Shown here one piece after another: positions 1 to 64,000 of a stretch of DNA of 64,000 bases; position 1 is the stretch's first letter; each line of letters starts with the position of its first letter. The stretch is from positions 196,157 through 260,156 of the forward strand of contig JBAYGT010000001.1 in the NCBI GenBank assembly GCA_041666525.1, in the 5' to 3' direction. This DNA comes from Negativicutes bacterium (GTDB taxonomy: Bacteria > Bacillota > Negativicutes > JBAXTZ01). The position numbers and the translations under genes are program-made. The notes below the pieces were generated by a model. That model searched no databases. It worked only from the letters and a program-made list of their open reading frames with translations, and had not been told where the DNA came from.

Positions 1-1367
1 CCTGAATTCACCTCGGTCACAACACCCAATTCCAGCCCATTATCTTTTAACGCTGCAACCGCATCTTTCCTGCTCAATCCTTTCAGATCAGGAATAACCG
101 TGTTTTCCCCACCTTTACTTACAACTAAAGTTATCGAACGCTGTTCTTTTACCAAAGTTCCGGCTTCCGGATATTGCGATATAATATATCCCAACGGAAC
201 AGTAGCGCTAAACCCGTCTTCAATACTAACCCGTAAATTTTGACTAAGCAACACATTTCGCGCAATATCAATCTGCTTACCAGAAACATCCGGAACGGTT
301 ACATCTGAACCACTCCAGAACTTTCCGTATGCCATGAAGGCACCTACCATAAACCCTAATGACATAATAACAACAAGCGTCAAGGCAATAAGCCACTTTG
401 ATTGTGTGGTTTTCCGGATCGGAGCCTGTTCATTCTTTACCACTTGTCGTTTATCAACTGATACATTATTAAGCTTTGGAATCACTTGTGTTACAAAATC
501 GGCATTGTCGATTTTTGAAGTATCCGACTCGCGCATATAAGACTTGGCGAGTTTGATGTCGTGTATTAAATCTTCAATCGACGCATAACGATTTTCCGGC
601 TGTTTTTCTATAGCTTTGGCGACAATCGCGTCAACAATTGCCGGAATTTTCGGATCGACCTGCTTAATACCGACAGGTTGTTCCTGAATTTGTTTCAATG
701 CAACACAAATAGGTGTCTCGCCGACAAAAGGCAATTTTCCCGTAAGGGTTTCATACATTAACACGCCGAGTGAATAAATATCCGACTGCTTGCTAACACC
801 GGTTCCTTGCGCCTGTTCCGGTGAAATATAATGAACTGATCCCATAATCGTACCGGTATGAGCCATCGTAGCTGAACTAACAGCTCGTGCAATTCCAAAA
901 TCCGTTACTTTCACAGTACCTTGATTGTCGATTAGAATATTGTGCGGTTTAATATCGCAGTGCACTATGCCATTGGCGTGGGCATTTTGCAAAGCCAAAG
1001 CTATCTGTAACGAAACCGATAGTGCCTTATCCGGAGAAAAGGCACTGCTTTTTTGCAATTTTTCTTTAAGCGTTTCACCTTGAACATATTCCATGATGAT
1101 ATAGTAAACGTCAGCCTCAGTTCCCACGTCATAAATACTTACAATATTAGGATGAGACAATCGTGCAGCCGATTGCGCTTCACGCCTGAATCTATCGATA
1201 AATTCTTTATCGTTTACATACTCTGTACGCAACACTTTTACAGCTACTTCACGTTCAAGCAAAGTGTCGCGGGCACAGTATACTTCAGCCATGCCACCGC
1301 CACCAATCCGGGAAACAACTTCGTAACGGCCCTTGTCACCTAGTAGTTTGCCTTCAAGATTCATCAT
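1..1367 (-). CDS. pknB: Ser/Thr protein kinase with transmembrane segment and PASTA repeats (PknB/PrkC/StkP-like); 3' end runs off window
   Basis: Not in the ORF track because there is no stop in the window. My reverse-strand translation from ATG at 1367..1365 gives MMNLEGKLLGDKGRYEVVSRIGGGGMAEVYCARD...VAVKVL...HCDIKPHNILI...DFGIARA...SPEQA, a Hanks kinase. A TM helix and PASTA-like repeats follow. RBS GGAGGTAA lies just upstream; the start overlaps the pbp stop. Confidence 0.85.
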   Translation of the reverse strand, partial: MMNLEGKLLGDKGRYEVVSRIGGGGMAEVYCARDTLLEREVAVKVLRTEYVNDKEFIDRFRREAQSAARLSHPNIVSIYDVGTEADVYYIIMEYVQGETLKEKLQKSSAFSPDKALSVSLQIALALQNAHANGIVHCDIKPHNILIDNQGTVKVTDFGIARAVSSATMAHTGTIMGSVHYISPEQAQGTGVSKQSDIYSLGVLMYETLTGKLPFVGETPICVALKQIQEQPVGIKQVDPKIPAIVDAIVAKAIEKQPENRYASIEDLIHDIKLAKSYMRESDTSKIDNADFVTQVIPKLNNVSVDKRQVVKNEQAPIRKTTQSKWLIALTLVVIMSLGFMVGAFMAYGKFWSGSDVTVPDVSGKQIDIARNVLLSQNLRVSIEDGFSATVPLGYIISQYPEAGTLVKEQRSITLVVSKGGENTVIPDLKGLSRKDAVAALKDNGLELGVVTEVNS

Positions 1368-2789
1368 TTACCTCCCAAGCGTGTCGATAATTATTTGCCG
1401 GGCCACTGATGCCGCAATTCCGGCACCATAACCGGCGTTTTCAGCAATAACTGCCACGCATACTTTCGGATTATCCACTGGTGCAAAACCAACAAACCAG
1501 CTATGCGATTCTCCGTGAGGATTTTGTGCAGTACCGGTTTTACCACCAACTCGAACACCGGGAATTCGCACAGAGGTACCAGTGCCGCGTTTAACAACTG
1601 CTTCCATCATATCCCGCACCGCAGTCATGCTGTCCTTGTCCGCGACAGAAAAATAACGTTGCGGATAAAATGTTTTCACCGCCTTGTCGTTCACCCTGAT
1701 TGAACTTACAAAATAAGGTAATTCCACAACACCATCATTAGCTATCGCAGCTGTAACCAACGCCATTTGTAGCGGTGTAACCAGTAACCCGCCTTGGCCG
1801 ATTCCAGTCTGTGCCAAATCACCATCACCTAATTTGTGTAAATCAGGAATGACAGCACTAACAGAATTGAGCACATTCGGAACTGATTGGCCAAATTTGA
1901 AATCGCGAAAATAACTTAACGTTTTACCTCTGCCGCTATCGATAGCCAATTGTCCGAAAAAAATATTGCAACTATCAATTAAAGCATCCTTGATGTTTAT
2001 CTTACCGTGCACTTCATGGTTATCATCAATCAACTCATAATCACCAATCTTAAGCTGACCGGCACAATCCATCGTTTTTTCTTGATCAATTACTCCATAA
2101 TGCAGCGACTCAGCTGCCATCATCGCTTTAATAGTTGATCCTGGCGGATACAAACCCTGCGCCGCCCGATCAATAAGCGGACTATTTTTATCATTTATCA
2201 GACTCTGCCATGAATCATCCAAATAATTCGGGTTGAACTCCGGTTTCGATACGAACGCTAAAATCTCACCGGTCTGCGGGTTGATTGCCACCGCTGCACC
2301 ATTATATCTGCCCAATGCATTATAGGCATTTAGCTGAACCCGCGCATCGATTGTCAGAACAACATCTGCGCCCTCAGTCTGCCACAACCGTGCAATTGGT
2401 CCAAACACCAACAACGAATTGTTGGCTCCGGACAACTGATCATCATATTGTGCTTCAATACCGGTTTTTCCGTATTTTTTACTGTAATATCCGGTGATAT
2501 TTGCAAAAGCAGCACCATAATCGTATATCCGATAATATTTGCCGTCGGCAGCTTTTACAGAATGTGCTAATACTACACCATTGCGATCAATAATTGCTCC
2601 GCGTTTTATGCTGTCTGCAAAAAAATAACTGCGTCGGTTATGTGTGTTATTGTTTAAAAAATCGGCATTAAATATCTGAACATAACACAAATACACCGCT
2701 ATTGCCGCAAACAGTAACAGCAGGAAAATGGCAACGTTATAGATGTTTTTTCGCTGTCGGTAATTACTCTCCAAATCATATTTCAACAT
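1368..2789 (-). CDS. pbpA: class B penicillin-binding protein (PBP2/FtsI-type transpeptidase)
   Basis: ORF-track product has an N-terminal TM, a dimerisation region and a transpeptidase domain with the STIK (SxxK) motif. Likely true start is the MLKYDL Met (ATG compl. 2789..2787), overlapping the rodA stop by 14 nt. Confidence 0.85.
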   Translation of the reverse strand: MLKYDLESNYRQRKNIYNVAIFLLLLFAAIAVYLCYVQIFNADFLNNNTHNRRSYFFADSIKRGAIIDRNGVVLAHSVKAADGKYYRIYDYGAAFANITGYYSKKYGKTGIEAQYDDQLSGANNSLLVFGPIARLWQTEGADVVLTIDARVQLNAYNALGRYNGAAVAINPQTGEILAFVSKPEFNPNYLDDSWQSLINDKNSPLIDRAAQGLYPPGSTIKAMMAAESLHYGVIDQEKTMDCAGQLKIGDYELIDDNHEVHGKINIKDALIDSCNIFFGQLAIDSGRGKTLSYFRDFKFGQSVPNVLNSVSAVIPDLHKLGDGDLAQTGIGQGGLLVTPLQMALVTAAIANDGVVELPYFVSSIRVNDKAVKTFYPQRYFSVADKDSMTAVRDMMEAVVKRGTGTSVRIPGVRVGGKTGTAQNPHGESHSWFVGFAPVDNPKVCVAVIAENAGYGAGIAASVARQIIIDTLGR

Positions 2790-4068
2790 AATTACACTCA
2801 CCGTCAGAAATTGCAAACAAAATCCCCAAAATAATGCTCGTTGAAACCATTGAACTACCGCCATAGCTTACAAACGGCATAGTAACACCGGTAAGCGGAA
2901 AAAATTTTGTTACACCGCCAATTATCAAAAAAACCTGTAACGCCAAGAAACAGGCTAACCCGGCAGACAACAGAGATAAAAAATTGTTCCGCGATAACAT
3001 AGCAATCCGAAAGGCACGGGTTATCAGCAAAGAATAAGCCAACAACACCGCAAGCGCTCCCAATAAGCCTAACTCTTCACCAATTGCTGCAAAAATAAAA
3101 TCCGTATGAACCTCCGGAATTAACGACGGATGTCCGAAACCGATTCCCGTTCCCCACAATCCGCCAGCAGCAAAGGCAAATAACGACTGCACTATTTGAA
3201 AAGCGCGTCCGTCAGGGTCTAACCATGGATTCAGCCAAATATCAACACGAACACGAACGTGCCAATATAATAAATAACAGACTATCGAGCCACCGAAAAA
3301 TACCAGCGCACCACCCAAAACGTAGATCAGCCTTCCGGTGCCAATATACATTAATAACACAGCGGTTGCAAAAAACAGTAATGCCGCGCCTAAATCTTTC
3401 TGAACAATCAAAACCAGCATCGCCATGCCCCAAAGTACAACTAGCGGCGCCAGAATTCGTTTATCTGGCAACCGCACAAATCCCAATTTCCAATCCGGAG
3501 CCGCAAACAACACCCGACGCTCATCCAAATACGCTGCCAAAAATATTACCATTAGTAATCGTGCAAATTCGAACGGCTCAAACCGAACCGGACCAATTAT
3601 CACCCAGTTGCGGCTCCCATTAATTTCCTCACCAAAGACCAAAGCTACTGCCAAAAGAACGATACCGAGAATTGCAATCAAATATTTATAGCGAAAAAAC
3701 CGGTTGATTTTTGCCGAAACTAACGCCGCTACAAGAAACGCAGCACCGCCGGTCACAACCCAGAGCGCCTGTAGCAAAAACAATTCCGGTTTCAACCGAT
3801 ATACAAAAATCAGTCCAACTGCACAAAGTAACCAACTCAAGCAGAGTATCGATCGGTCACCCTTTGGGTACAATTTGCTCGCCACTAACAACACTAATAT
3901 CCAGCTGAATACAATCAGAGCTGCGACAATTAGCGGAAATAAAACAAATCTATCCTTGATTGCCAACACCTGCAGCAAACCGCAAGCCAATATTAACCCA
4001 ATGAAAAAGGCAAACCCGATTGCCTTACTAATTGAAATATTAGAGATCATAAAATCCTCAAATTTCAA
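2776..4068 (-). CDS. rodA: SEDS-family peptidoglycan glycosyltransferase (FtsW/RodA)
   Basis: 430 aa polytopic membrane protein with typical FtsW/RodA/SpoVE sequence pattern. Overlaps the PP2C stop and the pbp start. Confidence 0.85.
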   Translation of the reverse strand: MKFEDFMISNISISKAIGFAFFIGLILACGLLQVLAIKDRFVLFPLIVAALIVFSWILVLLVASKLYPKGDRSILCLSWLLCAVGLIFVYRLKPELFLLQALWVVTGGAAFLVAALVSAKINRFFRYKYLIAILGIVLLAVALVFGEEINGSRNWVIIGPVRFEPFEFARLLMVIFLAAYLDERRVLFAAPDWKLGFVRLPDKRILAPLVVLWGMAMLVLIVQKDLGAALLFFATAVLLMYIGTGRLIYVLGGALVFFGGSIVCYLLYWHVRVRVDIWLNPWLDPDGRAFQIVQSLFAFAAGGLWGTGIGFGHPSLIPEVHTDFIFAAIGEELGLLGALAVLLAYSLLITRAFRIAMLSRNNFLSLLSAGLACFLALQVFLIIGGVTKFFPLTGVTMPFVSYGGSSMVSTSIILGILFAISDGECNYVEI

Positions 4069-4762
4069 TAATTATCGCAGTAATGTTATCTACACCACCG
4101 CTAATTTTGGCTAAATCAATTAACTCATTAACACGAATTTCAATGTTTTTTTCAGTTTGAGTAATTATTCTGCATATGTCTATATTATTTACCATGTTTG
4201 TCAAACCATCAGTGCAAAGCAACAGCCGGTCGCCACTGACGAGGTCCAGACGTCCGGTATCAGCATCAATTGCAGCATCCGCACCCAATGCACGTGTCAG
4301 CATATTCTTCCGGGGATGAACGTCTGCTTCACTGCGGGAAATAACCCCCCCGCGCACTAATTCCTCTACAAGTGAGTGATCTTCAGTGATTTGCTTTAGT
4401 ACTCCACTACGGCACAAATATAACCTGCTGTCACCACAATGCGCCCAATAACCGGTTTTGCCAACAACATACACTGCAGTTACGGTTGTACCAAGACCGG
4501 CACTCTCCAAATTAATCTGACCAAAATGCAAAATATCCTTATTAGCAATTTCCAATAGTTTTTTCATAGCGTTTTCTGGCGATAATTCACTAAAGTCATC
4601 AAGACGATTTGAAAGATAATCCATAGCCATCCGGCTTGCAATCTCTCCGGCCGCGTGTCCGCCCATACCGTCCGCAACAGCAAACAACGGTGCTTTTATT
4701 AAGAAACTATCTTCATTGTTTTTCCTGACAAAACCTTGATCTGATTTACCAAAAAACTGCAT
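4058..4762 (-). CDS. PP2C-family Ser/Thr protein phosphatase (PstP/PrpC/Stp-like)
   Basis: MQFFGKSDQGFVRKNNEDSF...AVADGMGGHAAGE... matches PPM metal-binding motifs. ATGA start/stop overlap with upstream fhaB. Confidence 0.85.
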   Translation of the reverse strand: MQFFGKSDQGFVRKNNEDSFLIKAPLFAVADGMGGHAAGEIASRMAMDYLSNRLDDFSELSPENAMKKLLEIANKDILHFGQINLESAGLGTTVTAVYVVGKTGYWAHCGDSRLYLCRSGVLKQITEDHSLVEELVRGGVISRSEADVHPRKNMLTRALGADAAIDADTGRLDLVSGDRLLLCTDGLTNMVNNIDICRIITQTEKNIEIRVNELIDLAKISGGVDNITAIIIEI

Positions 4763-5253
4763 TATTCCCCCTGCACAACAAACCGCGCCGGACCAATAGC
4801 TATTTCATCACCAATTTTAATGACTGCACTGCCTTCTAATTTTTCGCCATTTAACAGCGTACCATTGGTACTCCCAAAATCAGTTATTAAGTAGTTGCCT
4901 TTTTTAAAAGAAATTATTGCGTGTTCGGCCGAAACAGTTGGTGACGCAATAACGACATCGTTGTTCTCTGATCGTCCGATATTCAAATTCAAGTCTACAC
5001 GAAACAGTTCGCCCAAGCTTATACCGACAAGGTTTTCTGCTGCAACGACTTTCAAAGTAAGTGAGCCAAAATTTTTGGTTGCAGATTGTTTGACAGCTTT
5101 GAGATCCCGATAAATGTTTTTCGCCAACTTATAAAGAAACAAATACAAAAAAATCAAGATTAAATACTGCAAAATAACACCGGCAATATTAATCAAATAA
5201 CCAACACTGCCCAGGTTTTTCACAAAAGCAATCAATGCGTCAAGCATATTCAC
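4762..5253 (-). CDS. membrane-anchored FHA-domain protein (FhaB/FipA-like)
   Basis: N-terminal TM helix plus C-terminal FHA signature (IGR...D..I....VS..HA.I.......I.D.GSTNGT.LNG). Confidence 0.8.
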   Translation of the reverse strand: MNMLDALIAFVKNLGSVGYLINIAGVILQYLILIFLYLFLYKLAKNIYRDLKAVKQSATKNFGSLTLKVVAAENLVGISLGELFRVDLNLNIGRSENNDVVIASPTVSAEHAIISFKKGNYLITDFGSTNGTLLNGEKLEGSAVIKIGDEIAIGPARFVVQGE

Positions 5254-5256
5254 CTC

Positions 5257-6009
5257 TTACGTTTTTCGATAATTCAGTACAACGTTGCCGACTTTTATAT
5301 CATCACCATCGTACAACACTTTAAAAGCAATCCGTTTATTATTAACATATGTGCCATTGGCGCTCTCTGCATCGTATAAAATATGTTCGCCATTAATAAA
5401 TAATATATAAGCATGCAAGCGCGAGACAGTAGTATCATTCAGACGAAAATCGCAATTATCCCAACGACCGATGTTCACCCGTGTAGAACCGATTTTTAAT
5501 TCTTTACCGCAATCGTTCCCGAAATTACACACAAGCGTGGCTAAGTCGTCCTGTTTGTGGTACATATCCAATTCTTCAACAACTTTGTCAAAAACCGCCG
5601 TCTGAGTAGTAAATGCCTCGTCAGACACTGCATAATTTTGTGGTCGGTCGAAATCGGCAATTACCCGCAATAATTCGTCTTCATCTGTTTCGCCACAAAA
5701 AATATGCAATTTCAACTCACCGGCAAATTGATAATCTCGCTCCTGAACGTAGTGCCCGAGATATTCAATTAAAACGGTGGTAATCTCAACAATATCTGCC
5801 TGTAGAGGTAAATAATCATCTTCGTTAATATAAACCAAGAATTTATTCGGGGCAAAAACAATTCCGTCTTCTTCCGCTTTTATTTCTTCAACAGCTTTTT
5901 GCAGTTTAGCCGCAATATCTTCTACTTTGAAGTTTCCACTGAGCTTGCGATTGAAAAATCCGTCAATTTTTTTTTCGAGTAAATCTTCAACTTTTTTTAA
6001 TACACTCAC
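5257..6009 (-). CDS. FhaA-like protein (DUF3662 N-domain + C-terminal FHA domain)
   Basis: 250 aa; C-terminus TRVNIGRWDNCDFRLNDTTVSRLHAYIL...NGTYVNNKRI is an FHA domain; the N-terminus is the FhaA-type domain. Confidence 0.75.
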   Translation of the reverse strand: MSVLKKVEDLLEKKIDGFFNRKLSGNFKVEDIAAKLQKAVEEIKAEEDGIVFAPNKFLVYINEDDYLPLQADIVEITTVLIEYLGHYVQERDYQFAGELKLHIFCGETDEDELLRVIADFDRPQNYAVSDEAFTTQTAVFDKVVEELDMYHKQDDLATLVCNFGNDCGKELKIGSTRVNIGRWDNCDFRLNDTTVSRLHAYILFINGEHILYDAESANGTYVNNKRIAFKVLYDGDDIKVGNVVLNYRKT

Positions 6010-6058
6010 TTTGCACCTCGCCTACAGCAATAATATTTTTCACTCCGTTATCAAAAAA

Positions 6059-7387
6059 TTAACTTTTTCTTCGCAATAACGCTATAAAAAAACCGTCAGT
6101 TTGATCAGAAAACGGACGCATATTAATCATTATTTCGGACTTTTCTTCGCACGGCATCCGTTTTCCGGCATTAACTAATTCAAAATCATTATGCTCGCAT
6201 AAAAACCGTTCAACAACAGCTTCATTTTCGGTTGTATCAGTAGTGCATGTACTATAGACCATTTCGCCGCCGATACGTACCGCTTGCGCAGCACTGTTCA
6301 AAATATCACGCTGCAAATCATATAGTTCTCCGAATTGATCCGGTTGTTTTTTCCAACGCAAATCGGCTTTCTTTCGCAAAATTCCCAACCCCGAACAAGG
6401 AGCATCCACAAGCACCCGATCAGCTTGACGATAATATTTTTCTCCGATAGTACGGGCATCACAAAGCACTGGTTCAACAATCGACGCCCCGGCTAATCCG
6501 ACATTTTGGGTTATCATATCAATTTTATGTTGAAATATATCACAAGCCACAACCCGTCCACGATTTTTCATCAATGCTGCAATATGTGTAGTTTTGCCAC
6601 CCGGCGCAGCGCAACAGTCTATCACAAATTCTCCTGGCTGCGGATTGAGTACATACGCAACTAATTGCGAACTCTCATCTTGAATGACTACTGATCCTGA
6701 CTGTAATTCATTCAGCTCATCCAACCGCTCGATCCCCGATAACAGCAATCCATCCGGTGACCATTTGGAAAATTGTACCTGATAATTTTGAGCTTTTAGT
6801 TTTTGTTCAATATCAGCAATATTCGCAGTCAATGAATTTACACGCACCGATAACTCAGGTTTAGTATTATCAAATTCACACAGCTTTTCAGTTTGTTCAA
6901 AGCCAAACTGTTTTATCCAACGTTCTACCAACCAGAGCGGATGGAAGAACTTCAGCGCAATATATCTTGCTGGTTGTGTTTCCTGATCAGGGTATTTTAT
7001 TTTCTCCGGTTGACGAACTGCTGCGCGCATAACCGCGTTAACAAACTTCGCCGCACCGCCATTTGAATATTTTTTAGTCAAGTTAACTGCTTCGTTACAA
7101 GCCGCCGATACCGGGATCTTGTCAAGAAAAAATAACTGATAGTAGCCGATACGTAACACATTTAAAACTATTGGATCGATTTTTTTAATGCTATCAACAT
7201 AATGCGAAATAAACCAATCAAGTGTACCTAATGCTTTTATCGAACCATAAGTCAGTTCTACAAATAACTTTCGGTCTTTATCCGGTATCGTTGCACTACG
7301 GAGCATTTTTGCAACTGCGATATTCGCGTACGCCTTATCAATCATAACTGCATTTACAGCAACTAACGCTGCCTCACGTGCATTCAT
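6059..7387 (-). CDS. rsmB: 16S rRNA (cytosine967-C5)-methyltransferase RsmB/Sun
   Basis: 442 aa; NusB-like N-domain and SAM methyltransferase core with DxCAAPGGKT and the catalytic Cys region. Confidence 0.85.
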   Translation of the reverse strand: MNAREAALVAVNAVMIDKAYANIAVAKMLRSATIPDKDRKLFVELTYGSIKALGTLDWFISHYVDSIKKIDPIVLNVLRIGYYQLFFLDKIPVSAACNEAVNLTKKYSNGGAAKFVNAVMRAAVRQPEKIKYPDQETQPARYIALKFFHPLWLVERWIKQFGFEQTEKLCEFDNTKPELSVRVNSLTANIADIEQKLKAQNYQVQFSKWSPDGLLLSGIERLDELNELQSGSVVIQDESSQLVAYVLNPQPGEFVIDCCAAPGGKTTHIAALMKNRGRVVACDIFQHKIDMITQNVGLAGASIVEPVLCDARTIGEKYYRQADRVLVDAPCSGLGILRKKADLRWKKQPDQFGELYDLQRDILNSAAQAVRIGGEMVYSTCTTDTTENEAVVERFLCEHNDFELVNAGKRMPCEEKSEIMINMRPFSDQTDGFFIALLRRKS

Positions 7388-8186
7388 TCGTTTTGCCTCT
7401 CTGCGGCAAGCCGCCGATTAATTCCAGCAATCGCGCCTCAACCTCAGCTACGTCAACATCGGTGTTGAAACACGGCCCGTTCGGTCGCTTATTAAGTATA
7501 CCAATTGTCGGCAATGGAAAAACATCCTGTAGTCCCGAAGTCAAATCTTGCTCACAAGCCACTGCCAACACCGCTTGTGGTCGGATATCGCGAATTTTCT
7601 TGCGCGCCAACGTCCCACCGGTAACCACAGCCATCGCTACACCATAACGCTCCGTTAACGCCAATAACTCGGCAATTTTGCAACGTCCACAACGCAAGCA
7701 ACTGTTCGCATCAATATTGATTCGAACAGTGCAATCTGCCAGTTGAATACAGTGTGGTAAAATCAACAAAACTTTCTCCGGACGAACTATCCGGTCTGTC
7801 GGTCTGTTTAATTTATTAGCCATCTCAACAAAAGACAGCATCATCATTTCGCGGGAGTATCCGAAAGTTTTTCCTATTTTAATTATTAACGGAAACAATA
7901 GTGAATTTAACAACCAGGTCTGTCGAAACAAACACGGTGGAACAGGAACGCGAGCTGCCCGTAAAAACAATGTCACAACTAATATAACGATATATAACGA
8001 CAGGCAAGCTGTTATAACCTCAATCGAAACAACTGCCAAATGACCGAATGTTTCAAACCCCTGACGAGTAAGTAAAAATAAAGAAATCAACAACATTATC
8101 AACAGCACGCAGACAAATGTAAACATAATGGCGAACACACTCGAATTTGTTTTACTCAAAAACGACACCTCGCACAATTTTCCCAC
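7374..8186 (-). CDS. DUF116-family membrane protein with Cys-rich motif
   Basis: Hydrophobic N-terminal half, CLRCGRC motif; occupies the fmt-rsmB gap as in many Clostridia-type genomes. True start is probably an internal Met. Confidence 0.6.
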   Translation of the reverse strand: MGKLCEVSFLSKTNSSVFAIMFTFVCVLLIMLLISLFLLTRQGFETFGHLAVVSIEVITACLSLYIVILVVTLFLRAARVPVPPCLFRQTWLLNSLLFPLIIKIGKTFGYSREMMMLSFVEMANKLNRPTDRIVRPEKVLLILPHCIQLADCTVRINIDANSCLRCGRCKIAELLALTERYGVAMAVVTGGTLARKKIRDIRPQAVLAVACEQDLTSGLQDVFPLPTIGILNKRPNGPCFNTDVDVAEVEARLLELIGGLPQRGKTNECT

Positions 8187-9087
8187 TGTTGACGAAAACT
8201 TCTACCGCTTGTTTTGCCGCTCCGGCAAGCTGTAGTTCCTCGATTGCAACGCAGCCGTCGCCGCATATTACAAAAATTCCACCACGATTAACCTCAACAA
8301 CTTCACCCGGAAAACCGTGAAATTTAATATCACTAACTGTAGCACGCCAAATTTTCAGCACTTTTCCGGCAAAACCAGTACAGGCACCTGGCCAAGGATT
8401 CAATCCGCGCACCAAGTTAGCAATCTTCGTTGCCGATTGCGTCCAATCTATCTGCTCAGTTTGTTTATCAATTTTCCTGGCATAGGTAGCAACGCTGGAA
8501 TCTTGCGGTTGCGGAACGATGCTTCCTGCCAACCATTTACCAATTGTATCAACCAGCAGCTCCGCGCCGCTATACATCAACCGGTCGTGCAACAGCCCTG
8601 TCGTGTCGGTTTGTCCGACGATTAGCTTCTTTGATGCAAGCACTGCACCAGTATCAATACCTTCTTCCATTAACTGGATTGATATTCCGGTTTCTGTCCC
8701 ACCATCGATAATCACCCGGTGAATCGGTGCGGCACCGCGATATTTTGGCAACAGCGATGCATGCACGTTTACGCAGCCAAATGACGGGATTTTCAGTAGT
8801 GCTTCAGGCAAAATTTGTCCATAAGCAACAACAACAACAATATCTGGCGCTAATTCACGCAAATGCAGTTGGCTCGCCTCGTCGCGCAATTTTGCGGGCT
8901 GAAAAACAGGAACATCCAGCAAAATAGCTCGCTCTTTAACTGGCGAAAAACTCATTTTGTTACCCCGTCCGCGCGCCCGGTCCGGTTGTGTGTACACGCC
9001 GACTATGTCATAGCCCTGATCAAACAAAGCCTGCAGACAAGGCACTGCAAATTCAGGTGTTCCCATAAAAACTAATCGTTTTTTCAA
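8152..9087 (-). CDS. fmt: methionyl-tRNA formyltransferase
   Basis: MKKRLVFMGTPEFAVP...HASLLPKYRGAAPI; 311 aa. Confidence 0.9.
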   Translation of the reverse strand: MKKRLVFMGTPEFAVPCLQALFDQGYDIVGVYTQPDRARGRGNKMSFSPVKERAILLDVPVFQPAKLRDEASQLHLRELAPDIVVVVAYGQILPEALLKIPSFGCVNVHASLLPKYRGAAPIHRVIIDGGTETGISIQLMEEGIDTGAVLASKKLIVGQTDTTGLLHDRLMYSGAELLVDTIGKWLAGSIVPQPQDSSVATYARKIDKQTEQIDWTQSATKIANLVRGLNPWPGACTGFAGKVLKIWRATVSDIKFHGFPGEVVEVNRGGIFVICGDGCVAIEELQLAGAAKQAVEVFVNSGKIVRGVVFE

Positions 9088-9549
9088 TTACGCCTCCGCG
9101 TTGGGCATTGCTAAACTAATTGCTTTTTCGGTAAACAACACTCCGTCTAAGTGATCAATCTCATGTTGAAATATTCGAGCCAACAACCCACTGCAAATTA
9201 ACGATACTTTCCTCATGCTGCGATCCAACCCTTCAACAGTGATTTGCTCATATCTGCTCACAGGCCCGGTAAATCCCGGACAACTCAAGCACCCTTCTTC
9301 ATCAACTACGCTACCTGACGCTTCAGTTATTACCGGATTAACCATTTCAATCAATCCATTACCATCATCAACAACAATTATTCGCACGGCAAAACCGATT
9401 TGCGGCGCCGCCAACCCAACACCGTCGTGAGCATACATTGTATCAGCCATATCATTAAGCAGACATCGCTCATTACGACCGACAAATTTTACTTCGTCAG
9501 CTATCTGTTTCAATATCGGTGCACCGGCTACTACAACGTCCAAAACCAA
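9088..9549 (-). CDS. def: peptide deformylase
   Basis: 153 aa; GVGLAAPQIG, EGCLS, QHEIDHL motifs. Confidence 0.9.
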   Translation of the reverse strand: MVLDVVVAGAPILKQIADEVKFVGRNERCLLNDMADTMYAHDGVGLAAPQIGFAVRIIVVDDGNGLIEMVNPVITEASGSVVDEEGCLSCPGFTGPVSRYEQITVEGLDRSMRKVSLICSGLLARIFQHEIDHLDGVLFTEKAISLAMPNAEA

Positions 9550-9616
9550 TTCAACCCCCAGTAAACAATGAATTTAGCTTTTATTTTAACACACGCCAAC
9601 ATTTATTGGAATAGAG

Positions 9617-9641
9617 AACGGCAGAGTATTACTCTGCCGTT
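9617..9641. terminator. weak stem-loop in the trmH-family/def gap
   Basis: aacggcagagtattactctgccgtt perfect hairpin; flanks are only moderately U-rich. Confidence 0.3.
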
Positions 9642-9644
9642 AAA

Positions 9645-10433
9645 TCATTTATTAGCCACTGCAAATAACACTATTGCAGCTGCTGCACCGACATTCAAAG
9701 ATTCGACATTGTTTTTTAAAGGAACGACCACCCTTTTTGCACACATCGCCAGCAATTCATCATCAATTCCAGCCCCCTCATTTCCAAGAACGATCATTAT
9801 CTTTTCCGTCTTCTCGAGGTCCCACACCGAAACAGCATCTTTGCAAAGCGCCGTACCAATGATCGCGAATCCCGCTCGCTTATGCTTAGAAATCAATTCG
9901 GACGATTTCTCCACTCCTATTACAGGTATTTTGAAAACCGCTCCCGCCGACGCCCTGATTACCTTGGCCGAAAACCGGTCAGCGCAACCGCTATCGTAAT
10001 ATACTGCATCGGCTCCTGCCGCAACTGCAGTGCGAATTATAGTACCGACATTCCCCGGATCCTGAATATTGTTTAACAGTACTACAAATTTTTTTTCAAC
10101 TATGCCCGCCGAGCTGTGCTCAGGATATTTTATAACAGCCAATAACGGCTGTGCTGTTACTGTTTCCGCAATTTTGTTTATTATTGAACGTGTAGTATAA
10201 ATTACTTTAGAGCGCTCAGCGATATTTTTTAGTATCAGCGATTCTTCGGTTTTCAAGTGTTCGTTGACATCAACCAGTAGCTTTTCGACAATAAACTTTG
10301 CCTCAAGCGCCTCATGGATATTTTTCCAACCTTCAACTAAAAACAATTGCTGTCGTTCGCGCTGCTTTTTTAATCGTAAAGCAACGAAATTCTTGATAGC
10401 CTCGTTACTAAAACTGGTAATTGTCTCGATCAT
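9645..10433 (-). CDS. TrmH/SpoU-family RNA 2'-O-methyltransferase (RlmB-like)
   Basis: 262 aa; SPOUT motifs NxGxxxR..., LGNEGAGI, SLNV. Confidence 0.8.
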   Translation of the reverse strand: MIETITSFSNEAIKNFVALRLKKQRERQQLFLVEGWKNIHEALEAKFIVEKLLVDVNEHLKTEESLILKNIAERSKVIYTTRSIINKIAETVTAQPLLAVIKYPEHSSAGIVEKKFVVLLNNIQDPGNVGTIIRTAVAAGADAVYYDSGCADRFSAKVIRASAGAVFKIPVIGVEKSSELISKHKRAGFAIIGTALCKDAVSVWDLEKTEKIMIVLGNEGAGIDDELLAMCAKRVVVPLKNNVESLNVGAAAAIVLFAVANK

Positions 10434-10494
10434 ATCGCCTCAATGAAAAAGCACTTAAGAAATTCTCGCGGCTACTTTCATTATTCGTTTGAAT

Positions 10495-11352
10495 TTAGAT
10501 TTTTTTTATTTTTGAAACGCTATTGAAAGCCAGCATATATTTTTTCACCGACTCTTTAACGCCTTTTTTGACAGCAGTCATTAAATGAATCAGATTTGCA
10601 TGCGGATGTTGTGCCAATTCTTTTTTTATCACATCAATTTCAACGTACGAAGTATCTGTAGGAACATTGATTTTTGCGATACCAGCTTTTATTGCCAACA
10701 CATATTCTTCTGGTTTCAGCTTGGGCGCACCATGCAAAACCAGCGGAATTTTTGCCACCTCTCTTAATTTAAATAGTTTTTCATAATCAACTTGCAACTC
10801 ATATTGGCTACCGGCCGGACCGTGCTTTCCAAAAGTTACTGCCAAACTATCAACTTTTGTTTTATCCAGATACTCGCGGACCTTTGAATTGTGAATTAAA
10901 TATTGAGAAAATGTCGGTTCTTCGTTGCAGTAGCAATCCGTGTAGTCTAATTCAGCCTCAACTGTTACTCCCAACGCATGCGCCATTCGCCGGATTTCTC
11001 TGGTTTTTCGCATATTGTCATCAAACGGCAGATTAGAACCATCATACATTATCGAAGTAAATCCCCAACGCAACGCCTTCATAACGCCTTCATAACTGAA
11101 CCCGTGATCCAGGTGCAACGCTACCGGAACATGCGCTTTATGCGCTGACTTCACCATCGCTGCGCTTAAAATCTCAACATCAACAAATTTGAATAATCGC
11201 TCTGGCACACCAATAATGACCGGACTCTTCAATTCCTCGGCAACTTCCACAACCGCGCTCAATGTTTCGATGTTAAAGACATTAAAGGCCCCTACCGCGT
11301 AACCATGCTTCTGGGCATCGATCAAAATCTCATTAGCTGAAACTAAAGCCAT
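10495..11352 (-). CDS. fba: class II fructose-bisphosphate aldolase
   Basis: 285 aa; MALVSANEIL...GAFN...HLDHG...LHGAP... typical class II FBA/tagatose-bisphosphate aldolase fold. Confidence 0.85.
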   Translation of the reverse strand: MALVSANEILIDAQKHGYAVGAFNVFNIETLSAVVEVAEELKSPVIIGVPERLFKFVDVEILSAAMVKSAHKAHVPVALHLDHGFSYEGVMKALRWGFTSIMYDGSNLPFDDNMRKTREIRRMAHALGVTVEAELDYTDCYCNEEPTFSQYLIHNSKVREYLDKTKVDSLAVTFGKHGPAGSQYELQVDYEKLFKLREVAKIPLVLHGAPKLKPEEYVLAIKAGIAKINVPTDTSYVEIDVIKKELAQHPHANLIHLMTAVKKGVKESVKKYMLAFNSVSKIKKI

Positions 11353-11416
11353 AACACATCACCTCCAGAATTATTTGCTATTATAATTCGCCACTTTCAC
11401 ATAAACTCCTGCCAAA

Positions 11417-11457
11417 TAAAAAAAAATTCCGAGCGCTATTACGCTCGGATAATTTTT
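11417..11457 (-). terminator. rho-independent terminator after rplT (bidirectional shape)
   Basis: A-run, 8-bp stem tccgagcg/cgctcgga, then T-run. Confidence 0.7.
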
Positions 11458-11812
11458 AATTTAAAGCTTGTTTTGCCGTCTCGACAAGTTTGGCAAACGC
11501 GGCCGAATCATTGATGGCTATATCAGAAAGCATTTTGCGATTCATGATTATACCGGCAATTTTTAAGCCATTGATAAACTTACTATACGACATTCCGTTC
11601 ATACGGGTAGCCGCATTAATACGAGTAATCCATAATGCACGGAATTCACCTTTTTTCGCACGACGATCACGACGAGCATAATACAGCGCTTTCATTACCG
11701 TCTCATTGGCTTTACGGAACAATTTGCTTTTCGTTCCACGGTAACCTTTGGCAAGTTTCAGAATTTTTTTATGTTTAGCGTGTGCAGTAACACCTTTTTT
11801 TACTCTTGGCAT
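11456..11812 (-). CDS. rplT: 50S ribosomal protein L20
   Basis: [26 protein letters not shown]... Confidence 0.95.
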
Positions 11813-11831
11813 GACTTATTCTCCTTAAGAT

Positions 11832-12032
11832 TTAGTTTGCGTATGGCAACATTCTTTGTACACGCTTGTGGTCAGAAGCAGAAACCATAGCGGCTTTACG
11901 AAGGCTACGCTTACGTCCCGGTGCTTTCTTTTCAAGAATGTGTCGCTTAAATGCTTGTGAACGCTTGAATTTTCCCGTTCCCGTTACTTGGAATCGTTTG
12001 GCTGCTGCCCGACGCGTTTTCATTTTAGGCAT
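11832..12032 (-). CDS. rpmI: 50S ribosomal protein L35
   Basis: [14 protein letters not shown]...; 66 aa. Confidence 0.95.
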
Positions 12033-12076
12033 GACATGTCCTCCTTATATATTTCAATTCAAATTGCTATTAACTA

Positions 12077-12595
12077 TTATTTTGATATTGGCGAAAGTAT
12101 CATGATCATATTTTTGCCTTCCAGCTTCGGTTCGCGTTCCAGCTTGGCAATATCTTTCATCGCCAACGCAACATTAGTTAGAATTTTTCTGCCCAGCTCC
12201 GGATGACTCAATTCGCGCCCCCTGAACATAATCGTACATTTAACTTTATCGCCGGCTTCGATAAACTCACGAACATGTTTGGATTTTGTTTCCATATCGT
12301 GTTCTTCAATTCGAGGACGAAATTTGATTTCCTTCAAAATTGTAACTTTTTGATTTTTTTTGGCATCCTTGATGCGGCGATGTTGTTCGTAACGGTATTT
12401 GCCATAATCCATAACTTTACAGACCGGCGGACTGGCGTTGGGGGAAATTTCAACAAGATCCATTAGATTATCGTTAGCGACACGCTGAGCGTCAGTAAGA
12501 TTAACTACGCCCATAGCATCGCCATTGGGCCCGATTAACCGAACTTCCCTGGATCTGATTTTCTCGTTGATTCTCAAATCATCTTTTGAGCTAAT
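12077..12595 (-). CDS. infC: translation initiation factor IF-3, non-canonical AUU start
   Basis: IF-3 domains (EVRLIGPNGD...KVMDYGKY...). The track Met at 12631 is spurious. RBS GAGGTG is followed by ATT (compl. 12595..12593) giving ISSKDDLRINEKIRSREVRL, the conserved IF3 N-terminus with the classical autoregulatory AUU start. Confidence 0.8.
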   Translation of the reverse strand: MSSKDDLRINEKIRSREVRLIGPNGDAMGVVNLTDAQRVANDNLMDLVEISPNASPPVCKVMDYGKYRYEQHRRIKDAKKNQKVTILKEIKFRPRIEEHDMETKSKHVREFIEAGDKVKCTIMFRGRELSHPELGRKILTNVALAMKDIAKLEREPKLEGKNMIMILSPISK

Positions 12596-12732
12596 GGTTT
12601 TCACCTCTTTCAAAAAAAATATAGCGGACACAAAACGTCCGCTACAATAACCTGTTCATATTAACCGTACACGTTTGCGTAATACGGTGAGAAGCGGACG
12701 CTCCTACTTTATTGTGAAAATAAAATCATAAT
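12596..12732 (-). promoter_or_regulatory. infC leader with terminator/antiterminator alternative (candidate L20-responsive attenuator)
   Basis: Minus-strand RNA: terminator AGCGGAC-GUUUUGU-GUCCGCU plus U8 (plus 12612..12643), immediately before the infC RBS. An upstream GCGUCCGCU can pair with the terminator 5' arm. Confidence 0.45.
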
Positions 12733-12820
12733 GGTGCCGAGGACCGGAATCGAACCGGTACGGAGATTACTCTCCGAGGGATTTTAAGTCCCTTGCGTCT
12801 GCCAGTTCCGCCACCCCGGC
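12733..12820 (-). tRNA. tRNA-Leu (anticodon UAA), CCA encoded
   Basis: Reverse complement gccggggtggcggaactggcagacgcaagggacttaaaatccc...ggttcgattccggtcctcggcacca; long variable arm. Confidence 0.85.
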
Positions 12821-12827
12821 ATTTTTG

Positions 12828-12901
12828 TGGAGGCGGCACCCAGATTTGAACTGGGGGTAAAGGATTTGCAGTCCTCTGCCTTACCACTTGGCTATGCCGC
12901 C
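12828..12901 (-). tRNA. tRNA-Cys (anticodon GCA), CCA encoded
   Basis: Reverse complement ggcggcatagccaagtggtaaggcagaggactgcaaatcc...ggttcaaatctgggtgccgcctcca. Confidence 0.85.
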
Positions 12902-12914
12902 ATACAGAAAATTT

Positions 12915-12989
12915 TGGAGCGGAAGACGAGATTCGAACTCGCGACCCTCGCCTTGGCAAGGCGATGCTCTACCACTGAGCTACTTCCGC
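12915..12989 (-). tRNA. tRNA-Gly (anticodon GCC), CCA encoded
   Basis: Reverse complement gcggaagtagctcagtggtagagcatcgccttgccaaggcgagggtcgcgagttcgaatctcgtcttccgctcca. Confidence 0.9.
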
Positions 12990-12998
12990 ATTTACAAA

Positions 12999-13074
<76 letters not shown>

Positions 13075-13081
13075 AAAAAAA

Positions 13082-13158
13082 TGGCGACCTCGAAGGGATT
13101 TGAACCCTCGATCTCCGCCGTGACAGGGCGGCATGTTAGACCACTACACCACGAGGCC
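13082..13158 (-). tRNA. tRNA-Asp (anticodon GUC), CCA encoded
   Basis: Reverse complement ggcctcgtggtgtagtggtctaacatgccgccctgtcacggcggagatcgagggttcaaatcccttcgaggtcgcca. Confidence 0.85.
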
Positions 13159-13190
13159 GTTTTGCTGCGTCTCTTATAGAGACAAGGCGT

Positions 13191-13220
13191 ATTATAAAAC
13201 AATTTGGCTGATATTGTCAA
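13191..13220 (-). promoter_or_regulatory. consensus sigma-70 promoter for the tRNA operon
   Basis: Minus strand TTGACA (compl. 13220..13215), 17-nt spacer, TTATAAT (compl. 13197..13191), about 30 nt upstream of tRNA-Asp. Confidence 0.65.
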
Positions 13221-13256
13221 CTTTTTTTTGCAAAAACCGTTGTTTTATATCGATAA

Positions 13257-13850
13257 CTAGCGCAAAGTTATATAGATAACTTGATCGCGATTAAAGGAAA
13301 ATTTAGCCAGATCAAAATTCGCTTTGCTCGCACCACCGGAAAAACCATAGCGCTTTTTATACAAACCAAACAATGTTTTCTCCATATTTCGTGAATCGTC
13401 ATAATCATGAAATACTGAAAGCGCGTAATCGCCAAATGGTAATTTTTCATAAACAACCTTTGACGAATTGCTACTGTCAATTTTTCCAATCCGTTCAATC
13501 GCTCCGTTCTTTTCGAAACCAAAAGCTTTAGCGTCCTGTGCCGAGAATAATCGCGCCACCACATGACCGGATTGATTTTCGCAATTATATACAATTACTG
13601 TCAAAGCGGCTGTTTGTTGTTGATCGGCAGCAAACGCAGTGTTTGTAAAAACCAATGGCAAACAAACAAGCACTACTCCCGCCAAACCAACACAATAGCC
13701 AATTATTTTGCTAATACGATACTTAACCATTGCCCCAGCCCGGCAGGACAACAACCGCTTCCGGTTGCGAAGCAACCAGTTACAGCAAAAACCATCGGCA
13801 AAGGCAATGAGGTACGTAATTAGTAACACAGTTATCAGCTTTTTCTTTTT
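13257..13850 (-). CDS. secreted DUF2141-family protein
   Basis: Signal peptide starting MKKKKLITVLL; C-terminal region YALSVFHDYDDSRN...YGFSGGASKANFD matches the DUF2141 pattern (HDEN..G..D....G.P.EGYGFSNN). Exact start uncertain. Confidence 0.55.
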   Translation of the reverse strand, partial: KKKKLITVLLITYLIAFADGFCCNWLLRNRKRLLSCRAGAMVKYRISKIIGYCVGLAGVVLVCLPLVFTNTAFAADQQQTAALTVIVYNCENQSGHVVARLFSAQDAKAFGFEKNGAIERIGKIDSSNSSKVVYEKLPFGDYALSVFHDYDDSRNMEKTLFGLYKKRYGFSGGASKANFDLAKFSFNRDQVIYITLR

Positions 13851-13883
13851 CATAAACACCCATCCGTGTCCTTTGAGAACCAA

Positions 13884-14462
13884 CTATTTAACAAGGTAAG
13901 CCTTGATAATTTTTTGGTCAACAACAGGTTTATCACCCCAGGCAGTAGTACAATTATCAATTTTTTGAACTACATCATAACCGCTGATTACTTCGCCAAA
14001 AATTGTGTGTTTCATATTCAGCCAGGTACAAGGCACCGTTGTAATAAAAAATTGGCTGCCGTTAGTATTTGGTCCGGCATTTGCCATCGCAATTAAACCC
14101 GGCTTATTGAACGTCACCGAAGATGAGCACTCGTCTTCAAATTTACCACCCCAAAGCGATTGGCCGCCACGGCCTGTAGCCGTTGGGTCACCGCCCTGAA
14201 TCATAAAATCTTTTATCACTCGATGGAAAATTGTACCGTCATAATAACCCTTTTCTACCAATCCGACAAAATTTTCTACCGTCTTTGGAGCGACAGTCGG
14301 AAAAAGTTTCAAAACTATCGTCCCTTGACTAGTTTCCAATGCAATTTTTATTTCTTTTGCCGGAGTTTGTTGATCTGTCGCCGAAACCTGTTGATTCATA
14401 AAAAAATATCCCCCTCCTATGATTGCAACAACTGCTGCTAAAATTAAAACGATTTTCTTCAT
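13884..14462 (-). CDS. ppiB: secreted cyclophilin-type peptidyl-prolyl cis-trans isomerase
   Basis: Signal peptide; [15 protein letters not shown]...GSQFFITT... cyclophilin motifs. Confidence 0.85.
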
Positions 14463-14637
14463 TATTCCTCCGTATTAAACCAAACACTATGAGGCAACGC
14501 CACAAATTATTATACTTGTAGCAACAGCTATTTGCAATAACTAAAACAACTATTCGACATACCTTTGCCACGTTGACAGACGACGTATAATTAGTTAGAG
14601 TCTGCTCCGTATGTTAAAAGATCAACAGGAGACATAA

Positions 14638-16389
14638 ATGGAAAATGTTAAATTCGTTGCTAATAAAGCAATAATAAAAGTTAAGTACCGTACTTTCGAA
14701 ACAGCTGACGAACTGTTATCCAGCAAATTATTTCACAGACTGCTGGCATCATGCATCAACGAGCTTGCCCATTGCCAATCGCCGCTACTGGAAATTTTCG
14801 CCGGCGAACACAAGTCGATCGAACGTCAGCGGCACTTCGTCCGTTTTTGCAAAAATCTTTATAAATTAAATTACCATGACGCAGCAAAAATTCAGGAGAA
14901 TTGTGAAACGTATATTGCCAATCAACGGACTCTGAATGATTTTGTCATGTATGTTTATGATTATTGGCGCAGCTATAATCGCTATATTATCTGCGATTCA
15001 GAAAATGACACCTTGGATCAACGCCCATACCGAACTTTCATGTCTACCGTAGAACAACTAAACCACCTTATTCGCGGCACTTACCGTGCATTATTGGAAA
15101 ATATCAATTGTCGGCCTCCGCGTGTTTATCGGCAAATCGTTGCCGGTGCCGAAGTATCGGTTATTGCAATACCTAATATTGTGCGCTTGCCGGGTAAGTA
15201 CGCTAAATTGAAGAGCGTGTTAGTGATCCGGCAAATTTTATTATCTCCACCCTTGATCGTTAATCAACCTAACAACAAACGAAAAGGTAAATTTGAAAAA
15301 GTACTTGTCAACCCGATACAATTGAACGAAATCAATCCAGGTGAATGGTTATGCTTTCCCGCGAAAGTTGGCAAACAAATAATTTTGATTTATTTTCATG
15401 AAAACTTTTTTGAATTGGGTATGTCGCTGTGCAATCTATTTGAGCTGGCTAGCGACGAAGATCTTACCACTCAGCCATCCGCTTTTTTCATGTACGGCGT
15501 TCCCGGTGAATCACTGTACCAATTCAGCGATCATCCAACCGTTTTTTTCGACGACGCTGAAAACAAAATATTGGTCGGCGCTTGTCCAAACAAAGACGAA
15601 TTTGGCTATTTTGGTTATCTGAAAAAAATGGTGTTGACGTTGCACAACATCCATGCAATGAAGCAAGGTTCACTACCATTTCATGGCGCACTGATAAAAA
15701 TTTCTTTCGACGGCAACAAAAAAACAGTTTTGATAATGGGCGACACCGGCACCGGAAAATCCGAAACTATCGAAGCCATTCGCGAAATCGGCGGTCAATC
15801 AATCAACTCGATGCAAATTATCGCTGACGATATGGGTTCTTTGGAAATTTCCGGAAATGCTGTTGTTGGCTTTGGCACGGAAATCGGCGCGTTTTTACGT
15901 ATCGATGATTTGCGTCCCGGTTATATATACGGAAAAATGGACCGTGCAATCATCATGAATCCTACGCAAACCAATGCGCGGGTTATTTACCCGGTAGCGA
16001 CTATTGAAGATATTATCGCTGCACACAGCATTGACTTTGTGCTCTACGCCAATAACTACGAACTGACTAATACAAGCACACCGGCAATTGAACGCTTTGA
16101 AGATGTTGGAACCGCATTAGCGGCATTTCGTTCCGGACAAGCAATGAGCAAAGGCACCACAAACCTTAGCGGAATGACTCATGCCTATTTTGCTAACGTC
16201 TTTGGTCCGGATCAATATCGTGAATTACATGATCCGTTATCTGATAAATACTTTACGTTTTTTTTCGACTGTGGTATTTATGTCGGGCAATTACGTACAC
16301 AACTCGGAATACCCGGTTTGGAATTTGACGGTCCAAAAAAATCAGCAAAAGCGCTGTTGGATTTAATTGCAACCCATAACCAAGATTAA
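14638..16389 (+). CDS. uncharacterised 583-aa protein with C-terminal HprK/PEPCK-like P-loop kinase-like domain
   Basis: RBS AGGAGA; residues ~355-440 FHGALIKISFDGNKKTVLIMGDTGTGKSETIEAIREIGG...IIADDMG mirror the HprK core (HG..v...G.GVLI.GDSG.GKSE.ALEL..RGH.LVADD). N-terminal ~340 aa is unassigned. Monocistronic: divergent from ppiB, followed by a strong terminator. Confidence 0.6.
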   Translation: MENVKFVANKAIIKVKYRTFETADELLSSKLFHRLLASCINELAHCQSPLLEIFAGEHKSIERQRHFVRFCKNLYKLNYHDAAKIQENCETYIANQRTLNDFVMYVYDYWRSYNRYIICDSENDTLDQRPYRTFMSTVEQLNHLIRGTYRALLENINCRPPRVYRQIVAGAEVSVIAIPNIVRLPGKYAKLKSVLVIRQILLSPPLIVNQPNNKRKGKFEKVLVNPIQLNEINPGEWLCFPAKVGKQIILIYFHENFFELGMSLCNLFELASDEDLTTQPSAFFMYGVPGESLYQFSDHPTVFFDDAENKILVGACPNKDEFGYFGYLKKMVLTLHNIHAMKQGSLPFHGALIKISFDGNKKTVLIMGDTGTGKSETIEAIREIGGQSINSMQIIADDMGSLEISGNAVVGFGTEIGAFLRIDDLRPGYIYGKMDRAIIMNPTQTNARVIYPVATIEDIIAAHSIDFVLYANNYELTNTSTPAIERFEDVGTALAAFRSGQAMSKGTTNLSGMTHAYFANVFGPDQYRELHDPLSDKYFTFFFDCGIYVGQLRTQLGIPGLEFDGPKKSAKALLDLIATHNQD

Positions 16390-16391
16390 AA

Positions 16392-16426
16392 CGAGCGGCC
16401 GACAAAATGTCGGCCGCTCGTTTTTA
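16392..16426. terminator. bidirectional rho-independent terminator
   Basis: cgagcggccgacaaaatgtcggccgctcg 11-bp stem plus T5. Confidence 0.8.
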
Positions 16427-17233
16427 TTAATTATCCGTTAAAAATACCACTTGAGTTTTTTTTAGCATATCGTTCTTTTGATTAGCCGCAAGAATAATAT
16501 CACCATCGCGGACACTAACCACGGCATTCCGGTTGAAATCACGTAATCTTACCGGCTTTATCATCAGCTGTTTAGCTCCGGCACGAAAACTCAATGAGCG
16601 CATTTCGTCAGCAGTATCATAATCACACATCCCGTTAGCAATCAGCAGATCTGTACTGATATAGCGGCTGGAATAAATGACTCTGCCATTTTCATCGTAA
16701 ATTACCGGAGTCATTGTGCGCTCAAGCTTCAATCCCCGGCAATCAACTACCAATCCGGTAACGGTACCTGTGCTAACATTAGATTGCGGCAACGGTATCG
16801 CTTGAGGCTGTTGACCGCCCCCGATACCGCTTGCCGGTATAACCGCGCTCGCAAGACTATCTGCACCATACAACCGCACCTGTAGCACAACGTGATAAAC
16901 ACCCTCGGCTGTCATATTTCCCTTAACAACTTTGAACCCCTTAAGAAAACCGACTACATTAGTTTTAATAACATCACTCGTCACCATTGCATCACGCACA
17001 GTAGTGGTTGCATCCAGACTAACACCCATTATTTGTTCCATCAAATTTCGTTGTCCGTCAACAACTGCAGCGCGGCGTGCTAAAATATTAGCTTGTGCTG
17101 GATTTACAGTGTTTTGCGGCGGCACTCCATAACCATCCGCCGAAACAACATCATCATCCCAACTGACATCCGCAAAACAGGTGGCCGAAAAAGCAACCAA
17201 AACCAAAATTAGCACAACAGCTAACTTTTTCAT
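16427..17233 (-). CDS. LPP20-like lipoprotein with C-terminal extra domain
   Basis: Signal peptide MKKLAVVLILVLVAFSATC (lipobox-like); N-domain resembles LPP20/FlgP-type lipoproteins. Confidence 0.5.
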   Translation of the reverse strand: MKKLAVVLILVLVAFSATCFADVSWDDDVVSADGYGVPPQNTVNPAQANILARRAAVVDGQRNLMEQIMGVSLDATTTVRDAMVTSDVIKTNVVGFLKGFKVVKGNMTAEGVYHVVLQVRLYGADSLASAVIPASGIGGGQQPQAIPLPQSNVSTGTVTGLVVDCRGLKLERTMTPVIYDENGRVIYSSRYISTDLLIANGMCDYDTADEMRSLSFRAGAKQLMIKPVRLRDFNRNAVVSVRDGDIILAANQKNDMLKKTQVVFLTDN

Positions 17234-17325
17234 ATACCCTCCAAAAAATTTAAGCGTCAAACCATAATCTATTGGTGATAGAAGTTCTGCGTTTTATTCT
17301 ACATTGTTTTTCATAATTATTCAAT

Positions 17326-18711
17326 CTAGCCCAAATATCTGATCAATAGTTTCAACCATTTGTGTAGTTTGGGGTAAGGTGCGTAACGCAGCGGTATGTC
17401 TAACCAGGTTGATCGTGACATAACAGCTTTCTTTTGACTAAAACACTCAAAGCTGTACTTGCCGTGATATTTTCCCAAACCGCTGTTTCCCACCCCGCCA
17501 AACGGCAAATTTTTAGTCGCCATATGCACAATGCAATCGTTAATACAAACGCCCCCGCTTGAAGTTTGCCTGATTAACCGGTCTGTCAAATGCCGATCGT
17601 TACTAAATACATATAATGCCAATGGTTTTGGATTTCGATTGATAGCAGCGATACATTCGTCAATATTTTCATATTCCAAAATTGGCATTATCGGGCCGAA
17701 TATTTCGTCCTGCATCACTTTTGATTGCCAGTTCACATTATCGATTACCGTGGGAGAAAAATATCGGGTTTTTGCGTTTGTAATGCCACCGGCTAATATA
17801 CGCTCTGATTCTAAATACGAGCACAACCGAACAAAATGTTTATCATTGACAATTCGCCCAAGTGATTCAGACTGCTGAGGATCATCGCCATAAGTTTTCG
17901 AAATTCGCGCAATTACTTTTGCTAAAAACTCTGCTTTGATATCCTTATGTACGTAAACGTAATCCGGCGCCACACAGGTTTGACCGGCATTAAAATATTT
18001 TGCCCAAACCAAACGATTGACAGCAATCTCTAAATTAATATTCTTATCCACAATACACGGACTTTTGCCACCTAACTCAAGCACGACCGGCGTAAGGTGT
18101 TTCGCCGCTGCCGCCATAACACTTCTGCCAACTTCAGGGTTACCGGTATAAAAAATTAAATCGAACGGTTTATTAAGCAATGCAGTGTTAGCGTCACGTC
18201 CACCCATAATACAGGCAATATACTCGCTTGAAAAAGTGTGTTCCAACAAATCACGAATTACTTCAGCCACATTAGCCGAGATATTTGCCGGTTTAACTAT
18301 CGCACAATTACCTGCAGCAATAGCCCCGATCAGCGGTGCCATAATTAACTGGAACGGATAATTCCAGGGACCAATAATTAATGTCAGGCCAAGCGGTTCT
18401 GACACTACTTTGCTGCGCGCCGGAAATTGCAGTAACGGCGAAGCAACCCGTTCGTCTTTATACCACTTCGGCAATTTTGCCACAGTATGATCAATATCTG
18501 ATAAAACAAAACCAATTTCTGAAGCGTAGGCTTCGAATTCCGGTTTACCCAAATCAAGTTTCAATGCATTAAAAATAACTTGTTCATGCTCCTGAATAGC
18601 ACAACTTAAACGCTTAAGCATTGTTACGCGGAACTTTAGCGACCGCGTAGCACCGCTGGCAAAATATGCCTGCTGTGCCGAAAAAACATTGTCAATTTGT
18701 GAAATATTCAT
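17326..18711 (-). CDS. NAD(P)-dependent aldehyde dehydrogenase family protein
   Basis: 461 aa; ELGGKSP and catalytic Cys region GQTCVAPDY. Confidence 0.85.
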   Translation of the reverse strand: MNISQIDNVFSAQQAYFASGATRSLKFRVTMLKRLSCAIQEHEQVIFNALKLDLGKPEFEAYASEIGFVLSDIDHTVAKLPKWYKDERVASPLLQFPARSKVVSEPLGLTLIIGPWNYPFQLIMAPLIGAIAAGNCAIVKPANISANVAEVIRDLLEHTFSSEYIACIMGGRDANTALLNKPFDLIFYTGNPEVGRSVMAAAAKHLTPVVLELGGKSPCIVDKNINLEIAVNRLVWAKYFNAGQTCVAPDYVYVHKDIKAEFLAKVIARISKTYGDDPQQSESLGRIVNDKHFVRLCSYLESERILAGGITNAKTRYFSPTVIDNVNWQSKVMQDEIFGPIMPILEYENIDECIAAINRNPKPLALYVFSNDRHLTDRLIRQTSSGGVCINDCIVHMATKNLPFGGVGNSGLGKYHGKYSFECFSQKKAVMSRSTWLDIPLRYAPYPKLHKWLKLLIRYLG

Positions 18712-19410
18712 TTACACCTGCCACGTTGCGATCGTCATTGTTAAACCAATCTGCGCTAAAAAATAGGTCACCATCACAATAATGCGATTTATACGGCTTT
18801 TTTCAATCGCAACAAACATACCATAACTCAAAAACGAATCAGAAACAAAAAATAGCGCGGCACCGATAACACAGACAACACTGCTAAGTATCGACCACTC
18901 CGGCCGAAGAATTGTCGACAGTCCGGAATACAACATTGCCACCAAAATTACCGAGTAAGCCAGAACCGGAATGATTAATCCACGTTCGCCTTTTTTTATC
19001 AATCCGTTAACGATAATGCGCACCACAAAAAAAGCAACAATTAACACTGCCAGCAACATCAACAATGAACTTATTGGCGGCGCATAATAATTCAAGCCGA
19101 AAATATAGGCCAAATGGCCGCAAAAAAACGCTACTAATCCCAATAAAAACCAGGTGTTATTATGTGGTAGCATCAAAAAAACATCGCCGAACAACGAAAA
19201 AATCAATCCGATAATAAATAGTTTGCCTAACCATTGGTTTTCAGAAGTTAACGGCAACAACAACGCACAAGTAATCAGCAACACCATCGTCAGCGGTTTT
19301 GAAATACGTTCGCAAACTCGCCACTCCATATAAATTGAAAGCCAATTCCAAATTGCGCTTAAAAACGCTGCAAGTAGAAAACAGTATGCGATTGTCATAA
19401 CACGCTCCAA
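18712..19410 (-). CDS. YhhN-family lysoplasmalogenase-like membrane protein
   Basis: 232 aa, about 8 TM helices, YhhN-type pattern. Confidence 0.55.
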   Translation of the reverse strand: MERVMTIAYCFLLAAFLSAIWNWLSIYMEWRVCERISKPLTMVLLITCALLLPLTSENQWLGKLFIIGLIFSLFGDVFLMLPHNNTWFLLGLVAFFCGHLAYIFGLNYYAPPISSLLMLLAVLIVAFFVVRIIVNGLIKKGERGLIIPVLAYSVILVAMLYSGLSTILRPEWSILSSVVCVIGAALFFVSDSFLSYGMFVAIEKSRINRIIVMVTYFLAQIGLTMTIATWQV

Positions 19411-19447
19411 ATCTTTTAATCATTATCGCATATTTATCCAACAAGCG

Positions 19448-19738
19448 TCAAACTGGATGATGCTTGAATAAATACCAAAACAAAAAATTAATAGCTATTG
19501 CCGCTACAAAAATTATCACGATAAATAATATCAACAGCCCTAATGCACCAATAATCATCCGGAATTTATTCTGCCCGGTTGTCATTGCTTTGGCCTTCCA
19601 GACAAAGGGAATACTAATCACCGCTAAAAGAACTAGAGATGCAAGAATGTATTTCCAATAGCCCAGCACCAATAGAATTGCGATAAAAGCTGTCACCAAT
19701 ATACTTATTAAATAAATCATAGACACCCTCTCAAGCAA
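19448..19738 (-). CDS. small hydrophobic membrane protein (3 TM)
   Basis: 96 aa, strongly hydrophobic, RBS GAGAGGG. Confidence 0.4.
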   Translation of the reverse strand: MLERVSMIYLISILVTAFIAILLVLGYWKYILASLVLLAVISIPFVWKAKAMTTGQNKFRMIIGALGLLILFIVIIFVAAIAINFLFWYLFKHHPV

Positions 19739-19766
19739 AAGAAAAAGGCACGAAAAATCGTGCCTT
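19733..19766 (-). terminator. terminator of rplM-rpsI
   Basis: aaggcacg-aaaaat-cgtgcctt; U-rich after the hairpin on the minus-strand RNA. Confidence 0.65.
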
Positions 19767-19777
19767 GAGAATATGTG

Positions 19778-20170
19778 TTATCGTTTTGAGAACTGGCTTG
19801 CTTTACGAGCTTTCTTTAAACCATATTTTCTGCGTTCTTTTTCACGCGGATCGCGGGTTAAGAAACCAGCTTTTTTTAAAGACAAACGGTAATCACCATC
19901 AACATGCAATAACGCCCGGGAAATACCATGACGAACTGCGCCGGCTTGCCCGGACAATCCACCACCGGCAACATTTAACTTGATGTCAAATTTATCGGTA
20001 GTTTGTGTCAGTTCAAGCGGTTGCCTGATAATAAGCCGCAACGTCTTCAATGGAAAATATTCTTCAAATTCTTTACCGTTAACTGTGATTATTCCAGTTC
20101 CCGGTAATATACGGACGCGCGCAACAGAAGTCTTTCTTCTGCCGGTGCCGTAAAATTCTATACTCGACAT
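19778..20170 (-). CDS. rpsI: 30S ribosomal protein S9
   Basis: ...[19 protein letters not shown]-terminus. Confidence 0.95.
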
Positions 20171-20190
20171 TATATTCCTCCTACTCCGCC

Positions 20191-20628
20191 TTATCTAATA
20201 TTGAGCTTAAGCTCTTCCGGTTGTTGCGCTTGGTGTGGATGGTTCGGGCCAACATACACATTCAATTTACGGTACATTTGACGACCGAGCGTATTTTTAG
20301 GCAACATGCCTTTTACTGCCATCTCTACGACTCTGCCCGGATGACTTGCCAACATTTTTCCTAAGGTTACAAAAGTAGTTCCGCCAACATATCCTGAATG
20401 ACGAAAATATGTTTTTTGCAGCAATTTGTTTCCAGTAGTTTTTATTTTTTCTGCATTTACAATTATTACGTGATCGCCACAGTCAACATGTGGAGTGAAC
20501 GTCGGTTTGTGTTTACCGCGAAGTATTTTTGCAACTTCAACAGCCAAGCGGCCAAGAGTTTTGCCGTCCGCATCAACGACGAACCATTTACGCTCTACTG
20601 TAGCACTATTCGCCATGAATGATTTCAT
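20191..20628 (-). CDS. rplM: 50S ribosomal protein L13
   Basis: [20 protein letters not shown]... Confidence 0.95.
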
Positions 20629-20768
20629 AGTCTCTTCCTTCCAACAACTTAATCAGTTCTTATATTTTTGCGCTGCTTTCGGGGCTAGTGAAAGCAACGA
20701 CAAAATGTCGCACGCATTATTGTAAACACAATGCTCATATAAGTCAAGAATATTTAGCGAATATATAT

Positions 20769-21254
20769 TTAATTTCGCTGTCCGAGTTGAGCGTCCACTT
20801 CAGCAATTTTCGTTTGATCTTCAGCGGCAGCGGCAAAAAACGCTACAATCTTTGAAGCTGTTTCTTCTTCTTCTTTTTGCTCGTTGATAAACCACTGCAG
20901 GAAAGTTTGAGCTTCAGCGTCAGCGGCATACTCAGCCTCGCCGACCAACTCAACTATCCGGCTGGTAACATATTGCTCGTGCGCGAGTACTTCATTGAAA
21001 ACATCAACGACTGTACCAAACTGCTCTTTAGGTGAATCAATTGTGTAAAAACGCACCTCGCCAGCACGCGCAGTTACATAATCAATCAATTTTCTGGCAT
21101 GCATCATTTCTTCGTAATACTGTTGAGTCAGCCAGTGCGCAGCACCGCCTAATCCTTGCCGGGCCACAGCCGTTGCCATCGCCAGATACAAATAAGCCGA
21201 ATAAATTTCCACATTAATTTGCTTGTTAAATTGATATTGAAGTTCTTTGTCCAT
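20769..21254 (-). CDS. ftn: ferritin (Ftn-type, non-haem)
   Basis: MDKELQYQFNKQINVEIYSAYLYLAMA... ferroxidase-site E/Y/H residues. The track Met at 21326 is probably an upstream extension. Confidence 0.8.
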   Translation of the reverse strand: MDKELQYQFNKQINVEIYSAYLYLAMATAVARQGLGGAAHWLTQQYYEEMMHARKLIDYVTARAGEVRFYTIDSPKEQFGTVVDVFNEVLAHEQYVTSRIVELVGEAEYAADAEAQTFLQWFINEQKEEEETASKIVAFFAAAAEDQTKIAEVDAQLGQRN

Positions 21255-21291
21255 GATAATAATCTCCTGTTTTTTTATTTTGTTCCAAACT

Positions 21292-22596
21292 CTATTGAAA
21301 ATTGCCAGCCGCATACACTTGATCAATCAGCCTTAGCTGCTTTGATGTTGAGTGTTCGTGCATATTGGCAACCAGAACACAATTTAATATATTTCCTCTT
21401 GAATCACGTCCGCCGCTTGTCGAATGAATAACGTAATGCTTGCCGCACGTTGCCCCAAGATACATCATCACATGTCCGGGAGTGAAAACAACTCCACCAG
21501 AATTTACAGCTGCCAGCATTTGTGACCTATTAATTATATCATCATTTTCCGAAAAGTCCAGTCTTCGTTTTAATGCTTTTGGCTGTTCCTCGACCGCACA
21601 ATTACGTGGCAATCTGAACCCAAACACGGAATAAGCTGCCATTATCAAGCCAGAACAATCCCAACTTTCGTACAAACCACCCCAGCCATAACGCTCTCCC
21701 AATAATTTGAAAGCTTGGCGCAATAAATTTGCCAAAGTATACGGTAATCGACCGACAGCGACATCACTACCAATTGGTATTAACAGCGGTACAATCAGAC
21801 CACTGCCGTCTGTATGTCGCCTGGGCACCGCAACAACATAAGAACCGCAAATATTTTGCATGTCAACAATCTCTTTGGGTGCACCATACCACAACGGTAA
21901 CTGTGCTCCCATCGAAAACAGCAATTTCTGCCGTCCGCTACAATAACCTTCAGCGATATACAATCGTTTTCCAGTCACAACTAAACATTCTTTTTGGTAA
22001 TGGTGACAGTAGTCGCGCCAAACCGCTGCATCAAACAAAGCGATCTTGTTTTTTTCCACCCAACCACAATAATTGAAGAGCCGGACAAAAAACCACAAAC
22101 CATCGGCGCTCTCATGATAAACCAGCACCGGCTGTCCCGGTTCGAGATGAGTCTCTTGGAATCGGTCGATTAGTGGATAATCCGTCAATTCCCGGCAAGC
22201 AAAAACATTTGTCGGAAATGCGCGCACATTGCAACGCTCCGTAGCCAAAGCATAACGAACATTTGTTGTCTCAAGAATGCTTCCGCTGTTTTTCAAAGCA
22301 AATAATTCTGCCCAAACCAAATCGTTGGCACCCTCGCCGTTTATGAACAGTTCTTGTTGACTTAGCACATCATAGCGATTTACCAGCACGTACAGTTTTT
22401 CAGCATTAATTTGTGCGGCCGTTGTGTAAATATCCGTCATGTGAGCGGGAATATTTTCGATTAATGATTGGTTGAAAATATCAATTTCAACTTCAGTCAG
22501 CAAAACATCATTAGCGTTTAAGTTCTTGGCTATCCAATAGTCCGCACTCAACATATCATATTCTACGTCAGGCGCAGCCGCAACATAGTTTCGCAA
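21292..22596 (-). CDS. SH3b + NlpC/P60-family cell-wall endopeptidase
   Basis: 434 aa; C-terminal YGWGG...DCSGLI...H NlpC/P60 Cys-His signature. Confidence 0.8.
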   Translation of the reverse strand: MRNYVAAAPDVEYDMLSADYWIAKNLNANDVLLTEVEIDIFNQSLIENIPAHMTDIYTTAAQINAEKLYVLVNRYDVLSQQELFINGEGANDLVWAELFALKNSGSILETTNVRYALATERCNVRAFPTNVFACRELTDYPLIDRFQETHLEPGQPVLVYHESADGLWFFVRLFNYCGWVEKNKIALFDAAVWRDYCHHYQKECLVVTGKRLYIAEGYCSGRQKLLFSMGAQLPLWYGAPKEIVDMQNICGSYVVAVPRRHTDGSGLIVPLLIPIGSDVAVGRLPYTLANLLRQAFKLLGERYGWGGLYESWDCSGLIMAAYSVFGFRLPRNCAVEEQPKALKRRLDFSENDDIINRSQMLAAVNSGGVVFTPGHVMMYLGATCGKHYVIHSTSGGRDSRGNILNCVLVANMHEHSTSKQLRLIDQVYAAGNFQ

Positions 22597-22600
22597 GAGT

Positions 22601-24199
22601 TCACTCCTTATAAGCTTCTTTCATTAGCGTCTTTCCTGAGGCATCGCGGATAATACCGTGAACTGCACCGCTCTCCATAATCCGGTTCATCGAAAATGCG
22701 TACGGCATAATCGGCATTTCATCGAAAATGATTTTCTCGCCCTCATGCATCAACCGCATCCGTTCAACATTGTCGTTCGTATTTTGCGCCCGCGTAATCA
22801 ACCCGTCATAGCTGGCGTTCGACCAGCGCGGAACATTGTTTGTGTCACTGCTGGTCAAAAGCACGGACATATAAGCCATTGGGTCAAGGTAATCACCTAC
22901 GCAACTGTTAGTACAAATATCATACTGTAATTCGTCACGGCTTTTGTTATATACCTTCCATTCCTGTCCAACAAGTTTGATTTTTACACCCAAAACTTTT
23001 TTATACATTTCCTGAATCATTTCACCATATTTACTTTTGCCGGCACTACTACCAAACATGAAGGTTAATTCGGGAAACCCTTTTCCGTTTGGATAACCGG
23101 CATCGGCCAATAGCTTTTTGGCGCGTTCTGGATCGTAGTTAAAATATGTGCCGCCGACCTTACGGAAATCGCTGTCTGCCGTCGCATCAGGAATCCCAAA
23201 CGGTACCCAGGCATAGGCCTCTCTGGAAGCACCCAACACCTTGGCTTCCTGTAACAAGGCAGTACAGTCTATCGCATAAGACAACGCTTTTCGCACCCGC
23301 ACGTCGTTCAGCGGCTTGTTGTGAACATTAAATGCTAAATAGTTTGTATTCATGAATGGATAATTCTTTATTTTACCTGCAGCAACCAGCCGCTTATATT
23401 CTGATTCCGGCGGCAAGGTATCTGAAACATCAAGTTGATTACTCTCCAGCATTGACATAGCGGTTGAATCTTTGTCAACCATATATATATCTATTTCACT
23501 TAACTTAACTTTGGCTTTGTCCCAATATTTATCGTTTTTTACAAGCGTGATTTTCGAATTGTGATCCCAATCAGTAATTTTGAAAGGGCCATTGCAGATA
23601 ATTGTATTAACGTTAGCCGCCCAATTAGCATTCTTTTCGGCAACCACACTGTCGATTGGAAAATAAGCGTGAGAAGACGTCAGCCGCAGAAAAAAATCAC
23701 AAGGACGTTCAAGTTTTACTTGTAAAGTATGGTCATCAATCGCACTTACACCAAAATCGCTTACACTGCATTTTCCCTGATTAAATTTTTCACCGTTTTT
23801 AACAAAATACAACATAAAAGCGGCTTCCGCAGCGTACTTTGGGTCAACGCCGCAACGCCACGAATATATATAATCTTGTGCCACAACCGGATCGCCGTTC
23901 GACCACTTGGCATCTTTACGAAGATAGAAGGTATACGTTAAGCCGTCTTTAGAAACATCCCATTTTTCAGCACCTGCCGGTAAAACCACGTTGTCACTGC
24001 CGATCGAACAAAGCCCTTCGTACAACTGATCAGCAACGCCTAAAGTATATGTTGAAGACATTTTTTGCGGGTTGAGCGATTCAGGATCATCAGGTATCGC
24101 CCAGCGCAACACCTCTTTGTCAGATTTAGAAAACGAACAACCAGCGAAAGTACCAACAAATATAAACAACAGTAGCAAAATGGCAAGCAATTTTTTCAT
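22601..24199 (-). CDS. oppA: peptide ABC transporter substrate-binding lipoprotein (OppA/DppA family 5)
   Basis: Signal peptide with LLLLFIFVGTFAGCS lipobox; 532 aa SBP_bac_5 pattern. Confidence 0.8.
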   Translation of the reverse strand: MKKLLAILLLLFIFVGTFAGCSFSKSDKEVLRWAIPDDPESLNPQKMSSTYTLGVADQLYEGLCSIGSDNVVLPAGAEKWDVSKDGLTYTFYLRKDAKWSNGDPVVAQDYIYSWRCGVDPKYAAEAAFMLYFVKNGEKFNQGKCSVSDFGVSAIDDHTLQVKLERPCDFFLRLTSSHAYFPIDSVVAEKNANWAANVNTIICNGPFKITDWDHNSKITLVKNDKYWDKAKVKLSEIDIYMVDKDSTAMSMLESNQLDVSDTLPPESEYKRLVAAGKIKNYPFMNTNYLAFNVHNKPLNDVRVRKALSYAIDCTALLQEAKVLGASREAYAWVPFGIPDATADSDFRKVGGTYFNYDPERAKKLLADAGYPNGKGFPELTFMFGSSAGKSKYGEMIQEMYKKVLGVKIKLVGQEWKVYNKSRDELQYDICTNSCVGDYLDPMAYMSVLLTSSDTNNVPRWSNASYDGLITRAQNTNDNVERMRLMHEGEKIIFDEMPIMPYAFSMNRIMESGAVHGIIRDASGKTLMKEAYKE

Positions 24200-24291
24200 A
24201 GATTTTACAATCCTTTCAAATGGCTGTGAACCGTCTATAAATACCTCAGCATTATATCAGATAGTACAAAAAAACAAAATATTTCCTTGCA

Positions 24292-24322
24292 ACAAAAAAA
24301 CACCGACCAAAGGTCGGTGTCT
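24292..24322 (-). terminator. terminator of yajC
   Basis: acaccgacc-aaa-ggtcggtgt plus U-run on the minus-strand RNA. Confidence 0.75.
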
Positions 24323-24328
24323 GTTTGT

Positions 24329-24655
24329 TTAGTTAGATGAATTTTCAGGTAGTTGCTCCGGGGCTGCGCCACTTTCATCATTATCCTGATTCTGATGACG
24401 ACTGATTGCCGAACGGGCAAACTTGACTTCGATTTTTTCAGCAATTTGTAATGTAATTGTATCTTGAGTCATTGCAACAATTTTACCATATATACCGCCG
24501 ATTGTAACAACTCGGTCACCCTTTTTCAAGGTATCCAGCAAAGAAGCACGCTTTTTCTGCTGTTTTTTTTGCGGACGATATAAGATGAAGTAGAAAATTA
24601 CTATCATCAATAATATCGGCCATGACATACTAAACATTTGCTCTAAAGAACCCAT
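24329..24655 (-). CDS. yajC: preprotein translocase subunit YajC
   Basis: 108 aa; TM plus ...KGDRVVTIGGIYGKIVAM... Confidence 0.9.
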   Translation of the reverse strand: MGSLEQMFSMSWPILLMIVIFYFILYRPQKKQQKKRASLLDTLKKGDRVVTIGGIYGKIVAMTQDTITLQIAEKIEVKFARSAISRHQNQDNDESGAAPEQLPENSSN

Positions 24656-24815
24656 TTTTCCTCCAAAATATATAAAAACTCAGGTTATGATACAACATAA
24701 TTAATACTTTGTCAAAGTTTAATATCTTCCTCAAAATTTCTAGCTAATAATTATTTACTATACCATTGAGCTGTAATATAATTAACACATAAACTATTAA
24801 GGAGAGTGATAACCT

Positions 24816-25526
24816 ATGGGAACACCACATATTGGTGCTAATGTCGGTGATATCGCCGAGACCATTCTGCTCCCCGGAGACCCGCTACGCGCAAAACTTA
24901 TCGCTGAAACTTACCTAACCGACGTCGTTCAATACAACAAAGTTCGCAACATGTTTGGTTATACCGGTTATTATCAAGGTCGCCGGGTTTCTGTCCAAGG
25001 TACCGGCATGGGTATTCCGTCGATTTCCATTTATGTTAACGAACTAATCAACACCTATGGTTGTCAAAATCTTATTCGTATCGGTACTGCCGGTTCGTTA
25101 CGTGCCGACGTGAAAGTTCGCGATATCGTTTTGGGAATGTCGGCCGCACATGACAGCGCCATCAACAGCATCCGGTTTCGCGGCATGACCTACTGCCCGA
25201 CAGCCGATTTTACGTTGTTAAATAACGCCTACAATGCAGCAATGAGTAAAAATCTTTCGGTTCGTGTGGGTCAAATAATGTCTGCTGATACTTTTTACAA
25301 CGATGATCCTGATGAATACAAAATTTGGGCTAATCATGGCGTAATGGCTGTCGAGATGGAAGCAGCCGGTCTGTACACTTTAGCTTCCAAATACAATCGC
25401 CGCGCGTTATGCATCTGCACAATCTCTGATAGTTTAGTCACTCACGAATCAATGAGCGCTGAAGACCGGCAAAATTCCCTGCAACAAATGATTGAAATTG
25501 CCCTTGAGTCAACAAAAGCACTCTAA
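24816..25526 (+). CDS. deoD: purine nucleoside phosphorylase (DeoD type)
   Basis: MGTPHIGANVGDIAETILLPGDPLRAK... 236 aa. Confidence 0.9.
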   Translation: MGTPHIGANVGDIAETILLPGDPLRAKLIAETYLTDVVQYNKVRNMFGYTGYYQGRRVSVQGTGMGIPSISIYVNELINTYGCQNLIRIGTAGSLRADVKVRDIVLGMSAAHDSAINSIRFRGMTYCPTADFTLLNNAYNAAMSKNLSVRVGQIMSADTFYNDDPDEYKIWANHGVMAVEMEAAGLYTLASKYNRRALCICTISDSLVTHESMSAEDRQNSLQQMIEIALESTKAL

Positions 25527-25540
25527 CCAGACCTTACCAA

Positions 25541-25577
25541 AAGCAACGCTTCAATCTTGAAGCGTTGCTTTTTTCTT
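25541..25577 (+). terminator. terminator after deoD
   Basis: aagcaacgcttcaatcttgaagcgttgctt plus T6. Confidence 0.8.
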
Positions 25578-25664
25578 TCAAATGTCAATCACTAAGGTTA
25601 TAATGTAGTCTGATTTTCCAAGTCAAGAACAGTGATAATATATTAGCGAGATTTTTGGAGACTT

Positions 25665-26309
25665 ATGCAAGAATTTTTATTGAGTAATATTGAAAAGTTT
25701 GGTTATTTAGCAATTTTCATTTGTACTTTCATCGAAGGAATGTGTATTCCACTCGTCAGTGAACTAATTCTCGGCTTTGCCGGTTTTTTGGTTTTCAAAG
25801 GAACGCTGATGTTTTTACCGACCGCGTTTTCAGCTTGGGCCGGCAGTTTCTGCGGTTCGTTTTTCATTTACTGCGTATTCCGGCGTGGCGGCCGTCCGCT
25901 GGTTTACCGCTATGGCCATTACATTCGCTTGACGCCGCGGCGGTTTGACAAATTTTCCGAATGGTTTGAACGCTTTGGACCGATTTTGATTATTCCCTGG
26001 CGGCAAATTCCCGTTCTCCGCACCAAAATCAGTATCGTTGCCGGAATTTTCGATTTGAATATTTATGTCTTTTCGGCGCTAACTGCCGTCGGTATAGCAG
26101 TTTGGACAACTGCTGCCCTGTATGTATCATACTCGTTTGGCGAAAATTGGCAGCAATTGTTAGCCTTGGGGGCTGATCTGAGCAACTTCATCGTATACGT
26201 ACTTATTTTTAGTGTTATCGGCGCAGCCATTGTGTTCTATTGGCGAAAAAAAGAAAAGCATAAAAAACGATCGCGCCACGCCGATCGTCATCATAATTCG
26301 GAGCAATAA
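25665..26309 (+). CDS. DedA/SNARE-associated family membrane protein
   Basis: 214 aa; DedA pattern. Confidence 0.75.
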   Translation: MQEFLLSNIEKFGYLAIFICTFIEGMCIPLVSELILGFAGFLVFKGTLMFLPTAFSAWAGSFCGSFFIYCVFRRGGRPLVYRYGHYIRLTPRRFDKFSEWFERFGPILIIPWRQIPVLRTKISIVAGIFDLNIYVFSALTAVGIAVWTTAALYVSYSFGENWQQLLALGADLSNFIVYVLIFSVIGAAIVFYWRKKEKHKKRSRHADRHHNSEQ

Positions 26310-26310
26310 C

Positions 26311-27057
26311 ATGTTGTTTCTAAGACGAATATTATTTCTGGCACTAATGGCGTTATTTGCCTTTGCCGCCGGAAATTTACTTTACCTTTATTACGGCAAG
26401 ATGGATAATTTCACACCATCCAACCGCTCCGTCAGCCACTTTGAAACGACTTACGAAAAAGCACAAAATCTGACGCATATCAAAACCATCAGTGACGAAC
26501 TCGCTAAGCAATCGGGTTACACAAAATTATCTGATATTCCCCTGCAACTGCGACAAGCGATAATTGCTGTCGAGGACCGGAAGTTTTACAATCACTCCGG
26601 CATTGATAGCGAAAGCATTTTACGGGCAACACTGGTGAATATCCAGAGCGGCGAAATTAGCGAAGGCGGCAGCACCATCACCCAGCAGCTGGCACGAACG
26701 CTGTTTCTATCAAACGAACAGTCATTCACTCGAAAAGTCTGGGAAGCTGGTTTTGCTGTCGGGCTGGAAACACAACTTAGCAAGGATAAAATTCTCGAAC
26801 TTTATTTAAATACAATCTATTTTGGCGAAAACACTTACGGCGCTGCAGCAGCGGCTAAAAAATACTTTCATAAAAGCTTAAAGGATTTAACACTCAACGA
26901 AACAACTATGCTCGCCGGCATCCCCAATGGCCCGTCAATTTATAATCCGATAGCTGACCTGGCAGCCGCCAAGCGCCGCCAACGGATTGTTATTGAAGCA
27001 ATGCAAAAAAACGGTTTCATCGGACAAGAAGAGGCAAATACGCTATCTACTAATTAA
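26311..27057 (+). CDS. mtgA: monofunctional peptidoglycan glycosyltransferase (GT51)
   Basis: AVEDRKFYNHSGID, GGSTITQQLAR, YLNTIYFG... GT51 motifs. Start ATG 26311 with RBS GGAG, right after the dedA stop; the track start 26212 overlaps dedA. Confidence 0.8.
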   Translation: MLFLRRILFLALMALFAFAAGNLLYLYYGKMDNFTPSNRSVSHFETTYEKAQNLTHIKTISDELAKQSGYTKLSDIPLQLRQAIIAVEDRKFYNHSGIDSESILRATLVNIQSGEISEGGSTITQQLARTLFLSNEQSFTRKVWEAGFAVGLETQLSKDKILELYLNTIYFGENTYGAAAAAKKYFHKSLKDLTLNETTMLAGIPNGPSIYNPIADLAAAKRRQRIVIEAMQKNGFIGQEEANTLSTN

Positions 27058-27076
27058 TTTATTTGACTATTTAAAA

Positions 27077-27106
27077 CAAAAAAGCGGCAACTCCGCTTTT
27101 TTGTTT
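27077..27106. terminator. bidirectional terminator between mtgA and aspS
   Basis: aaaaagcggcaactccgcttttttg. Confidence 0.65.
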
Positions 27107-27109
27107 TTC

Positions 27110-28906
27110 TTATTGTTTATCCGATTTTACTGTAGTTGATTTTATATACAGCTCACGCAGTTGCTTGGGGTCGACATCGGCCGGACAATTCAGCATCAGA
27201 TCGGTTGCCGACTGAGTTTTTGGGAACGCGATAACATCACGGATACTGCTGCGTTTTGCCATTAGCATAATCATACGATCCAGTCCAAAGGCAATGCCTC
27301 CATGTGGTGGTGCGCCATATTCAAAGGCGTCAAGCATATAACCGAATTTTTCATAGGCCTGCTCATCAGTCATGCCGACCGCGTTGAAAACTTTGTTTTG
27401 GATATCGCGATTGTAAATACGAATACTACCGCCACCCAGCTCACAGCCGTTCAGAACCAGGTCATAGGCGTTGGCCATAATGCGAGCCGGGTCGCTATCC
27501 AGATATTGTAAATCGCTTTCCTTCGGAGAAGTAAACATGTGATGCATCGCTGCATAGCGCTTGTTCTCAGAATCATATTCAAACATTGGAAAATCCACAA
27601 CCCAAAGAAAATTAAGCATATTATCATCAATAAGATTGCGGCGCTTCGCCATTTCCAACCGCAACGCGCCCAGCGCGGTATTAACAATATTAAGATCGCC
27701 GGCAATGATTAATACTGCGTCATTGGGTTCAGCTTGTACGGTTTCGGTAATTTTAGCAATAATCTCTTCGCTGAAAAACTTGGTAATCGCGGATCGGATT
27801 CCGCCCTCGGCGTAGTTCATCCAGGTCATACCCTTCGCACCGTACTGCCGGATATAATCAACTAATCCGTCGAGTTCGCGCCGGGGAATGTCAGCGTAGC
27901 CTTTAACATTTATACATTTTACAACACCACCACCGGCAATAACATCATTGTAGACTTTGAAGTCCGAACCGTTGACGCATTCGGAAATATCCACCAGCGG
28001 CATTTCAAACCGCATGTCCGGTTTGTCCGAGCCATATTTGTTCATCGCCTCAAAATAGGACATCCGCCGGAAAGGCGTAGAAACCTCTACATTCATCGTT
28101 TCCTTGAAAATATATGCAGTTAGTTTTTCCATCATTTCCAAAATTTGCTCTTGGTCAATAAACGACATCTCAATATCTAGCTGAGTAAATTCCGGCTGAC
28201 GGTCAGCGCGTAAGTCTTCATCACGAAAACAACGGGCTATTTGATAATAGCGTTCCATGCCGGCCACCATGAACAACTGCTTAAATACTTGCGGTGACTG
28301 TGGCAATGCAAAAAACTTGCCGGGCTGAACACGGCTGGGAACTAGATAGTCGCGCGCTCCCTCCGGTGTGCTCTTGCAAAGAATCGGTGTTTCCAATTCA
28401 TAAAATTCGTTTTGATCAAGAAACTTGCGCATCGCCATGGTCACTTTGTGCCGTAACCGAAAACACTCTTGCATTTCCGGCCGCCGCAGATCCAAATAGC
28501 GATATTTCAATCGCAATTGCTCATCGCAATCAATGTTGTCCTGAATATAAAACGGTGGTGTTTTTGCGGAGTTTAGTATCCGCAACTCTAACCCTTCAAC
28601 TTCTATCTCGCCGGATGCAATATTACTGTTTATCGCATCAACACTGCGTAACCGTACTATCCCGCGTACGCATAATACATATTCGTTACGAATCGATTCG
28701 GCTTTTTTGAATGCTGTTGCGTCAATATCCGGTGAAAAAACCACCTGAGCAATTCCGGCCCGGTCACGCATATCGACAAAAATCAATCCGCCGTGGTCAC
28801 GGCGGCGACCGGCCCAACCGCACAACACTACTTCATTTCCTACATCTCTCTTGCTTAGCGATCCGCACGCATTGGTACGGCGCAATCCTGTCATTGTTTC
28901 CATCAT
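27110..28906 (-). CDS. aspS: aspartyl-tRNA synthetase
   Basis: 598 aa class II aaRS, bacterial AspRS with insertion domain; FRDEDLRADRQPEFTQLD, GGGSIR motifs. Confidence 0.95.
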   Translation of the reverse strand: MMETMTGLRRTNACGSLSKRDVGNEVVLCGWAGRRRDHGGLIFVDMRDRAGIAQVVFSPDIDATAFKKAESIRNEYVLCVRGIVRLRSVDAINSNIASGEIEVEGLELRILNSAKTPPFYIQDNIDCDEQLRLKYRYLDLRRPEMQECFRLRHKVTMAMRKFLDQNEFYELETPILCKSTPEGARDYLVPSRVQPGKFFALPQSPQVFKQLFMVAGMERYYQIARCFRDEDLRADRQPEFTQLDIEMSFIDQEQILEMMEKLTAYIFKETMNVEVSTPFRRMSYFEAMNKYGSDKPDMRFEMPLVDISECVNGSDFKVYNDVIAGGGVVKCINVKGYADIPRRELDGLVDYIRQYGAKGMTWMNYAEGGIRSAITKFFSEEIIAKITETVQAEPNDAVLIIAGDLNIVNTALGALRLEMAKRRNLIDDNMLNFLWVVDFPMFEYDSENKRYAAMHHMFTSPKESDLQYLDSDPARIMANAYDLVLNGCELGGGSIRIYNRDIQNKVFNAVGMTDEQAYEKFGYMLDAFEYGAPPHGGIAFGLDRMIMLMAKRSSIRDVIAFPKTQSATDLMLNCPADVDPKQLRELYIKSTTVKSDKQ

Positions 28907-30168
28907 TCAACCTCCAAAAATACTACGGCTTCGTTATACGGCATTACGGTCTGGCTGCGATCTGACATATTTTTTATCGTCACGGTCTGATCATTGACTT
29001 CCTGCTCACCAATAACCGCAACATATTTGGCGTTAAGTTTTCCGGCAAGTTTGAACTGGGCTTTGACGCCGCGTGCCATATAGTCAACTTCACAAACAAC
29101 ATTGCGTTTTCGGAGATCATTAACCAACTTCACAGCCAAAACCCGCGCCGCTTCATCCAGCGCTGCCACAAACACTTTTACTTTTTTTTCGTCCAAACAC
29201 CCGTTTAGCAAACCAAGTTTTTCTAAAATAATTATTACCCGCTCCAGGCCAAAAGCCACGCCAACCGCCGGTGTCGGTGATCCGTCAAACTCCTCGACAA
29301 GATTATCATAACGGCCACCGCCACACACACTGCTTTGCGCACCTAACTCATTACACTTTATTTCAAACACTGTTTTTGTGTAATAATCCAGCCCGCGAAC
29401 CAGTCGTGGATTGATAATAATATTTAATCCCAAACCAGTGAGAATTTCTGTGACACTATTAAAGTGTACAGCACACTCTTCGCATAGACACTCACGATTT
29501 TCCGGAGCATTTTTCGCAAGAATTGCGCATTTGTCGTTTTTGCAATCCAAAATTCGCAACGGATTCGTCGAAAATCTTGATTGACAGTCGCCACACATTT
29601 CCGTTAAATATGGCTGAAAATATTCTTGCAGTTTCGCGCGGTAGATCGGACGACATTTTTTGCAGCCGATTGAATTTACTTCAACTGTCAATTCCGTCAA
29701 ACCAAGCCGTCGCAAAAATTCGCAGGACAGCGCGATTATTTCGACATCTAGCGCCGGATTGCTCGACCCAAACGCCTCAATACCGAATTGATTAAATTGA
29801 CGCTGGCGTCCGGCCTGCGGGCGTTCGTAACGAAACAGTGGACCATAATAGAACAATTTGACCGGTTGTGCCCAACCGAACATTTTGTGTTCCAAATAGG
29901 CACGAACTACGCCGGCCGTAAATTCCGGACGAAGCGTCAATGAACGTTCACCGCGATCTTTAAATGTATACATTTCTTTTTGGACAATATCAGTCGCATC
30001 ACCGATACCGCGGGCGAACAACTCACTTTGCTCAAAAACCGGCAACCGAATTTCACCGTATCCAAATAATTCACATATTTCCCGGACAACACTTTCAACA
30101 TATTGCCATTTTACTACGTCAGCCGGCAAAATATCTCTGGTGCCGCGCGGCGCCACAATTTGCATCAT
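28903..30168 (-). CDS. hisS: histidyl-tRNA synthetase
   Basis: 421 aa; GTRD, RYERPQAGRQRQFNQFG motifs. Overlaps the aspS start. Confidence 0.95.
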   Translation of the reverse strand: MMQIVAPRGTRDILPADVVKWQYVESVVREICELFGYGEIRLPVFEQSELFARGIGDATDIVQKEMYTFKDRGERSLTLRPEFTAGVVRAYLEHKMFGWAQPVKLFYYGPLFRYERPQAGRQRQFNQFGIEAFGSSNPALDVEIIALSCEFLRRLGLTELTVEVNSIGCKKCRPIYRAKLQEYFQPYLTEMCGDCQSRFSTNPLRILDCKNDKCAILAKNAPENRECLCEECAVHFNSVTEILTGLGLNIIINPRLVRGLDYYTKTVFEIKCNELGAQSSVCGGGRYDNLVEEFDGSPTPAVGVAFGLERVIIILEKLGLLNGCLDEKKVKVFVAALDEAARVLAVKLVNDLRKRNVVCEVDYMARGVKAQFKLAGKLNAKYVAVIGEQEVNDQTVTIKNMSDRSQTVMPYNEAVVFLEVE

Positions 30169-31589
30169 TTCTCCTCAAATAACTGGTATTTCTTATCGAT
30201 ATATTTGTTGATATTGTCGATATAAACCTGATAATCCTTCGGATTATAAACACTTTTCAAGCATTTGTCAAAAGCCATTTTGGTCGCCGCCGCCGGACCG
30301 ACGCCGAAAATCGTATGCTGCTCTTCAATAATCATTATGTTATACAAACATTGGCAATCATTCAGACAATAGCCCACATTTTCGCCAATACTGTTCTTTT
30401 GCCTGTACAAATAATATGGTACATACCCACTTTGTTTGCAAATACCGTAAGCATAGCTCAACATTTGTTCGACCTGCTTACGTTCGGTTAAACTGCCGTT
30501 TGCAAACATTGCTGCGCCACGTTTTAACGCAAGTGAATGAACAGTGATATTTTCCGGTTGCAACGCACTGATTTTATTTAACGTATTTTCGAAATCACTG
30601 CATATTTCCCCGCTCAATCCGGCAATCACATCCATATTTATACTGCCGCCAAAATTTTGCCGGGTAAGTTCAAACGCGCTATAAACATCCGCTTCACTAT
30701 GCGCGCGTCCGATTCGCCGCAGGCTGCTATCGTTCAGCGATTGCGGGTTTATACAAAGCCGTGAAACCGCCGCCCGGTTTACCGCGGCTAATACCTCAAG
30801 ATTTATTAATTCCGGCCGCCCGCATTCAACAGTAAATTCTACGACAGTAGGAAAGTATTCGCGAATGCTCAGCAATAACTCCGAAAAATATTTTGGAGTC
30901 AAACTTACCGGGGTGCCGCCGCCAACGTACAGCGAAACAATTATTTTGCCAGTCTGCCGAACAATGTCTGACACGGCTTGCAATTCAGATTTCACCGCGT
31001 TTAAATAAGTCTGAACAATGCTGTCGTTTGGAATCGGGAACGACGGAAACGAGCAGTACGAACACCGCGTCGGACAAAACGGCACGCCGATGTACAAGCA
31101 CGCGGCGTCAGCCGTCAGATTAATTTGTTGTAAATAGTTGGCTTCATTTTGTGCAACTTCCAATACCAATTCTGAAGTTTGGCTATCGAGCAGGCAATCT
31201 TCTGCCAATGATTTCGCTGCGCCAACTAACCCGTATTTTTTCCATAAACTTGCCGCCAGCTTGGTCGGCCGGACTCCGCGCAATATTCCCCATCTATCTA
31301 TTACGGCATCTGTGTATTTGAGTAAAAGCTTTACCGCAGTTTTAACAACAGTTCTGCGCAATTCAGTATTGGACCGAATCTGCTCACTAAGTGAAAAAGC
31401 TTTTCCGTTGTTAAAATTAATGACTGCATGCAACCATCCAGCTTCCAAATAGCAGTCCAACGCAAATTCAGCGGAATCTTGTGCAACCAACGGTATATTC
31501 AATACCGCCAAAGCATCACATAGTGCATAGCGCATAAACGCATCTGCCGCTACATAACAGTTATTTTCGGCACTCATGGCAATACCCAT
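30165..31589 (-). CDS. HemN/HemZ-like radical SAM oxidoreductase (oxygen-independent coproporphyrinogen-III oxidase family)
   Basis: CPTRCSYCSF CX3CX2C motif, HemN_C-like tail, about 170-aa N-terminal extension as in HemZ. Confidence 0.7.
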   Translation of the reverse strand: MGIAMSAENNCYVAADAFMRYALCDALAVLNIPLVAQDSAEFALDCYLEAGWLHAVINFNNGKAFSLSEQIRSNTELRRTVVKTAVKLLLKYTDAVIDRWGILRGVRPTKLAASLWKKYGLVGAAKSLAEDCLLDSQTSELVLEVAQNEANYLQQINLTADAACLYIGVPFCPTRCSYCSFPSFPIPNDSIVQTYLNAVKSELQAVSDIVRQTGKIIVSLYVGGGTPVSLTPKYFSELLLSIREYFPTVVEFTVECGRPELINLEVLAAVNRAAVSRLCINPQSLNDSSLRRIGRAHSEADVYSAFELTRQNFGGSINMDVIAGLSGEICSDFENTLNKISALQPENITVHSLALKRGAAMFANGSLTERKQVEQMLSYAYGICKQSGYVPYYLYRQKNSIGENVGYCLNDCQCLYNIMIIEEQHTIFGVGPAAATKMAFDKCLKSVYNPKDYQVYIDNINKYIDKKYQLFEEK

Positions 31590-31995
31590 ACAGTTTTACC
31601 TGATGATCAATGATGCTGTAACCACTTTCATGTTCAATAGCGTTAAGCGCCCGTTGAATTGCCGCGCTATCAACTTCACGAATCTTTCCGCAACTCATAC
31701 AAATCAGGTGATGATGCCTGACAGAACGCTTGAGCGGTTTCATTTCATAACGGTTGCGGCCATCGCCAAGATCAAGTTTTTCCAGCAATTCCAGTTCAGC
31801 CAACAATTCCAATGTCCGATAAACAGTCGCCAAGCCAATACCGCTTGCACGTTCGCGTAATATTCCATAAACATCTTCTGCTGACAAATGCCGCTCACTA
31901 AAATCAACAAAAATCTCTAACACCGTTTTTCGCTGCACGGTCATTTTATACTGTTTTTCGCGTAATAATCCTTCAAAAAAAGCTATATCGATCAT
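31561..31995 (-). CDS. Fur-family metalloregulator (Fur/PerR/Zur type)
   Basis: 144 aa; DNA-binding helix region, HHHxxCxxC...CHEC metal sites. Overlaps the hemZ-like start and the upstream perM stop. Confidence 0.8.
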   Translation of the reverse strand: MIDIAFFEGLLREKQYKMTVQRKTVLEIFVDFSERHLSAEDVYGILRERASGIGLATVYRTLELLAELELLEKLDLGDGRNRYEMKPLKRSVRHHHLICMSCGKIREVDSAAIQRALNAIEHESGYSIIDHQVKLYGYCHECRK

Positions 31996-33044
31996 ATCTG
32001 CTCCTCGCCGTGAAACCAGATTGCACGTAACACTACCCGGAGGATTGCAGTTGCCGGTACTGCGGCCATCATCCCGATAATTCCATATAACTCACCGCCG
32101 ATTAACAACGCCACCATTAAAATTCCCGGATGAATATCCACGGTTTTTCCCATAACGTTTGGTACAACAATATTAGCCTCAATAATATGGATAATAACGT
32201 AAAATATTAAAACTTTTACGGCCAAAAGCGGCGAAACCAGATAACCAAGCGCTAGTGCCGGCACTGCAGCACATATCGGACCAATATAAGGAATTGTTTC
32301 CAATAACGTTGCAAGTAACCCGAATATTAACGAATACTGCAGCCCGATGCTCCATGTACCGACGGTTACCATAAACCCGATAATCAAACTGACAAATATC
32401 TGACCCTTGATATAATCCGTCATAACAGCGCCGAGTTCTGTCATAACTTGCGCTGTCTTGACACGCGCTGCGCGGGGAAATAATCTTACGACAAAATCAA
32501 CTGTATTATCTCCATCTTTCAAAAAATAATATGTCAAGAACGGAACAAGCACTAAAGTAACGATACTTGAAGTGAGTGACAACAAAAATTTTACTGTGCT
32601 ACCGGCAAAATTGACGGCAATATTCGCTACATCACTTAACGAGGCAACCGCTTTTTCACGGATAAAATCCGGCAACGCAATATTTTGGTATTCAGAATAG
32701 ATACCGCCGAACAAGGCTTCGGCTTTATTGGCATATTGCGGCAGCTCTGTTATCAAACTGCTCAACTGTAGCGTCAACGGCGTAATTATGTACACGGCTA
32801 AACCGGCGAGCACACCGAACACCAAAATAAACGTTAAAATTATCGCTGCGGTTTTTGGCATTTTTTTCTTCTTCGTTAACGGAATTCGCTCAAATCTTCT
32901 GACAATTGGCAACATTCCAAATGTTAACACCAAAGAAATCGTCAATGGCAGCCAAATCGAAGATACGGCATGAATCAGAGCCAAAAATGCAATAACTATA
33001 AGTATTTTCAAGCCGATAAATATCTGCGCTGTATTCATTGACAC
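31992..33044 (-). CDS. AI-2E family transporter (PerM/YdiK-like)
   Basis: 350 aa polytopic membrane protein, AI-2E pattern. Confidence 0.75.
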   Translation of the reverse strand: MSMNTAQIFIGLKILIVIAFLALIHAVSSIWLPLTISLVLTFGMLPIVRRFERIPLTKKKKMPKTAAIILTFILVFGVLAGLAVYIITPLTLQLSSLITELPQYANKAEALFGGIYSEYQNIALPDFIREKAVASLSDVANIAVNFAGSTVKFLLSLTSSIVTLVLVPFLTYYFLKDGDNTVDFVVRLFPRAARVKTAQVMTELGAVMTDYIKGQIFVSLIIGFMVTVGTWSIGLQYSLIFGLLATLLETIPYIGPICAAVPALALGYLVSPLLAVKVLIFYVIIHIIEANIVVPNVMGKTVDIHPGILMVALLIGGELYGIIGMMAAVPATAILRVVLRAIWFHGEEQI

Positions 33045-33047
33045 CTC

Positions 33048-33671
33048 TTAGATAATAAACGGATTATGTTTTTTTTCGTAGCCAATTGTTGTTTTGCCCT
33101 CATGTCCGGGGTAAACAACCGTTTCTTCCGGTAAGCAGAATAGCTTATTCTTAATGCTGTCGGTCAATTTTTTTGCCGAACCCCCGGGAAAATCTGTCCG
33201 GCCAACTGACTGTTTAAATAGGGTATCACCGCTTAACAATACGTTATCCGCAAAAAAACAAATACCGCCCGGAGTGTGCCCCGGAGTGTGAATCACCCTG
33301 AATTGGTGACTGCCCAGTTCAATTACGTCATTATCGCTCAAAAATTTATCCGCGGCCTGACAAACAAGCCGTTCGCCCAGCATTGACGATAAATTCTTTT
33401 CGGCCGAAGTGAGCATCGCAGCGTCTGCTTCATGTATATAAACCGGAATCGAGTATTTTTTTGCAATCGCGTCATTTGCACCAATATGATCAAGATGTCC
33501 GTGTGTAATTAATATCGCAATCGGTTTTACACCCAGTTCTTCGATTTTTTTTATAATTACTGCTGCATCGCCACCCGGATCAACGACAAATGCAGTTTTA
33601 GTTTCAGTGCAATATACGATATAACAATTGGTACCTATGTATCCAACCTGCATAGTTTCTACTTTTAACAT
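33048..33671 (-). CDS. MBL-fold metallo-hydrolase
   Basis: THGHLDHIG motif (HxHxDH); 207 aa. Confidence 0.8.
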   Translation of the reverse strand: MLKVETMQVGYIGTNCYIVYCTETKTAFVVDPGGDAAVIIKKIEELGVKPIAILITHGHLDHIGANDAIAKKYSIPVYIHEADAAMLTSAEKNLSSMLGERLVCQAADKFLSDNDVIELGSHQFRVIHTPGHTPGGICFFADNVLLSGDTLFKQSVGRTDFPGGSAKKLTDSIKNKLFCLPEETVVYPGHEGKTTIGYEKKHNPFII

Positions 33672-33677
33672 AATACC

Positions 33678-34127
33678 TCAGATTTCTTTTTTACTATTGA
33701 GAACAAATGTAACCGGACCGTCATTTTGTAAAGATATCTGCATATCCGCCTGAAATTTACCGGTACTGACACCTATGCGCATTGCCCGGCAATGTTCCAC
33801 GAATTTTTCATATAATTCTTCAGCGAGTTGCGGCGAAGCCGCAGAATCAAAACTCGGACGCCGCCCCTTTCGGCAATCACCGTACAGCGTAAACTGAGAA
33901 ACTATCAGTAATTCACCGGCAATGTCTTTTACTGAACAGTTCATTTTACCATCAGCATCCGAAAATATCCGTAAATTAGCAATTTTCTCGGCGAGATACC
34001 CGACATCTTGCAGGGTGTCTTCTTTACTCACCCCTAGCAACACCAATATTCCCTGCCCAATAGCACCGACAACTTGATCGTTGACTACAACAGCAGCTTG
34101 CCGCACTCTTTGAATAACTGCACGCAT
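33678..34127 (-). CDS. dtd: D-aminoacyl-tRNA deacylase
   Basis: MRAVIQRV...SQFTLYGD... 149 aa. Confidence 0.9.
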
Positions 34128-36328
34128 TACTGCCCTCCGCTTTGCGCGCGGCGCACCTTGAACACGCTCCGCACTCGTTTGAACTTATTCATAATCGATT
34201 CCAAGTGCACCAATGTATCAATATCAAGGTTAATGATAATTCGCGAAGTCTTATCCGGCAACGCCTTGGCATCAACTGCCGAAACGTTGAGTTTGCTGTC
34301 TGCCGCCAACACCATTATATCCGTTAACAATCCGGCACGATCAGTTGCGGTTATTTCAATAGCCACATTATAGCTGTTTTTGCTGAGACTTCCCCAAGCT
34401 ACCTGAATAATCCGGTCATAATCATCACGTTTGGAGGTAATATTCGGGCAGTCGGCACGATGCACCGATACGCCTTTTCCCCGCGTTATATAGCCTACGA
34501 TTTCATCGCCCGGCACCGGACTGCAGCAACGGGCAATGATTATCATCATTCCGGGTTCGCCCTTTACCAGAATCCCGTGTCCGTCCTTGCTGGTAATATT
34601 CTTGGGCTTCAAATCAGCAAGCAGTTTTTCCAGATTTTCTGTCTGCTTATTGATGTTGTGCTCTTTGTTGTAAAACGAAACCAGTTTAGTCACTACGGTT
34701 TGCGGTGAAACATCACCGAAGCCGATTGCCGCGTATAGATCGTCCTCGGTATTATGATTGTGACGTTGTCCTATTTCCAGTAGCCACTCTTCGATTAATA
34801 TTGCTTTTAATTCATAATTCAGCCGCTTTAATTCTTTTTCTAAAAGCTCGCGGCCGCGTTCGATATTTTCTTCTTTACGCTCTTTCTTGAACCACTGCTT
34901 TATTTTATGCCGGGTATCACTCGCTCCGGCAATGTTTATCCAGTCGCGGCTCGGCCCATTACCCGATTTACTGGTAATAACTTCAACTATATCACCGGTA
35001 GTCAGTTTAGTGTCAATCGGCACAATTTTTCCGTTGATTTTGGCACCGATGCAACGGTGTCCGACCTCAGTATGCACACGGTATGCAAAATCAATAGTAA
35101 TTGATCCGACCGGCAAATTGATTACATCACCGCGGGGGGTAAATACAAATATCTCATCAGAAAAAAGATCTAACTTTACCGATTCAACGAACTCGCTGGC
35201 ATCATTAACATCATCTTGCCATTCCAACAATTGCCGCAACCACGCCAGCTTTTCATCGCTGCGTTTGACCGACGATCCTTTGCCGCCTTCCTTGTAGCGC
35301 CAATGCGCGGCCACTCCGTACTCGGACTGCCGATGCATTTCCGGAGTGCGAATTTGAATTTCCAGCGGTGAAGAACCGATACCGGCAACAGTGGTATGCA
35401 AACTCTGATACCCGTTGGATTTTGGCATCGCCACATAATCTTTGAACCTGCCCGGTAATGGTTTCCACAAGGTATGCACGACACCAAGCGCGCCGTAGCA
35501 ATCTTTGATATTATTCACAATCAGCCGAATCGCTGCTAAATCATATATCTCGTTGAGCTCTTTGTTGTCGCGGCGCATTTTTTGAAATATGCTCCACAAG
35601 TGCTTGCTGCGCCATTGAATTTCCGCTTTAATCTCGATGTCCCGGAGTTTTTCTTCCAGCAATTTGGCCGCTTCCCGGACCGTTTTTTCACGCTCTTCTT
35701 TTTTTATATTAACAAGTTCCACCAGCTCATAAAACTTTTCCGGCTCCAGATAACGGAAAGCTAAATCTTCCAACTCCCACTTAAGCATGAAAATTCCCAA
35801 GCGGTGTGCCAGAGGCGCAAAGATATCCAGTGTTTCCTGCGCAATGCGCTTTTGTTTGTCTTCAGGAGTGTATTTGAGCGTGCGCATATTATGCAAACGG
35901 TCGGCCAGTTTTATAATCACCACGCGAATATCTTTGGCCATTGCCAAAAACATCTTGATATAGTTTTCCAGCTTCTGCTCTTCTTTGGATTTATAATTGA
36001 TTTTTTCGAGTTTGGTCACACCATCAACAAGCATGGCAACATCATCGCCAAAAAGTTTCTTCATATCAGAAGTTGAATACTGAGTGTCTTCAACTACGTC
36101 ATGCAAGATACCGGCGATGATTGAGTCCAAATCCATTTGTAAATCAGCAAGAATTTTTGCGACATTAATCGGATGTGAAATATAGGCCATACCCGATTCA
36201 CGCACTTGCCCGGAGTGGGCGCTCTCGGCAAGCTGATATGCCCGGTCCAGTTTGCTAAAATCAGCGTCCGGTAAATATCTGCTGATTTGTTTTTTCACGT
36301 CATTAAAAGTATATGCCGGCAACGCCAT
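34127..36328 (-). CDS. relA: bifunctional (p)ppGpp synthetase/hydrolase RelA/SpoT
   Basis: 733 aa; HD domain, synthetase domain, TGS and ACT C-terminal domains. Confidence 0.95.
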
Positions 36329-36345
36329 AACTTATACTTCCTAAA

Positions 36346-36861
36346 TTAATATTTCAATAAAGAAAAGATCTCAACGTCACCATCGATTTTATCGCGGCCA
36401 TGCATATCTTCCAGCTCGATTACAAAAGCCATACCGACAACTATGCCGCCAAGTTTACGGATCAGACGTACCACCGCATTGATCGTGCCGCCAGTTGCCA
36501 GCAAATCGTCAACAATAAGTACCCGCTGTCCCGGAACGATCGCATCGATATGCATTTGCAATTTGTCAGTGCCATATTCAAGAGCGTATTCCTCACTGAT
36601 GGCTTCGGCAGGAAGTTTTCCCGGCTTACGTACCGGCGCAAAACCAACACCCAACGCATATGCTACCGGTGTGCCAAAGATGAAACCGCGCGATTCCGGT
36701 CCGACAACAACGTCAATGTTTTTGTTAGCAAATTTCGTTTTGATTAAATCGATTGATTTTTTGAACGCCGGACCATTTTTGAGCAAAGTAGTAATATCGC
36801 GAAAAACGATACCCGGTTTGGGAAAATCATCGATAACGCGTACATGTTCTGAAAGATTCAT
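36346..36861 (-). CDS. apt: adenine phosphoribosyltransferase
   Basis: 171 aa; PRPP-binding [13 protein letters not shown]. Confidence 0.95.
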
Positions 36862-36894
36862 ATTTCCTCCAATAGCATTTTTTATACTGTTACA

Positions 36895-38943
36895 TTATAC
36901 CTCAAGGCAACTGCCGGTATCTAACAATTCTTTTTGTCTAAGCGCAAAAACATAAGTTGGCGATTTCAATAAATCGAATTTTTGATCACCGGAAGGATTG
37001 AAACTAACGAAATAATCTGGAGCGTTATTTCTATAATTCAGTAAACCAATTTCCTGGAAAATTTTCAATGCGGTTTCAACACTATTAATGGTCATCGGTC
37101 GCGTTCCGTTACCTTGTTCATGAAAAAATTGACCATTAACCGTAATTTCCTGGCAATCAGCCGCTAATGCTTTTAGACTCTTAAATACTTTCACCAACAT
37201 AGCGCGATCCACAAAATCAGCCTCAAAGATAATGCTGTTGGTTTTCAACTGTAACCGTTCAACTTCCCGCCAAACATTAATTTCCATCGCCACGGCTAAC
37301 GAAAACTGTTGCGAATTTTTCAAGCTGCTAACATAATGCGCCATATCCCAACAAAGCGCGTCAACGGTTTCACCGTTTTTATAGGGGAAAGTCAGTTTTA
37401 AATGGCGCTGGTCATTGCCTATCAATCGCCAGGAAACAGCTTTACCGCGCGCATTGATATTGCGCAGGGCAAAAACCGGTTTGTTATTGCCAACACCAAA
37501 CGGTTCAAGTGCTTTGAGCTCTTTCAAATTTTTGAAACTAATCTCATCTGCCGTAATTTCAGCATCAATTTCCAATTCAGCAAAAAAATCACTTAATTGC
37601 AAATCACGGGTAGCGATTGCATTCAGACGTTCAGACAGCTCATCGATTCGTAATTCATCAATAGTTAATCCGGCAGCAAAAAAGTGGCCGCCAAATCCCA
37701 ACAACACATCGCAGCACTCTGTCAAAGCTTTATGAATATTATAACTGCGAATGCTCCGGCAAGAACCTTTACCAATGCCATCTTTGACGCTGATAATTAT
37801 AACCGGCCGATAGTATTTTGCGACCAGTCGCGACGCGACTATCCCGATAACACCGGAATGCCAATCGGCAACCAACACTATAACTTTGTCGTTTTCTTTA
37901 CCGTGTTTTATGAGTAATTCGTCCGCCTGAAGAAAAATTTCCCGCTCCAGCTGCTGACGGGCAATGTTTTCTTCATTTAGTTTCGCAGCAATTTCCGTGG
38001 CACGTTCGCTGTCATCAGTCAAAAACAATTCCACTGACAACGCCGCCTGGCTAAGCCGTCCGGCTGCATTCAAGCGCGGCGCCAACGAATAACCGACCTG
38101 GTCCGCGGTATATTCACCTTGATTACTCAGCCCGCTAATTTCAATAAGCGCTTTTAGCCCGATGTTTTTGCTGTGTTTGATTTGCTGCAAACCCAATTTG
38201 GCAATAATACGGTTCTCACCAACCAGCGGAACCATGTCCGCAATTGTTCCGATAGCGACAATATCCAGATACTCCCGCCAAAAATCAACCCGATAATGTG
38301 CGCACAGCGCCTGGCACAATTTTAGCGCAACGCCCACACCTGCCAATTGCTTAAACGGATATGCACAACATAGCAACTTGGGATTAATAACTGCATAAGC
38401 TTCCGGAACACAGGCTGGCGGCTGGTGATGGTCAGTAATGATAACATCCAGTAATCCGCGCATTCCCTCAACTTCGTCAATTCCGCTTATTCCACAATCA
38501 ACAGTAATTACCAGTTTAGCACATTTAACCTCAGCCAAAAACCTGAGCGCTTCAGCATTTAATCCATAACCTTCGGCCTGACGTTCAGGAATGTAATAAT
38601 CAACTTTATCGGACTTCGCACCCAACGCACGCAGAATCTTAACCACTAGGGCAGTCGAGGTAATACCGTCCACGTCATAATCACCGTAGACCACTATTTG
38701 TTCGTCATTTTCAATAGCGCTTGCAATCCGTGCAACAGCAACGTCAATATCATTAAGCAAGGAAAACTCAGAAATGCCATTGATATCGGTTTTTATATAG
38801 TCTTTAACCGCATCAGCCGTAAGCAATCCGCGATTAATACAAACCGCGCACATCAATCGGCTATATCCGGTTTCCAAGCTTAGTTTTTCAATTAACAATT
38901 CATCTTGGCGTGCAATCCGCCAGAATTTATCCGATACTGCCAT
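36895..38943 (-). CDS. recJ: single-stranded-DNA-specific exonuclease RecJ
   Basis: DHH (DHH motif ITDHH) and DHHA1 domains plus OB-fold tail. Start is probably the MAVSDKF Met, after the ynbB stop; the track start 39018 overlaps ynbB. Confidence 0.9.
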   Translation of the reverse strand: MAVSDKFWRIARQDELLIEKLSLETGYSRLMCAVCINRGLLTADAVKDYIKTDINGISEFSLLNDIDVAVARIASAIENDEQIVVYGDYDVDGITSTALVVKILRALGAKSDKVDYYIPERQAEGYGLNAEALRFLAEVKCAKLVITVDCGISGIDEVEGMRGLLDVIITDHHQPPACVPEAYAVINPKLLCCAYPFKQLAGVGVALKLCQALCAHYRVDFWREYLDIVAIGTIADMVPLVGENRIIAKLGLQQIKHSKNIGLKALIEISGLSNQGEYTADQVGYSLAPRLNAAGRLSQAALSVELFLTDDSERATEIAAKLNEENIARQQLEREIFLQADELLIKHGKENDKVIVLVADWHSGVIGIVASRLVAKYYRPVIIISVKDGIGKGSCRSIRSYNIHKALTECCDVLLGFGGHFFAAGLTIDELRIDELSERLNAIATRDLQLSDFFAELEIDAEITADEISFKNLKELKALEPFGVGNNKPVFALRNINARGKAVSWRLIGNDQRHLKLTFPYKNGETVDALCWDMAHYVSSLKNSQQFSLAVAMEINVWREVERLQLKTNSIIFEADFVDRAMLVKVFKSLKALAADCQEITVNGQFFHEQGNGTRPMTINSVETALKIFQEIGLLNYRNNAPDYFVSFNPSGDQKFDLLKSPTYVFALRQKELLDTGSCLEV

Positions 38944-38959
38944 ATATTCTCCAATTGTG

Positions 38960-40216
38960 CTACTTAACGGCTGACACCGCTTTGGCTGCTGCCAAAATTG
39001 CTGCAACGCTCTGTTCAAAAACTATTCCGCCTTGTAAATAAACAGCGTAAGGGTTACGCATCGGTGCATCAGCGCTCAATTCAATTGACGCCCCTTGCAC
39101 AAAAGTTCCAGCGGCCATAATTACCTGATCCTTATAGCCGGGCATATCCCAAGCTACCGGTTTCACATATGAATCAACCGGCGAAAAAGCTTGCAAAGCT
39201 TGACAAAACGCAATTACCCGTTCCGCTGAGCCAAGTTCGATTGCCTGAATAATATCAGTCCGAACGGCGTCGGTTGCCGGATAAACCGGATATCCCAACT
39301 GTGTAAAAACGCTGGAAGAATAAATAGCGGTCTGCAACGCCTGTCCGACAACGTGCGGTGCGACAAATAATCCTTGATACAACAACCGGTTATCGCAGAG
39401 CGAAGGGCCAACCTCGGCGCCCAATCCTGGAGAAGTCAACCGAAACCCTGCCAATTCCACCAAATCTTTACGACCGGCAATATAGCCGCCGCAAGGCGCC
39501 AGTCCACCACCGGGATTTTTAATCAGTGAGCCGGCAATAATATCAGCTCCGGCTTCAACCGGCTCACGGCATTCCATAAATTCACCATAGCAATTATCTA
39601 CAAATATAATCGCTTGCTTATCAACTGCTTTAATTGTCTGGCAAAGCGATTCAATTTCAGCTATCGTCAAACTACGCCGCAAGCTATATCCGCGCGAGCG
39701 CTGAATCAGCACCATTTTAGGTCGGTGTTCATTCACAGACTGTGTTACAATCTCCAAATCCAGACTGTCATCCGTAATTGAATTTACTTCAGCATAGTTT
39801 ACGCCCCAATCACGTAACGATCCTGGCGAATAGTTTTTGTGCCCTAGTACCTTATGCAAGGTATCATAAGGTTCACCGGTAATTGACAACACTGTATCTC
39901 CCGGACGCAGAATGCCAAACAGCACCGTTGTCAAAGCGTGTGTTCCTGAAACAAACTGTGTACGAAACAAAGCCGCCTCAGCACAACATATGTCTGCCCA
40001 AATATTGTCTAATTTATCACGACCGCAATCATTATATCCATAACCGCTGCCTGTTTTGAAATCACTGTCTGACACCCGGTGTTTGCGAAACGCAGCCAGA
40101 ATCTTCGCGCTGTTATGGTAAGCGATATCAAAAAAAGACCGGCAATAATCACCACTAATTCTCAATGCCCGTGCATGAATATTATCTAGTTCATTATCAA
40201 AATCAGTTGTTGACAT
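38960..40216 (-). CDS. YnbB-family PLP-dependent protein (methionine gamma-lyase family / 'aluminium resistance protein')
   Basis: 418 aa; Cys/Met-metabolism PLP fold, YnbB-like N-terminus. Confidence 0.7.
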   Translation of the reverse strand: MSTTDFDNELDNIHARALRISGDYCRSFFDIAYHNSAKILAAFRKHRVSDSDFKTGSGYGYNDCGRDKLDNIWADICCAEAALFRTQFVSGTHALTTVLFGILRPGDTVLSITGEPYDTLHKVLGHKNYSPGSLRDWGVNYAEVNSITDDSLDLEIVTQSVNEHRPKMVLIQRSRGYSLRRSLTIAEIESLCQTIKAVDKQAIIFVDNCYGEFMECREPVEAGADIIAGSLIKNPGGGLAPCGGYIAGRKDLVELAGFRLTSPGLGAEVGPSLCDNRLLYQGLFVAPHVVGQALQTAIYSSSVFTQLGYPVYPATDAVRTDIIQAIELGSAERVIAFCQALQAFSPVDSYVKPVAWDMPGYKDQVIMAAGTFVQGASIELSADAPMRNPYAVYLQGGIVFEQSVAAILAAAKAVSAVK

Positions 40217-40291
40217 GTAAAGCCTCCCGACACCGGAACATTATAACACTAATAGCATTTTGTGAAAAGGCAACTCTGACTTATACCCATT

Positions 40292-40326
40292 CCAAAAAAA
40301 TAACAGCCCGCATCACTGCAGGCTGA
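40292..40326 (-). terminator. terminator after the lipoprotein gene
   Basis: cagcccgca-tcac-tgcaggctg stem plus U-run on the minus-strand RNA. Confidence 0.65.
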
Positions 40327-40335
40327 ACTCAGGTT

Positions 40336-40935
40336 TTACTTCAGCATCTTGTCTTGCACAAGCTTCTCGCATATCGTCTCAGTAGCCTCGTCGGCAAATT
40401 CATCGTTCCCATTAAACAGCGGTCCGCCAATTGTAACTTTTGATTCAGCCATCCATACATTTTTCACGATATTTAAATCTACCAGCCGGCAAATTCCATA
40501 CCCGGACAATCCACTATCATTGGAGTTATCTGAACTGTTTGGTTTTTGCTTGGAAGTATTGTTGATGTAATATGCCTGCTGCGGATGATAATCCAAGTTT
40601 TGCGGAACTTCAGAATATTCAATGGTCAGCATGGAATCAAAATTATTTTCACGTAAAACGTCAGCAATTTCTGATTTTGAATAATCTTTGGTCGGCGGGA
40701 AAGCAAGGTAAGATTGCGTGGCGGAAACATGCTGTTTTTTCAACCGCTCAACCATTTTGTCTTCAATAAGTTTCCTTAACTCTAAATTGTTGTTAGAATG
40801 TACCGCAACCAAAATGTTTCCGTATTTTGAGTCCCCGCAGGCTTTATCTTTGAAAGATGTAACTGTCGACGTCGCGCACGACGAAAGTAATACCGCGAAA
40901 ACCAACAACAATAAGAAAACCCAAATTCTTTTCAT
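40336..40935 (-). CDS. hypothetical lipoprotein
   Basis: MKRIWVFLLLLVFAVLLSSC lipobox; 199 aa, no recognisable domain. Confidence 0.55.
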   Translation of the reverse strand: MKRIWVFLLLLVFAVLLSSCATSTVTSFKDKACGDSKYGNILVAVHSNNNLELRKLIEDKMVERLKKQHVSATQSYLAFPPTKDYSKSEIADVLRENNFDSMLTIEYSEVPQNLDYHPQQAYYINNTSKQKPNSSDNSNDSGLSGYGICRLVDLNIVKNVWMAESKVTIGGPLFNGNDEFADEATETICEKLVQDKMLK

Positions 40936-41110
40936 TAAGCACCTCACTCCGGGTATTATACCGCTTTCAGCTGCTTTAGCCAAACAATACCGTGAGATTG
41001 TTCCGATTTATTCACTTTCCAATTGGCGCTTTGCTTCCCACAATTTATCCTGTGCAACGTCCAAACACCAGCGACGCTCCTCCAACGTTTTTTATTCAAA
41101 AAAATGGGCT

Positions 41111-41139
41111 GTTGCCAATTTCATAGCGAACGAGTATAA
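41111..41139 (+). promoter_or_regulatory. sigma-70-like promoter for accC
   Basis: TTGCCA-17-TATAAT about 40 nt before ATG 41179. Confidence 0.5.
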
Positions 41140-41178
41140 TTTGCTGACCTAAAAAATTTTGGAGACGAATTAAAAAGT

Positions 41179-42501
41179 ATGTTTAATAAATTACTAATTG
41201 CCAACCGTGGCGAAATCGCAGTACGAATAATCCGCGCTTGCCGGGACCTGGGAGTGCAATCGGTAGCGGTCTATTCTGCTGCCGATGTTGCCTCCTTGCA
41301 TGTGCTTTTAGCCGATGAAGCCCATTATATCGGACCGGCGGAAGCCAGTGAAAGCTATCTCAACATCGCCGCAATAATCGATGCCGCGAAAAAATCCGGG
41401 GCTGAAGCAATTCATCCCGGCTATGGTTTTTTATCAGAGAATGCGGCATTTGCCGCCGCCGTCACTGATGCCGGTTTAGCCTGGGTCGGGCCACCGGCTG
41501 ATACCATCAATCTTGTTGGAAATAAAGATTCTGCGCGCGCTGCGATGCGCGCCGCCGGACTACCGTTAATTCCCGGAAGCTCGGTGTTGTCCGGTCCGGA
41601 AGAAGCGCTCAGTGAAGCCGATCGGGTTGGTTATCCGGCAATTTTCAAGCCAGTTGCCGGCGGCGGCGGGCAGGGAATGTTTGTTGTAAACAACCGGGCA
41701 GAATTAATCGAGCGCTTAGACACAATCGGGCTTGCGAAAGACGCTTTCTTTGTTGAACGTTATGTTTCCGATGCCCGCCATATTGAAGTTCAAATTGTCG
41801 CCGACAGTTTTGGACACTGCATCCATCTGGGCGAACGTGAATGTTCATTGCAACGCCGGCATCAGAAAATTCTGGAGGAAGCGCCATCCAGCGCATTGAC
41901 CGATTCACTGCGCCAGGAAGTCGGGGCCTTGGCAACGACCGCTGCCAAAAGTATTGACTATACCAATGTTGGCACAGTCGAATTTATCTTCGACAAGCAA
42001 ACCCGTCAATTCTATTTTATGGAAATAAATCCGCGCATTCAGGTCGAACATGCGATTACTGAAATTATCACCGGATTTGATATCGTCCGCAGGCAAATTC
42101 GGATTGCCGCTAAAGAGCACTTCAATACCAAGCAGAGCAATATTGAATTCTATGGCCATTCACTGGAATGCCGGATAAATGCTGAGGATCCCGAAAACAG
42201 CTTCATGCCCAGCCCGGGAACCATTGATTACTATCATCAACCCGGCGGCCCCTTCGTCCGCATCGACAGCGGCGTAGCCGCAGGCTCAACAATCCCGATG
42301 TACTACGATTCACTTATTTCAAAATTAATCGTGTACGGACGTACCCGCGGCGATGCCATTCGCCACGCCAAGCGGGCACTTGCCGAATACAAGATTACCG
42401 GCATCAAAACAACTATTGGTCTGCACCGGCAGGTATTGGAAAATCCGGATTTCTGCCGCGGCAACACTTCTACCCGATTCATTGATGACTTCGTGTCTTA
42501 A
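41179..42501 (+). CDS. accC: biotin carboxylase (ATP-grasp; AccC or carboxylase A-subunit), stand-alone
   Basis: MFNKLLIANRGEIAVRIIRAC...; 440 aa biotin carboxylase with no BCCP/carboxyltransferase neighbours. Confidence 0.85.
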   Translation: MFNKLLIANRGEIAVRIIRACRDLGVQSVAVYSAADVASLHVLLADEAHYIGPAEASESYLNIAAIIDAAKKSGAEAIHPGYGFLSENAAFAAAVTDAGLAWVGPPADTINLVGNKDSARAAMRAAGLPLIPGSSVLSGPEEALSEADRVGYPAIFKPVAGGGGQGMFVVNNRAELIERLDTIGLAKDAFFVERYVSDARHIEVQIVADSFGHCIHLGERECSLQRRHQKILEEAPSSALTDSLRQEVGALATTAAKSIDYTNVGTVEFIFDKQTRQFYFMEINPRIQVEHAITEIITGFDIVRRQIRIAAKEHFNTKQSNIEFYGHSLECRINAEDPENSFMPSPGTIDYYHQPGGPFVRIDSGVAAGSTIPMYYDSLISKLIVYGRTRGDAIRHAKRALAEYKITGIKTTIGLHRQVLENPDFCRGNTSTRFIDDFVS

Positions 42502-42507
42502 TAAAAG

Positions 42508-42558
42508 CGAAGGGGCTGCACCAAAACTTATGTTTCAGTGCAGCCCCTTCGTATTTTT
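42508..42558. terminator. terminator between accC and gdh
   Basis: cgaaggggctgcac ... gtgcagccccttcg 14-bp stem (long loop) plus T-run. Confidence 0.6.
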
Positions 42559-42572
42559 CATTAAATGTTAAA

Positions 42573-43829
42573 TCAGCACCAACCACGCTGTTTCATACCG
42601 TGTTCCAGACGGCTTAATGCGACAATGTACGCGCCAATCCGCATGCTGGTATCAAATTTTTTCGAAGTGCTATGTACACGGTCAAACGCTTTAACCATGA
42701 AATCTTCTTGTTTTGCGCGAACAACATCGGCATCCCAGTAAAATCTGTCGATATTCTGGACCCACTCAAAATAACTGACGGTAACACCACCGGCATTTGC
42801 CAACACGTCCGGCACAACCAGCACGCCTTTTTTGTAGAGGTACTCATCGGCATCCGGATTCGTAGGGCCGTTTGCACCTTCAACAATAATCTTTGCCCGG
42901 ATCAAATGGCAATTGTCTATCGTGATTTGATTTTCCAACGCCGCCGGTACCAGAATATCAACATCAAGTTCTAACAGTTCCTCGTTTGATAACCGAACCG
43001 TTCCGGCCGGATAATCTTCAATTGGACGCTGCTGATTGGAATACTTTTCCATTTCATACGGATTAAAACCGTTCGGATTGTAGATAGCGCCGTAAACATC
43101 GCTGACTGCAACAACTTTTGCGCCCTGGTCATGAATAATTTTTGCCGAAAAGCTGCCAACATTACCAAAACCCTGTACTGCCACGGTAGTATTCTTGATA
43201 TCCATACCCAACCGTTTACAGGCTTCACGAGCAGTAATCATTACGCCGCGGCCGGTTGCTTCGGCGCGTCCGAGCGACCCCCCCATTTCAATCGGTTTGC
43301 CGGTAATAACTCCCGGTACAGTATAGCCCTTGAATTTTGCATATTCATCCGACATCCAACCCATCATCTGCATGTTAGTATTAACATCCGGCGCCGGAAT
43401 ATCGGTATATTCGCCAATGAAACTGGCAATTTTCTGGATATAGCCGCGTGATAATTGTTCCAATTCGCGTTGACTCAATGTACGCGGATCAACAATAACA
43501 CCACCCTTACCACCGCCGAGCGGAAGTCCTAACACCGTGCATTTGACTGTCATCCAAAACGCCAATGTCTTAACTTCATCCAGGCATACGTCCTGATGGA
43601 AGCGAATACCGCCTTTAGCTGGTCCCAATGCCGTATTGTGCTGAGCGCGAAAACCTTTGAATACTTTGAGTGATCCGTCATCCATCCGCACCGGAATGCT
43701 CACCGACAGTACTCTGTCGCATTCATTGAGAATCGCCAGAACGTTCGGATCGAGCTTAACTGTGTCCGCCGCTTTTTTCAAGGGAATCATTGCCTGTTCG
43801 TAAATGTTTTGTGCCACAATTTCCTCCAA
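42573..43829 (-). CDS. gdhA: glutamate dehydrogenase
   Basis: 418 aa; GGGKGG region ...LPLGGGKGGV..., Rossmann GFGNVG. Confidence 0.9.
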   Translation of the reverse strand: MEEIVAQNIYEQAMIPLKKAADTVKLDPNVLAILNECDRVLSVSIPVRMDDGSLKVFKGFRAQHNTALGPAKGGIRFHQDVCLDEVKTLAFWMTVKCTVLGLPLGGGKGGVIVDPRTLSQRELEQLSRGYIQKIASFIGEYTDIPAPDVNTNMQMMGWMSDEYAKFKGYTVPGVITGKPIEMGGSLGRAEATGRGVMITAREACKRLGMDIKNTTVAVQGFGNVGSFSAKIIHDQGAKVVAVSDVYGAIYNPNGFNPYEMEKYSNQQRPIEDYPAGTVRLSNEELLELDVDILVPAALENQITIDNCHLIRAKIIVEGANGPTNPDADEYLYKKGVLVVPDVLANAGGVTVSYFEWVQNIDRFYWDADVVRAKQEDFMVKAFDRVHSTSKKFDTSMRIGAYIVALSRLEHGMKQRGWC

Positions 43830-43892
43830 TTTTTTTAGTTCGTATTATATATATTAGCCATAAATCGAAAATATCCTGCTAAACTAAAAAAT

Positions 43893-44675
43893 TTATTTTA
43901 TTCCAATCACGCCGGCTGCCAAACCCAGATATTCGTGCAAGGCAGTAACCGAATACTCCATGCCGCCCGGCAACAGGTCTGCCCAAACAAATTGATATCG
44001 GGGCGGCGAAAGATAGCCGGCTGGCAAACAAGTAATTTTCATATCATATTCAAGCGCCTTCATCGCGTTAGAAAACAACCGCTCCGAACGCGGCACATGG
44101 CTGGCCGAAGTTACCAGTATCAGTTTGCGCCAACCATTATCGCGGCAAATTTCAATAGTATTGACTGCATTATCGTCGGTGTCTTTGGCGGTATCATCAA
44201 TGATGATTTTGTTTTCCGGCACTCCGAGCGCTATTGCATAACGCTTAACTGCCTGGCACTCTGCTGATTTTACACCCAAAACTGAACCGGAAGTGATCAG
44301 CAAATAAGTATTGGTTTGTTTTTGTGCGCGCAGCGCCGTGATAAATCGTGCCGAAGAACTTAAACCGAGCGTACCATTGCCGCCAAAGTCCGGCGTATCC
44401 GCAACCGATCCACCCCCCAGCAAAACAACTACATCCCCGGAAACCGACTGTGGAAAAGGTTGGGCATATTCCAGCGGTCTCAGTAAGAAATTTTCAACCG
44501 GCCGGATACTTAATAAATAAATTAAAATCAACGTCAGCGCGAGCAGCCATTTAGTTTTTACCAATCCGCGAACATTGCGCATATTAATCAATACAATAAT
44601 CAATGTCAATACAAATAATCCCGGCGGCATAACAAACGCCTGAATTATTTTTTTGGCGATGAACAGATATTCCAA
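43893..44675 (-). CDS. YdcF/DUF218-family protein with N-terminal TM
   Basis: 260 aa; DUF218-like pattern ...LLITSG... Confidence 0.6.
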   Translation of the reverse strand: MEYLFIAKKIIQAFVMPPGLFVLTLIIVLINMRNVRGLVKTKWLLALTLILIYLLSIRPVENFLLRPLEYAQPFPQSVSGDVVVLLGGGSVADTPDFGGNGTLGLSSSARFITALRAQKQTNTYLLITSGSVLGVKSAECQAVKRYAIALGVPENKIIIDDTAKDTDDNAVNTIEICRDNGWRKLILVTSASHVPRSERLFSNAMKALEYDMKITCLPAGYLSPPRYQFVWADLLPGGMEYSVTALHEYLGLAAGVIGIK

Positions 44676-44683
44676 ATCCCCTC

Positions 44684-45811
44684 CTATAAACCGGCAAAGC
44701 GTGCAAGCAGCAACGCCGTGCGCAGCGATTCGCGTCCGTCTTGCATGGTTACCCGCTGAACATAATCTTTATCGCGAATGGCAAAGATCAAATCCAGCAT
44801 TGCCAGCCGTACACATTCCTGATAAGTTTCGTATTTGTTTTGCGGCAACTCCAGGTTGACTTTGGCACGATATTTAACCGCATACGGCTTACCGCTTGCC
44901 CAACCATTCATTTTGTCGCCGGAATACGTTTCAATAATTTTCGCATCACTAATATATTCTTGCGCCCACTCCTGCAATATCTCATATTCACGTTCATCAA
45001 CCAACACGTCCAGTTTCATACGCAACGGCACCCAGCCCCGCAACACTGTGTAGCCACGCGCACAAGTAAACTTCATCGTTGTTTCCTCAAACCGCTGCGG
45101 TTGCGTAAAAAAATGCGTGAAAGTGCCGAGAATACCGCCACTATACCGGACGATGCCACAACTCTTATCGGCTACACCGTCAAACCGGTTCGCCTCAACG
45201 GAAAATCCGTCCAATGCATTTTCCCCGGTCAGCCAGGAGAACAAATCGAAAAAATGCACACCATGCTCAACCCAAACACCACCGCTTTTGGACTTATCCC
45301 AAAACCAGTGCGCTGGTTTTAGCAGCTCGTCACTTGCATAGTTTTCAATACTCTGGTGCGTTGTCGGACCGAGAATGTTCATATGATAAAGCTCTTTTAG
45401 CTTGCGATTAATCGGATTATAGCGTTGAACATAATCAAGAATCAACCGTACGCCATTTGTCTCAACGGCACGAATAATCGCGTCGGCTTCAGCCAGCGAT
45501 GTACCCATCGGTTTTTCGCAAAATATGTGTTTTTTGTTGTTGGCAGCAGCAACGCAATATCCGGAATGAGTGTAGGGCGGGGTGCTGATAACCACTATGT
45601 CAACTTCCGGATTTTGTATCAAATCATAGCCTTCACTGTAAGTTTTCACGCCAAACCGTTGCTCGGCAAGCTGACGTTGAGCAATCGAGACGTCACAAAT
45701 TGCCGTGATTTTCAACTGCGGCATCGACAAAAAAGCCTCAGCCAGAAATTCACCGAAACTGCCGTAACCGATCATACCTACACCAAGTTTTTTCATAACA
45801 TCCTCCGTCAC
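44684..45811 (-). CDS. Gfo/Idh/MocA-family oxidoreductase
   Basis: MKKLGVGMIGYGSFG Rossmann N-terminus; 375 aa. Confidence 0.8.
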   Translation of the reverse strand: MTEDVMKKLGVGMIGYGSFGEFLAEAFLSMPQLKITAICDVSIAQRQLAEQRFGVKTYSEGYDLIQNPEVDIVVISTPPYTHSGYCVAAANNKKHIFCEKPMGTSLAEADAIIRAVETNGVRLILDYVQRYNPINRKLKELYHMNILGPTTHQSIENYASDELLKPAHWFWDKSKSGGVWVEHGVHFFDLFSWLTGENALDGFSVEANRFDGVADKSCGIVRYSGGILGTFTHFFTQPQRFEETTMKFTCARGYTVLRGWVPLRMKLDVLVDEREYEILQEWAQEYISDAKIIETYSGDKMNGWASGKPYAVKYRAKVNLELPQNKYETYQECVRLAMLDLIFAIRDKDYVQRVTMQDGRESLRTALLLARFAGL

Positions 45812-46443
45812 TTTCTCAGCTTATATTTCTTAATCCGATTAATAACCGCGGCGTTACTGATAAACGACAACAACGGCATTCCTCCCAGAAAAACCGGCAC
45901 AAAAAGTCCGGAAAATAGTACCGCTAACAACATGATTCCGCCGCATACCATAAGCGAAAATATCGGTGCTGCAAACAGTGTTAAAAATCCGTTTTTCAAA
46001 GCCACACGCACACTTTTTTGATGCTGTTCAAAAAAATAAGCCACCGCATAAATCTGAATCATCAGCCACAACACCAGCATCACAATAAAAAAGCTGCGTA
46101 AAAGAACTGCCCAAAACGCATCAATTTTTTCATAGTACATAATATTAACCAACATAACCAGTAATATCAGAGCATTTGCAACGAACCATATCCAGGCAGC
46201 CCGCCAGTATTTCTTCGCGCCTTCATAAACTAAACTAAAAGTTCGGCCGATGCCATAATCTTCACCATATACCATAACCGAAGTACAATAAAACATCCCG
46301 AACAACGCCAGCGGCGCCAACACGACCGTCATAGACACAAGCACCACAACAATATTCAACAGCATCATTTCCACCGCTAAATCCCACCAGCGTTGAAAAG
46401 CTATGCAATACACCGCCCAAGCGGCTTTAATCTCTTCTAACAA
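45808..46443 (-). CDS. YesL/DUF624-like integral membrane protein
   Basis: 211 aa, 5-6 TM helices; resemblance to DUF624 is tentative. Confidence 0.4.
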   Translation of the reverse strand: MLEEIKAAWAVYCIAFQRWWDLAVEMMLLNIVVVLVSMTVVLAPLALFGMFYCTSVMVYGEDYGIGRTFSLVYEGAKKYWRAAWIWFVANALILLVMLVNIMYYEKIDAFWAVLLRSFFIVMLVLWLMIQIYAVAYFFEQHQKSVRVALKNGFLTLFAAPIFSLMVCGGIMLLAVLFSGLFVPVFLGGMPLLSFISNAAVINRIKKYKLRK

Positions 46444-46504
46444 AATCCACCTCTTTCAGCCATCTCTGTTCCAAATCCCATTCCCTAAATCCCATTCCCA
46501 TTAA

Positions 46505-46861
46505 CTAACAACTGCAATCATTAAAAAATTGATTCAAGTGCAAATAAAAATAGCCGCGTTCGGTATCGGGAAAAGTCATATTTAAGCAGTCTTCAATATC
46601 ATCGACCGCTTCCACACATGTAAAATAAGCCGGTGCGGCGCGTACCTCGTCAACGACCGTTTGAGTTAGTTCCGGAGCCGTTTCCTTACCGTTCACCCGC
46701 CCGATTGCGATAATCAGATGTGCAAAAAACGTTGCAGCATTATTCATCGTCAACTCGATATCCCACTTTGTTTTGAACATATCGACAACAGCGTTTAAAC
46801 GGACACCGTCTGCAGCGGTAATTTGACCGGCATCCAAATACTGTTGAAATATATCGCTCAT
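46505..46861 (-). CDS. small stand-alone PRD-like domain protein
   Basis: about 118 aa; ...AATFFAHLIIAIGR... resembles a PTS-regulation domain helix; weak call. Confidence 0.35.
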   Translation of the reverse strand: MSDIFQQYLDAGQITAADGVRLNAVVDMFKTKWDIELTMNNAATFFAHLIIAIGRVNGKETAPELTQTVVDEVRAAPAYFTCVEAVDDIEDCLNMTFPDTERGYFYLHLNQFFNDCSC

Positions 46862-46918
46862 ACGCCCTCCATTTATCACGCATTAATCTGGTCTTCAGAA
46901 AATTCTATCAACATTATG

Positions 46919-48571
46919 CTATTCAAAAAAATCGAAAATATCATCAATAAGTGTTCTAAGTAATAATGGCGCTTTTTCGAATGAATATTTTTTATGAAGC
47001 CGTTCGGTTGATTTATGCGGGTCACGGCCATGCGGACCAAAATTTATTACCGGTAAGTTTAGTTTGCGGATTTCTTCCACCGGCACCGAATAAGTACGGC
47101 CCCAGCTCGGCATGTTCGGTGCTAGTCCGTCGATTACTGCTTCCGCATCTTGAACCGCAAAATAACTCAAATCTGACAACCCCTGAAAATAGCGTTGTTT
47201 TAATACCGCTTCGCCATATTCTGTTTTTGCACGTTCAGTCAAGCGGTCAGCGCAACTTAATAAATGTCTTTCGAATGCGCCCGCCGTTTTTAAGCTGACG
47301 TGCGGATAATAAGGCGGCGCAAAAAACATTATTATCATCGGTTCACGCAACGGACAAATTTCGTACAAAGCACTTATAATGCGAATATTCAGCTCGCGTT
47401 CATCGACATCCGGCAGTTGTGAATATTTCTCGATGCAATCGTTAACTACCCGCTCTATGCGGTTCGCATCTCCCTGCGCCACGATTTTGCAAAATTCGCT
47501 ATAGTTAAGTACCTGCGGATTAAAATGTAATTCTTTTACCGGCAGCTTGGTACGGTTTTTATAAATCGCGGCTTGTTCCAGCACCCGGGTACAAGCCGCG
47601 TCTAGTGCGTCTTTAGCAACGACACGAAATTTTTCGATTGCTGTTTCCGGTGTCGTGTTGAAAGTCTGTAAATTATAGTACATCGCTGCCGCAATCGGCG
47701 TTTGTACCGAATATAATTCCTTCAAATCCTTAAATTTCAAGCAAATCGGCGGCAACGTCATTTCTGCGCCGTCATAGTCACTAAAATCAGTATTAACTTC
47801 CACCCGCCGGAGAAATTCAGCGGCAATAAAATCCGGATTAATCCCTGACAGCGATTCGCCGACATGCGTTTCTTTGCCAACAAAATAAAATCCCGGCAGC
47901 AATTTACCAACTGTTCCCAAATACACGTAACGGTTGTCATCGCCCGGATAGGAAGCAAAATTCGGTTCACAGTTAACCACAACCTGCGCTTGTAATTTTC
48001 TTTCACTCAATAACTCATTGGCAAATTTTACCGCCGCAAGCGCGCCCTCGGAATTCGTTTCCTCATCCGGCACCGTCAGCAGCAGAACGTTTCCTTTAAA
48101 CCCTTTATCGGCGGCTAATTGTTCAAGCAACGCCATTTGCATTGCCACACCGCACTTCATATCCATTACGCCGCGACCAAACAACCACTCCCCGGTTGCC
48201 AGATCCGCTGCCGCATCATTGCCAAAGAAACCGTCTTTAATCGCTTGCATGTATTCATAGGGTTTAAATGCCAACGACCGTAACGGGCCATAGTCTTCAA
48301 TGTCCACGGTATCCATATGTCCGACAAATATTAATGTTTCCTTGCACTTGCCTTTATCCAGCAACGCCGCAACAAATGACCGTCCCAATTTATCGTTGAG
48401 CGGTTTAATGAATAAATTCTGCGGACACTCGGCAAAATATGGCAGCGTTCCCAGTAATCGGTGTACCAGCTCTGCCATAGTCTGTTCATTTCTCGTGCCA
48501 GACACACTGTTTTGTCCGACCAACTCCAACAGCAACTTCTCTAAACCCGCCGGATCATTCCACTTCAACAC
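46919..48571 (-). CDS. M20-family metallopeptidase, RocB-like (large M20 with inserted domain)
   Basis: 550 aa; FVGHMDTVD and ...PDEETNSEG... M20 metal-ligand motifs; size and architecture like arginine-utilisation protein RocB. Confidence 0.6.
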   Translation of the reverse strand: MLKWNDPAGLEKLLLELVGQNSVSGTRNEQTMAELVHRLLGTLPYFAECPQNLFIKPLNDKLGRSFVAALLDKGKCKETLIFVGHMDTVDIEDYGPLRSLAFKPYEYMQAIKDGFFGNDAAADLATGEWLFGRGVMDMKCGVAMQMALLEQLAADKGFKGNVLLLTVPDEETNSEGALAAVKFANELLSERKLQAQVVVNCEPNFASYPGDDNRYVYLGTVGKLLPGFYFVGKETHVGESLSGINPDFIAAEFLRRVEVNTDFSDYDGAEMTLPPICLKFKDLKELYSVQTPIAAAMYYNLQTFNTTPETAIEKFRVVAKDALDAACTRVLEQAAIYKNRTKLPVKELHFNPQVLNYSEFCKIVAQGDANRIERVVNDCIEKYSQLPDVDERELNIRIISALYEICPLREPMIIMFFAPPYYPHVSLKTAGAFERHLLSCADRLTERAKTEYGEAVLKQRYFQGLSDLSYFAVQDAEAVIDGLAPNMPSWGRTYSVPVEEIRKLNLPVINFGPHGRDPHKSTERLHKKYSFEKAPLLLRTLIDDIFDFFE

Positions 48572-48598
48572 AATTCCCTCCAGACAATTCTTAAATTC

Positions 48599-49816
48599 TC
48601 AATAATTTTGTTTACAATTACTAACGTCCTGACTACTTTCTCCCCATAACCGCGCTGCCACAACTGTCAGTCCGCATATTATCCATAACGCGCGGGTCAC
48701 CTGTGTCAGATGTAGCGAATAGTCAAACAGTCCCATACACAACCAGCCGGTCAACGCTACAAATCCGGCTAGTAATAGCGGATTAGCGACCGGCAACCGG
48801 CGAAATTGGCGCCAAAAGGTCTGCAGATATGTGCCGAATAAACAAACAAAAGCCATTAAACCAACAATGCCGGTTTCTACCAACCGTGCCAGAAAAACAT
48901 TGTGAGCATGCGCCACCCGCTCTTTAAAAATAAAGCCGTGCTGATAAAACTGATTAAATACTTTTTGGAACGTTGCTCCATTGCCAATTCCAAACGCCGG
49001 AAAATCGCGCCAAACATCCAGACTGTAACGCCAGAGCATTAACCGGTTGATATTTGTACGCGCACCAGTGTCAACAAACAATAACATCCGCGTTCTGATG
49101 TATGGCAACTGAAACATTCCAACAGCGATAATGATAATCACCAGCAGCGAATAACCCGCCCAGCGATATTTTTTTAGCAATAACAAAAACATTAACGTTT
49201 CAACTACAACTGCGATCCAGGCGTTGCGCCCACCATTAAAAACCGTGCCGCCAACTACAACTAACAGCGCCACTACTACTAACCACTTGGCACGCCGTCC
49301 GGCAACACTAATCAACGCCAGCAGCCACGGCCAAGCCAGGCAATTGAGCCAATCCGGCAGTTGGAAAATCGATATTTCTAAAAAATATTTCGCGCTCTTG
49401 CGTCCCAATCCGGCAGCCAGGTAATTCCAGCAGACGTTTAGATCGACAAGAACGATACCTGCTATCCAGGCAAATAGCGCCACGTAAAACCAACTGCGGG
49501 TTTTTATCAACGCTGTAATCAAAAAAAATTGCAACGAGTACAGAATAATATATTTTACTGACCAAATCAACGAATAATATGGATATATAGCAAACAATGA
49601 ACAAACAATTTGTGCAACGAAATATATTGCGGTTACCAGCCATAAGTATTTCGGAACAATTATTTTGTTGCGCAAGAACGACAGGCTCAGCAAATACAGT
49701 GTTGAAGCAATAATTATCGCGATTGATGTATAGCTAAACCCAAACGAGTTAGTGAACAACGAAACGATTAATAAGACCACAATCAGCTTATCAATATATA
49801 CACCTAATTTTTTCAT
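48599..49816 (-). CDS. O-antigen ligase (Wzy_C) family polytopic membrane protein
   Basis: about 405 aa, more than 10 TM helices, Wzy_C-like central loop. Confidence 0.55.
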   Translation of the reverse strand: MKKLGVYIDKLIVVLLIVSLFTNSFGFSYTSIAIIIASTLYLLSLSFLRNKIIVPKYLWLVTAIYFVAQIVCSLFAIYPYYSLIWSVKYIILYSLQFFLITALIKTRSWFYVALFAWIAGIVLVDLNVCWNYLAAGLGRKSAKYFLEISIFQLPDWLNCLAWPWLLALISVAGRRAKWLVVVALLVVVGGTVFNGGRNAWIAVVVETLMFLLLLKKYRWAGYSLLVIIIIAVGMFQLPYIRTRMLLFVDTGARTNINRLMLWRYSLDVWRDFPAFGIGNGATFQKVFNQFYQHGFIFKERVAHAHNVFLARLVETGIVGLMAFVCLFGTYLQTFWRQFRRLPVANPLLLAGFVALTGWLCMGLFDYSLHLTQVTRALWIICGLTVVAARLWGESSQDVSNCKQNY

Positions 49817-49927
49817 TATATTAATAACCCGATTGCCGCTCAGCATTTCAATGCCGTTTGTTGCTTACTCATTGTCATGATAGTATAATCTCCATACAAG
49901 GATTAATCAGATAGAGGAGGAACGACT

Positions 49928-50803
49928 TTGTCAACCAGCAAATCAGCCAAAGCCACCAAGCCCCTCAATGAAATACATCAGCCAACTGCAAAATTATTCA
50001 AGACTAACAAATCCGGCAGTGAAGTATATTTGATTGAGCACTTTCATTTGCCAATGTTAAACCGCACCCGCAAACTGTGGATATACCTGCCGCCTAGCTA
50101 CAGCAACACCAATAAAGACCGGTTTGCCACAATATATATCAATGATGGTCAAAACCTTTTTGAAGATTGCGGCAATGGTTGCTGGGAAGTAGCGAAAAAG
50201 CTTGATGAGTATTTCGCCATAACTGGTAAAGGTTGCATTGCCGTAGGCATCGAAAACGGCGAAGAGCTTCGCAATGACGAGTACTTGCCCTGGGTGGATG
50301 GTGAATACTACGCTAAAGATTGGCGTAACACAATTTATCCCTATATCAACGAACACTACCGGACGCGCCGAACCAGAAAATATACCGCATTTTTGGGCAG
50401 TTCACTAGGCGCTACCATTTTGCTTGAATTTCTTGCTCATCATCAAGACTTGATCGGTAAATTCGCGTTCTTTTCGCTGGCGGTTGAGGTTGATTACGAC
50501 GAAACTATGGAAATGGCTGAATCTATCGAATTTTACGACTATTGCCGCTTGTATTTTGATATCGGTGAAACTGAAGGCAGCTCACAAGGTGAAGAGGAAA
50601 TTGATGACGACGAGTTTATCTACCGAACTAATGAAATAGCAACCATTCTCAAAGAAAACTCCCATTTGCCGGCGTTATTTGTCGTAGACACTGCACACGC
50701 CGATCATTCCGAATCATCTTGGGAAGCACGATTTTTGCTCGCGCTAAACTGGTTGCAAGACGACAGCGATTTTGGCGATGATTTGGAAGAATTGGTCATT
50801 TAA
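49928..50803 (+). CDS. esterase / alpha-beta hydrolase (putative esterase family)
   Basis: TTG start with RBS AGAGGAGG; FLGSSLGAT nucleophile elbow (GxSxG). Confidence 0.65.
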   Translation: MSTSKSAKATKPLNEIHQPTAKLFKTNKSGSEVYLIEHFHLPMLNRTRKLWIYLPPSYSNTNKDRFATIYINDGQNLFEDCGNGCWEVAKKLDEYFAITGKGCIAVGIENGEELRNDEYLPWVDGEYYAKDWRNTIYPYINEHYRTRRTRKYTAFLGSSLGATILLEFLAHHQDLIGKFAFFSLAVEVDYDETMEMAESIEFYDYCRLYFDIGETEGSSQGEEEIDDDEFIYRTNEIATILKENSHLPALFVVDTAHADHSESSWEARFLLALNWLQDDSDFGDDLEELVI

Positions 50804-50840
50804 TCCGACAATATCATATACCGTAGCCAGTTAATAAGCA

Positions 50841-50872
50841 AACAAAACGCTCTCATATGAGAGCGTTTTGTT
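50841..50872. terminator. bidirectional terminator
   Basis: aaaacgctctc-atat-gagagcgtttt. Confidence 0.8.
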
Positions 50873-50905
50873 GTGTAATTATACAGCGCTGTAATTCATT
50901 AAAAA

Positions 50906-51724
50906 TCAATACTGATAGGTAAGGCCTAACATCAAACCGGTCATATAAAAATTGTCAGCTTGCGGACCGTTGCTGTTATTAAAAATATCCTTGGTTGCTA
51001 TCTGACCGCCGAAAATAATATCGTCATAAATATTATAGGAGTAGCCAAACTCACCATAAAAGGCGTTGTTAAACGAATAAGTCGCGCGAATTGAATTATA
51101 AAAGCGCGGAAAAACCTGGTAACACATCTCATAGCCAACCACCACGCTGTTGCGGTTGCTGTTAGCTGGAGTTAGCATCTGCATCGGACTACTACCCGTC
51201 CCAACAATGTTTCCGGATTGCGAAGCAGAAATGTTGTCCCATCCGACTACCAGTGCAAACAGGTCACGGGTAGCTGGTTTTTCTTCGTGCGCCGACGGCT
51301 TGCCGCTAAATACACTACTGATATCATCTGCCAAATCATTCCATAACCGTGGTCCAACCCGATACAGCAGTGATACTTCTTGATTGGTAAGGTTGTTGTT
51401 TACCGTGCCTGTATACCAAGATGGTGGTTTAAGTGTGCTATTCACACCCCAGTTGCGATACTGAATCGCAAAATTGTGTCCGATACCAGCCGTTGCCACA
51501 TACTCCATTGTTCCGCCCGAAGTAGTTGCAAAATCGGTTAACTGGTTACCATTTGTGTCTTGAACCGTGAAGCCGCTGCGTTCCGAACCGTAAATATAGT
51601 TTAAATTCACTGCAAAATGTCCCAACCGGTAGTCCGTAAGCGGATCACCGGCAAACACTGTAGTTGTTGAAATTACGATTAAGACGGTAATGAATAACAG
51701 CCAAAATCTTTTTTTCATGTTCAT
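50906..51724 (-). CDS. outer-membrane beta-barrel protein, paralog A
   Basis: Signal peptide; amphipathic alternating pattern; C-terminal ...GLMLGLTYQY ending in aromatic residues. Paralogous to the next gene (DPLTDYRLGHFAVNLNY vs DTLSDFRLGHFSLNLGY). Confidence 0.6.
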   Translation of the reverse strand: MNMKKRFWLLFITVLIVISTTTVFAGDPLTDYRLGHFAVNLNYIYGSERSGFTVQDTNGNQLTDFATTSGGTMEYVATAGIGHNFAIQYRNWGVNSTLKPPSWYTGTVNNNLTNQEVSLLYRVGPRLWNDLADDISSVFSGKPSAHEEKPATRDLFALVVGWDNISASQSGNIVGTGSSPMQMLTPANSNRNSVVVGYEMCYQVFPRFYNSIRATYSFNNAFYGEFGYSYNIYDDIIFGGQIATKDIFNNSNGPQADNFYMTGLMLGLTYQY

Positions 51725-51730
51725 CTCCTC

Positions 51731-52510
51731 CTAATACCAGAAGCATATTCCGTAACGAAAACCGGTACGGAGAAGATAGTTGACATTTGACTCTGGCTCA
51801 CCGGTAAAAGTAACTGCTGTTTTATAGGACAAGTTAACCGTTGTATTATCAACGACAGCATAAGAAAAACCAGCTTCGGCAACAAACAGTCCCGGCCCGG
51901 AAATTACGCCAAAAATGCTTGCCTTACCGAAAGTGTTGATTTTGTTGTTTATCGGCCAGGCGTTTATGACGCCAGTCTCCCAGCCACTGTCGTATTGAAT
52001 AGTTCGTTTCATCCCCGGAGGATATACTGTATTATCATTAAACTGTGAATAGCCGAGGAATACCGAGTAGTTGTTACCATTTTCCGGCTCAGCTGTCCAA
52101 TACGGTGTCTGGCCGTTTACCAGCGCCCAGGCATTTAACAGAGTATTGCCCAAACCATTACCAGTCTTGAACAACAACATAACATCCTGAGTATTCATGC
52201 TACCAGTTACCGTTGTTCCCCCCGGAGCGCTGTAATTGTTAGACAGTCCGGTATAGCCGTAACGAACGGCGAAACCATGGCTCAAACCGAGCGAAAAATC
52301 ACCGTCAAAATTGCCACCGTCTGAGCGGAGATAGCCATTTTGTCCGTTGGACTTTACCGCCAAATCAGTGGTACCCGCCCAATAACCAAGATTTAAACTG
52401 AAATGCCCCAAGCGAAAGTCGCTCAGGGTATCGGCATAAGCCGGATTAACAATTGCGCCAAAAGTCAATATTACTATTGCTAAAATAATAATCTGTCTTC
52501 TCAAAATCAA
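51731..52510 (-). CDS. outer-membrane beta-barrel protein, paralog B
   Basis: Signal peptide ending AYA; C-terminal ...RYGICFWY; paralog of the downstream gene. Confidence 0.6.
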   Translation of the reverse strand: MILRRQIIILAIVILTFGAIVNPAYADTLSDFRLGHFSLNLGYWAGTTDLAVKSNGQNGYLRSDGGNFDGDFSLGLSHGFAVRYGYTGLSNNYSAPGGTTVTGSMNTQDVMLLFKTGNGLGNTLLNAWALVNGQTPYWTAEPENGNNYSVFLGYSQFNDNTVYPPGMKRTIQYDSGWETGVINAWPINNKINTFGKASIFGVISGPGLFVAEAGFSYAVVDNTTVNLSYKTAVTFTGEPESNVNYLLRTGFRYGICFWY

Positions 52511-52578
52511 ATCCTCACTACTTAATTATGATATCCGCCAGATGTATAGTCACAATTTACTTTAATGCAATTAGCATT

Positions 52579-52628
52579 ATACAACAAAAGAAATCCGATG
52601 TATATACAACAAAAGAAATCCCATGTAT
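52579..52628. repeat. tandem 25-bp direct repeat (2 copies, 1 mismatch) with inverted termini, operator-like
   Basis: atacaacaaaagaaatccgatgtat / atacaacaaaagaaatcccatgtat, each flanked by ATACA...TGTAT; lies in the divergent intergenic region. Confidence 0.7.
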
Positions 52629-52671
52629 AATAATTACATCATCCAAAAACTTATAGATAGGATATGTGAAT

Positions 52672-53439
52672 ATGAAACGATTGTCAATTATTCTGATAAC
52701 TGCAATTTTTTTACAGCTTTGCTCAACTATGGCGTTTGCCGCTTTAGCCGCGCAGGGAGTTAATTCCGGGACAGTCCTTTATTTGCTCAATAATCAGCCC
52801 AAACAAACAATCAGCTATTCAGTTACCGGTTGCCTGTACACCAGCACCGGCGTTCCTGAATATTATGATATTGACGGCCAAATTGGAACCGGCAAATGTA
52901 TCGGTCTGCTCAGCAAAAATGCCAACATCGTCGGCGATTACAAAGGCAGTGACGGCACTATCAAAAAATCGCTCTTAACCATCCATTTCTATACCGCTGC
53001 TGACGGCTACCGCGTTAAACTCGAAGGGGTAAACAGCCGCAAAGAAAAGAGTTTCGGCACACTGCTAAATGCCGTTGAACAAGACTACCTCTATCCCTAC
53101 GATAATACCTGGGTCTGGAATACCAATAACGACCGCCGCGACATCAGTTTTGGACCAATGCAGATGACCCGTTCCAAGCGTGTTTCTTCACTCACTCCAC
53201 AAATATCTCTCGATAATGTATTACCGGTTAGCGGTAACAAACTATTGGCCAACCGCACGCCAATCAGCATGATCTATTTTCCGATCAGCGCCGAAATCAT
53301 CGGTTCGATAACCTGTTATTACTATAAACCGGACGGAACGGTGACAATTGTTGACGGACCGCAGTTTTTTGAAAACATCTGCAATACTAACAATGCATTT
53401 ATCACCAACACCGAACAACCGATGACAATAAATAAATAA
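52672..53439 (+). CDS. secreted hypothetical protein
   Basis: Signal peptide MKRLSIILITAIFLQLCSTMAFA; no recognisable domain; the GTG at 52666 is an alternative start. Confidence 0.5.
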   Translation: MKRLSIILITAIFLQLCSTMAFAALAAQGVNSGTVLYLLNNQPKQTISYSVTGCLYTSTGVPEYYDIDGQIGTGKCIGLLSKNANIVGDYKGSDGTIKKSLLTIHFYTAADGYRVKLEGVNSRKEKSFGTLLNAVEQDYLYPYDNTWVWNTNNDRRDISFGPMQMTRSKRVSSLTPQISLDNVLPVSGNKLLANRTPISMIYFPISAEIIGSITCYYYKPDGTVTIVDGPQFFENICNTNNAFITNTEQPMTINK

Positions 53440-53440
53440 A

Positions 53441-53485
53441 CAGCACAGAAAAAGCGCCACAAGGCGCTTTTTCTGTGCTGTTTTA
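53441..53485. terminator. bidirectional terminator
   Basis: cagcacagaaaaagcgcc-acaa-ggcgctttttctgtgctg plus T-run. Confidence 0.8.
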
Positions 53486-54340
53486 TGCTACTTTACTAAA
53501 TCCGTGTCCATGCACTTCTGATGCGTCCTGAGTGATTACAAAAGCGTTATCGTCAATATCATTAACAATTCCAATCGTTTTCACCAATTGCAGCGGACTG
53601 ACAACCACTAACAGAATTTGTTTGGCATCGCCCGAGTAGGCGCCTTTGCCGTCAATAAAGGTCGCACCGCGGTCAACTTCGGCCATTATTGTACGGGCAA
53701 TTTCTTCAGTATGGTTGGATATTATCGTAACCGTTTTCTTGCGGCTGAATCCGTCTAACACATAATTGGTTGTAAATGAACTTACAAACATCGGAATCAG
53801 CGAGTACATCGCCGGTTTGACACCAAGAAAGTATCCTGACACCCCGATAATAATGACATTGACCGCAAATGTCGCCGTGCCGACATTGATACCTAAATAT
53901 TTCTTAAAAATCAAGCTGACGATGTCCAACCCGCCGCAATGGCCACCGATTCTAAATACAATTCCGCCACCTAATCCATACAGCACGCCGCCGAAAATTG
54001 ATGCGATAATTATGTCGCGGTTATCAAAAATCATCAACCCTTTCATCCAGACCGTCCAGTCCAGCGCCAATGAGAAGGTCGCCATGCCGACCAAGCCAAT
54101 CCAGAAAAACTCGCGGCTTAAGTAAAAATAAGCCGCAATAAATAACGGAATATTGAACAGCAGGTACATCAAGCCAATCGGCGTATGAATAATATAATAC
54201 AGAATCATCGCGATGCCGCTTACGCCGCCACTTAACAATTCATTCGGCAACAAGAACATACTAAACCCGATTGCACTGATAATATTACCGAGTATTATCC
54301 AAAACGCCTGATATATACGTCTAATAATCTTTTTTTTCAT
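53483..54340 (-). CDS. YitT-family membrane protein (DUF161 + DUF2179)
   Basis: about 285 aa; YitT-like TM core and C-terminal DUF2179-like domain. Confidence 0.7.
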   Translation of the reverse strand: MKKKIIRRIYQAFWIILGNIISAIGFSMFLLPNELLSGGVSGIAMILYYIIHTPIGLMYLLFNIPLFIAAYFYLSREFFWIGLVGMATFSLALDWTVWMKGLMIFDNRDIIIASIFGGVLYGLGGGIVFRIGGHCGGLDIVSLIFKKYLGINVGTATFAVNVIIIGVSGYFLGVKPAMYSLIPMFVSSFTTNYVLDGFSRKKTVTIISNHTEEIARTIMAEVDRGATFIDGKGAYSGDAKQILLVVVSPLQLVKTIGIVNDIDDNAFVITQDASEVHGHGFSKVA

Positions 54341-54390
54341 AGTCCCTCCGCCTGATATTATTACATAACCGGAACTGTTATTCAAGATTA

Positions 54391-55803
54391 CTAAAAGTAC
54401 AAATCCCGCACACCACTGTCGATTTTGCGCAATTCTTCCTCGACTTGGGCGCGCACCTCTGGTTTTCCGATTTCAGCCAGATGCCGGCTTATTGCCGCTT
54501 TGCCAATTATTCTTAGCTCATTATCAGCATAGTCGTTCAAATATTCTTCAAGCGTCAAAATCGCGTTCGGTTGACAGACGTTTTGAATTTCACCGGTTTT
54601 GGCAAGCTGCATAAACCGGTCGCCGGTGCGACCTTTGCGGTAACAAGCCGTGCAAAAGCTCGGCAGCCAGCCATCCGCTAACAGTTCTTTTAACACTTCG
54701 TTAGGTGTACGGTGATCTTCGACGGAAAATTGCTTGGTATCGCTGTCATCGGTACTGCTATAACCGCCAACCGCCGCACAGCTGCCGGCAGAAACTTGGG
54801 ACACACCGTACTGCAGCAGGTTATGCCGCATTGCCGAACTTTCGCGGGTGGATAGAATTATTCCGGTATACGGAACTGCCAAACGAATTATCGCCGTCAG
54901 TTTCATGAAATCCTCATCACTCACGGCATAAGGATATTCAGCCGTTTCCATCCCCAGTGCTTTTTTGATGCGCGGCACTGATATCGTGTGCGGGCCTACA
55001 CCAAATCGCCGTTCCATGTCCGCGGCGTGGAGAAACAGCCCCAACACTTCATAACGCCAATCATACAACCCAAACAACGCTCCAAAACCAACGTCATCAA
55101 TACCCGCTTGCATCGCCCGATGGTGCGCCGTGGTATGCCAGTCATAATCCGACTTCGGTCCGCCGCGATGATATTTGGCATAGCTGGCACGATGATACGT
55201 CTCCTGAAACAGGATATAGGTCCCGATTCCCGCCGCTTGTAATTTTTTGTAATCTTCAACGGTAGTCGCAGCAACATTGACATTACAACGGCGGATTGCG
55301 CCCTGATCCATTTTCACCGAATAAATAGTTTTTAGTGCCTCAATTACATAATCCACCGGACATTCGCCGGGATGCTCACCGGCTTCAACCGCCAACCGCT
55401 TATGTCCCATCGACTCAAGTACTTTTACTTCACTGACAATTTCCGCCATCGTCAGTTTGCGCCGGTTAAATTTATTGCGCACACAGTAACCGCAATAAGC
55501 ACAGTCATTAATACAGTGGTCGCTGATGTATAGTGGCGCAAATAACACCACCCGTTTGCCATAGATTTGTTTTTTGATTGCTCCGGCGGCGCTGAACATT
55601 TCTTTGGTTAATTCTTCGTTTTTGTTCTGAATCAGCGCAGCTACTTCCTCGATTGTCAGCCCTTTCGCCTGGCGCGCCTTTTGAATGATTGCACTTACCT
55701 GCTCATCCGATGCGCTTTCACCATTTTTTAACAGCTCAGCAATTTTTTCGTCACTGATAAATTCTACTGCTTCCCACTCAGGATTATTACTCCAATAGCT
55801 CAT
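54391..55803 (-). CDS. hydG: [FeFe]-hydrogenase maturase HydG (radical SAM tyrosine lyase)
   Basis: 470 aa; CINDCAYCGY radical SAM motif; C-terminal CTAC-X22-C (CX2CX22C) auxiliary cluster motif that separates HydG from ThiH. Confidence 0.85.
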   Translation of the reverse strand: MSYWSNNPEWEAVEFISDEKIAELLKNGESASDEQVSAIIQKARQAKGLTIEEVAALIQNKNEELTKEMFSAAGAIKKQIYGKRVVLFAPLYISDHCINDCAYCGYCVRNKFNRRKLTMAEIVSEVKVLESMGHKRLAVEAGEHPGECPVDYVIEALKTIYSVKMDQGAIRRCNVNVAATTVEDYKKLQAAGIGTYILFQETYHRASYAKYHRGGPKSDYDWHTTAHHRAMQAGIDDVGFGALFGLYDWRYEVLGLFLHAADMERRFGVGPHTISVPRIKKALGMETAEYPYAVSDEDFMKLTAIIRLAVPYTGIILSTRESSAMRHNLLQYGVSQVSAGSCAAVGGYSSTDDSDTKQFSVEDHRTPNEVLKELLADGWLPSFCTACYRKGRTGDRFMQLAKTGEIQNVCQPNAILTLEEYLNDYADNELRIIGKAAISRHLAEIGKPEVRAQVEEELRKIDSGVRDLYF

Positions 55804-55841
55804 ACTTCCCCCTTACGTTAATGAATAACTTGATTTAGTTT

Positions 55842-56861
55842 CTATTTCTCAAAAAGCGCCGGAACGCGGCCGGCATCCGCGATTATTTTCATCATCATTT
55901 CATGCGAACTTTCGGCGTCGTCACTGGTACCGGCCTTATTCGGATAAATTTCGTAGTTAGCTCGGTTGCTCTTCGGTGAAATGTTCGGCATAATGACGTT
56001 GGCCCCCCCCATCAACGCACGCACTCGCGCAGTTTTATCCAGCGTTCCCAACGCAGTGGTCGCCGGCAAATGCACAGTTGGCATCAGCAACCGTGAAACA
56101 GCCAACGCTTTGAGCGTCAACTCTACACTGCCGTTACTGTCAGCGCCAAGCGGTGTTGACGGATGAGCCACAAACGGCCCGATTCCCGCCATTTCCACCC
56201 CGGTTGCTTTGAGTAACAAAATATCTCTGGCAACATCGAAAATTGTCGTACCCGGCAACCCGATCATCATTCCAGAACCAATCCAAAATCCCAGCGATTT
56301 TAAATATTGCAAATTTTCCAACCGTTCTTTAAGCGTTGTATCAGGACGCAATTTGGCAAACAACTCCGCATTGGCTGTTTCGTGTTTCATAAGATAGCGG
56401 TCGGCGCCAGCGACTTTAAGCAGCTGGTATTCTTCTTTACGCAATATTCCCGCCGAAATTGTTATCGCAACATCAGCAAATTGTTTTATTGATCGCACGA
56501 TTGCCGCAATCCGTTCACCGTCAAAATAATTGTCTTCCCCAGCTTGCAGCACTATCGTTCCGTAACCTAGTTTGATACCGGTTTTTGCCGTATCAACTAT
56601 TTCCTGTGCACTGTAACGATAGCGGCTGATGTTCTTATTATCAGCACGCAGTCCGCAATACCAGCAATTATTTGCGCAGTAATTGGAGAATTCGATTATT
56701 CCGCGCAATTTCACCCGTTCGCCATGATATTTTTTTCGCACAGCATCCGCCGCCGCAAACAGCGCCCTTTTATCATCGCTTTCCACCATTAACAACCCGG
56801 CAATATCTTCTGCTGAACAAAACTGCTGTTTTACTTTTTCAATTAAATCTTTATTATTCAA
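55842..56861 (-). CDS. hydE: [FeFe]-hydrogenase maturase HydE (radical SAM)
   Basis: 339 aa; CANNCWYCG motif; BioB-like; sits between hydF and hydG. Confidence 0.8.
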   Translation of the reverse strand: MNNKDLIEKVKQQFCSAEDIAGLLMVESDDKRALFAAADAVRKKYHGERVKLRGIIEFSNYCANNCWYCGLRADNKNISRYRYSAQEIVDTAKTGIKLGYGTIVLQAGEDNYFDGERIAAIVRSIKQFADVAITISAGILRKEEYQLLKVAGADRYLMKHETANAELFAKLRPDTTLKERLENLQYLKSLGFWIGSGMMIGLPGTTIFDVARDILLLKATGVEMAGIGPFVAHPSTPLGADSNGSVELTLKALAVSRLLMPTVHLPATTALGTLDKTARVRALMGGANVIMPNISPKSNRANYEIYPNKAGTSDDAESSHEMMMKIIADAGRVPALFEK

Positions 56862-56879
56862 TCAAGCTCACCTCCACTT

Positions 56880-58094
56880 TCAGACGTCAATTATTTCCTG
56901 CAACTCCGGCCACGGCGACAGCGCCCGTTTTAATACGCCCTGCAGATAGCCGATGGCAATTCCGTAATTTACAATCGGAACTCCCGCTTCTTTGCACACC
57001 AGCATCCGCGACAACATATCGCGGCGATTACTCATACAGCCGCCACAGTGCAGTACCAATTTGTACTCACTCAGATTATCCGGAAATTCAGTACCAGCTA
57101 CGTGCTCGAACTGAACATCACCCTGCATATTTCTGATCCAGCGGGGAATTTTCACTGTACCGATATCATCTTCCACGCGATGATGGGTACAAGATTCGGC
57201 AATTAAAACCTTGTCACCGGACCGCAACCGGCCAAGAACGCTTGCCCCCTCGACAAAAGTCCGCAAATCACCTTTGAAACGTGCAAACAATATTGAAAAC
57301 GAAGTGAACAGCACCCCGGGCGGCGTATCTGCATCGGCTTTTAGAAACGCCTGCGAGTCAGTTATTACGATTCGCGGTTTCGCCTTTAATGATTGAATGC
57401 AGGCGCGTAATTCCCGTTCTTTAACGACATATGCCAGAGCATCACTATCGAGAATGTCCCGAATTATCTGCACCTGCGGCAAAATCAACCGTCCTTTAGG
57501 CGCTGCCAAATCAATCGGCGTCACCAGCACACAAACATCACCAGGATTAATCAAATCACCAACCAGTGTCTGCTGCTCCCACTTTGACGGCGCATGTTTT
57601 ATCAACAGCCTCTTTAAGGTGTTAATGCCGTTACCAGTCAATGAGCTTAAAAAAGCAACCGGTAAATCAGCATATTCGGCTGGAATAAGATTGTTTGCTA
57701 CTGCTCCGGTATCGATTTTATTCACAACAATTATTAGCGGTATCGTTAGTTTTTTGCACTGTTCAATAACAAGTTGTTCCGAACTGTCAAATTTGGAATC
57801 TACAGCTACAACCAAAATTGCAATTTCAGTTTTTCGTAATACTTCCAGTGATTTTTGCACCCGTAACCGTCCCAACTCGCCACTATCATCAATTCCCGCC
57901 GTGTCAATCAACATGACCGGACCAATTGGCAAGATTTCCATGGATTTATAAACCGGATCGGTAGTCGTTCCGGCAACGTCAGACACAATTGCCAGGTTTT
58001 GGCCGGTGAGCGCGTTTATCAGGCTGGATTTACCGGCATTGCGCTTGCCAAAAATCGCAATATGCAGCCGATTTCCTTTGGTTACATCAAACAT
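56880..58094 (-). CDS. hydF: [FeFe]-hydrogenase maturation GTPase HydF
   Basis: 404 aa; GKRNAGKSSLINALTG P-loop, DTAG, NKID; C-terminal CxH...HC cluster-binding region. Confidence 0.85.
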   Translation of the reverse strand: MFDVTKGNRLHIAIFGKRNAGKSSLINALTGQNLAIVSDVAGTTTDPVYKSMEILPIGPVMLIDTAGIDDSGELGRLRVQKSLEVLRKTEIAILVVAVDSKFDSSEQLVIEQCKKLTIPLIIVVNKIDTGAVANNLIPAEYADLPVAFLSSLTGNGINTLKRLLIKHAPSKWEQQTLVGDLINPGDVCVLVTPIDLAAPKGRLILPQVQIIRDILDSDALAYVVKERELRACIQSLKAKPRIVITDSQAFLKADADTPPGVLFTSFSILFARFKGDLRTFVEGASVLGRLRSGDKVLIAESCTHHRVEDDIGTVKIPRWIRNMQGDVQFEHVAGTEFPDNLSEYKLVLHCGGCMSNRRDMLSRMLVCKEAGVPIVNYGIAIGYLQGVLKRALSPWPELQEIIDV

Positions 58095-58159
58095 AATATC
58101 ACCTTCATTTTTGTCTGTTACTAACTCTGAACTCAGAGTTTTTTCTCAACTATTAAGCT

Positions 58160-59539
58160 CTAGCCCGGGCGGATAATTTTTTCGACACTAAAAACGGTTT
58201 CAAATTCGTCATCGCTGACGAATTTGCCGGCAATCAGCGCTTCGCGCGCTGAAATATTTTCTGCAAGCATCTTTTTGACCAGCTCTGCCGCGGCCGCGTA
58301 ACCGATTTGCGGTACTATCGCAGTTATCAACGCTGCTGTTTGCTCCAAATTATCCAAACAACGATCACCGTTAGCCTGAATGCCGCTGATACATCTGTCA
58401 GTAAACAACTTTATCGCATTATTCAATACATTAATACCATTCAAAAGATTGTCGGCTATTAACGGCAGGAACGCGTTCAATTCCAGCTGTCCGCCCTGCG
58501 CTGCATAGGTAATTGCCGTATCGGCCGCAATCATCTGCCAGGACGCCTGGGTTAATGCTTCAGTCATAACCGGATTGACTTTTCCCGGCATGATTGACGA
58601 TCCGGCCTGCATATCCGGCAAGCGCAACTCACCGATTCCGGCACGCGGGCCGCTGGCGAGCAGTCGGATGTCGGCGGCAATCTTCGCCATGTTAACTGCA
58701 CAGGTTTTCAGGATACCGGATACTTCAACAAATACATCGCAATTTTGGGTAGCGTCGATCAGATTTTCTTTTCGTGCCAATCCAATGCCGGTTATTCCAC
58801 GCAACTGCTCGATAACCGTAAATATATATTTGCGTTCGGCATTAATACCGGTACCAATTGCCGTACCGCCAAGATTGACTTCGCGCAATCGTTCTTCGGT
58901 TTTATACAACCGCCAGCGGTCACGCGCCACGGCCTCCGCCCATGCACCAAACTCAGACCCCAATGTCATCGGTACCGCATCTTGCAGCTGGGTACGCCCA
59001 ACTTTTAGCACTCCGGCAAATTCACGTTCTTTAGCTTGCAGCGCGCCTTGCAGTTTCGCACAATTTTCCGACAATTCGGTAATCAACCTTATCGCCGCTA
59101 TTCGAAGCGCGGTTGGAAAAGTATCATTGGTCGATTGCGACATATTAACATCGCGTAGCGGCGAAACAGCATCGTAAGCGCCGCGTGGTTTTCCCAACAA
59201 CTCCAATGCCCGGTTAGCGATAACCTCGTTAACATTCATGTTGAGCGAGGTTCCGGCGCCGCCCTGCAACGCGTCGACAATAATATGTTCGAACCACCTT
59301 CCTGCTGCCAGCTCTTGTGCAGCGCGCACGATCGCAGTCCCGATTTCCGTTGACAATCCCCCGCTATACATGTTAGCTTCGGCGCAGGCTGCTTTTACCT
59401 CGGCATAAGCACGGATTAACTCACGGTGCGGGATTCGGCCACTGATAGCAAAGTTTTCCCGCGCCCGTACGCTATGAATACCGTATAGCGCCGTATCTGG
59501 CAATTGCAGTTCTCCAATAAAATCACTTTCTATTCGCAT
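58160..59539 (-). CDS. aspartate ammonia-lyase/fumarase-family protein (hyd-operon-associated)
   Basis: 459 aa; GSSIMPGKVNPV signature; lies between the TM1266-like gene and hydF. Confidence 0.8.
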   Translation of the reverse strand: MRIESDFIGELQLPDTALYGIHSVRARENFAISGRIPHRELIRAYAEVKAACAEANMYSGGLSTEIGTAIVRAAQELAAGRWFEHIIVDALQGGAGTSLNMNVNEVIANRALELLGKPRGAYDAVSPLRDVNMSQSTNDTFPTALRIAAIRLITELSENCAKLQGALQAKEREFAGVLKVGRTQLQDAVPMTLGSEFGAWAEAVARDRWRLYKTEERLREVNLGGTAIGTGINAERKYIFTVIEQLRGITGIGLARKENLIDATQNCDVFVEVSGILKTCAVNMAKIAADIRLLASGPRAGIGELRLPDMQAGSSIMPGKVNPVMTEALTQASWQMIAADTAITYAAQGGQLELNAFLPLIADNLLNGINVLNNAIKLFTDRCISGIQANGDRCLDNLEQTAALITAIVPQIGYAAAAELVKKMLAENISAREALIAGKFVSDDEFETVFSVEKIIRPG

Positions 59540-59542
59540 CTT

Positions 59543-59794
59543 TCACCTGTTCGCCAGCGCCGTTTTAATCTGCACGCCCTTGATGTTGCCGATTTTGCCG
59601 GCCATACTGCCAATTTCGTCGCTTGTCCCTTCAACGATAAGCGATATCACGTTAATTTCATGTTGCTCGCGTTTTATATGCGGAACACCCATCCGGCCAA
59701 TAATCAACTCACCGTAACTGCCCAAAATATTATTCACTTCCTGCGCTTTTGACCGGTCTTCAATTATTATTCCTACAACACCGATACGTTTCAT
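59543..59794 (-). CDS. TM1266-like putative iron-only hydrogenase system regulator (small ACT/NikR-C-like)
   Basis: MKRIGVVGIIIEDRSKAQEVNNILGSYGELIIGRMGVPH...; 84 aa from the MKR start; first gene of the hyd maturation operon. Confidence 0.6.
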   Translation of the reverse strand: MKRIGVVGIIIEDRSKAQEVNNILGSYGELIIGRMGVPHIKREQHEINVISLIVEGTSDEIGSMAGKIGNIKGVQIKTALANR

Positions 59795-60029
59795 CCTACC
59801 TCCAAAATAAAAACCGCCCGTCCAACGCGAACGAGCGGATAACAATCCAAATCAACATGTCACACGACACATAAATACTCGTTCCCTACATCAGAGCTCA
59901 CTCCAAAGTTCAGGTATAGCATAAAGTTTTTACATCCGAAACATCAGGTAAAACCCTGATGCATCCGACAGCCAGATTATACTAGTTGTTTAGCTGTATA
60001 GCAATAAATAAAAAACGTTGTCAGTGCTG

Positions 60030-60224
60030 CTAACCAAATATGCTTTTAAAAAAATGATAAATATTATCAAATAAACCCTGTGCGGCATGTCCAATAAAAC
60101 GGCTTTCATGGTTATGCTTTGCTAAATAGCCAAGCACCGCCACAACCACAATGATTATCAAAACCCTGATAATAAATCCTTTACTAAAAACGCCCATATT
60201 GTCTCCTCGTTTATTAATCTTCAT
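60030..60224 (-). CDS. small membrane protein (hypothetical)
   Basis: 64-aa ORF with one TM helix; weak. Confidence 0.25.
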   Translation of the reverse strand: MKINKRGDNMGVFSKGFIIRVLIIIVVVAVLGYLAKHNHESRFIGHAAQGLFDNIYHFFKSIFG

Positions 60225-60255
60225 TTATTATATCATAAAATTGCAAAAAACATCC

Positions 60256-60284
60256 TTGCAAATAAATATTTCTCATGCTACAAT
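60256..60284 (+). promoter_or_regulatory. sigma-70 promoter for the riboswitch-UPF0016 transcript
   Basis: TTGCAA-17-TACAAT. Confidence 0.55.
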
Positions 60285-60291
60285 TTCGTCA

Positions 60292-60412
60292 ATCAAAGGG
60301 GAGTAGTTTCCCGGATACCGTCAACATACTGGCGCAAGCCTGGCGGCATCGTTGACGCAAGTCAATTAACGAGACCTTTGGCACTGTTTTGTGCCAAAGG
60401 TCTCGATTTTTT
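60292..60412 (+). ncRNA. yybP-ykoY (Mn2+) riboswitch with intrinsic terminator expression platform
   Basis: AAAGGGGAGUAG...UUGACGCAAGUCA...GAGACC core; the 3' GAGACCUUUGGCAC doubles as the left arm of terminator gagacctttggcac-tgttttg-tgccaaaggtctc plus T8 (60371..60412). Confidence 0.75.
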
Positions 60413-60424
60413 TTGGAGGCAAGT

Positions 60425-61075
60425 TTGAACGAGTTTTTAACTTCAACAATTTTTGTTGTATTAGCTGAAATGGGAGACAAAACCCAGTTACTGGCGATGG
60501 CGTTTGCAACACAATTTAATTGGAAGATTGTAATGTGGGGAGTATTTGTAGCTACCCTGCTCAACCATTTTCTCGCAGTATTGGCTGGTTCATATTTGAC
60601 AAATTTTATTCCAATAAGTTATATTCAAATAATTGCGGCCTATTCATTTATCCTGTTCGGGTTGTGGACAATTCGCGGTGATGAATTAAACGATGAAGAC
60701 AAAAAATCCCGGTTTAATCCGTTTTGGACGGTAGCAATTGCTTTTTTCATTGCCGAAATGGGCGACAAAACCCAACTTGCAACCATCGCGCTGGCCGCAA
60801 AATATAACTCGATTCTTTTTGTTTGGATGGGTACAACAACCGGCATGATGATTGCCGACGCATTTGGTATCATAATCGGCATCGTCCTTGGCAAGCAAAT
60901 CCCAGAACGCGCCGTTAAGTGGTTTGCAACAATAATATTTGTGTTATTTGGCATTTACGGAATTTATGAATATTTACCCTTGAGTGCCTGGAAATTCCCG
61001 GTAATTGTAGCAACAATCATCACAACTGCAATAGCAGCAATGTGGCTGACACGCGTACAGCAGGAGACAAAATGA
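60425..61075 (+). CDS. UPF0016 / TMEM165-GDT1-family cation (Mn2+/Ca2+) transporter
   Basis: Two E-x-G-D-K-T motifs (LAEMGDKTQ, IAEMGDKTQ); TTG start 60425 with RBS GGAGG; the track ATG 60389 lies inside the terminator stem. Confidence 0.75.
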   Translation: MNEFLTSTIFVVLAEMGDKTQLLAMAFATQFNWKIVMWGVFVATLLNHFLAVLAGSYLTNFIPISYIQIIAAYSFILFGLWTIRGDELNDEDKKSRFNPFWTVAIAFFIAEMGDKTQLATIALAAKYNSILFVWMGTTTGMMIADAFGIIIGIVLGKQIPERAVKWFATIIFVLFGIYGIYEYLPLSAWKFPVIVATIITTAIAAMWLTRVQQETK

Positions 61076-61088
61076 AAAAGAGCTTAGT

Positions 61089-61178
61089 ATCAATATTGGC
61101 GATGTCCGGGTATCTATCGGTTTGGAAGATACCGAGGATTTACTCACCGATATTGACACAGTGCTTACGGAACTATAA
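61089..61178 (+). pseudogene. 3'-terminal relic of a Cys/Met-metabolism PLP-dependent enzyme gene (MetB/MetC/MGL family)
   Basis: In-frame INIGDVRVSIGLEDTEDLLTDIDTVLTEL* matches the family C-terminal consensus (LIRLSVGIED.DDLI.DL.QAL); no upstream body. Confidence 0.55.
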
Positions 61179-61227
61179 TCAATAACTGTTTTCAAAAAAA
61201 TCTAAACTCAAAAATCGGAAGTTAAAT

Positions 61228-62145
61228 ATGACATCAACACCTGAAAGAAAACTGTTTGGTTACTCGGCTTGGGGGTTATCTAATCTATTCTTCATCTACA
61301 TCGTTTGGAGCAGCACTTACCTCGCGATGGCCATTATGGTCGATCCGATTGACGGACTGCCGCCGTTTTGGGCTGGTGGTTTCCGGCTGGCCAGCGGCGG
61401 AATTATTCTTTTGGTAATCGCTTTGGCGCTCGGAAAATCAATTTTAGTCGGCTGGAAAAATCTGAGACATATCGCAATTTCCGCGATTGCGCTCTGGGTG
61501 TTTGGTAACAGTCTGGTAATGTTCGCGTTATCGCGTAATCTTGACACCGGAATTACCGCTGTTATTATCGGAACCACGCCCATCTGGTCAATTGTCGTTG
61601 ATACAATCTGGTCCGGCAACCGGTTATCCAAACGCATAATTGCGTCATTAGTTGCCGGAACGCTTGGTATTTTCATTTTGAATATTCCCAATCTTAACGG
61701 CAGTGTCGATGTTTTTAGCTTGATGGCAGTAATTGTCTCGGCGATTTCCTGGGGCAGCGGCACTGTGTATCAGTCCAGAAAATGCGCCCGGTTGCATCCG
61801 GCACTGCTGGGCGGCTGGCAACAATTGTTCGGCGCAGTCGGTTACTTCATCCTTTCGCTTTTGTTCACTGAACATTTGCATCCGATCACTTTCGCTGCAA
61901 TGTTTGCTATGTCATATCTCATTATCATTGCCTCGGTTGCCGCAATGCTGGCATATATTATTGCAGTGAACAAGCTGCCAATCGCTGTGGTTATGAGCTA
62001 CGCCTATGTCAACCCAGTATTCGCACTTGTCCTCGGACATTTTTTCAACAGTGAAACCATTTCCGTTTACACAATAGTTGGTACTCTTGTTATCGTGCTT
62101 GGCGTAGTCGGCATCTTCTATAACAAAAGCCACCGCGACGGATAA
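61228..62145 (+). CDS. EamA/DMT-superfamily transporter
   Basis: 305 aa, about 10 TM helices, two EamA repeats. Confidence 0.75.
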   Translation: MTSTPERKLFGYSAWGLSNLFFIYIVWSSTYLAMAIMVDPIDGLPPFWAGGFRLASGGIILLVIALALGKSILVGWKNLRHIAISAIALWVFGNSLVMFALSRNLDTGITAVIIGTTPIWSIVVDTIWSGNRLSKRIIASLVAGTLGIFILNIPNLNGSVDVFSLMAVIVSAISWGSGTVYQSRKCARLHPALLGGWQQLFGAVGYFILSLLFTEHLHPITFAAMFAMSYLIIIASVAAMLAYIIAVNKLPIAVVMSYAYVNPVFALVLGHFFNSETISVYTIVGTLVIVLGVVGIFYNKSHRDG

Positions 62146-62182
62146 TCCGCGTGGTGGTTTCGTTTTACAAAGTAAGCGATCG

Positions 62183-63586
62183 TTACTCCTGCCAATAAAC
62201 CTCAGTTTTTACTTTAGAAAGCAGTTTTCCCAACTCTTTCCGGGTTATTTTTGCGCAATCCGCATCAAAAGCCGTCAACATTTCGGCAGCAGCATCTGTG
62301 TCACCGGCTTGGTACAGCGCCTCGACCGCCTTTTCATTTATTCTGCACTGTTGCATAAACTGCTGTTCATATTGCTGCCAGTCGGCTGCGATTGCCGGTT
62401 GCAGACTGCTGTATTTTAGATCTGACAATCGCGCCAGTTCAGTGAATTGCCAGTAAGCGGAATTGTTTTTATAGACGGCAGATGCCTGAGAATACCATGC
62501 TGCAACTGAAGTATCCTGTAAATGGAACGGCAGATATATTCCGGTTGCCGGATTTGCCATACAAGTCCACATGCAAAGCGACTGTGGCATTTTTTTTGCA
62601 TTCAGCGCAACCATCGCGCTGATTTCGGTTTCCATATTGGCTATAGTGTAATATTCATTGTGAAACGGCGAACCGTTGGCATCAGTAATATAGTACTCAG
62701 TGCCGGCATAGACATCGCGCATCATCGCCGCTAAATCGCTGATACTGATCTTCGATTTCTGTGCAAGCAACGCGTCCAGGCGCTGCTGTCTGAGCACATT
62801 GAATTTACCGTTGTTTCGTTCCGGTTCCGTGTAAGCATCTTTAAAACTGAAAGCGCCGCCGCTATACCAGCCTTTTTCTTTAGCATAATCAACGATTTTG
62901 GCGGAAAACAGCCAGTTAGCACTGTCGTGAAAATCAATTTCGGCAATTCTGAAGGCATTGGCGCGCATTATCGCTTCATTGTCGCCAACACGTTTCGCCG
63001 CCCACTGCCCGGGACCAGCGATCTCCATCCACCAGCCTTCTTCGGCATCGGCAATCGCCATCATTGTCGCGGAATCGCCGCTCAAACCATATTGTTCTAC
63101 GAGAGCGCCGAGCATCTTGACAGTATCACGCGCCGTCACTCCCCGTTCCAGCGCCAGTTGCGTCAGTTCAGTCCAGATAATTCCGCCAGGATTTTTGTAT
63201 GCGACACTTTCTTCATAAGTTTTAATTCCACGCAGATAAGCCGTATTGTTCGTTGCTGCAAGCTTATTTTCATTAACTCCAAAAGTATAATCGCCGGGAT
63301 AAAATGACTTTTCAAAAATGCTGGTGGCAACAAACCGAAACGATTGCTGCGATTGATTTATATTTGTACCGTTAAATAGTTGCAGTTTGTCACCCGGCTT
63401 CCATTGCTGCCGTTTGTTAATTACTACTTTATGCGCAGCATTTTCGCCAAGGTCTTCGTTGTGAATGACCAGCACCGAGCCGTCCGTACTGCGATTCTTA
63501 CCAACAATTACCGTCGTGCAGGCAAGAACTGCAGTGAAATTTTGTAGTAGGAACAATGCCAATAGTAACATAACGAGATACTTCAT
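62183..63586 (-). CDS. C69-family dipeptidase (secreted)
   Basis: Signal peptide then mature protein beginning ...ACTTVIVGK (N-terminal nucleophile Cys of C69/Ntn); 467 aa. Confidence 0.75.
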   Translation of the reverse strand: MKYLVMLLLALFLLQNFTAVLACTTVIVGKNRSTDGSVLVIHNEDLGENAAHKVVINKRQQWKPGDKLQLFNGTNINQSQQSFRFVATSIFEKSFYPGDYTFGVNENKLAATNNTAYLRGIKTYEESVAYKNPGGIIWTELTQLALERGVTARDTVKMLGALVEQYGLSGDSATMMAIADAEEGWWMEIAGPGQWAAKRVGDNEAIMRANAFRIAEIDFHDSANWLFSAKIVDYAKEKGWYSGGAFSFKDAYTEPERNNGKFNVLRQQRLDALLAQKSKISISDLAAMMRDVYAGTEYYITDANGSPFHNEYYTIANMETEISAMVALNAKKMPQSLCMWTCMANPATGIYLPFHLQDTSVAAWYSQASAVYKNNSAYWQFTELARLSDLKYSSLQPAIAADWQQYEQQFMQQCRINEKAVEALYQAGDTDAAAEMLTAFDADCAKITRKELGKLLSKVKTEVYWQE

Positions 63587-63696
63587 CTATAATTTCCTCG
63601 CATAAAATTATTTTGTCATTAATAACCAATCCAGACCGCCATACACAATGCCAGCGAACAACCAATCAAATATATAACCTAACGGATCGACATTTC

Positions 63697-64000
63697 TCAA
63701 TCTCCCATAACATTTAGCAGCTTCAACGCGGCCAGCGTCATAACGGACGAACCGTGCAACAGGGCCTTTTCGTCAATATCAAAGCGCGGATGATGCAAAG
63801 GACAATCCTTGCCTGTTAAGCTGTCAGCGCACCCCACCCAAATAAAACAGCCGGGCGCCTCACGCTGATAATAAGAAAAATCCTCACTCGCCAGATACGG
63901 ACGGCACTCAAGAACGTTTTCTGCACCTAATAATATTTGCCCGGCCGATTGAACGACTTTAGCAACAGCATTATCGTTTATTACCGGAAGATAACCGGGA
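63697..64000 (-). CDS. M20D-family amidohydrolase (hippurate hydrolase / N-acyl-amino-acid amidohydrolase-like), C-terminal part; start beyond window
   Basis: Reverse translation ...ENVLECRPYLASEDFSYYQREAPGCFIWVGCAD...CPLHHPRFDIDEKALLHGSSVMTLAALKLLNVMGD* with stop at compl. 63699..63697. Confidence 0.6.
   Translation of the reverse strand, partial: PGYLPVINDNAVAKVVQSAGQILLGAENVLECRPYLASEDFSYYQREAPGCFIWVGCADSLTGKDCPLHHPRFDIDEKALLHGSSVMTLAALKLLNVMGD

Follow-up and report, generated by a model that had tools for sequence, protein, structure and literature searches.

The gene at positions 14638..16389 of the window (the whole 64,000-nucleotide stretch of Negativicutes DNA analyzed here) encodes a protein with the predicted fold of a phosphoenolpyruvate carboxykinase (PEPCK). 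This putative PEPCK-fold enzyme is very probably catalytically competent. Based on the sequence and the structural model, we favor, with modest confidence, a divergent PEPCK-type enzyme whose predicted reaction is an oxaloacetate (OAA)/PEP-type interconversion.

The gene and its flanking elements

The open reading frame reported in the earlier note, on the forward strand and encoding 583 amino acids, proved exact (Table 1). The protein is identical in independent JGI, ENA and Logan assemblies of a Negativicutes MAG, and the family to which it belongs comprises more than 4,200 homologous clusters. We therefore conclude that the gene is real and is not a chance open reading frame.

The divergent ppiB neighbor, the promoter region and the strong bidirectional terminator that had been described around the gene were all found. 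The intergenic region between the ppiB-like gene and the PEPCK-like gene is 175 bp. The promoter-like site in it is a consensus match only, and sites of that kind number 8 in the region compared with 6.0 ± 2.6 in shuffles. There was no riboswitch, leader or other Rfam element upstream of the PEPCK-like gene. With its own promoter and terminator, the gene would be expressed alone, as is typical of a housekeeping gene of central metabolism.

Table 1. Positions in the window of the gene, its flanking elements and the regions and motifs of its product.
Feature	Position	Strand	Remarks
Pro_isomerase (ppiB-like) gene	13884..14462	-	upstream, opposite strand
Promoter-like site TTGACA-17 nt-TAGAGT	14573..14601	+	10/12 consensus matches
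Ribosome-binding site AGGAGA	14627..14632	+	5 nt before ATG; from direct reading of the sequence
CDS, 583-aa PEPCK-like protein	14638..16389	+	ATG start; stop codon included
Residues 1-110, family-specific N-terminal extension	14638..14967	+	β-hairpin and helices; poorly conserved across the family; weak globin-like fold matches
Residues 111-345, PEPCK N-terminal-domain-like region	14968..15672	+	'NLFELA..D..KPD' segment aligns with PckA 'NMFIRPSDEELAGFKPD'
'PCK-specific domain' Y324-F-G-Y-L-K329-K330	15607..15627	+	hhalign with E. coli PckA Y207-G-G-E-M-K212-K213
H349-G350	15682..15687	+	hhalign with PckA H232; H349 in 79/88
Kinase-1a/Walker A P-loop G368-D-T-G-T-G-K374-S375-E376	15739..15765	+	PckA G248-L-S-G-T-G-K254-T255-T; conserved in 79-82 of 88
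Kinase-2 A396-D397-D398-M-G400	15823..15837	+	PckA G-D268-D269; matches PMC2684135 Table 2 in motif and order
E415-I-G417-A-F419-L-R421	15880..15900	+	spacing equal to PckA E282-G-G284-C-Y286-A-K288
N446-A-R448-V-I-Y-P452	15973..15993	+	hhalign with PckA N331-T-R333-V-S-Y-P (substrate-binding Arg)
Flexible conserved loop M503-S-K505-G-T-T508...G512	16144..16173	+	hhalign with PckA 'TAKLAGTERG' lid region
Bidirectional intrinsic terminator	16388..16424	.	perfect 17-bp stem, 10 G-C pairs, flanking A and T runs; scored as terminator on both strands

Fold and homology

The modeled product has a full two-domain PEPCK fold with a variable helical extension of ~110 residues, and would be a cytoplasmic enzyme. 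We compared an AlphaFold model of the protein (pLDDT 81.5, pTM 0.80) with known structures using Foldseek. The top 50 matches were all PEPCKs (E ~1e-12, probability 1.0), and the best were full two-domain PEPCKs, that is, an N-terminal domain together with the P-loop-containing C-terminal domain. Matches of the HprK structural type spanned 125-149 residues only and scored about half as high. The picture in the earlier note of an HprK-like core joined to an unplaceable N-terminal region of 340 residues does not hold: in the model that region is the PEPCK N-domain, and only residues ~1-110 are a family-specific extension.

Homology to ATP-PEPCKs was apparent at the level of sequence profiles. 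Alignment of the family profile with nine ATP-PEPCKs by hhalign gave a probability of 95.1% (E 3.4e-8), with the core of the query (residues 256-552) aligned to PckA 140-439. No curated family model in Pfam or NCBIfam accepts the full-length protein. It scored 16 bits with PF01293 (gathering cut-off 26.5) and 22.5 with NCBIfam NF006821 (PRK09344 models; cut-off 369), and the best-scoring family members reached 25.6 bits in the Pfam and 28 bits in the NCBIfam PEPCK models. These sub-threshold matches were consistent and lay only around the catalytic motifs. The matches to Hpr_kinase_C (12.7 bits versus a cut-off of 33.3, below the curated HprK model) and TIGR00679 were also weak. Searches of PDB sequences with the protein and two family profiles (phmmer/hmmsearch) gave nothing significant. 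The isolated His-Gly/P-loop/ADD segment found only generic P-loop NTPases (midasin, ABC, RFC), indicating that this motif string alone is not diagnostic of HprK or PEPCK.

Conservation of catalytic motifs

Across the family, the residues aligned with the catalytic set of PEPCK are conserved. In 88 family members, down to 22% identity, conservation covered the positions aligned with PckA Y207, K212/K213, H232, the P-loop Lys and Ser/Thr, D268/D269, K288, R333 and the lid-like loop. The motif string first noticed in the sequence ('FHGALIKISFDGNKKTVLIMGDTGTGKSETIEAIREIGG...IIADDMG') is present as H349-G350, G368-E376 and A396-G400, and the signature regions of Aich & Delbaere (PMC2684135) were found as YFGYLKK, GTGKS and ADD.

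In the PCK-specific motif, defined as Y-x-G-[E/N]-...-K-K (PMC2684135 Table 2), Y324 is conserved in 84/88, K329 in 85/88 and K330 in 78/88; G326, which aligns with PckA G209, falls in the same range of 78-85 of 88. The E/N position (YGGE or YGGN) is Tyr here (Y327, 78/88), and the family-wide form is YFGY[LMVI]KK. The kinase-1a G-x-G-K-T motif is found as GTGKS375 (76-81 of 88 members), in the family-wide form D[ST]G[AT]GKSE, and Ser for Thr also occurs in the PCKs of S. bovis and L. casei (GKST; PMC2684135 Table 2). In kinase-2, where variation at the x of x-D-D is allowed (PMC2684135), D397 and D398 are kept in 83 and 82 of the 88 members; this equivalence comes from motif and order, the hhalign register being locally shifted.

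E415 (86/88), G417 (88/88) and R421 (76/88) probably form the counterpart of PckA E282..K288, as judged from spacing with no confident alignment. N446 and R448 are present in 81 and 80 members, and the lid-like loop has the consensus AKGTTxExG, with pLDDT <50 for residues 506-516. We take H232 to be a Mn2+ ligand in PEPCK, and H232, R333 and R65 of E. coli PckA to be Mn2+/substrate residues.

The N-domain-like region also contains conserved residues. R165 (77/88) and N213-K214-R215 (R215, 78/88) are candidate equivalents of PckA R65, although three profile alignments gave three different N-domain registers and hhalign had low confidence there. Further conserved arginines in the protein as a whole are R111, R115, R150 and R436. 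The extra conserved Arg and the N-terminal extension could indicate a larger or different anionic substrate.

The nucleotide-pocket motifs of known PEPCKs were missing from the 583-residue protein. There is no RX5TR, the motif of the ATP pocket (in the alignment, 'GPKKSAKALL' stands opposite PckA 'GKRISIKDTR'), and the GTP-pocket motif F/YxxxF/Y was not seen. Such losses would fit a PEPCK-fold protein that is catalytically inactive or has a purely regulatory role, sensing a nucleotide or metabolite and perhaps signaling through the globin-like N-terminal helical extension. We consider this highly improbable: purifying selection acts on nearly all of the catalytic constellation down to 22% identity, which is unusual for pseudo-enzymes, there is no conserved partner gene, and the extension is the least conserved part of the protein, with no family-wide conserved His or Cys.

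Comparison with known PEPCKs and HprK

Three PEPCK classes are recognized, using ATP, GTP or PPi (PMC8100219). The protein resembles ATP-PEPCK (PckA; PF01293; E. coli PckA, T. cruzi 1ii2, T. thermophilus 2pc9) in profile-profile homology (95%), in being encoded by a usually stand-alone gene, and in the order of its motifs (Y..KK, His, kinase-1a, kinase-2 DD, E..G..[YF]..[KR], N.R..YP, lid-like AK..GT.E.G and F.A..FG). However, the two are only ~14% identical, and the protein scores under the Pfam and NCBIfam cut-offs. It is ~110 residues longer at the N-terminus, apparently without the last ~75 residues of PckA, has Y for E of YGGE, GKSE for GKTT and A/F-DD for G-DD. Its helix from the P-loop to DD is longer, and it has no RX5TR adenine pocket.

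Atypical PCKs of Lactobacillales (Streptococcus bovis BAE46992, Lactobacillus casei ZP_00386357) share with the family two unusual motif variants, 'YFG..LKK' and 'GKS', as well as an ATP pocket that is not fully conserved (PMC2684135 Table 2). The family is set apart from them by their published motifs, YFGE-LKK, SGSGKST and VLHDD, which none of 315 family proteins has. Furthermore, those PCKs have 24-25% BLAST identity to other PCKs (PMC2684135), whereas BLAST with PckA does not detect the family.

Unlike GTP-PEPCK (PF00821; 9e32, rat cPEPCK, M. tuberculosis Pck), the protein has no YGGN..GKK, no reactive-Cys P-loop (SACGKTN) and no F/YxxxF/Y guanine pocket. PPi-PEPCK (PEP carboxytransphosphorylase; P. 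freudenreichii 8e1u) is ~1,126 residues long, a size and architecture that the 583-residue protein does not have; no sequence similarity to it was detected, and its fold score was below those of ATP- and GTP-PEPCK.

The protein is unlikely to be the novel protein kinase that had been proposed, and a PEPCK-type reaction on a small molecule is the better reading. In an HprK/P-like protein serine kinase/phosphorylase, or in a protein kinase of another kind, the N-terminal half would act as a substrate-recognition module. The P-loop helix (GDSGAGKSETLEAL...ADD) does resemble that of HprK/P (PF07475), and the spacing 'GD(S/T)G(A/T)GKSE..E A(I/L)..(21-23 aa)..ADD' appears closer to HprK than to PckA. 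The weak Hpr_kinase_C and TIGR00679 matches point the same way. However, Y..KK, the R333 equivalent and the lid-like loop, which tell PEPCK from HprK, are present and conserved, as is the PEPCK N-domain, and this makes a protein kinase improbable; to our knowledge, HprK has none of these features. Conversely, the protein has no LEIRGLG-type signature and, as noted earlier, no HprK N-domain and a size well above that of HprK/P (583 versus ~310 residues overall); what aligns with its N-terminal half is the PEPCK N-domain. The short, low-scoring HprK structural matches and the Hpr_kinase_C score also count against a protein kinase. There is no PTS context: a Pfam scan of the window ORFs of at least 150 residues (HPr, ~90 residues, is below that size) showed no PTS or HPr domain, and no PTS or HPr gene was found in the neighborhoods of homologues examined. 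The family is abundant in phyla such as Omnitrophota and Planctomycetota, which often lack a PTS.

Distribution and gene neighborhoods

The family is widespread in anaerobic bacteria and some lactobacilli. Carriers include Omnitrophota, Atribacterota, Anaerolineae, environmental Bacteroidales, Spirochaetota, anammox Planctomycetota and heterofermentative Limosilactobacillus. Identity between phyla is 58-65%, and on this measure the family is evidently under strong constraint.

The gene is monocistronic in the window and in Spirochaetota, Negativicutes and Limosilactobacillus, and comparison of neighborhoods confirmed the earlier impression that context gives no functional hint. In 80 genome loci, neighbors were conserved only within Bacteroidales (a YqgE-like gene, a 2-oxoacid dehydrogenase E1-like gene, ApbE and holA), which is lineage synteny, and no neighbor was common to several phyla. 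In ten other phyla, the tightly linked upstream genes were unrelated to one another.

Two paralogues have more suggestive surroundings. P0175, a divergent paralogue (~32% identity), lies in a glycan/nucleotide-sugar cluster, overlaps the stop codon of an NTP_transferase gene and is translationally coupled to that nucleotidyltransferase, indicating that family members need not all be carboxykinases. P0308 is near a PEP-mutase/phosphonopyruvate-decarboxylase-type cluster.

Proposed function

We predict that a catalytic divalent metal is bound at a Mn2+-type site (K330/H349/D398), that the phosphoryl donor sits on the P-loop, and that the conserved arginines hold a small 2-oxo acid whose enolate or carboxylate oxygen would accept or give up the phosphoryl group. 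The most likely reaction would be oxaloacetate + phosphoryl donor <-> PEP + CO2, making the family a fourth, very divergent PEPCK lineage. The donor is uncertain: ATP-PEPCKs have an RX5TR motif that is missing here, and the helix at the P-loop is HprK/P-like.

The same fold and catalytic residues would fit equally well a small-molecule kinase acting on a substrate other than OAA/PEP (for example, a different 2-oxo acid, a hydroxy acid, a sugar acid or some phosphorylated intermediate), with two-metal phosphoryl transfer and no decarboxylation. The departures from PEPCK signatures (Y327 for E/N, GKSE, no RX5TR), the extra conserved Arg and the family-specific extension are consistent with this possibility, as are the paralogues, with P0175 suggesting a kinase followed by a nucleotidyltransferase. 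We nevertheless think it rather unlikely, if still an appreciable possibility. The OAA/CO2-pocket positions of PckA (Y207, G209, K212, K213 and R333) are all kept, as Y324, G326, K329, K330 and R448. In addition, the main clade has none of the operon partners expected for a specialized pathway, its conservation between phyla is typical of core metabolism, and the paralogues whose surroundings are suggestive share only 27-32% identity with the window protein.

Within the carboxykinase reading, the HprK-like helix and the missing adenine pocket hint at a mode of donor or nucleotide recognition different from those of the ATP and GTP classes. HprK/P works with PPi and Pi as well. It is conceivable, but doubtful, that the family is a fourth, previously unrecognized PEPCK class that uses, for example, PPi, polyphosphate or NTPs with relaxed specificity, and that it is the working (perhaps only) PEPCK of many of the uncultivated anaerobes listed above and of heterofermentative Limosilactobacillus.

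PEPCK acts at the PEP-pyruvate-oxaloacetate node, the point at which carbon is directed to gluconeogenesis, to anaplerosis or to succinate or propionate fermentation. If the protein is a true carboxykinase, it would fill apparent gaps in carbon metabolism in many uncultivated anaerobes and Limosilactobacillus, and would also stand between PEPCK and HprK/P as an evolutionary intermediate. If it has another substrate, the PEPCK scaffold would gain a new activity. Cultured, genetically tractable carriers (L. fermentum, with protein AYP99509.1, and related species) make a direct test of either possibility feasible.

Database names of family members

Since the family falls below every curated model, annotation and metabolic reconstruction either miss it ('hypothetical protein', or wrongly 'EcfA2') or call it PEPCK without evidence. 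We found no biochemical study in the literature on the family, on PEPCK-like or HprK-like orphan families, or on Limosilactobacillus PEPCK. Some members are automatically named 'phosphoenolpyruvate carboxykinase' in GenBank, NCBI and UniRef, for example throughout Limosilactobacillus, so the resemblance to PEPCK is already known to annotation pipelines; no passing curated model stands behind the NCBI and UniRef label. The JGI label 'energy-coupling factor transporter ATP-binding protein EcfA2' is a mis-annotation based on the P-loop only.

Homology of the window protein to PEPCK

The window protein, a 583-aa product, is a homologue of phosphoenolpyruvate carboxykinase (PEPCK) that has the whole two-domain fold, as shown by a predicted structure and profile comparison. 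We built an AlphaFold2 model on a 44-sequence alignment (mean pLDDT 81.5, pTM 0.80), and each of the 50 best Foldseek matches was an ATP- or a GTP-PEPCK (E 2e-12 to 1e-9, probability 1.0, TM 0.35-0.49, 371-532 aligned columns). Because the C-terminal domain (346-583) has only 238 residues, these alignments necessarily take in much of the N-terminal half, the 340-aa region that the earlier note could not place. In profile-profile comparison with E. coli PckA (ATP-type) alone, residues 265-378 aligned with PckA 149-258 (E 4.8e-4); a broader family profile aligned 111-580 with PckA 10-465 (82% probability). When the comparison was with nine diverse ATP-PEPCKs combined in one profile, the probability was 95.1% (E 3.4e-8), and the alignment was confident in a core that pairs 256-552 with PckA 140-439.

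Curated models did not accept the protein. The best Pfam match was PEPCK_ATP (16 bits versus a cut-off of 26.5), and the best NCBIfam match, a PEPCK subfamily model covering residues 313-419, reached 22.5 bits versus 369. Searches of PDB sequences with the window protein, two family profiles and the motif segment alone gave no specific match, so the motif string is not diagnostic on its own.

The earlier note had seen an HprK/PEPCK-like P-loop kinase core here and suggested a novel protein or small-molecule kinase. The helix between the P-loop and DD is longer than in canonical PEPCKs, and this helix and 'GDSGAGKSETLEAL...ADD' resemble HPr kinase/phosphorylase (HprK/P). However, Hpr_kinase_C scored 12.7 bits versus a cut-off of 33.3, there was no PTS/HPr gene (nor a canonical PEPCK gene) among the scanned window ORFs of at least 150 aa, and the homology to ATP-PEPCKs spans both domains. 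We consider an HprK-like protein kinase quite improbable.

Active-site residues

Purifying selection acts strongly on the residues that match the catalytic and metal-binding set of PEPCK. Four PEPCK signature regions have been defined by Aich & Delbaere (PMC2684135): the PCK-specific domain (Y[AG]GE-MKK in ATP and YGGNxLLGKK in GTP enzymes), kinase-1a (SGTGKTT), kinase-2 (xxGDD) and, for ATP, the nucleotide pocket RX5TR. The window protein has counterparts of kinase-1a and kinase-2, which hold the Walker A and ADD motifs noticed earlier, and a variant of the PCK-specific domain (see table); it lacks RX5TR. Compared with PckA, H349 (in the His-Gly motif of the earlier note) aligns with H232, N446-A-R448-V-x-Y-P with N331-T-R333-V-S-Y-P, a loop 'AKGTTxExG' (disordered at 506-516 in the model) with 'TAKLAGTERG', 'YFANPFG' with 'FSACFGA', and 'VG..RT' with 'LVNTGW'; E415-x-G417-x-F419-x-R421 resembles E282-x-G284-x-Y286-x-K288 by identical spacing, not by confident alignment.

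Among 88 members reaching down to 22% identity, the conserved residues were Y324 (84/88), K329 (85/88), K330 (78/88), H349 (79/88), K374 (79/88), D397 (83/88), D398 (82/88), E415 (86/88), G417 (88/88), R421 (76/88) and R448 (80/88). Across the whole family the motifs take the forms YFGY[LMVI]KK, D[ST]G[AT]GKSE and [AF]DDMG. The PCK-specific motif has Tyr where ATP and GTP PEPCKs have Glu or Asn, and the P-loop has GKSE whereas canonical PEPCKs have GKTT or GKTN. Candidates for the equivalent of substrate-binding R65 are R165 (77/88) and R215 (78/88, in N-K-R-x-G-x-F); the N-domain alignments disagree with one another, and secondary-structure reasoning favours R215.

We predict with high confidence that the window protein is a catalytically competent PEPCK-fold enzyme; with the active-site set conserved, a non-catalytic sensor is the least likely reading, with very little probability. 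The enzyme would depend on metal and transfer a phosphoryl group to, or take it from, the enolate or carboxylate of a small oxo acid. Most likely this is the PEPCK reaction, although which phosphoryl donor takes part is uncertain. Its physiological substrates are, on balance, predicted to be oxaloacetate and phosphoenolpyruvate (PEP), or a compound very like them. The leading alternative, that the same catalytic machinery acts on a different small substrate, is possible and distinctly less probable. Reviews recognise ATP-, GTP- and PPi-PEPCKs (PMC8100219). Our literature searches gave no paper that deals with this family, whose interest would clearly grow if it proved to be a fourth class with a distinct donor.

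Family and genomic context

The family is large, ancient, strongly constrained, context-free and just outside curated PEPCK models. A word-indexed search gave 4,207 or more clusters (90% identity); an exhaustive search of 50%-identity representatives gave 510 relatives, of which 127 lie below 1e-30 and the most distant have about 22-25% identity. Almost all members are 560-600 aa. Carriers include environmental Bacteroidales/Rikenellaceae, Spirochaetota, Omnitrophota, Anaerolineae, Atribacterota, Marinimicrobia, Desulfobacteraceae, Victivallales, Planctomycetota (including Brocadiaceae), Actinomycetota, Bipolaricaulota, Anaerococcus and Negativicutes, among them Lucifera butyrica LUCI_1581. 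The family is also found throughout Limosilactobacillus, a cultured genus. Main-clade proteins are 58-65% identical across phyla; the four named main-clade members that were compared share 52-53% identity with the small clade to which the window protein belongs.

The family is neither curated nor characterised. The resemblance to PEPCK is not new, in that some pipelines label members 'PEPCK' by weak similarity; source records say 'hypothetical protein', 'phosphoenolpyruvate carboxykinase' or, wrongly, 'EcfA2'. On PF01293 the Limosilactobacillus members labelled PEPCK reach just 21.6-25.6 bits, and NCBIfam PEPCK models with cut-offs of 369-806 give them 15.6-17.7 bits, so these names are not curated assignments. 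The name 'energy-coupling factor transporter ATP-binding protein EcfA2' (JGI/IMG; members P0011, P0012, P0042, P0060 and others) is an annotation error that stems from the P-loop alone.

L. fermentum DR9 'plasmid unnamed2' (252 kb), which carries a member, resembles chromosomal housekeeping DNA (inorganic pyrophosphatase, msrB, RarA). Chromosomal pckA genes turned up in the plasmid collection because several of its records are whole chromosomes labelled as plasmids (for example NZ_OL790696.1, 4.8 Mb; NZ_CP084075.1, 2.1 Mb; CP125156.1, 5.4 Mb).

Genomic context gives no functional hint, as the earlier note held: no neighbour was shared among 33 non-Bacteroidota loci, and neighbours common to about 40 Bacteroidales loci reflect lineage synteny. 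Tightly linked upstream genes are mutually unrelated (PKD protein, deacetylase, ThrRS, PLP enzyme, Fe-ADH, oxidoreductase, GH18, ArgG, aldehyde dehydrogenase). Spirochaetota, Lucifera and Limosilactobacillus likewise carry the gene on its own. Divergent subfamilies have scattered contexts (AzlCD; formate-THF ligase upstream with NDK downstream; pseudouridine synthase). The sole suggestive case among them is P0175 (L095:5231-7764; about 32% identical to the window protein), which overlaps at its start with the stop codon of an NTP_transferase gene in a nucleotide-sugar/glycan cluster (DegT aminotransferase, epimerases, GT2, TPP enzyme, HMGL-like enzyme, HAD phosphatase). Judging by this arrangement, some paralogues may phosphorylate a precursor for subsequent nucleotidylation. 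A second paralogue, P0308 (L092/L093), has a PEP-mutase/TPP-decarboxylase cluster of phosphonate type at a distance of 5-6 kb.

The gene and its surroundings

The gene is monocistronic, with its own promoter-like site and terminator, and its reading frame, divergent ppiB neighbour and bidirectional terminator are as first described; the hairpin scores as a terminator on both strands. No Rfam element was found upstream. The identical protein is called for a Negativicutes MAG in the independent assemblies of JGI, ENA and Logan (NCBI title 'MAG: hypothetical protein WCV63_01140 [Negativicutes bacterium]').

Features of the gene, its product (residue numbers) and the window
Feature	Position	Strand	Detail
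Isomerase gene (ppiB)	13884-14462		cyclophilin-type peptidyl-prolyl isomerase, upstream
Promoter-like site	14573-14601	+	TTGACA-17-TAGAGT, within 175-bp spacer to isomerase gene
Ribosome-binding site	14627-14632	+	AGGAGA, within the spacer
PEPCK-like gene	14638-16389	+	ATG at 14638, stop ends at 16389
Hairpin	16388-16424	both	perfect 17-bp, directly 3' of stop codon, A and T runs on flanks
PCK-specific domain			Y324-F-G-Y-L-K329-K330
His-Gly			H349-G350
Walker A			G368-DTGTGKSE-376
Kinase-1a			T370-G-T-G-K374-S375-E376
Kinase-2			I-I-A396-D397-D398 (ADD 396-398)
L20-leader-like element	12610-12715		48 bits, under Rfam gathering score 58.7
Five tRNA genes	12732-13158	-	Leu-TAA, Cys-GCA, Gly-GCC, Phe-GAA, Asp-GTC
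Downstream gene	16427-17260	-	277 aa, convergent
Biotin carboxylase	41179-42501	+	Biotin_carb_N / CPSase_L_D2 / Biotin_carb_C
Hydrogenase maturase-like genes	54391-58094	-	[FeFe] type
Lyase	58160-59539	-	aspartase/fumarase class II

The downstream gene encodes a protein with a hydrophobic signal-peptide-like N-terminus and no Pfam match, and it also adjoins the family member at L001, an 87%-identical Bacillota MAG locus. In its gene content the window is an ordinary stretch of chromosome (cell-division and PBP genes, fmt/def, fructose-bisphosphate aldolase, infC-rpmI-rplT, a tRNA cluster, rplM-rpsI, RelA/SpoT, RecJ, AspRS/HisRS, glutamate dehydrogenase, stand-alone biotin carboxylase, HydE/G/F maturases and an aspartase/fumarase-type lyase). 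The tight tRNA cluster is directly upstream of infC-rpmI-rplT. The maturase-like genes (HydF with dimerisation and tetramerisation domains, and two radical-SAM proteins, of which one has a BATS domain) and the adjoining lyase fit a strictly anaerobic fermenter. The biotin carboxylase gene, on the strand opposite to its neighbours and beside the glutamate dehydrogenase gene, could encode a subunit of pyruvate or acetyl-CoA carboxylase, and bears on the same PEP-pyruvate-oxaloacetate node as the PEPCK-like gene.

Follow-up and report, generated by a model that had tools for sequence, protein, structure and literature searches.

The outer membranes of diderm Firmicutes are studied for the light they throw on how the outer membrane originated and how it was lost. 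To our knowledge, the repertoire of outer-membrane proteins (OMPs) described from these bacteria is small, and comprises OmpM, BamA, LptD, TolC, TonB-dependent receptors and a few putative porins. The barrel proteins OpcA, OmpT and Pla are monomeric, and their functional sites are extracellular. Chlamydial MOMP (PDB 9OQ7/9OQD) is an oligomeric 10-stranded barrel with its lumen plugged from the periplasmic side by the first 12 residues of the mature protein; it proved not to be a porin, and channel function is likewise absent from OmpT, Pla and OpcA (PMC13254160). In Porphyromonas gingivalis, the adjacent paralogous genes encoding the major OMPs Pgm6 and Pgm7 (OmpA1/OmpA2) specify a stable heterotrimer for which a homotrimer is no substitute (PMC6112661; PMC5300881). 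Lpg2961 (PDB 9NH1), the MOMP of Legionella pneumophila and "porin I" of the Dot/Icm machine, forms a homotrimer from a single gene product. A heterotrimer of paralogs was also considered for this porin, since three chains of differing lengths occur among the structural matches, and was rejected when the source paper was found to model a trimer of the single protein Lpg2961.

The locus analysed here lies in a window of 64,000 nucleotides (the whole stretch of DNA under study) from a Negativicutes MAG. The organism is diderm, in line with what the first-pass annotation had deduced from the genes themselves. All three open reading frames proposed in that annotation are present, i.e., two minus-strand genes, A and B, and the divergent gene C (Table 1).

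Table 1. Features of the A/B/C locus, in coordinates of the window
Feature	Position	Strand	Description
gene A	50906..51724	(-)	predicted downstream-type 10-stranded outer-membrane beta-barrel, 272 aa as longest ORF
gene B	51731..52510	(-)	predicted upstream-type 10-stranded outer-membrane beta-barrel, 259 aa as longest ORF
gene C	52666..53439	(+)	predicted secreted orphan protein, 257 aa as longest ORF
B-A junction	51725..51730	(-)	6 nt, sequence read
B/C divergent intergenic region	52511..52665	none	carries the putative promoter element
promoter element	52577..52630	none	conserved, ~31-bp, putative
terminator hairpin	50841..50872	none	perfect 14-bp stem; between gene A and a convergent esterase gene
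terminator hairpin	53439..53483	none	20-bp stem; between gene C and a convergent YitT-family gene

RBS spacing and the lengths of the 100% identical, NCBI-named proteins P0001, P0007 and P0011 (270, 257 and 255 aa) suggest that the true starts of A, B and C lie two codons downstream of the longest-ORF starts. The probable starts are thus the second ATG of A, the second TTG of B and, for C, the ATG two codons in, giving products of these same lengths. The RBS of A, GGAGGAG, begins directly after the TAG stop codon of B, so that A and B form an operon, and the translation of the two may be coupled. No terminator is found between them, and one promoter region serves both. The two strong bidirectional terminators said to bracket the trio were confirmed as hairpins, the one behind gene A having A/T runs on both sides, and a search of Rfam found no RNA elements in or near the three genes. 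The ~31-bp element between B and C has the form TATTATACA-N13-TGTATAATA, and its inverted ends can be read as back-to-back -10 boxes (TATAAT) of B-A and of C. The window has a tandem duplication of the 25-bp core, of which relatives have a single copy. Within the window the pattern is matched only at the B/C intergenic region, and none of the other pairs described below has it upstream. A common regulator site upstream of all pairs was consequently rejected.

A full-length alignment of A and B has 23% identity (BLASTP, E 3e-13), which makes the resemblance one of homology and not of chance, and bears out their designation as paralogs. The N-terminal block D-x-L-[ST]-D-[YF]-R-L-G-H-F-x-[VL]-N-L-x-Y is found in both proteins, as DPLTDYRLGHFAVNLNY in A and DTLSDFRLGHFSLNLGY in B, and the mature N-termini read DPLTDYRLGH and DTLSDFRLGH, respectively. 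Judged by eye, as was also done for C, both sequences start with a signal peptide, consisting of a basic n-region and a hydrophobic core followed by VFA-G in A and AYA-D in B. Both also have the aromatic C-terminal end expected of a beta-signal (GLMLGLTYQY in A, GFRYGICFWY in B), and a terminal Y or F is present in 11 of 12 aligned family members, the exception being P0019, which ends in IGWQN. Conservation is highest in the mature N-terminus, PLxDYRLGH, and in a GH motif of turn 1; the N-terminal segment has conservation scores of 0.94/0.98. Between strands 4 and 5 lies a helix-containing insert of ~30 residues (about 29), which is conserved within each type (0.87) and has 19% identity between types.

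The predicted model of A is a closed, even-stranded antiparallel barrel of 10 strands, the first six of which are long, and its best structural matches are all outer-membrane barrels. This agrees with the earlier proposal that A and B are beta-barrels. The model is shallow, being built from an alignment of 10 sequences, and is of low confidence at the N-terminus (residues 17-30, pLDDT <50) and in the insert (residues 142-152); these two parts are therefore placed by strand parity only. The best match is the Legionella protein Lpg2961, with OpcA and Ail also at the top and OmpT/Pla, LpxR, PagL and OMPLA further among the matches. The sequence identity to Lpg2961 is only 11-12%, no Pfam match connects A or B to the Legionella MOMP family, and searches of the PDB with single sequences (phmmer) and with profiles returned nothing for either protein. 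Lpg2961 also differs from the A/B family in lacking the helix-containing insert and the PLxDYRLGH N-terminus, and in being built from one gene product and not from a pair of two types. OpcA (2VDF), OmpT and Pla have the "OmpT-like" 10-strand class in common with A and B, without any sequence-family match. The structural identity to OpcA is 12%, with no Pfam match, and that to the omptins 9-11%, with neither a Pfam nor an NCBIfam match. What A and B have in common with the omptins is thus the 10-strand fold alone, as their invariant Asp, Arg and His residues are by strand parity found at the opposite, periplasmic end, whereas the functional sites of OpcA and the omptins are extracellular.

None of the families in Pfam or NCBIfam is matched by A, B or C even at E<=10, the search of PHROGs gave noise only, and NCBIfam searches with relatives gave only matches far below threshold. 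Profile searches likewise assigned A and B to no well-characterised functional OMP family. The profile of the A/B family does, however, align with that of a set of shorter proteins of 207-244 aa (hhalign 99.9%, E 1.8e-32). PF13505 (OMP_b-brl) is matched by 22 of 27 such short relatives, some of them above the gathering score (e.g., P0050 with 35.9 bits), while A and B stay below the gathering threshold of 28.7 bits, without a match at E<=10. As judged from sequence profiles, the tie of A and B to PF13505 is a transitive one only, through the short relatives. The earlier statement that the two proteins cannot be assigned to a known porin or OmpA/OmpW-type family accordingly holds for direct Pfam and NCBIfam membership, but they can be placed as remote, insert-bearing relatives of PF13505-matching proteins. 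The short relatives examined have no insert and are encoded by single genes, whereas A and B have the insert and belong to ordered heterotypic pairs.

The long subfamily to which A and B belong comprises eight clusters at 50% identity (E<=1e-10) in a set of 1.84 billion representative proteins, four of upstream-type and four of downstream-type proteins, and no orphan of either type was found. The proteins fall into four pair lineages, all with the upstream-type gene first and with spacers of 6-34 nt (12-34 nt for pairs other than B-A). Three pairs are present in the genome of one relative, MAG ELA648; a fourth lineage is found on contig L012 in the same order, and further pairs on other contigs fall into the same two type classes. 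The split between types was tested using BLOSUM62 distances and leave-one-locus-out HMMs. Bootstrap support is 94% for the clade of upstream genes and 77% for that of the downstream genes. B groups in the upstream clade and scores 183.7 against the upstream-type HMM and 85.5 against the downstream-type HMM, and with its own locus withheld, each of the 10 genes gets the higher score from the HMM of its position class. The L009-type pair occurs in differing genomic contexts, so that this pair moves as a unit. In scans of genome and metagenome collections, no more than a single species genome and one further contig came up. To call A and B tandem paralogs, as in the first-pass annotation, is correct in that they are paralogous neighbours, but understates the relationship; by the sequence evidence they are two anciently diverged types that are kept as an ordered pair. 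The pair lineages, about four in number, apparently all come from one narrow group of uncultured bacteria, and the conserved order could therefore partly reflect common descent from a few duplications.

Since every known member of the long subfamily occurs in such a pair with the upstream-type gene first, we infer that A and B act together. The reading we favor, to which we assign a probability of roughly 55%, is that they are co-transcribed 10-stranded barrels that jointly form a single hetero-oligomeric component of the outer membrane, with a structural or surface role, and the two proteins are probably subunits of one such assembly. Co-regulated paralogs that divide a role between them without touching would leave the same genomic signature, and it also speaks against a heteromer that Lpg2961, the best structural match, is homotrimeric. 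Pgm6/Pgm7 may serve as a working model by analogy, as A and B too are adjacent, co-transcribed paralogs with both types always present together. The hetero-association is demonstrated for Pgm6/Pgm7 and only presumed for A and B, and the P. gingivalis proteins are OmpA-like, have a C-terminal peptidoglycan-binding domain and belong to another family and another phylum.

According to the proposed mechanism, B and then A, 6 nt behind it, would be transcribed from one promoter, and both proteins would be exported via Sec and inserted by BAM by means of their C-terminal aromatic beta-signals. Being long, the first six strands would extend outward beyond the membrane and bear the variable loops at the surface. 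The predicted topology puts the PLxDYRLGH N-terminus and the GH motif of turn 1 at the periplasmic mouth, where they might stop or latch the lumen in the way the N-terminal stopper of chlamydial MOMP does, leaving no open pore. The chlamydial plug is a precedent by analogy for a functional, conserved mature N-terminus. Chlamydial MOMP is otherwise larger (42 kDa), cysteine-rich and homotrimeric with a big extracellular cap, and no sequence relationship between it and A or B was detected. A and B would then be neither two independent channels nor an enzyme. In a more specific version of this reading, which we offer tentatively and consider appreciably less probable than the general one, the two proteins form an obligate two-component barrel: a heteromer held together via the type-specific inserts, with the PLxDYRLGH N-termini as lumen stoppers or latches, serving as a major element, structural or surface, of the outer membrane in a deep, uncultured lineage of Negativicutes in which whole pairs have been duplicated.

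A single functional module of all three genes, in which C would be secreted or periplasmic and act on the A/B barrels as a partner, cargo or cap, is rather unlikely. Wherever relatives have C, down to 61% identity, it adjoins B-A divergently, the conserved back-to-back -10 element is common to both transcription units, and the trio is bracketed by terminators. The genomes with C are all close relatives, though, with the whole neighbourhood syntenic, so that the adjacency says little. HMM searches found no C-like gene at L009 or L010, and no comparable divergent gene adjoins the pairs at L021 and L024. The idea of a discrete three-gene module thus fits only the present pair lineage, whose genomes are closely related and syntenic throughout, and none of the other pairs examined. 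The protein itself has a predicted signal peptide ending in AFA-A, a non-aromatic C-terminus and four invariant cysteines (C56, C78, C217 and C239). It has no recognisable domain, as noted before; Pfam and NCBIfam at E<=10 and sequence and profile searches of the PDB were all empty, and PHROGs gave noise only. C is without detectable homology to anything, and its structural model is unusable (pLDDT 33.6). That it could be a hidden member of the barrel family was rejected, as an hhalign probability of 76% covers only the first ~100 columns and apparently is driven by the signal peptide. On sequence grounds C is a lineage-restricted orphan whose membership in the barrel unit is uncertain, the tie being the common back-to-back promoter element only.

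A and B might instead be independent monomeric small channels, narrow and solute-specific or OmpW/OmpG-like, each with its own substrate and co-expressed as the result of tandem duplication. We consider this unlikely. The best structural match, Lpg2961, is called a porin, eight of the 27 short relatives weakly match the Pfam family Porin_4, and the JGI name of one of them is "predicted porin". Known 10-stranded barrels have, on the other hand, narrow or plugged lumens, no transport or catabolic genes are conserved beside any pair, and a strict two-type pairing in fixed order, kept through every duplication, is not what independent channels would lead one to expect. The same pairing rule is left unexplained if the proteins are surface adhesins or variable antigens of the OpcA/Opa/Ail kind, multiplied to vary the surface in relation to hosts, particles or phages. 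In favor of this are OpcA and Ail among the leading structural matches, the occurrence of several copies, with three pairs in a single genome, and the finding that the predicted extracellular loops L1 and L3 vary most among A orthologs. Orthologs are, however, 70-80% identical and syntenic without hypervariability or phase-variation repeats in the genes, conservation peaks at the predicted periplasmic side, and the sequences come from environmental metagenomes with no known host, which together make this explanation improbable. An outer-membrane enzyme, either an omptin-like protease or a lipid A modifier similar to PagL, PagP or LpxR, would make use of the invariant D31, R33 and H83 and the nearly invariant H36, and has OmpT/Pla, LpxR, PagL and OMPLA among the structural matches, but is highly improbable with the invariant residues predicted at the periplasmic end, opposite the extracellular groove in which the omptins have their catalytic Asp-Asp and Asp-His residues.

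The pair adds modestly to a kind of protein already known, and what is new, as seen from sequence comparison, is that the pair is the conserved unit of the long subfamily. The practical reach of the finding is limited, as the family is rare (eight clusters), confined to uncultured bacteria and as yet without a functional handle. A family of fixed heterotypic barrel pairs with no Pfam or NCBIfam model would nevertheless add a component class to the OMP repertoire of diderm Firmicutes, and the pair would offer a clean genetic system for studying how two paralogous barrels become mutually dependent. If the more specific version is true, the obligate pair would represent a heteromeric OMP architecture not described before in these bacteria, alongside OmpM, and the duplications of whole pairs would provide several versions of the heteromer per cell.

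The three open reading frames, two adjacent genes on the minus strand (B upstream, A downstream) and the divergent gene C, were re-found where the first-pass annotation had placed them, and the N-terminal motif it had described was found in both A and B. The database proteins that are 100% identical to A, B and C (P0001, P0007 and P0011, named 'Negativicutes bacterium' MAG by NCBI) are 270, 257 and 255 aa long. When it comes to the starts, the spacing from the ribosome-binding site in both A (GGAGGAG-ATGAAC-ATG) and B (GTGAGGA-TTTGATT-TTG) fits a start two codons downstream. A and B can be aligned from end to end (23% identity, E 3e-13) and are thus true paralogs, both with signal peptides and β-signals. 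They are co-transcribed; the gap between them is 6 nt, the ribosome-binding site of A lies directly after the stop codon of B, and no terminator was found in this junction. The flanking terminators that had been called strong are indeed real and strong hairpins.

Features at and around the barrel genes in the window
Feature	Position	Strand	Remarks
Gene A	50906..51724	-	ORF, 272 aa
Gene B	51731..52510	-	ORF, 259 aa
Gene C	52666..53439	+	ORF, 257 aa
Hairpin	50841..50872		14-bp stem, between convergent genes
Hairpin	53439..53483		20-bp stem, between convergent genes
Duplicated 25-bp core	52578..52628		two tandem copies
PF00756 esterase gene	49928..50803	+	convergent to gene A; orthologs in relatives' loci L001, L005, L013
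Two radical-SAM genes	54391..56861	-	two genes from module; one with BATS domain
Five tRNA genes	12735..13158	-	clustered; sole Rfam matches in window

The barrels could not be assigned to any well-characterised functional family: for A, B and C neither Pfam nor NCBIfam gave a match, even with a cut-off of E<=10, and the PDB contained no sequence relative. Only four to six close relatives of each (61-80% identity) were present in a collection of 5.8 billion proteins. Against 1.84 billion representatives, a profile of the A and B orthologs retrieved 46 proteins at E<=1e-3, eight of them at E<=1e-10. The weaker matches are shorter (207-244 aa); their N-terminus is related (ASPLxDYSxG), and they carry a GLGHxFAxQYR motif and, C-terminally, GLTYKF. 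PF13505 (OMP_b-brl) matches 22 of 27 such short relatives, several above the gathering score, and the alignments of long and short proteins match from end to end in hhalign (99.9%, E 1.8e-32) except for a stretch of ~29 residues, which is an insert between strands 4 and 5 found in the long proteins only. This argues that A and B are remotely related, with an insertion, to a generic OMP_b-brl-like family; neither passes the threshold that Pfam sets for membership of PF13505.

A and B are very probably outer-membrane barrels. The closed barrel expected by the first-pass annotation is predicted by a model of A with ten strands (mean pLDDT 75, pTM 0.67), for which 10 sequences of A and B orthologs had been aligned. 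Strands 1-6 span 15-22 residues and strands 7-10 span 10-13 residues, and a helix (residues 127-140) lies within the 31 residues that connect strand 4 to strand 5. The top structural matches belong to the 10-stranded class of the literature (PMC12501162, PMC13254160). This class includes Lpg2961, the Legionella porin I, a trimer of 10-stranded barrels (PMC12501162), the monomeric 'OmpT-like' proteins OmpT, Pla and OpcA, and the trimeric chlamydial MOMP with its N-terminal lumen stopper (PMC13254160).

Conservation was mapped onto the segments of the A model. The first eleven residues of the mature protein are the most conserved (0.94 among A orthologs, 0.98 among B orthologs) and are 64% identical between A and B. 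L29, D31, R33, G35 and H83 do not vary in any member of the long family. The predicted loops L1 (0.50) and L3 (0.68) are the most variable among the A orthologs. Conservation of the insert is 0.87 within each type, but between the types its identity is only 19%. Strand parity would place the N-terminus, turn 1 (with H83) and the insert in the periplasm, and it is exactly in these regions that the confidence of the model is low.

A scan of GTDB genomes for the pair family returned one species, the Bacillota MAG ELA648, with three loci (L008, L009 and L010), each a tandem pair; L008 is the ortholog of the window locus and includes C. A 1981-bp contig carries a fourth lineage of pairs (P0020, then P0021). 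In a BLOSUM62 neighbour-joining tree all upstream genes group in a single clade (bootstrap 94%), as do all downstream genes (77%), and the long family splits from the short relatives at 100% bootstrap. When each locus was left out in turn, every one of the 10 genes scored markedly higher with the HMM of its own position (upstream or downstream), and pairs on other metagenome contigs show the same assignment. The eight strong clusters of the representative library comprise four upstream and four downstream types, with no orphan of either type among them, and the spacing within every pair is 6-34 nt. Three short relatives, those with readable contigs, are singletons. Together, the clades, the HMM test and the fixed pairing indicate that this deep split is older than the multiplication of the pair, and that both types, in their fixed order, have been preserved by selection each time a pair was duplicated or moved.

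The L009-type pair relocates as a unit, since it is found in unrelated contexts in two genomes, possibly in a variable genomic region. In ELA648 (L009, 6364..12867) it adjoins unannotated ORFs of 175 and 471 aa and a large helicase-like ORF, a putative type I restriction subunit. On GROS21-1 contigs (L024, 3214..7400) it is flanked by a pirin gene and a LarA-like gene.

A and B probably act together, most simply as an outer-membrane hetero-oligomer; for the hetero-oligomer itself a probability of roughly 0.4 is given. The type-specific insert and the conserved periplasmic rim would then serve assembly or plugging, and the long strands and variable loops would face outward. A precedent is found in Porphyromonas gingivalis, where the outer-membrane proteins Pgm6 and Pgm7 are likewise encoded by adjacent paralogous genes, and where the heterotrimer is the functional form (PMC6112661; PMC5300881). 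If A and B were independent narrow channels the pairing rule would be left unexplained, and the same is the case if they were adhesins or variable antigens. An enzymatic role shares this shortcoming and is also at odds with where the invariant residues are predicted to lie.

Protein C carries a signal peptide and four invariant cysteines, and its C-terminus is not aromatic. Searches with C gave five relatives (at least 61% identity) and no family or PDB match, and its model is unusable (pLDDT 33.6). Membership of the barrel family was rejected for C, which has no real similarity to it. Support for the proposed three-gene module is weak: C adjoins B-A divergently in every relative, but these genomes are syntenic throughout, and C is absent at the other pairs. 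The only specific link to the barrels is a conserved ~31-bp element between B-A and C, TATTATACA-N13-TGTATAATA, whose inverted ends are read as putative back-to-back -10 boxes, one for each transcription unit. The 25-bp core of this element is tandemly duplicated in the window (TACAACAAAAGAAATCC[G/C]ATGTATA, two copies), and the orthologous intergenic regions (L001, L005, L008, L013) have a single copy. The duplication may alter how far apart or how strong the two promoters are in the window strain. In the most divergent relative, the contigs from three samples (L013, L014, L015) all end ~60 bp past the stop codon of C (~60 bp after position 8771), which suggests a repeat or strain-variable region just beyond C.

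The neighbours of the trio encode the PF00756 esterase, a Wzy_C O-antigen ligase-like protein, an M20 peptidase, a YitT-family membrane protein and radical-SAM proteins, none of them with an evident link to the barrels. The two radical-SAM proteins appear to be HydG/HydE-like [FeFe]-hydrogenase maturases, because in relatives a PF04055/PF06968 gene at this position adjoins HydF. The esterase lacks a signal peptide, and its called length differs among relatives (257, 274, 291 and 331 aa), suggesting that its starts are variable or mis-called. The adjoining Wzy_C gene is missing in the most divergent relative.

The original observation is thus confirmed and its interpretation supported. For this barrel pair of a rare, uncultured lineage the picture has been sharpened in three ways: by a predicted strand number of ten, by a remote kinship to OMP_b-brl proteins and, as the main new result, by the recognition that the two paralogs form an obligate-looking heterotypic pair.
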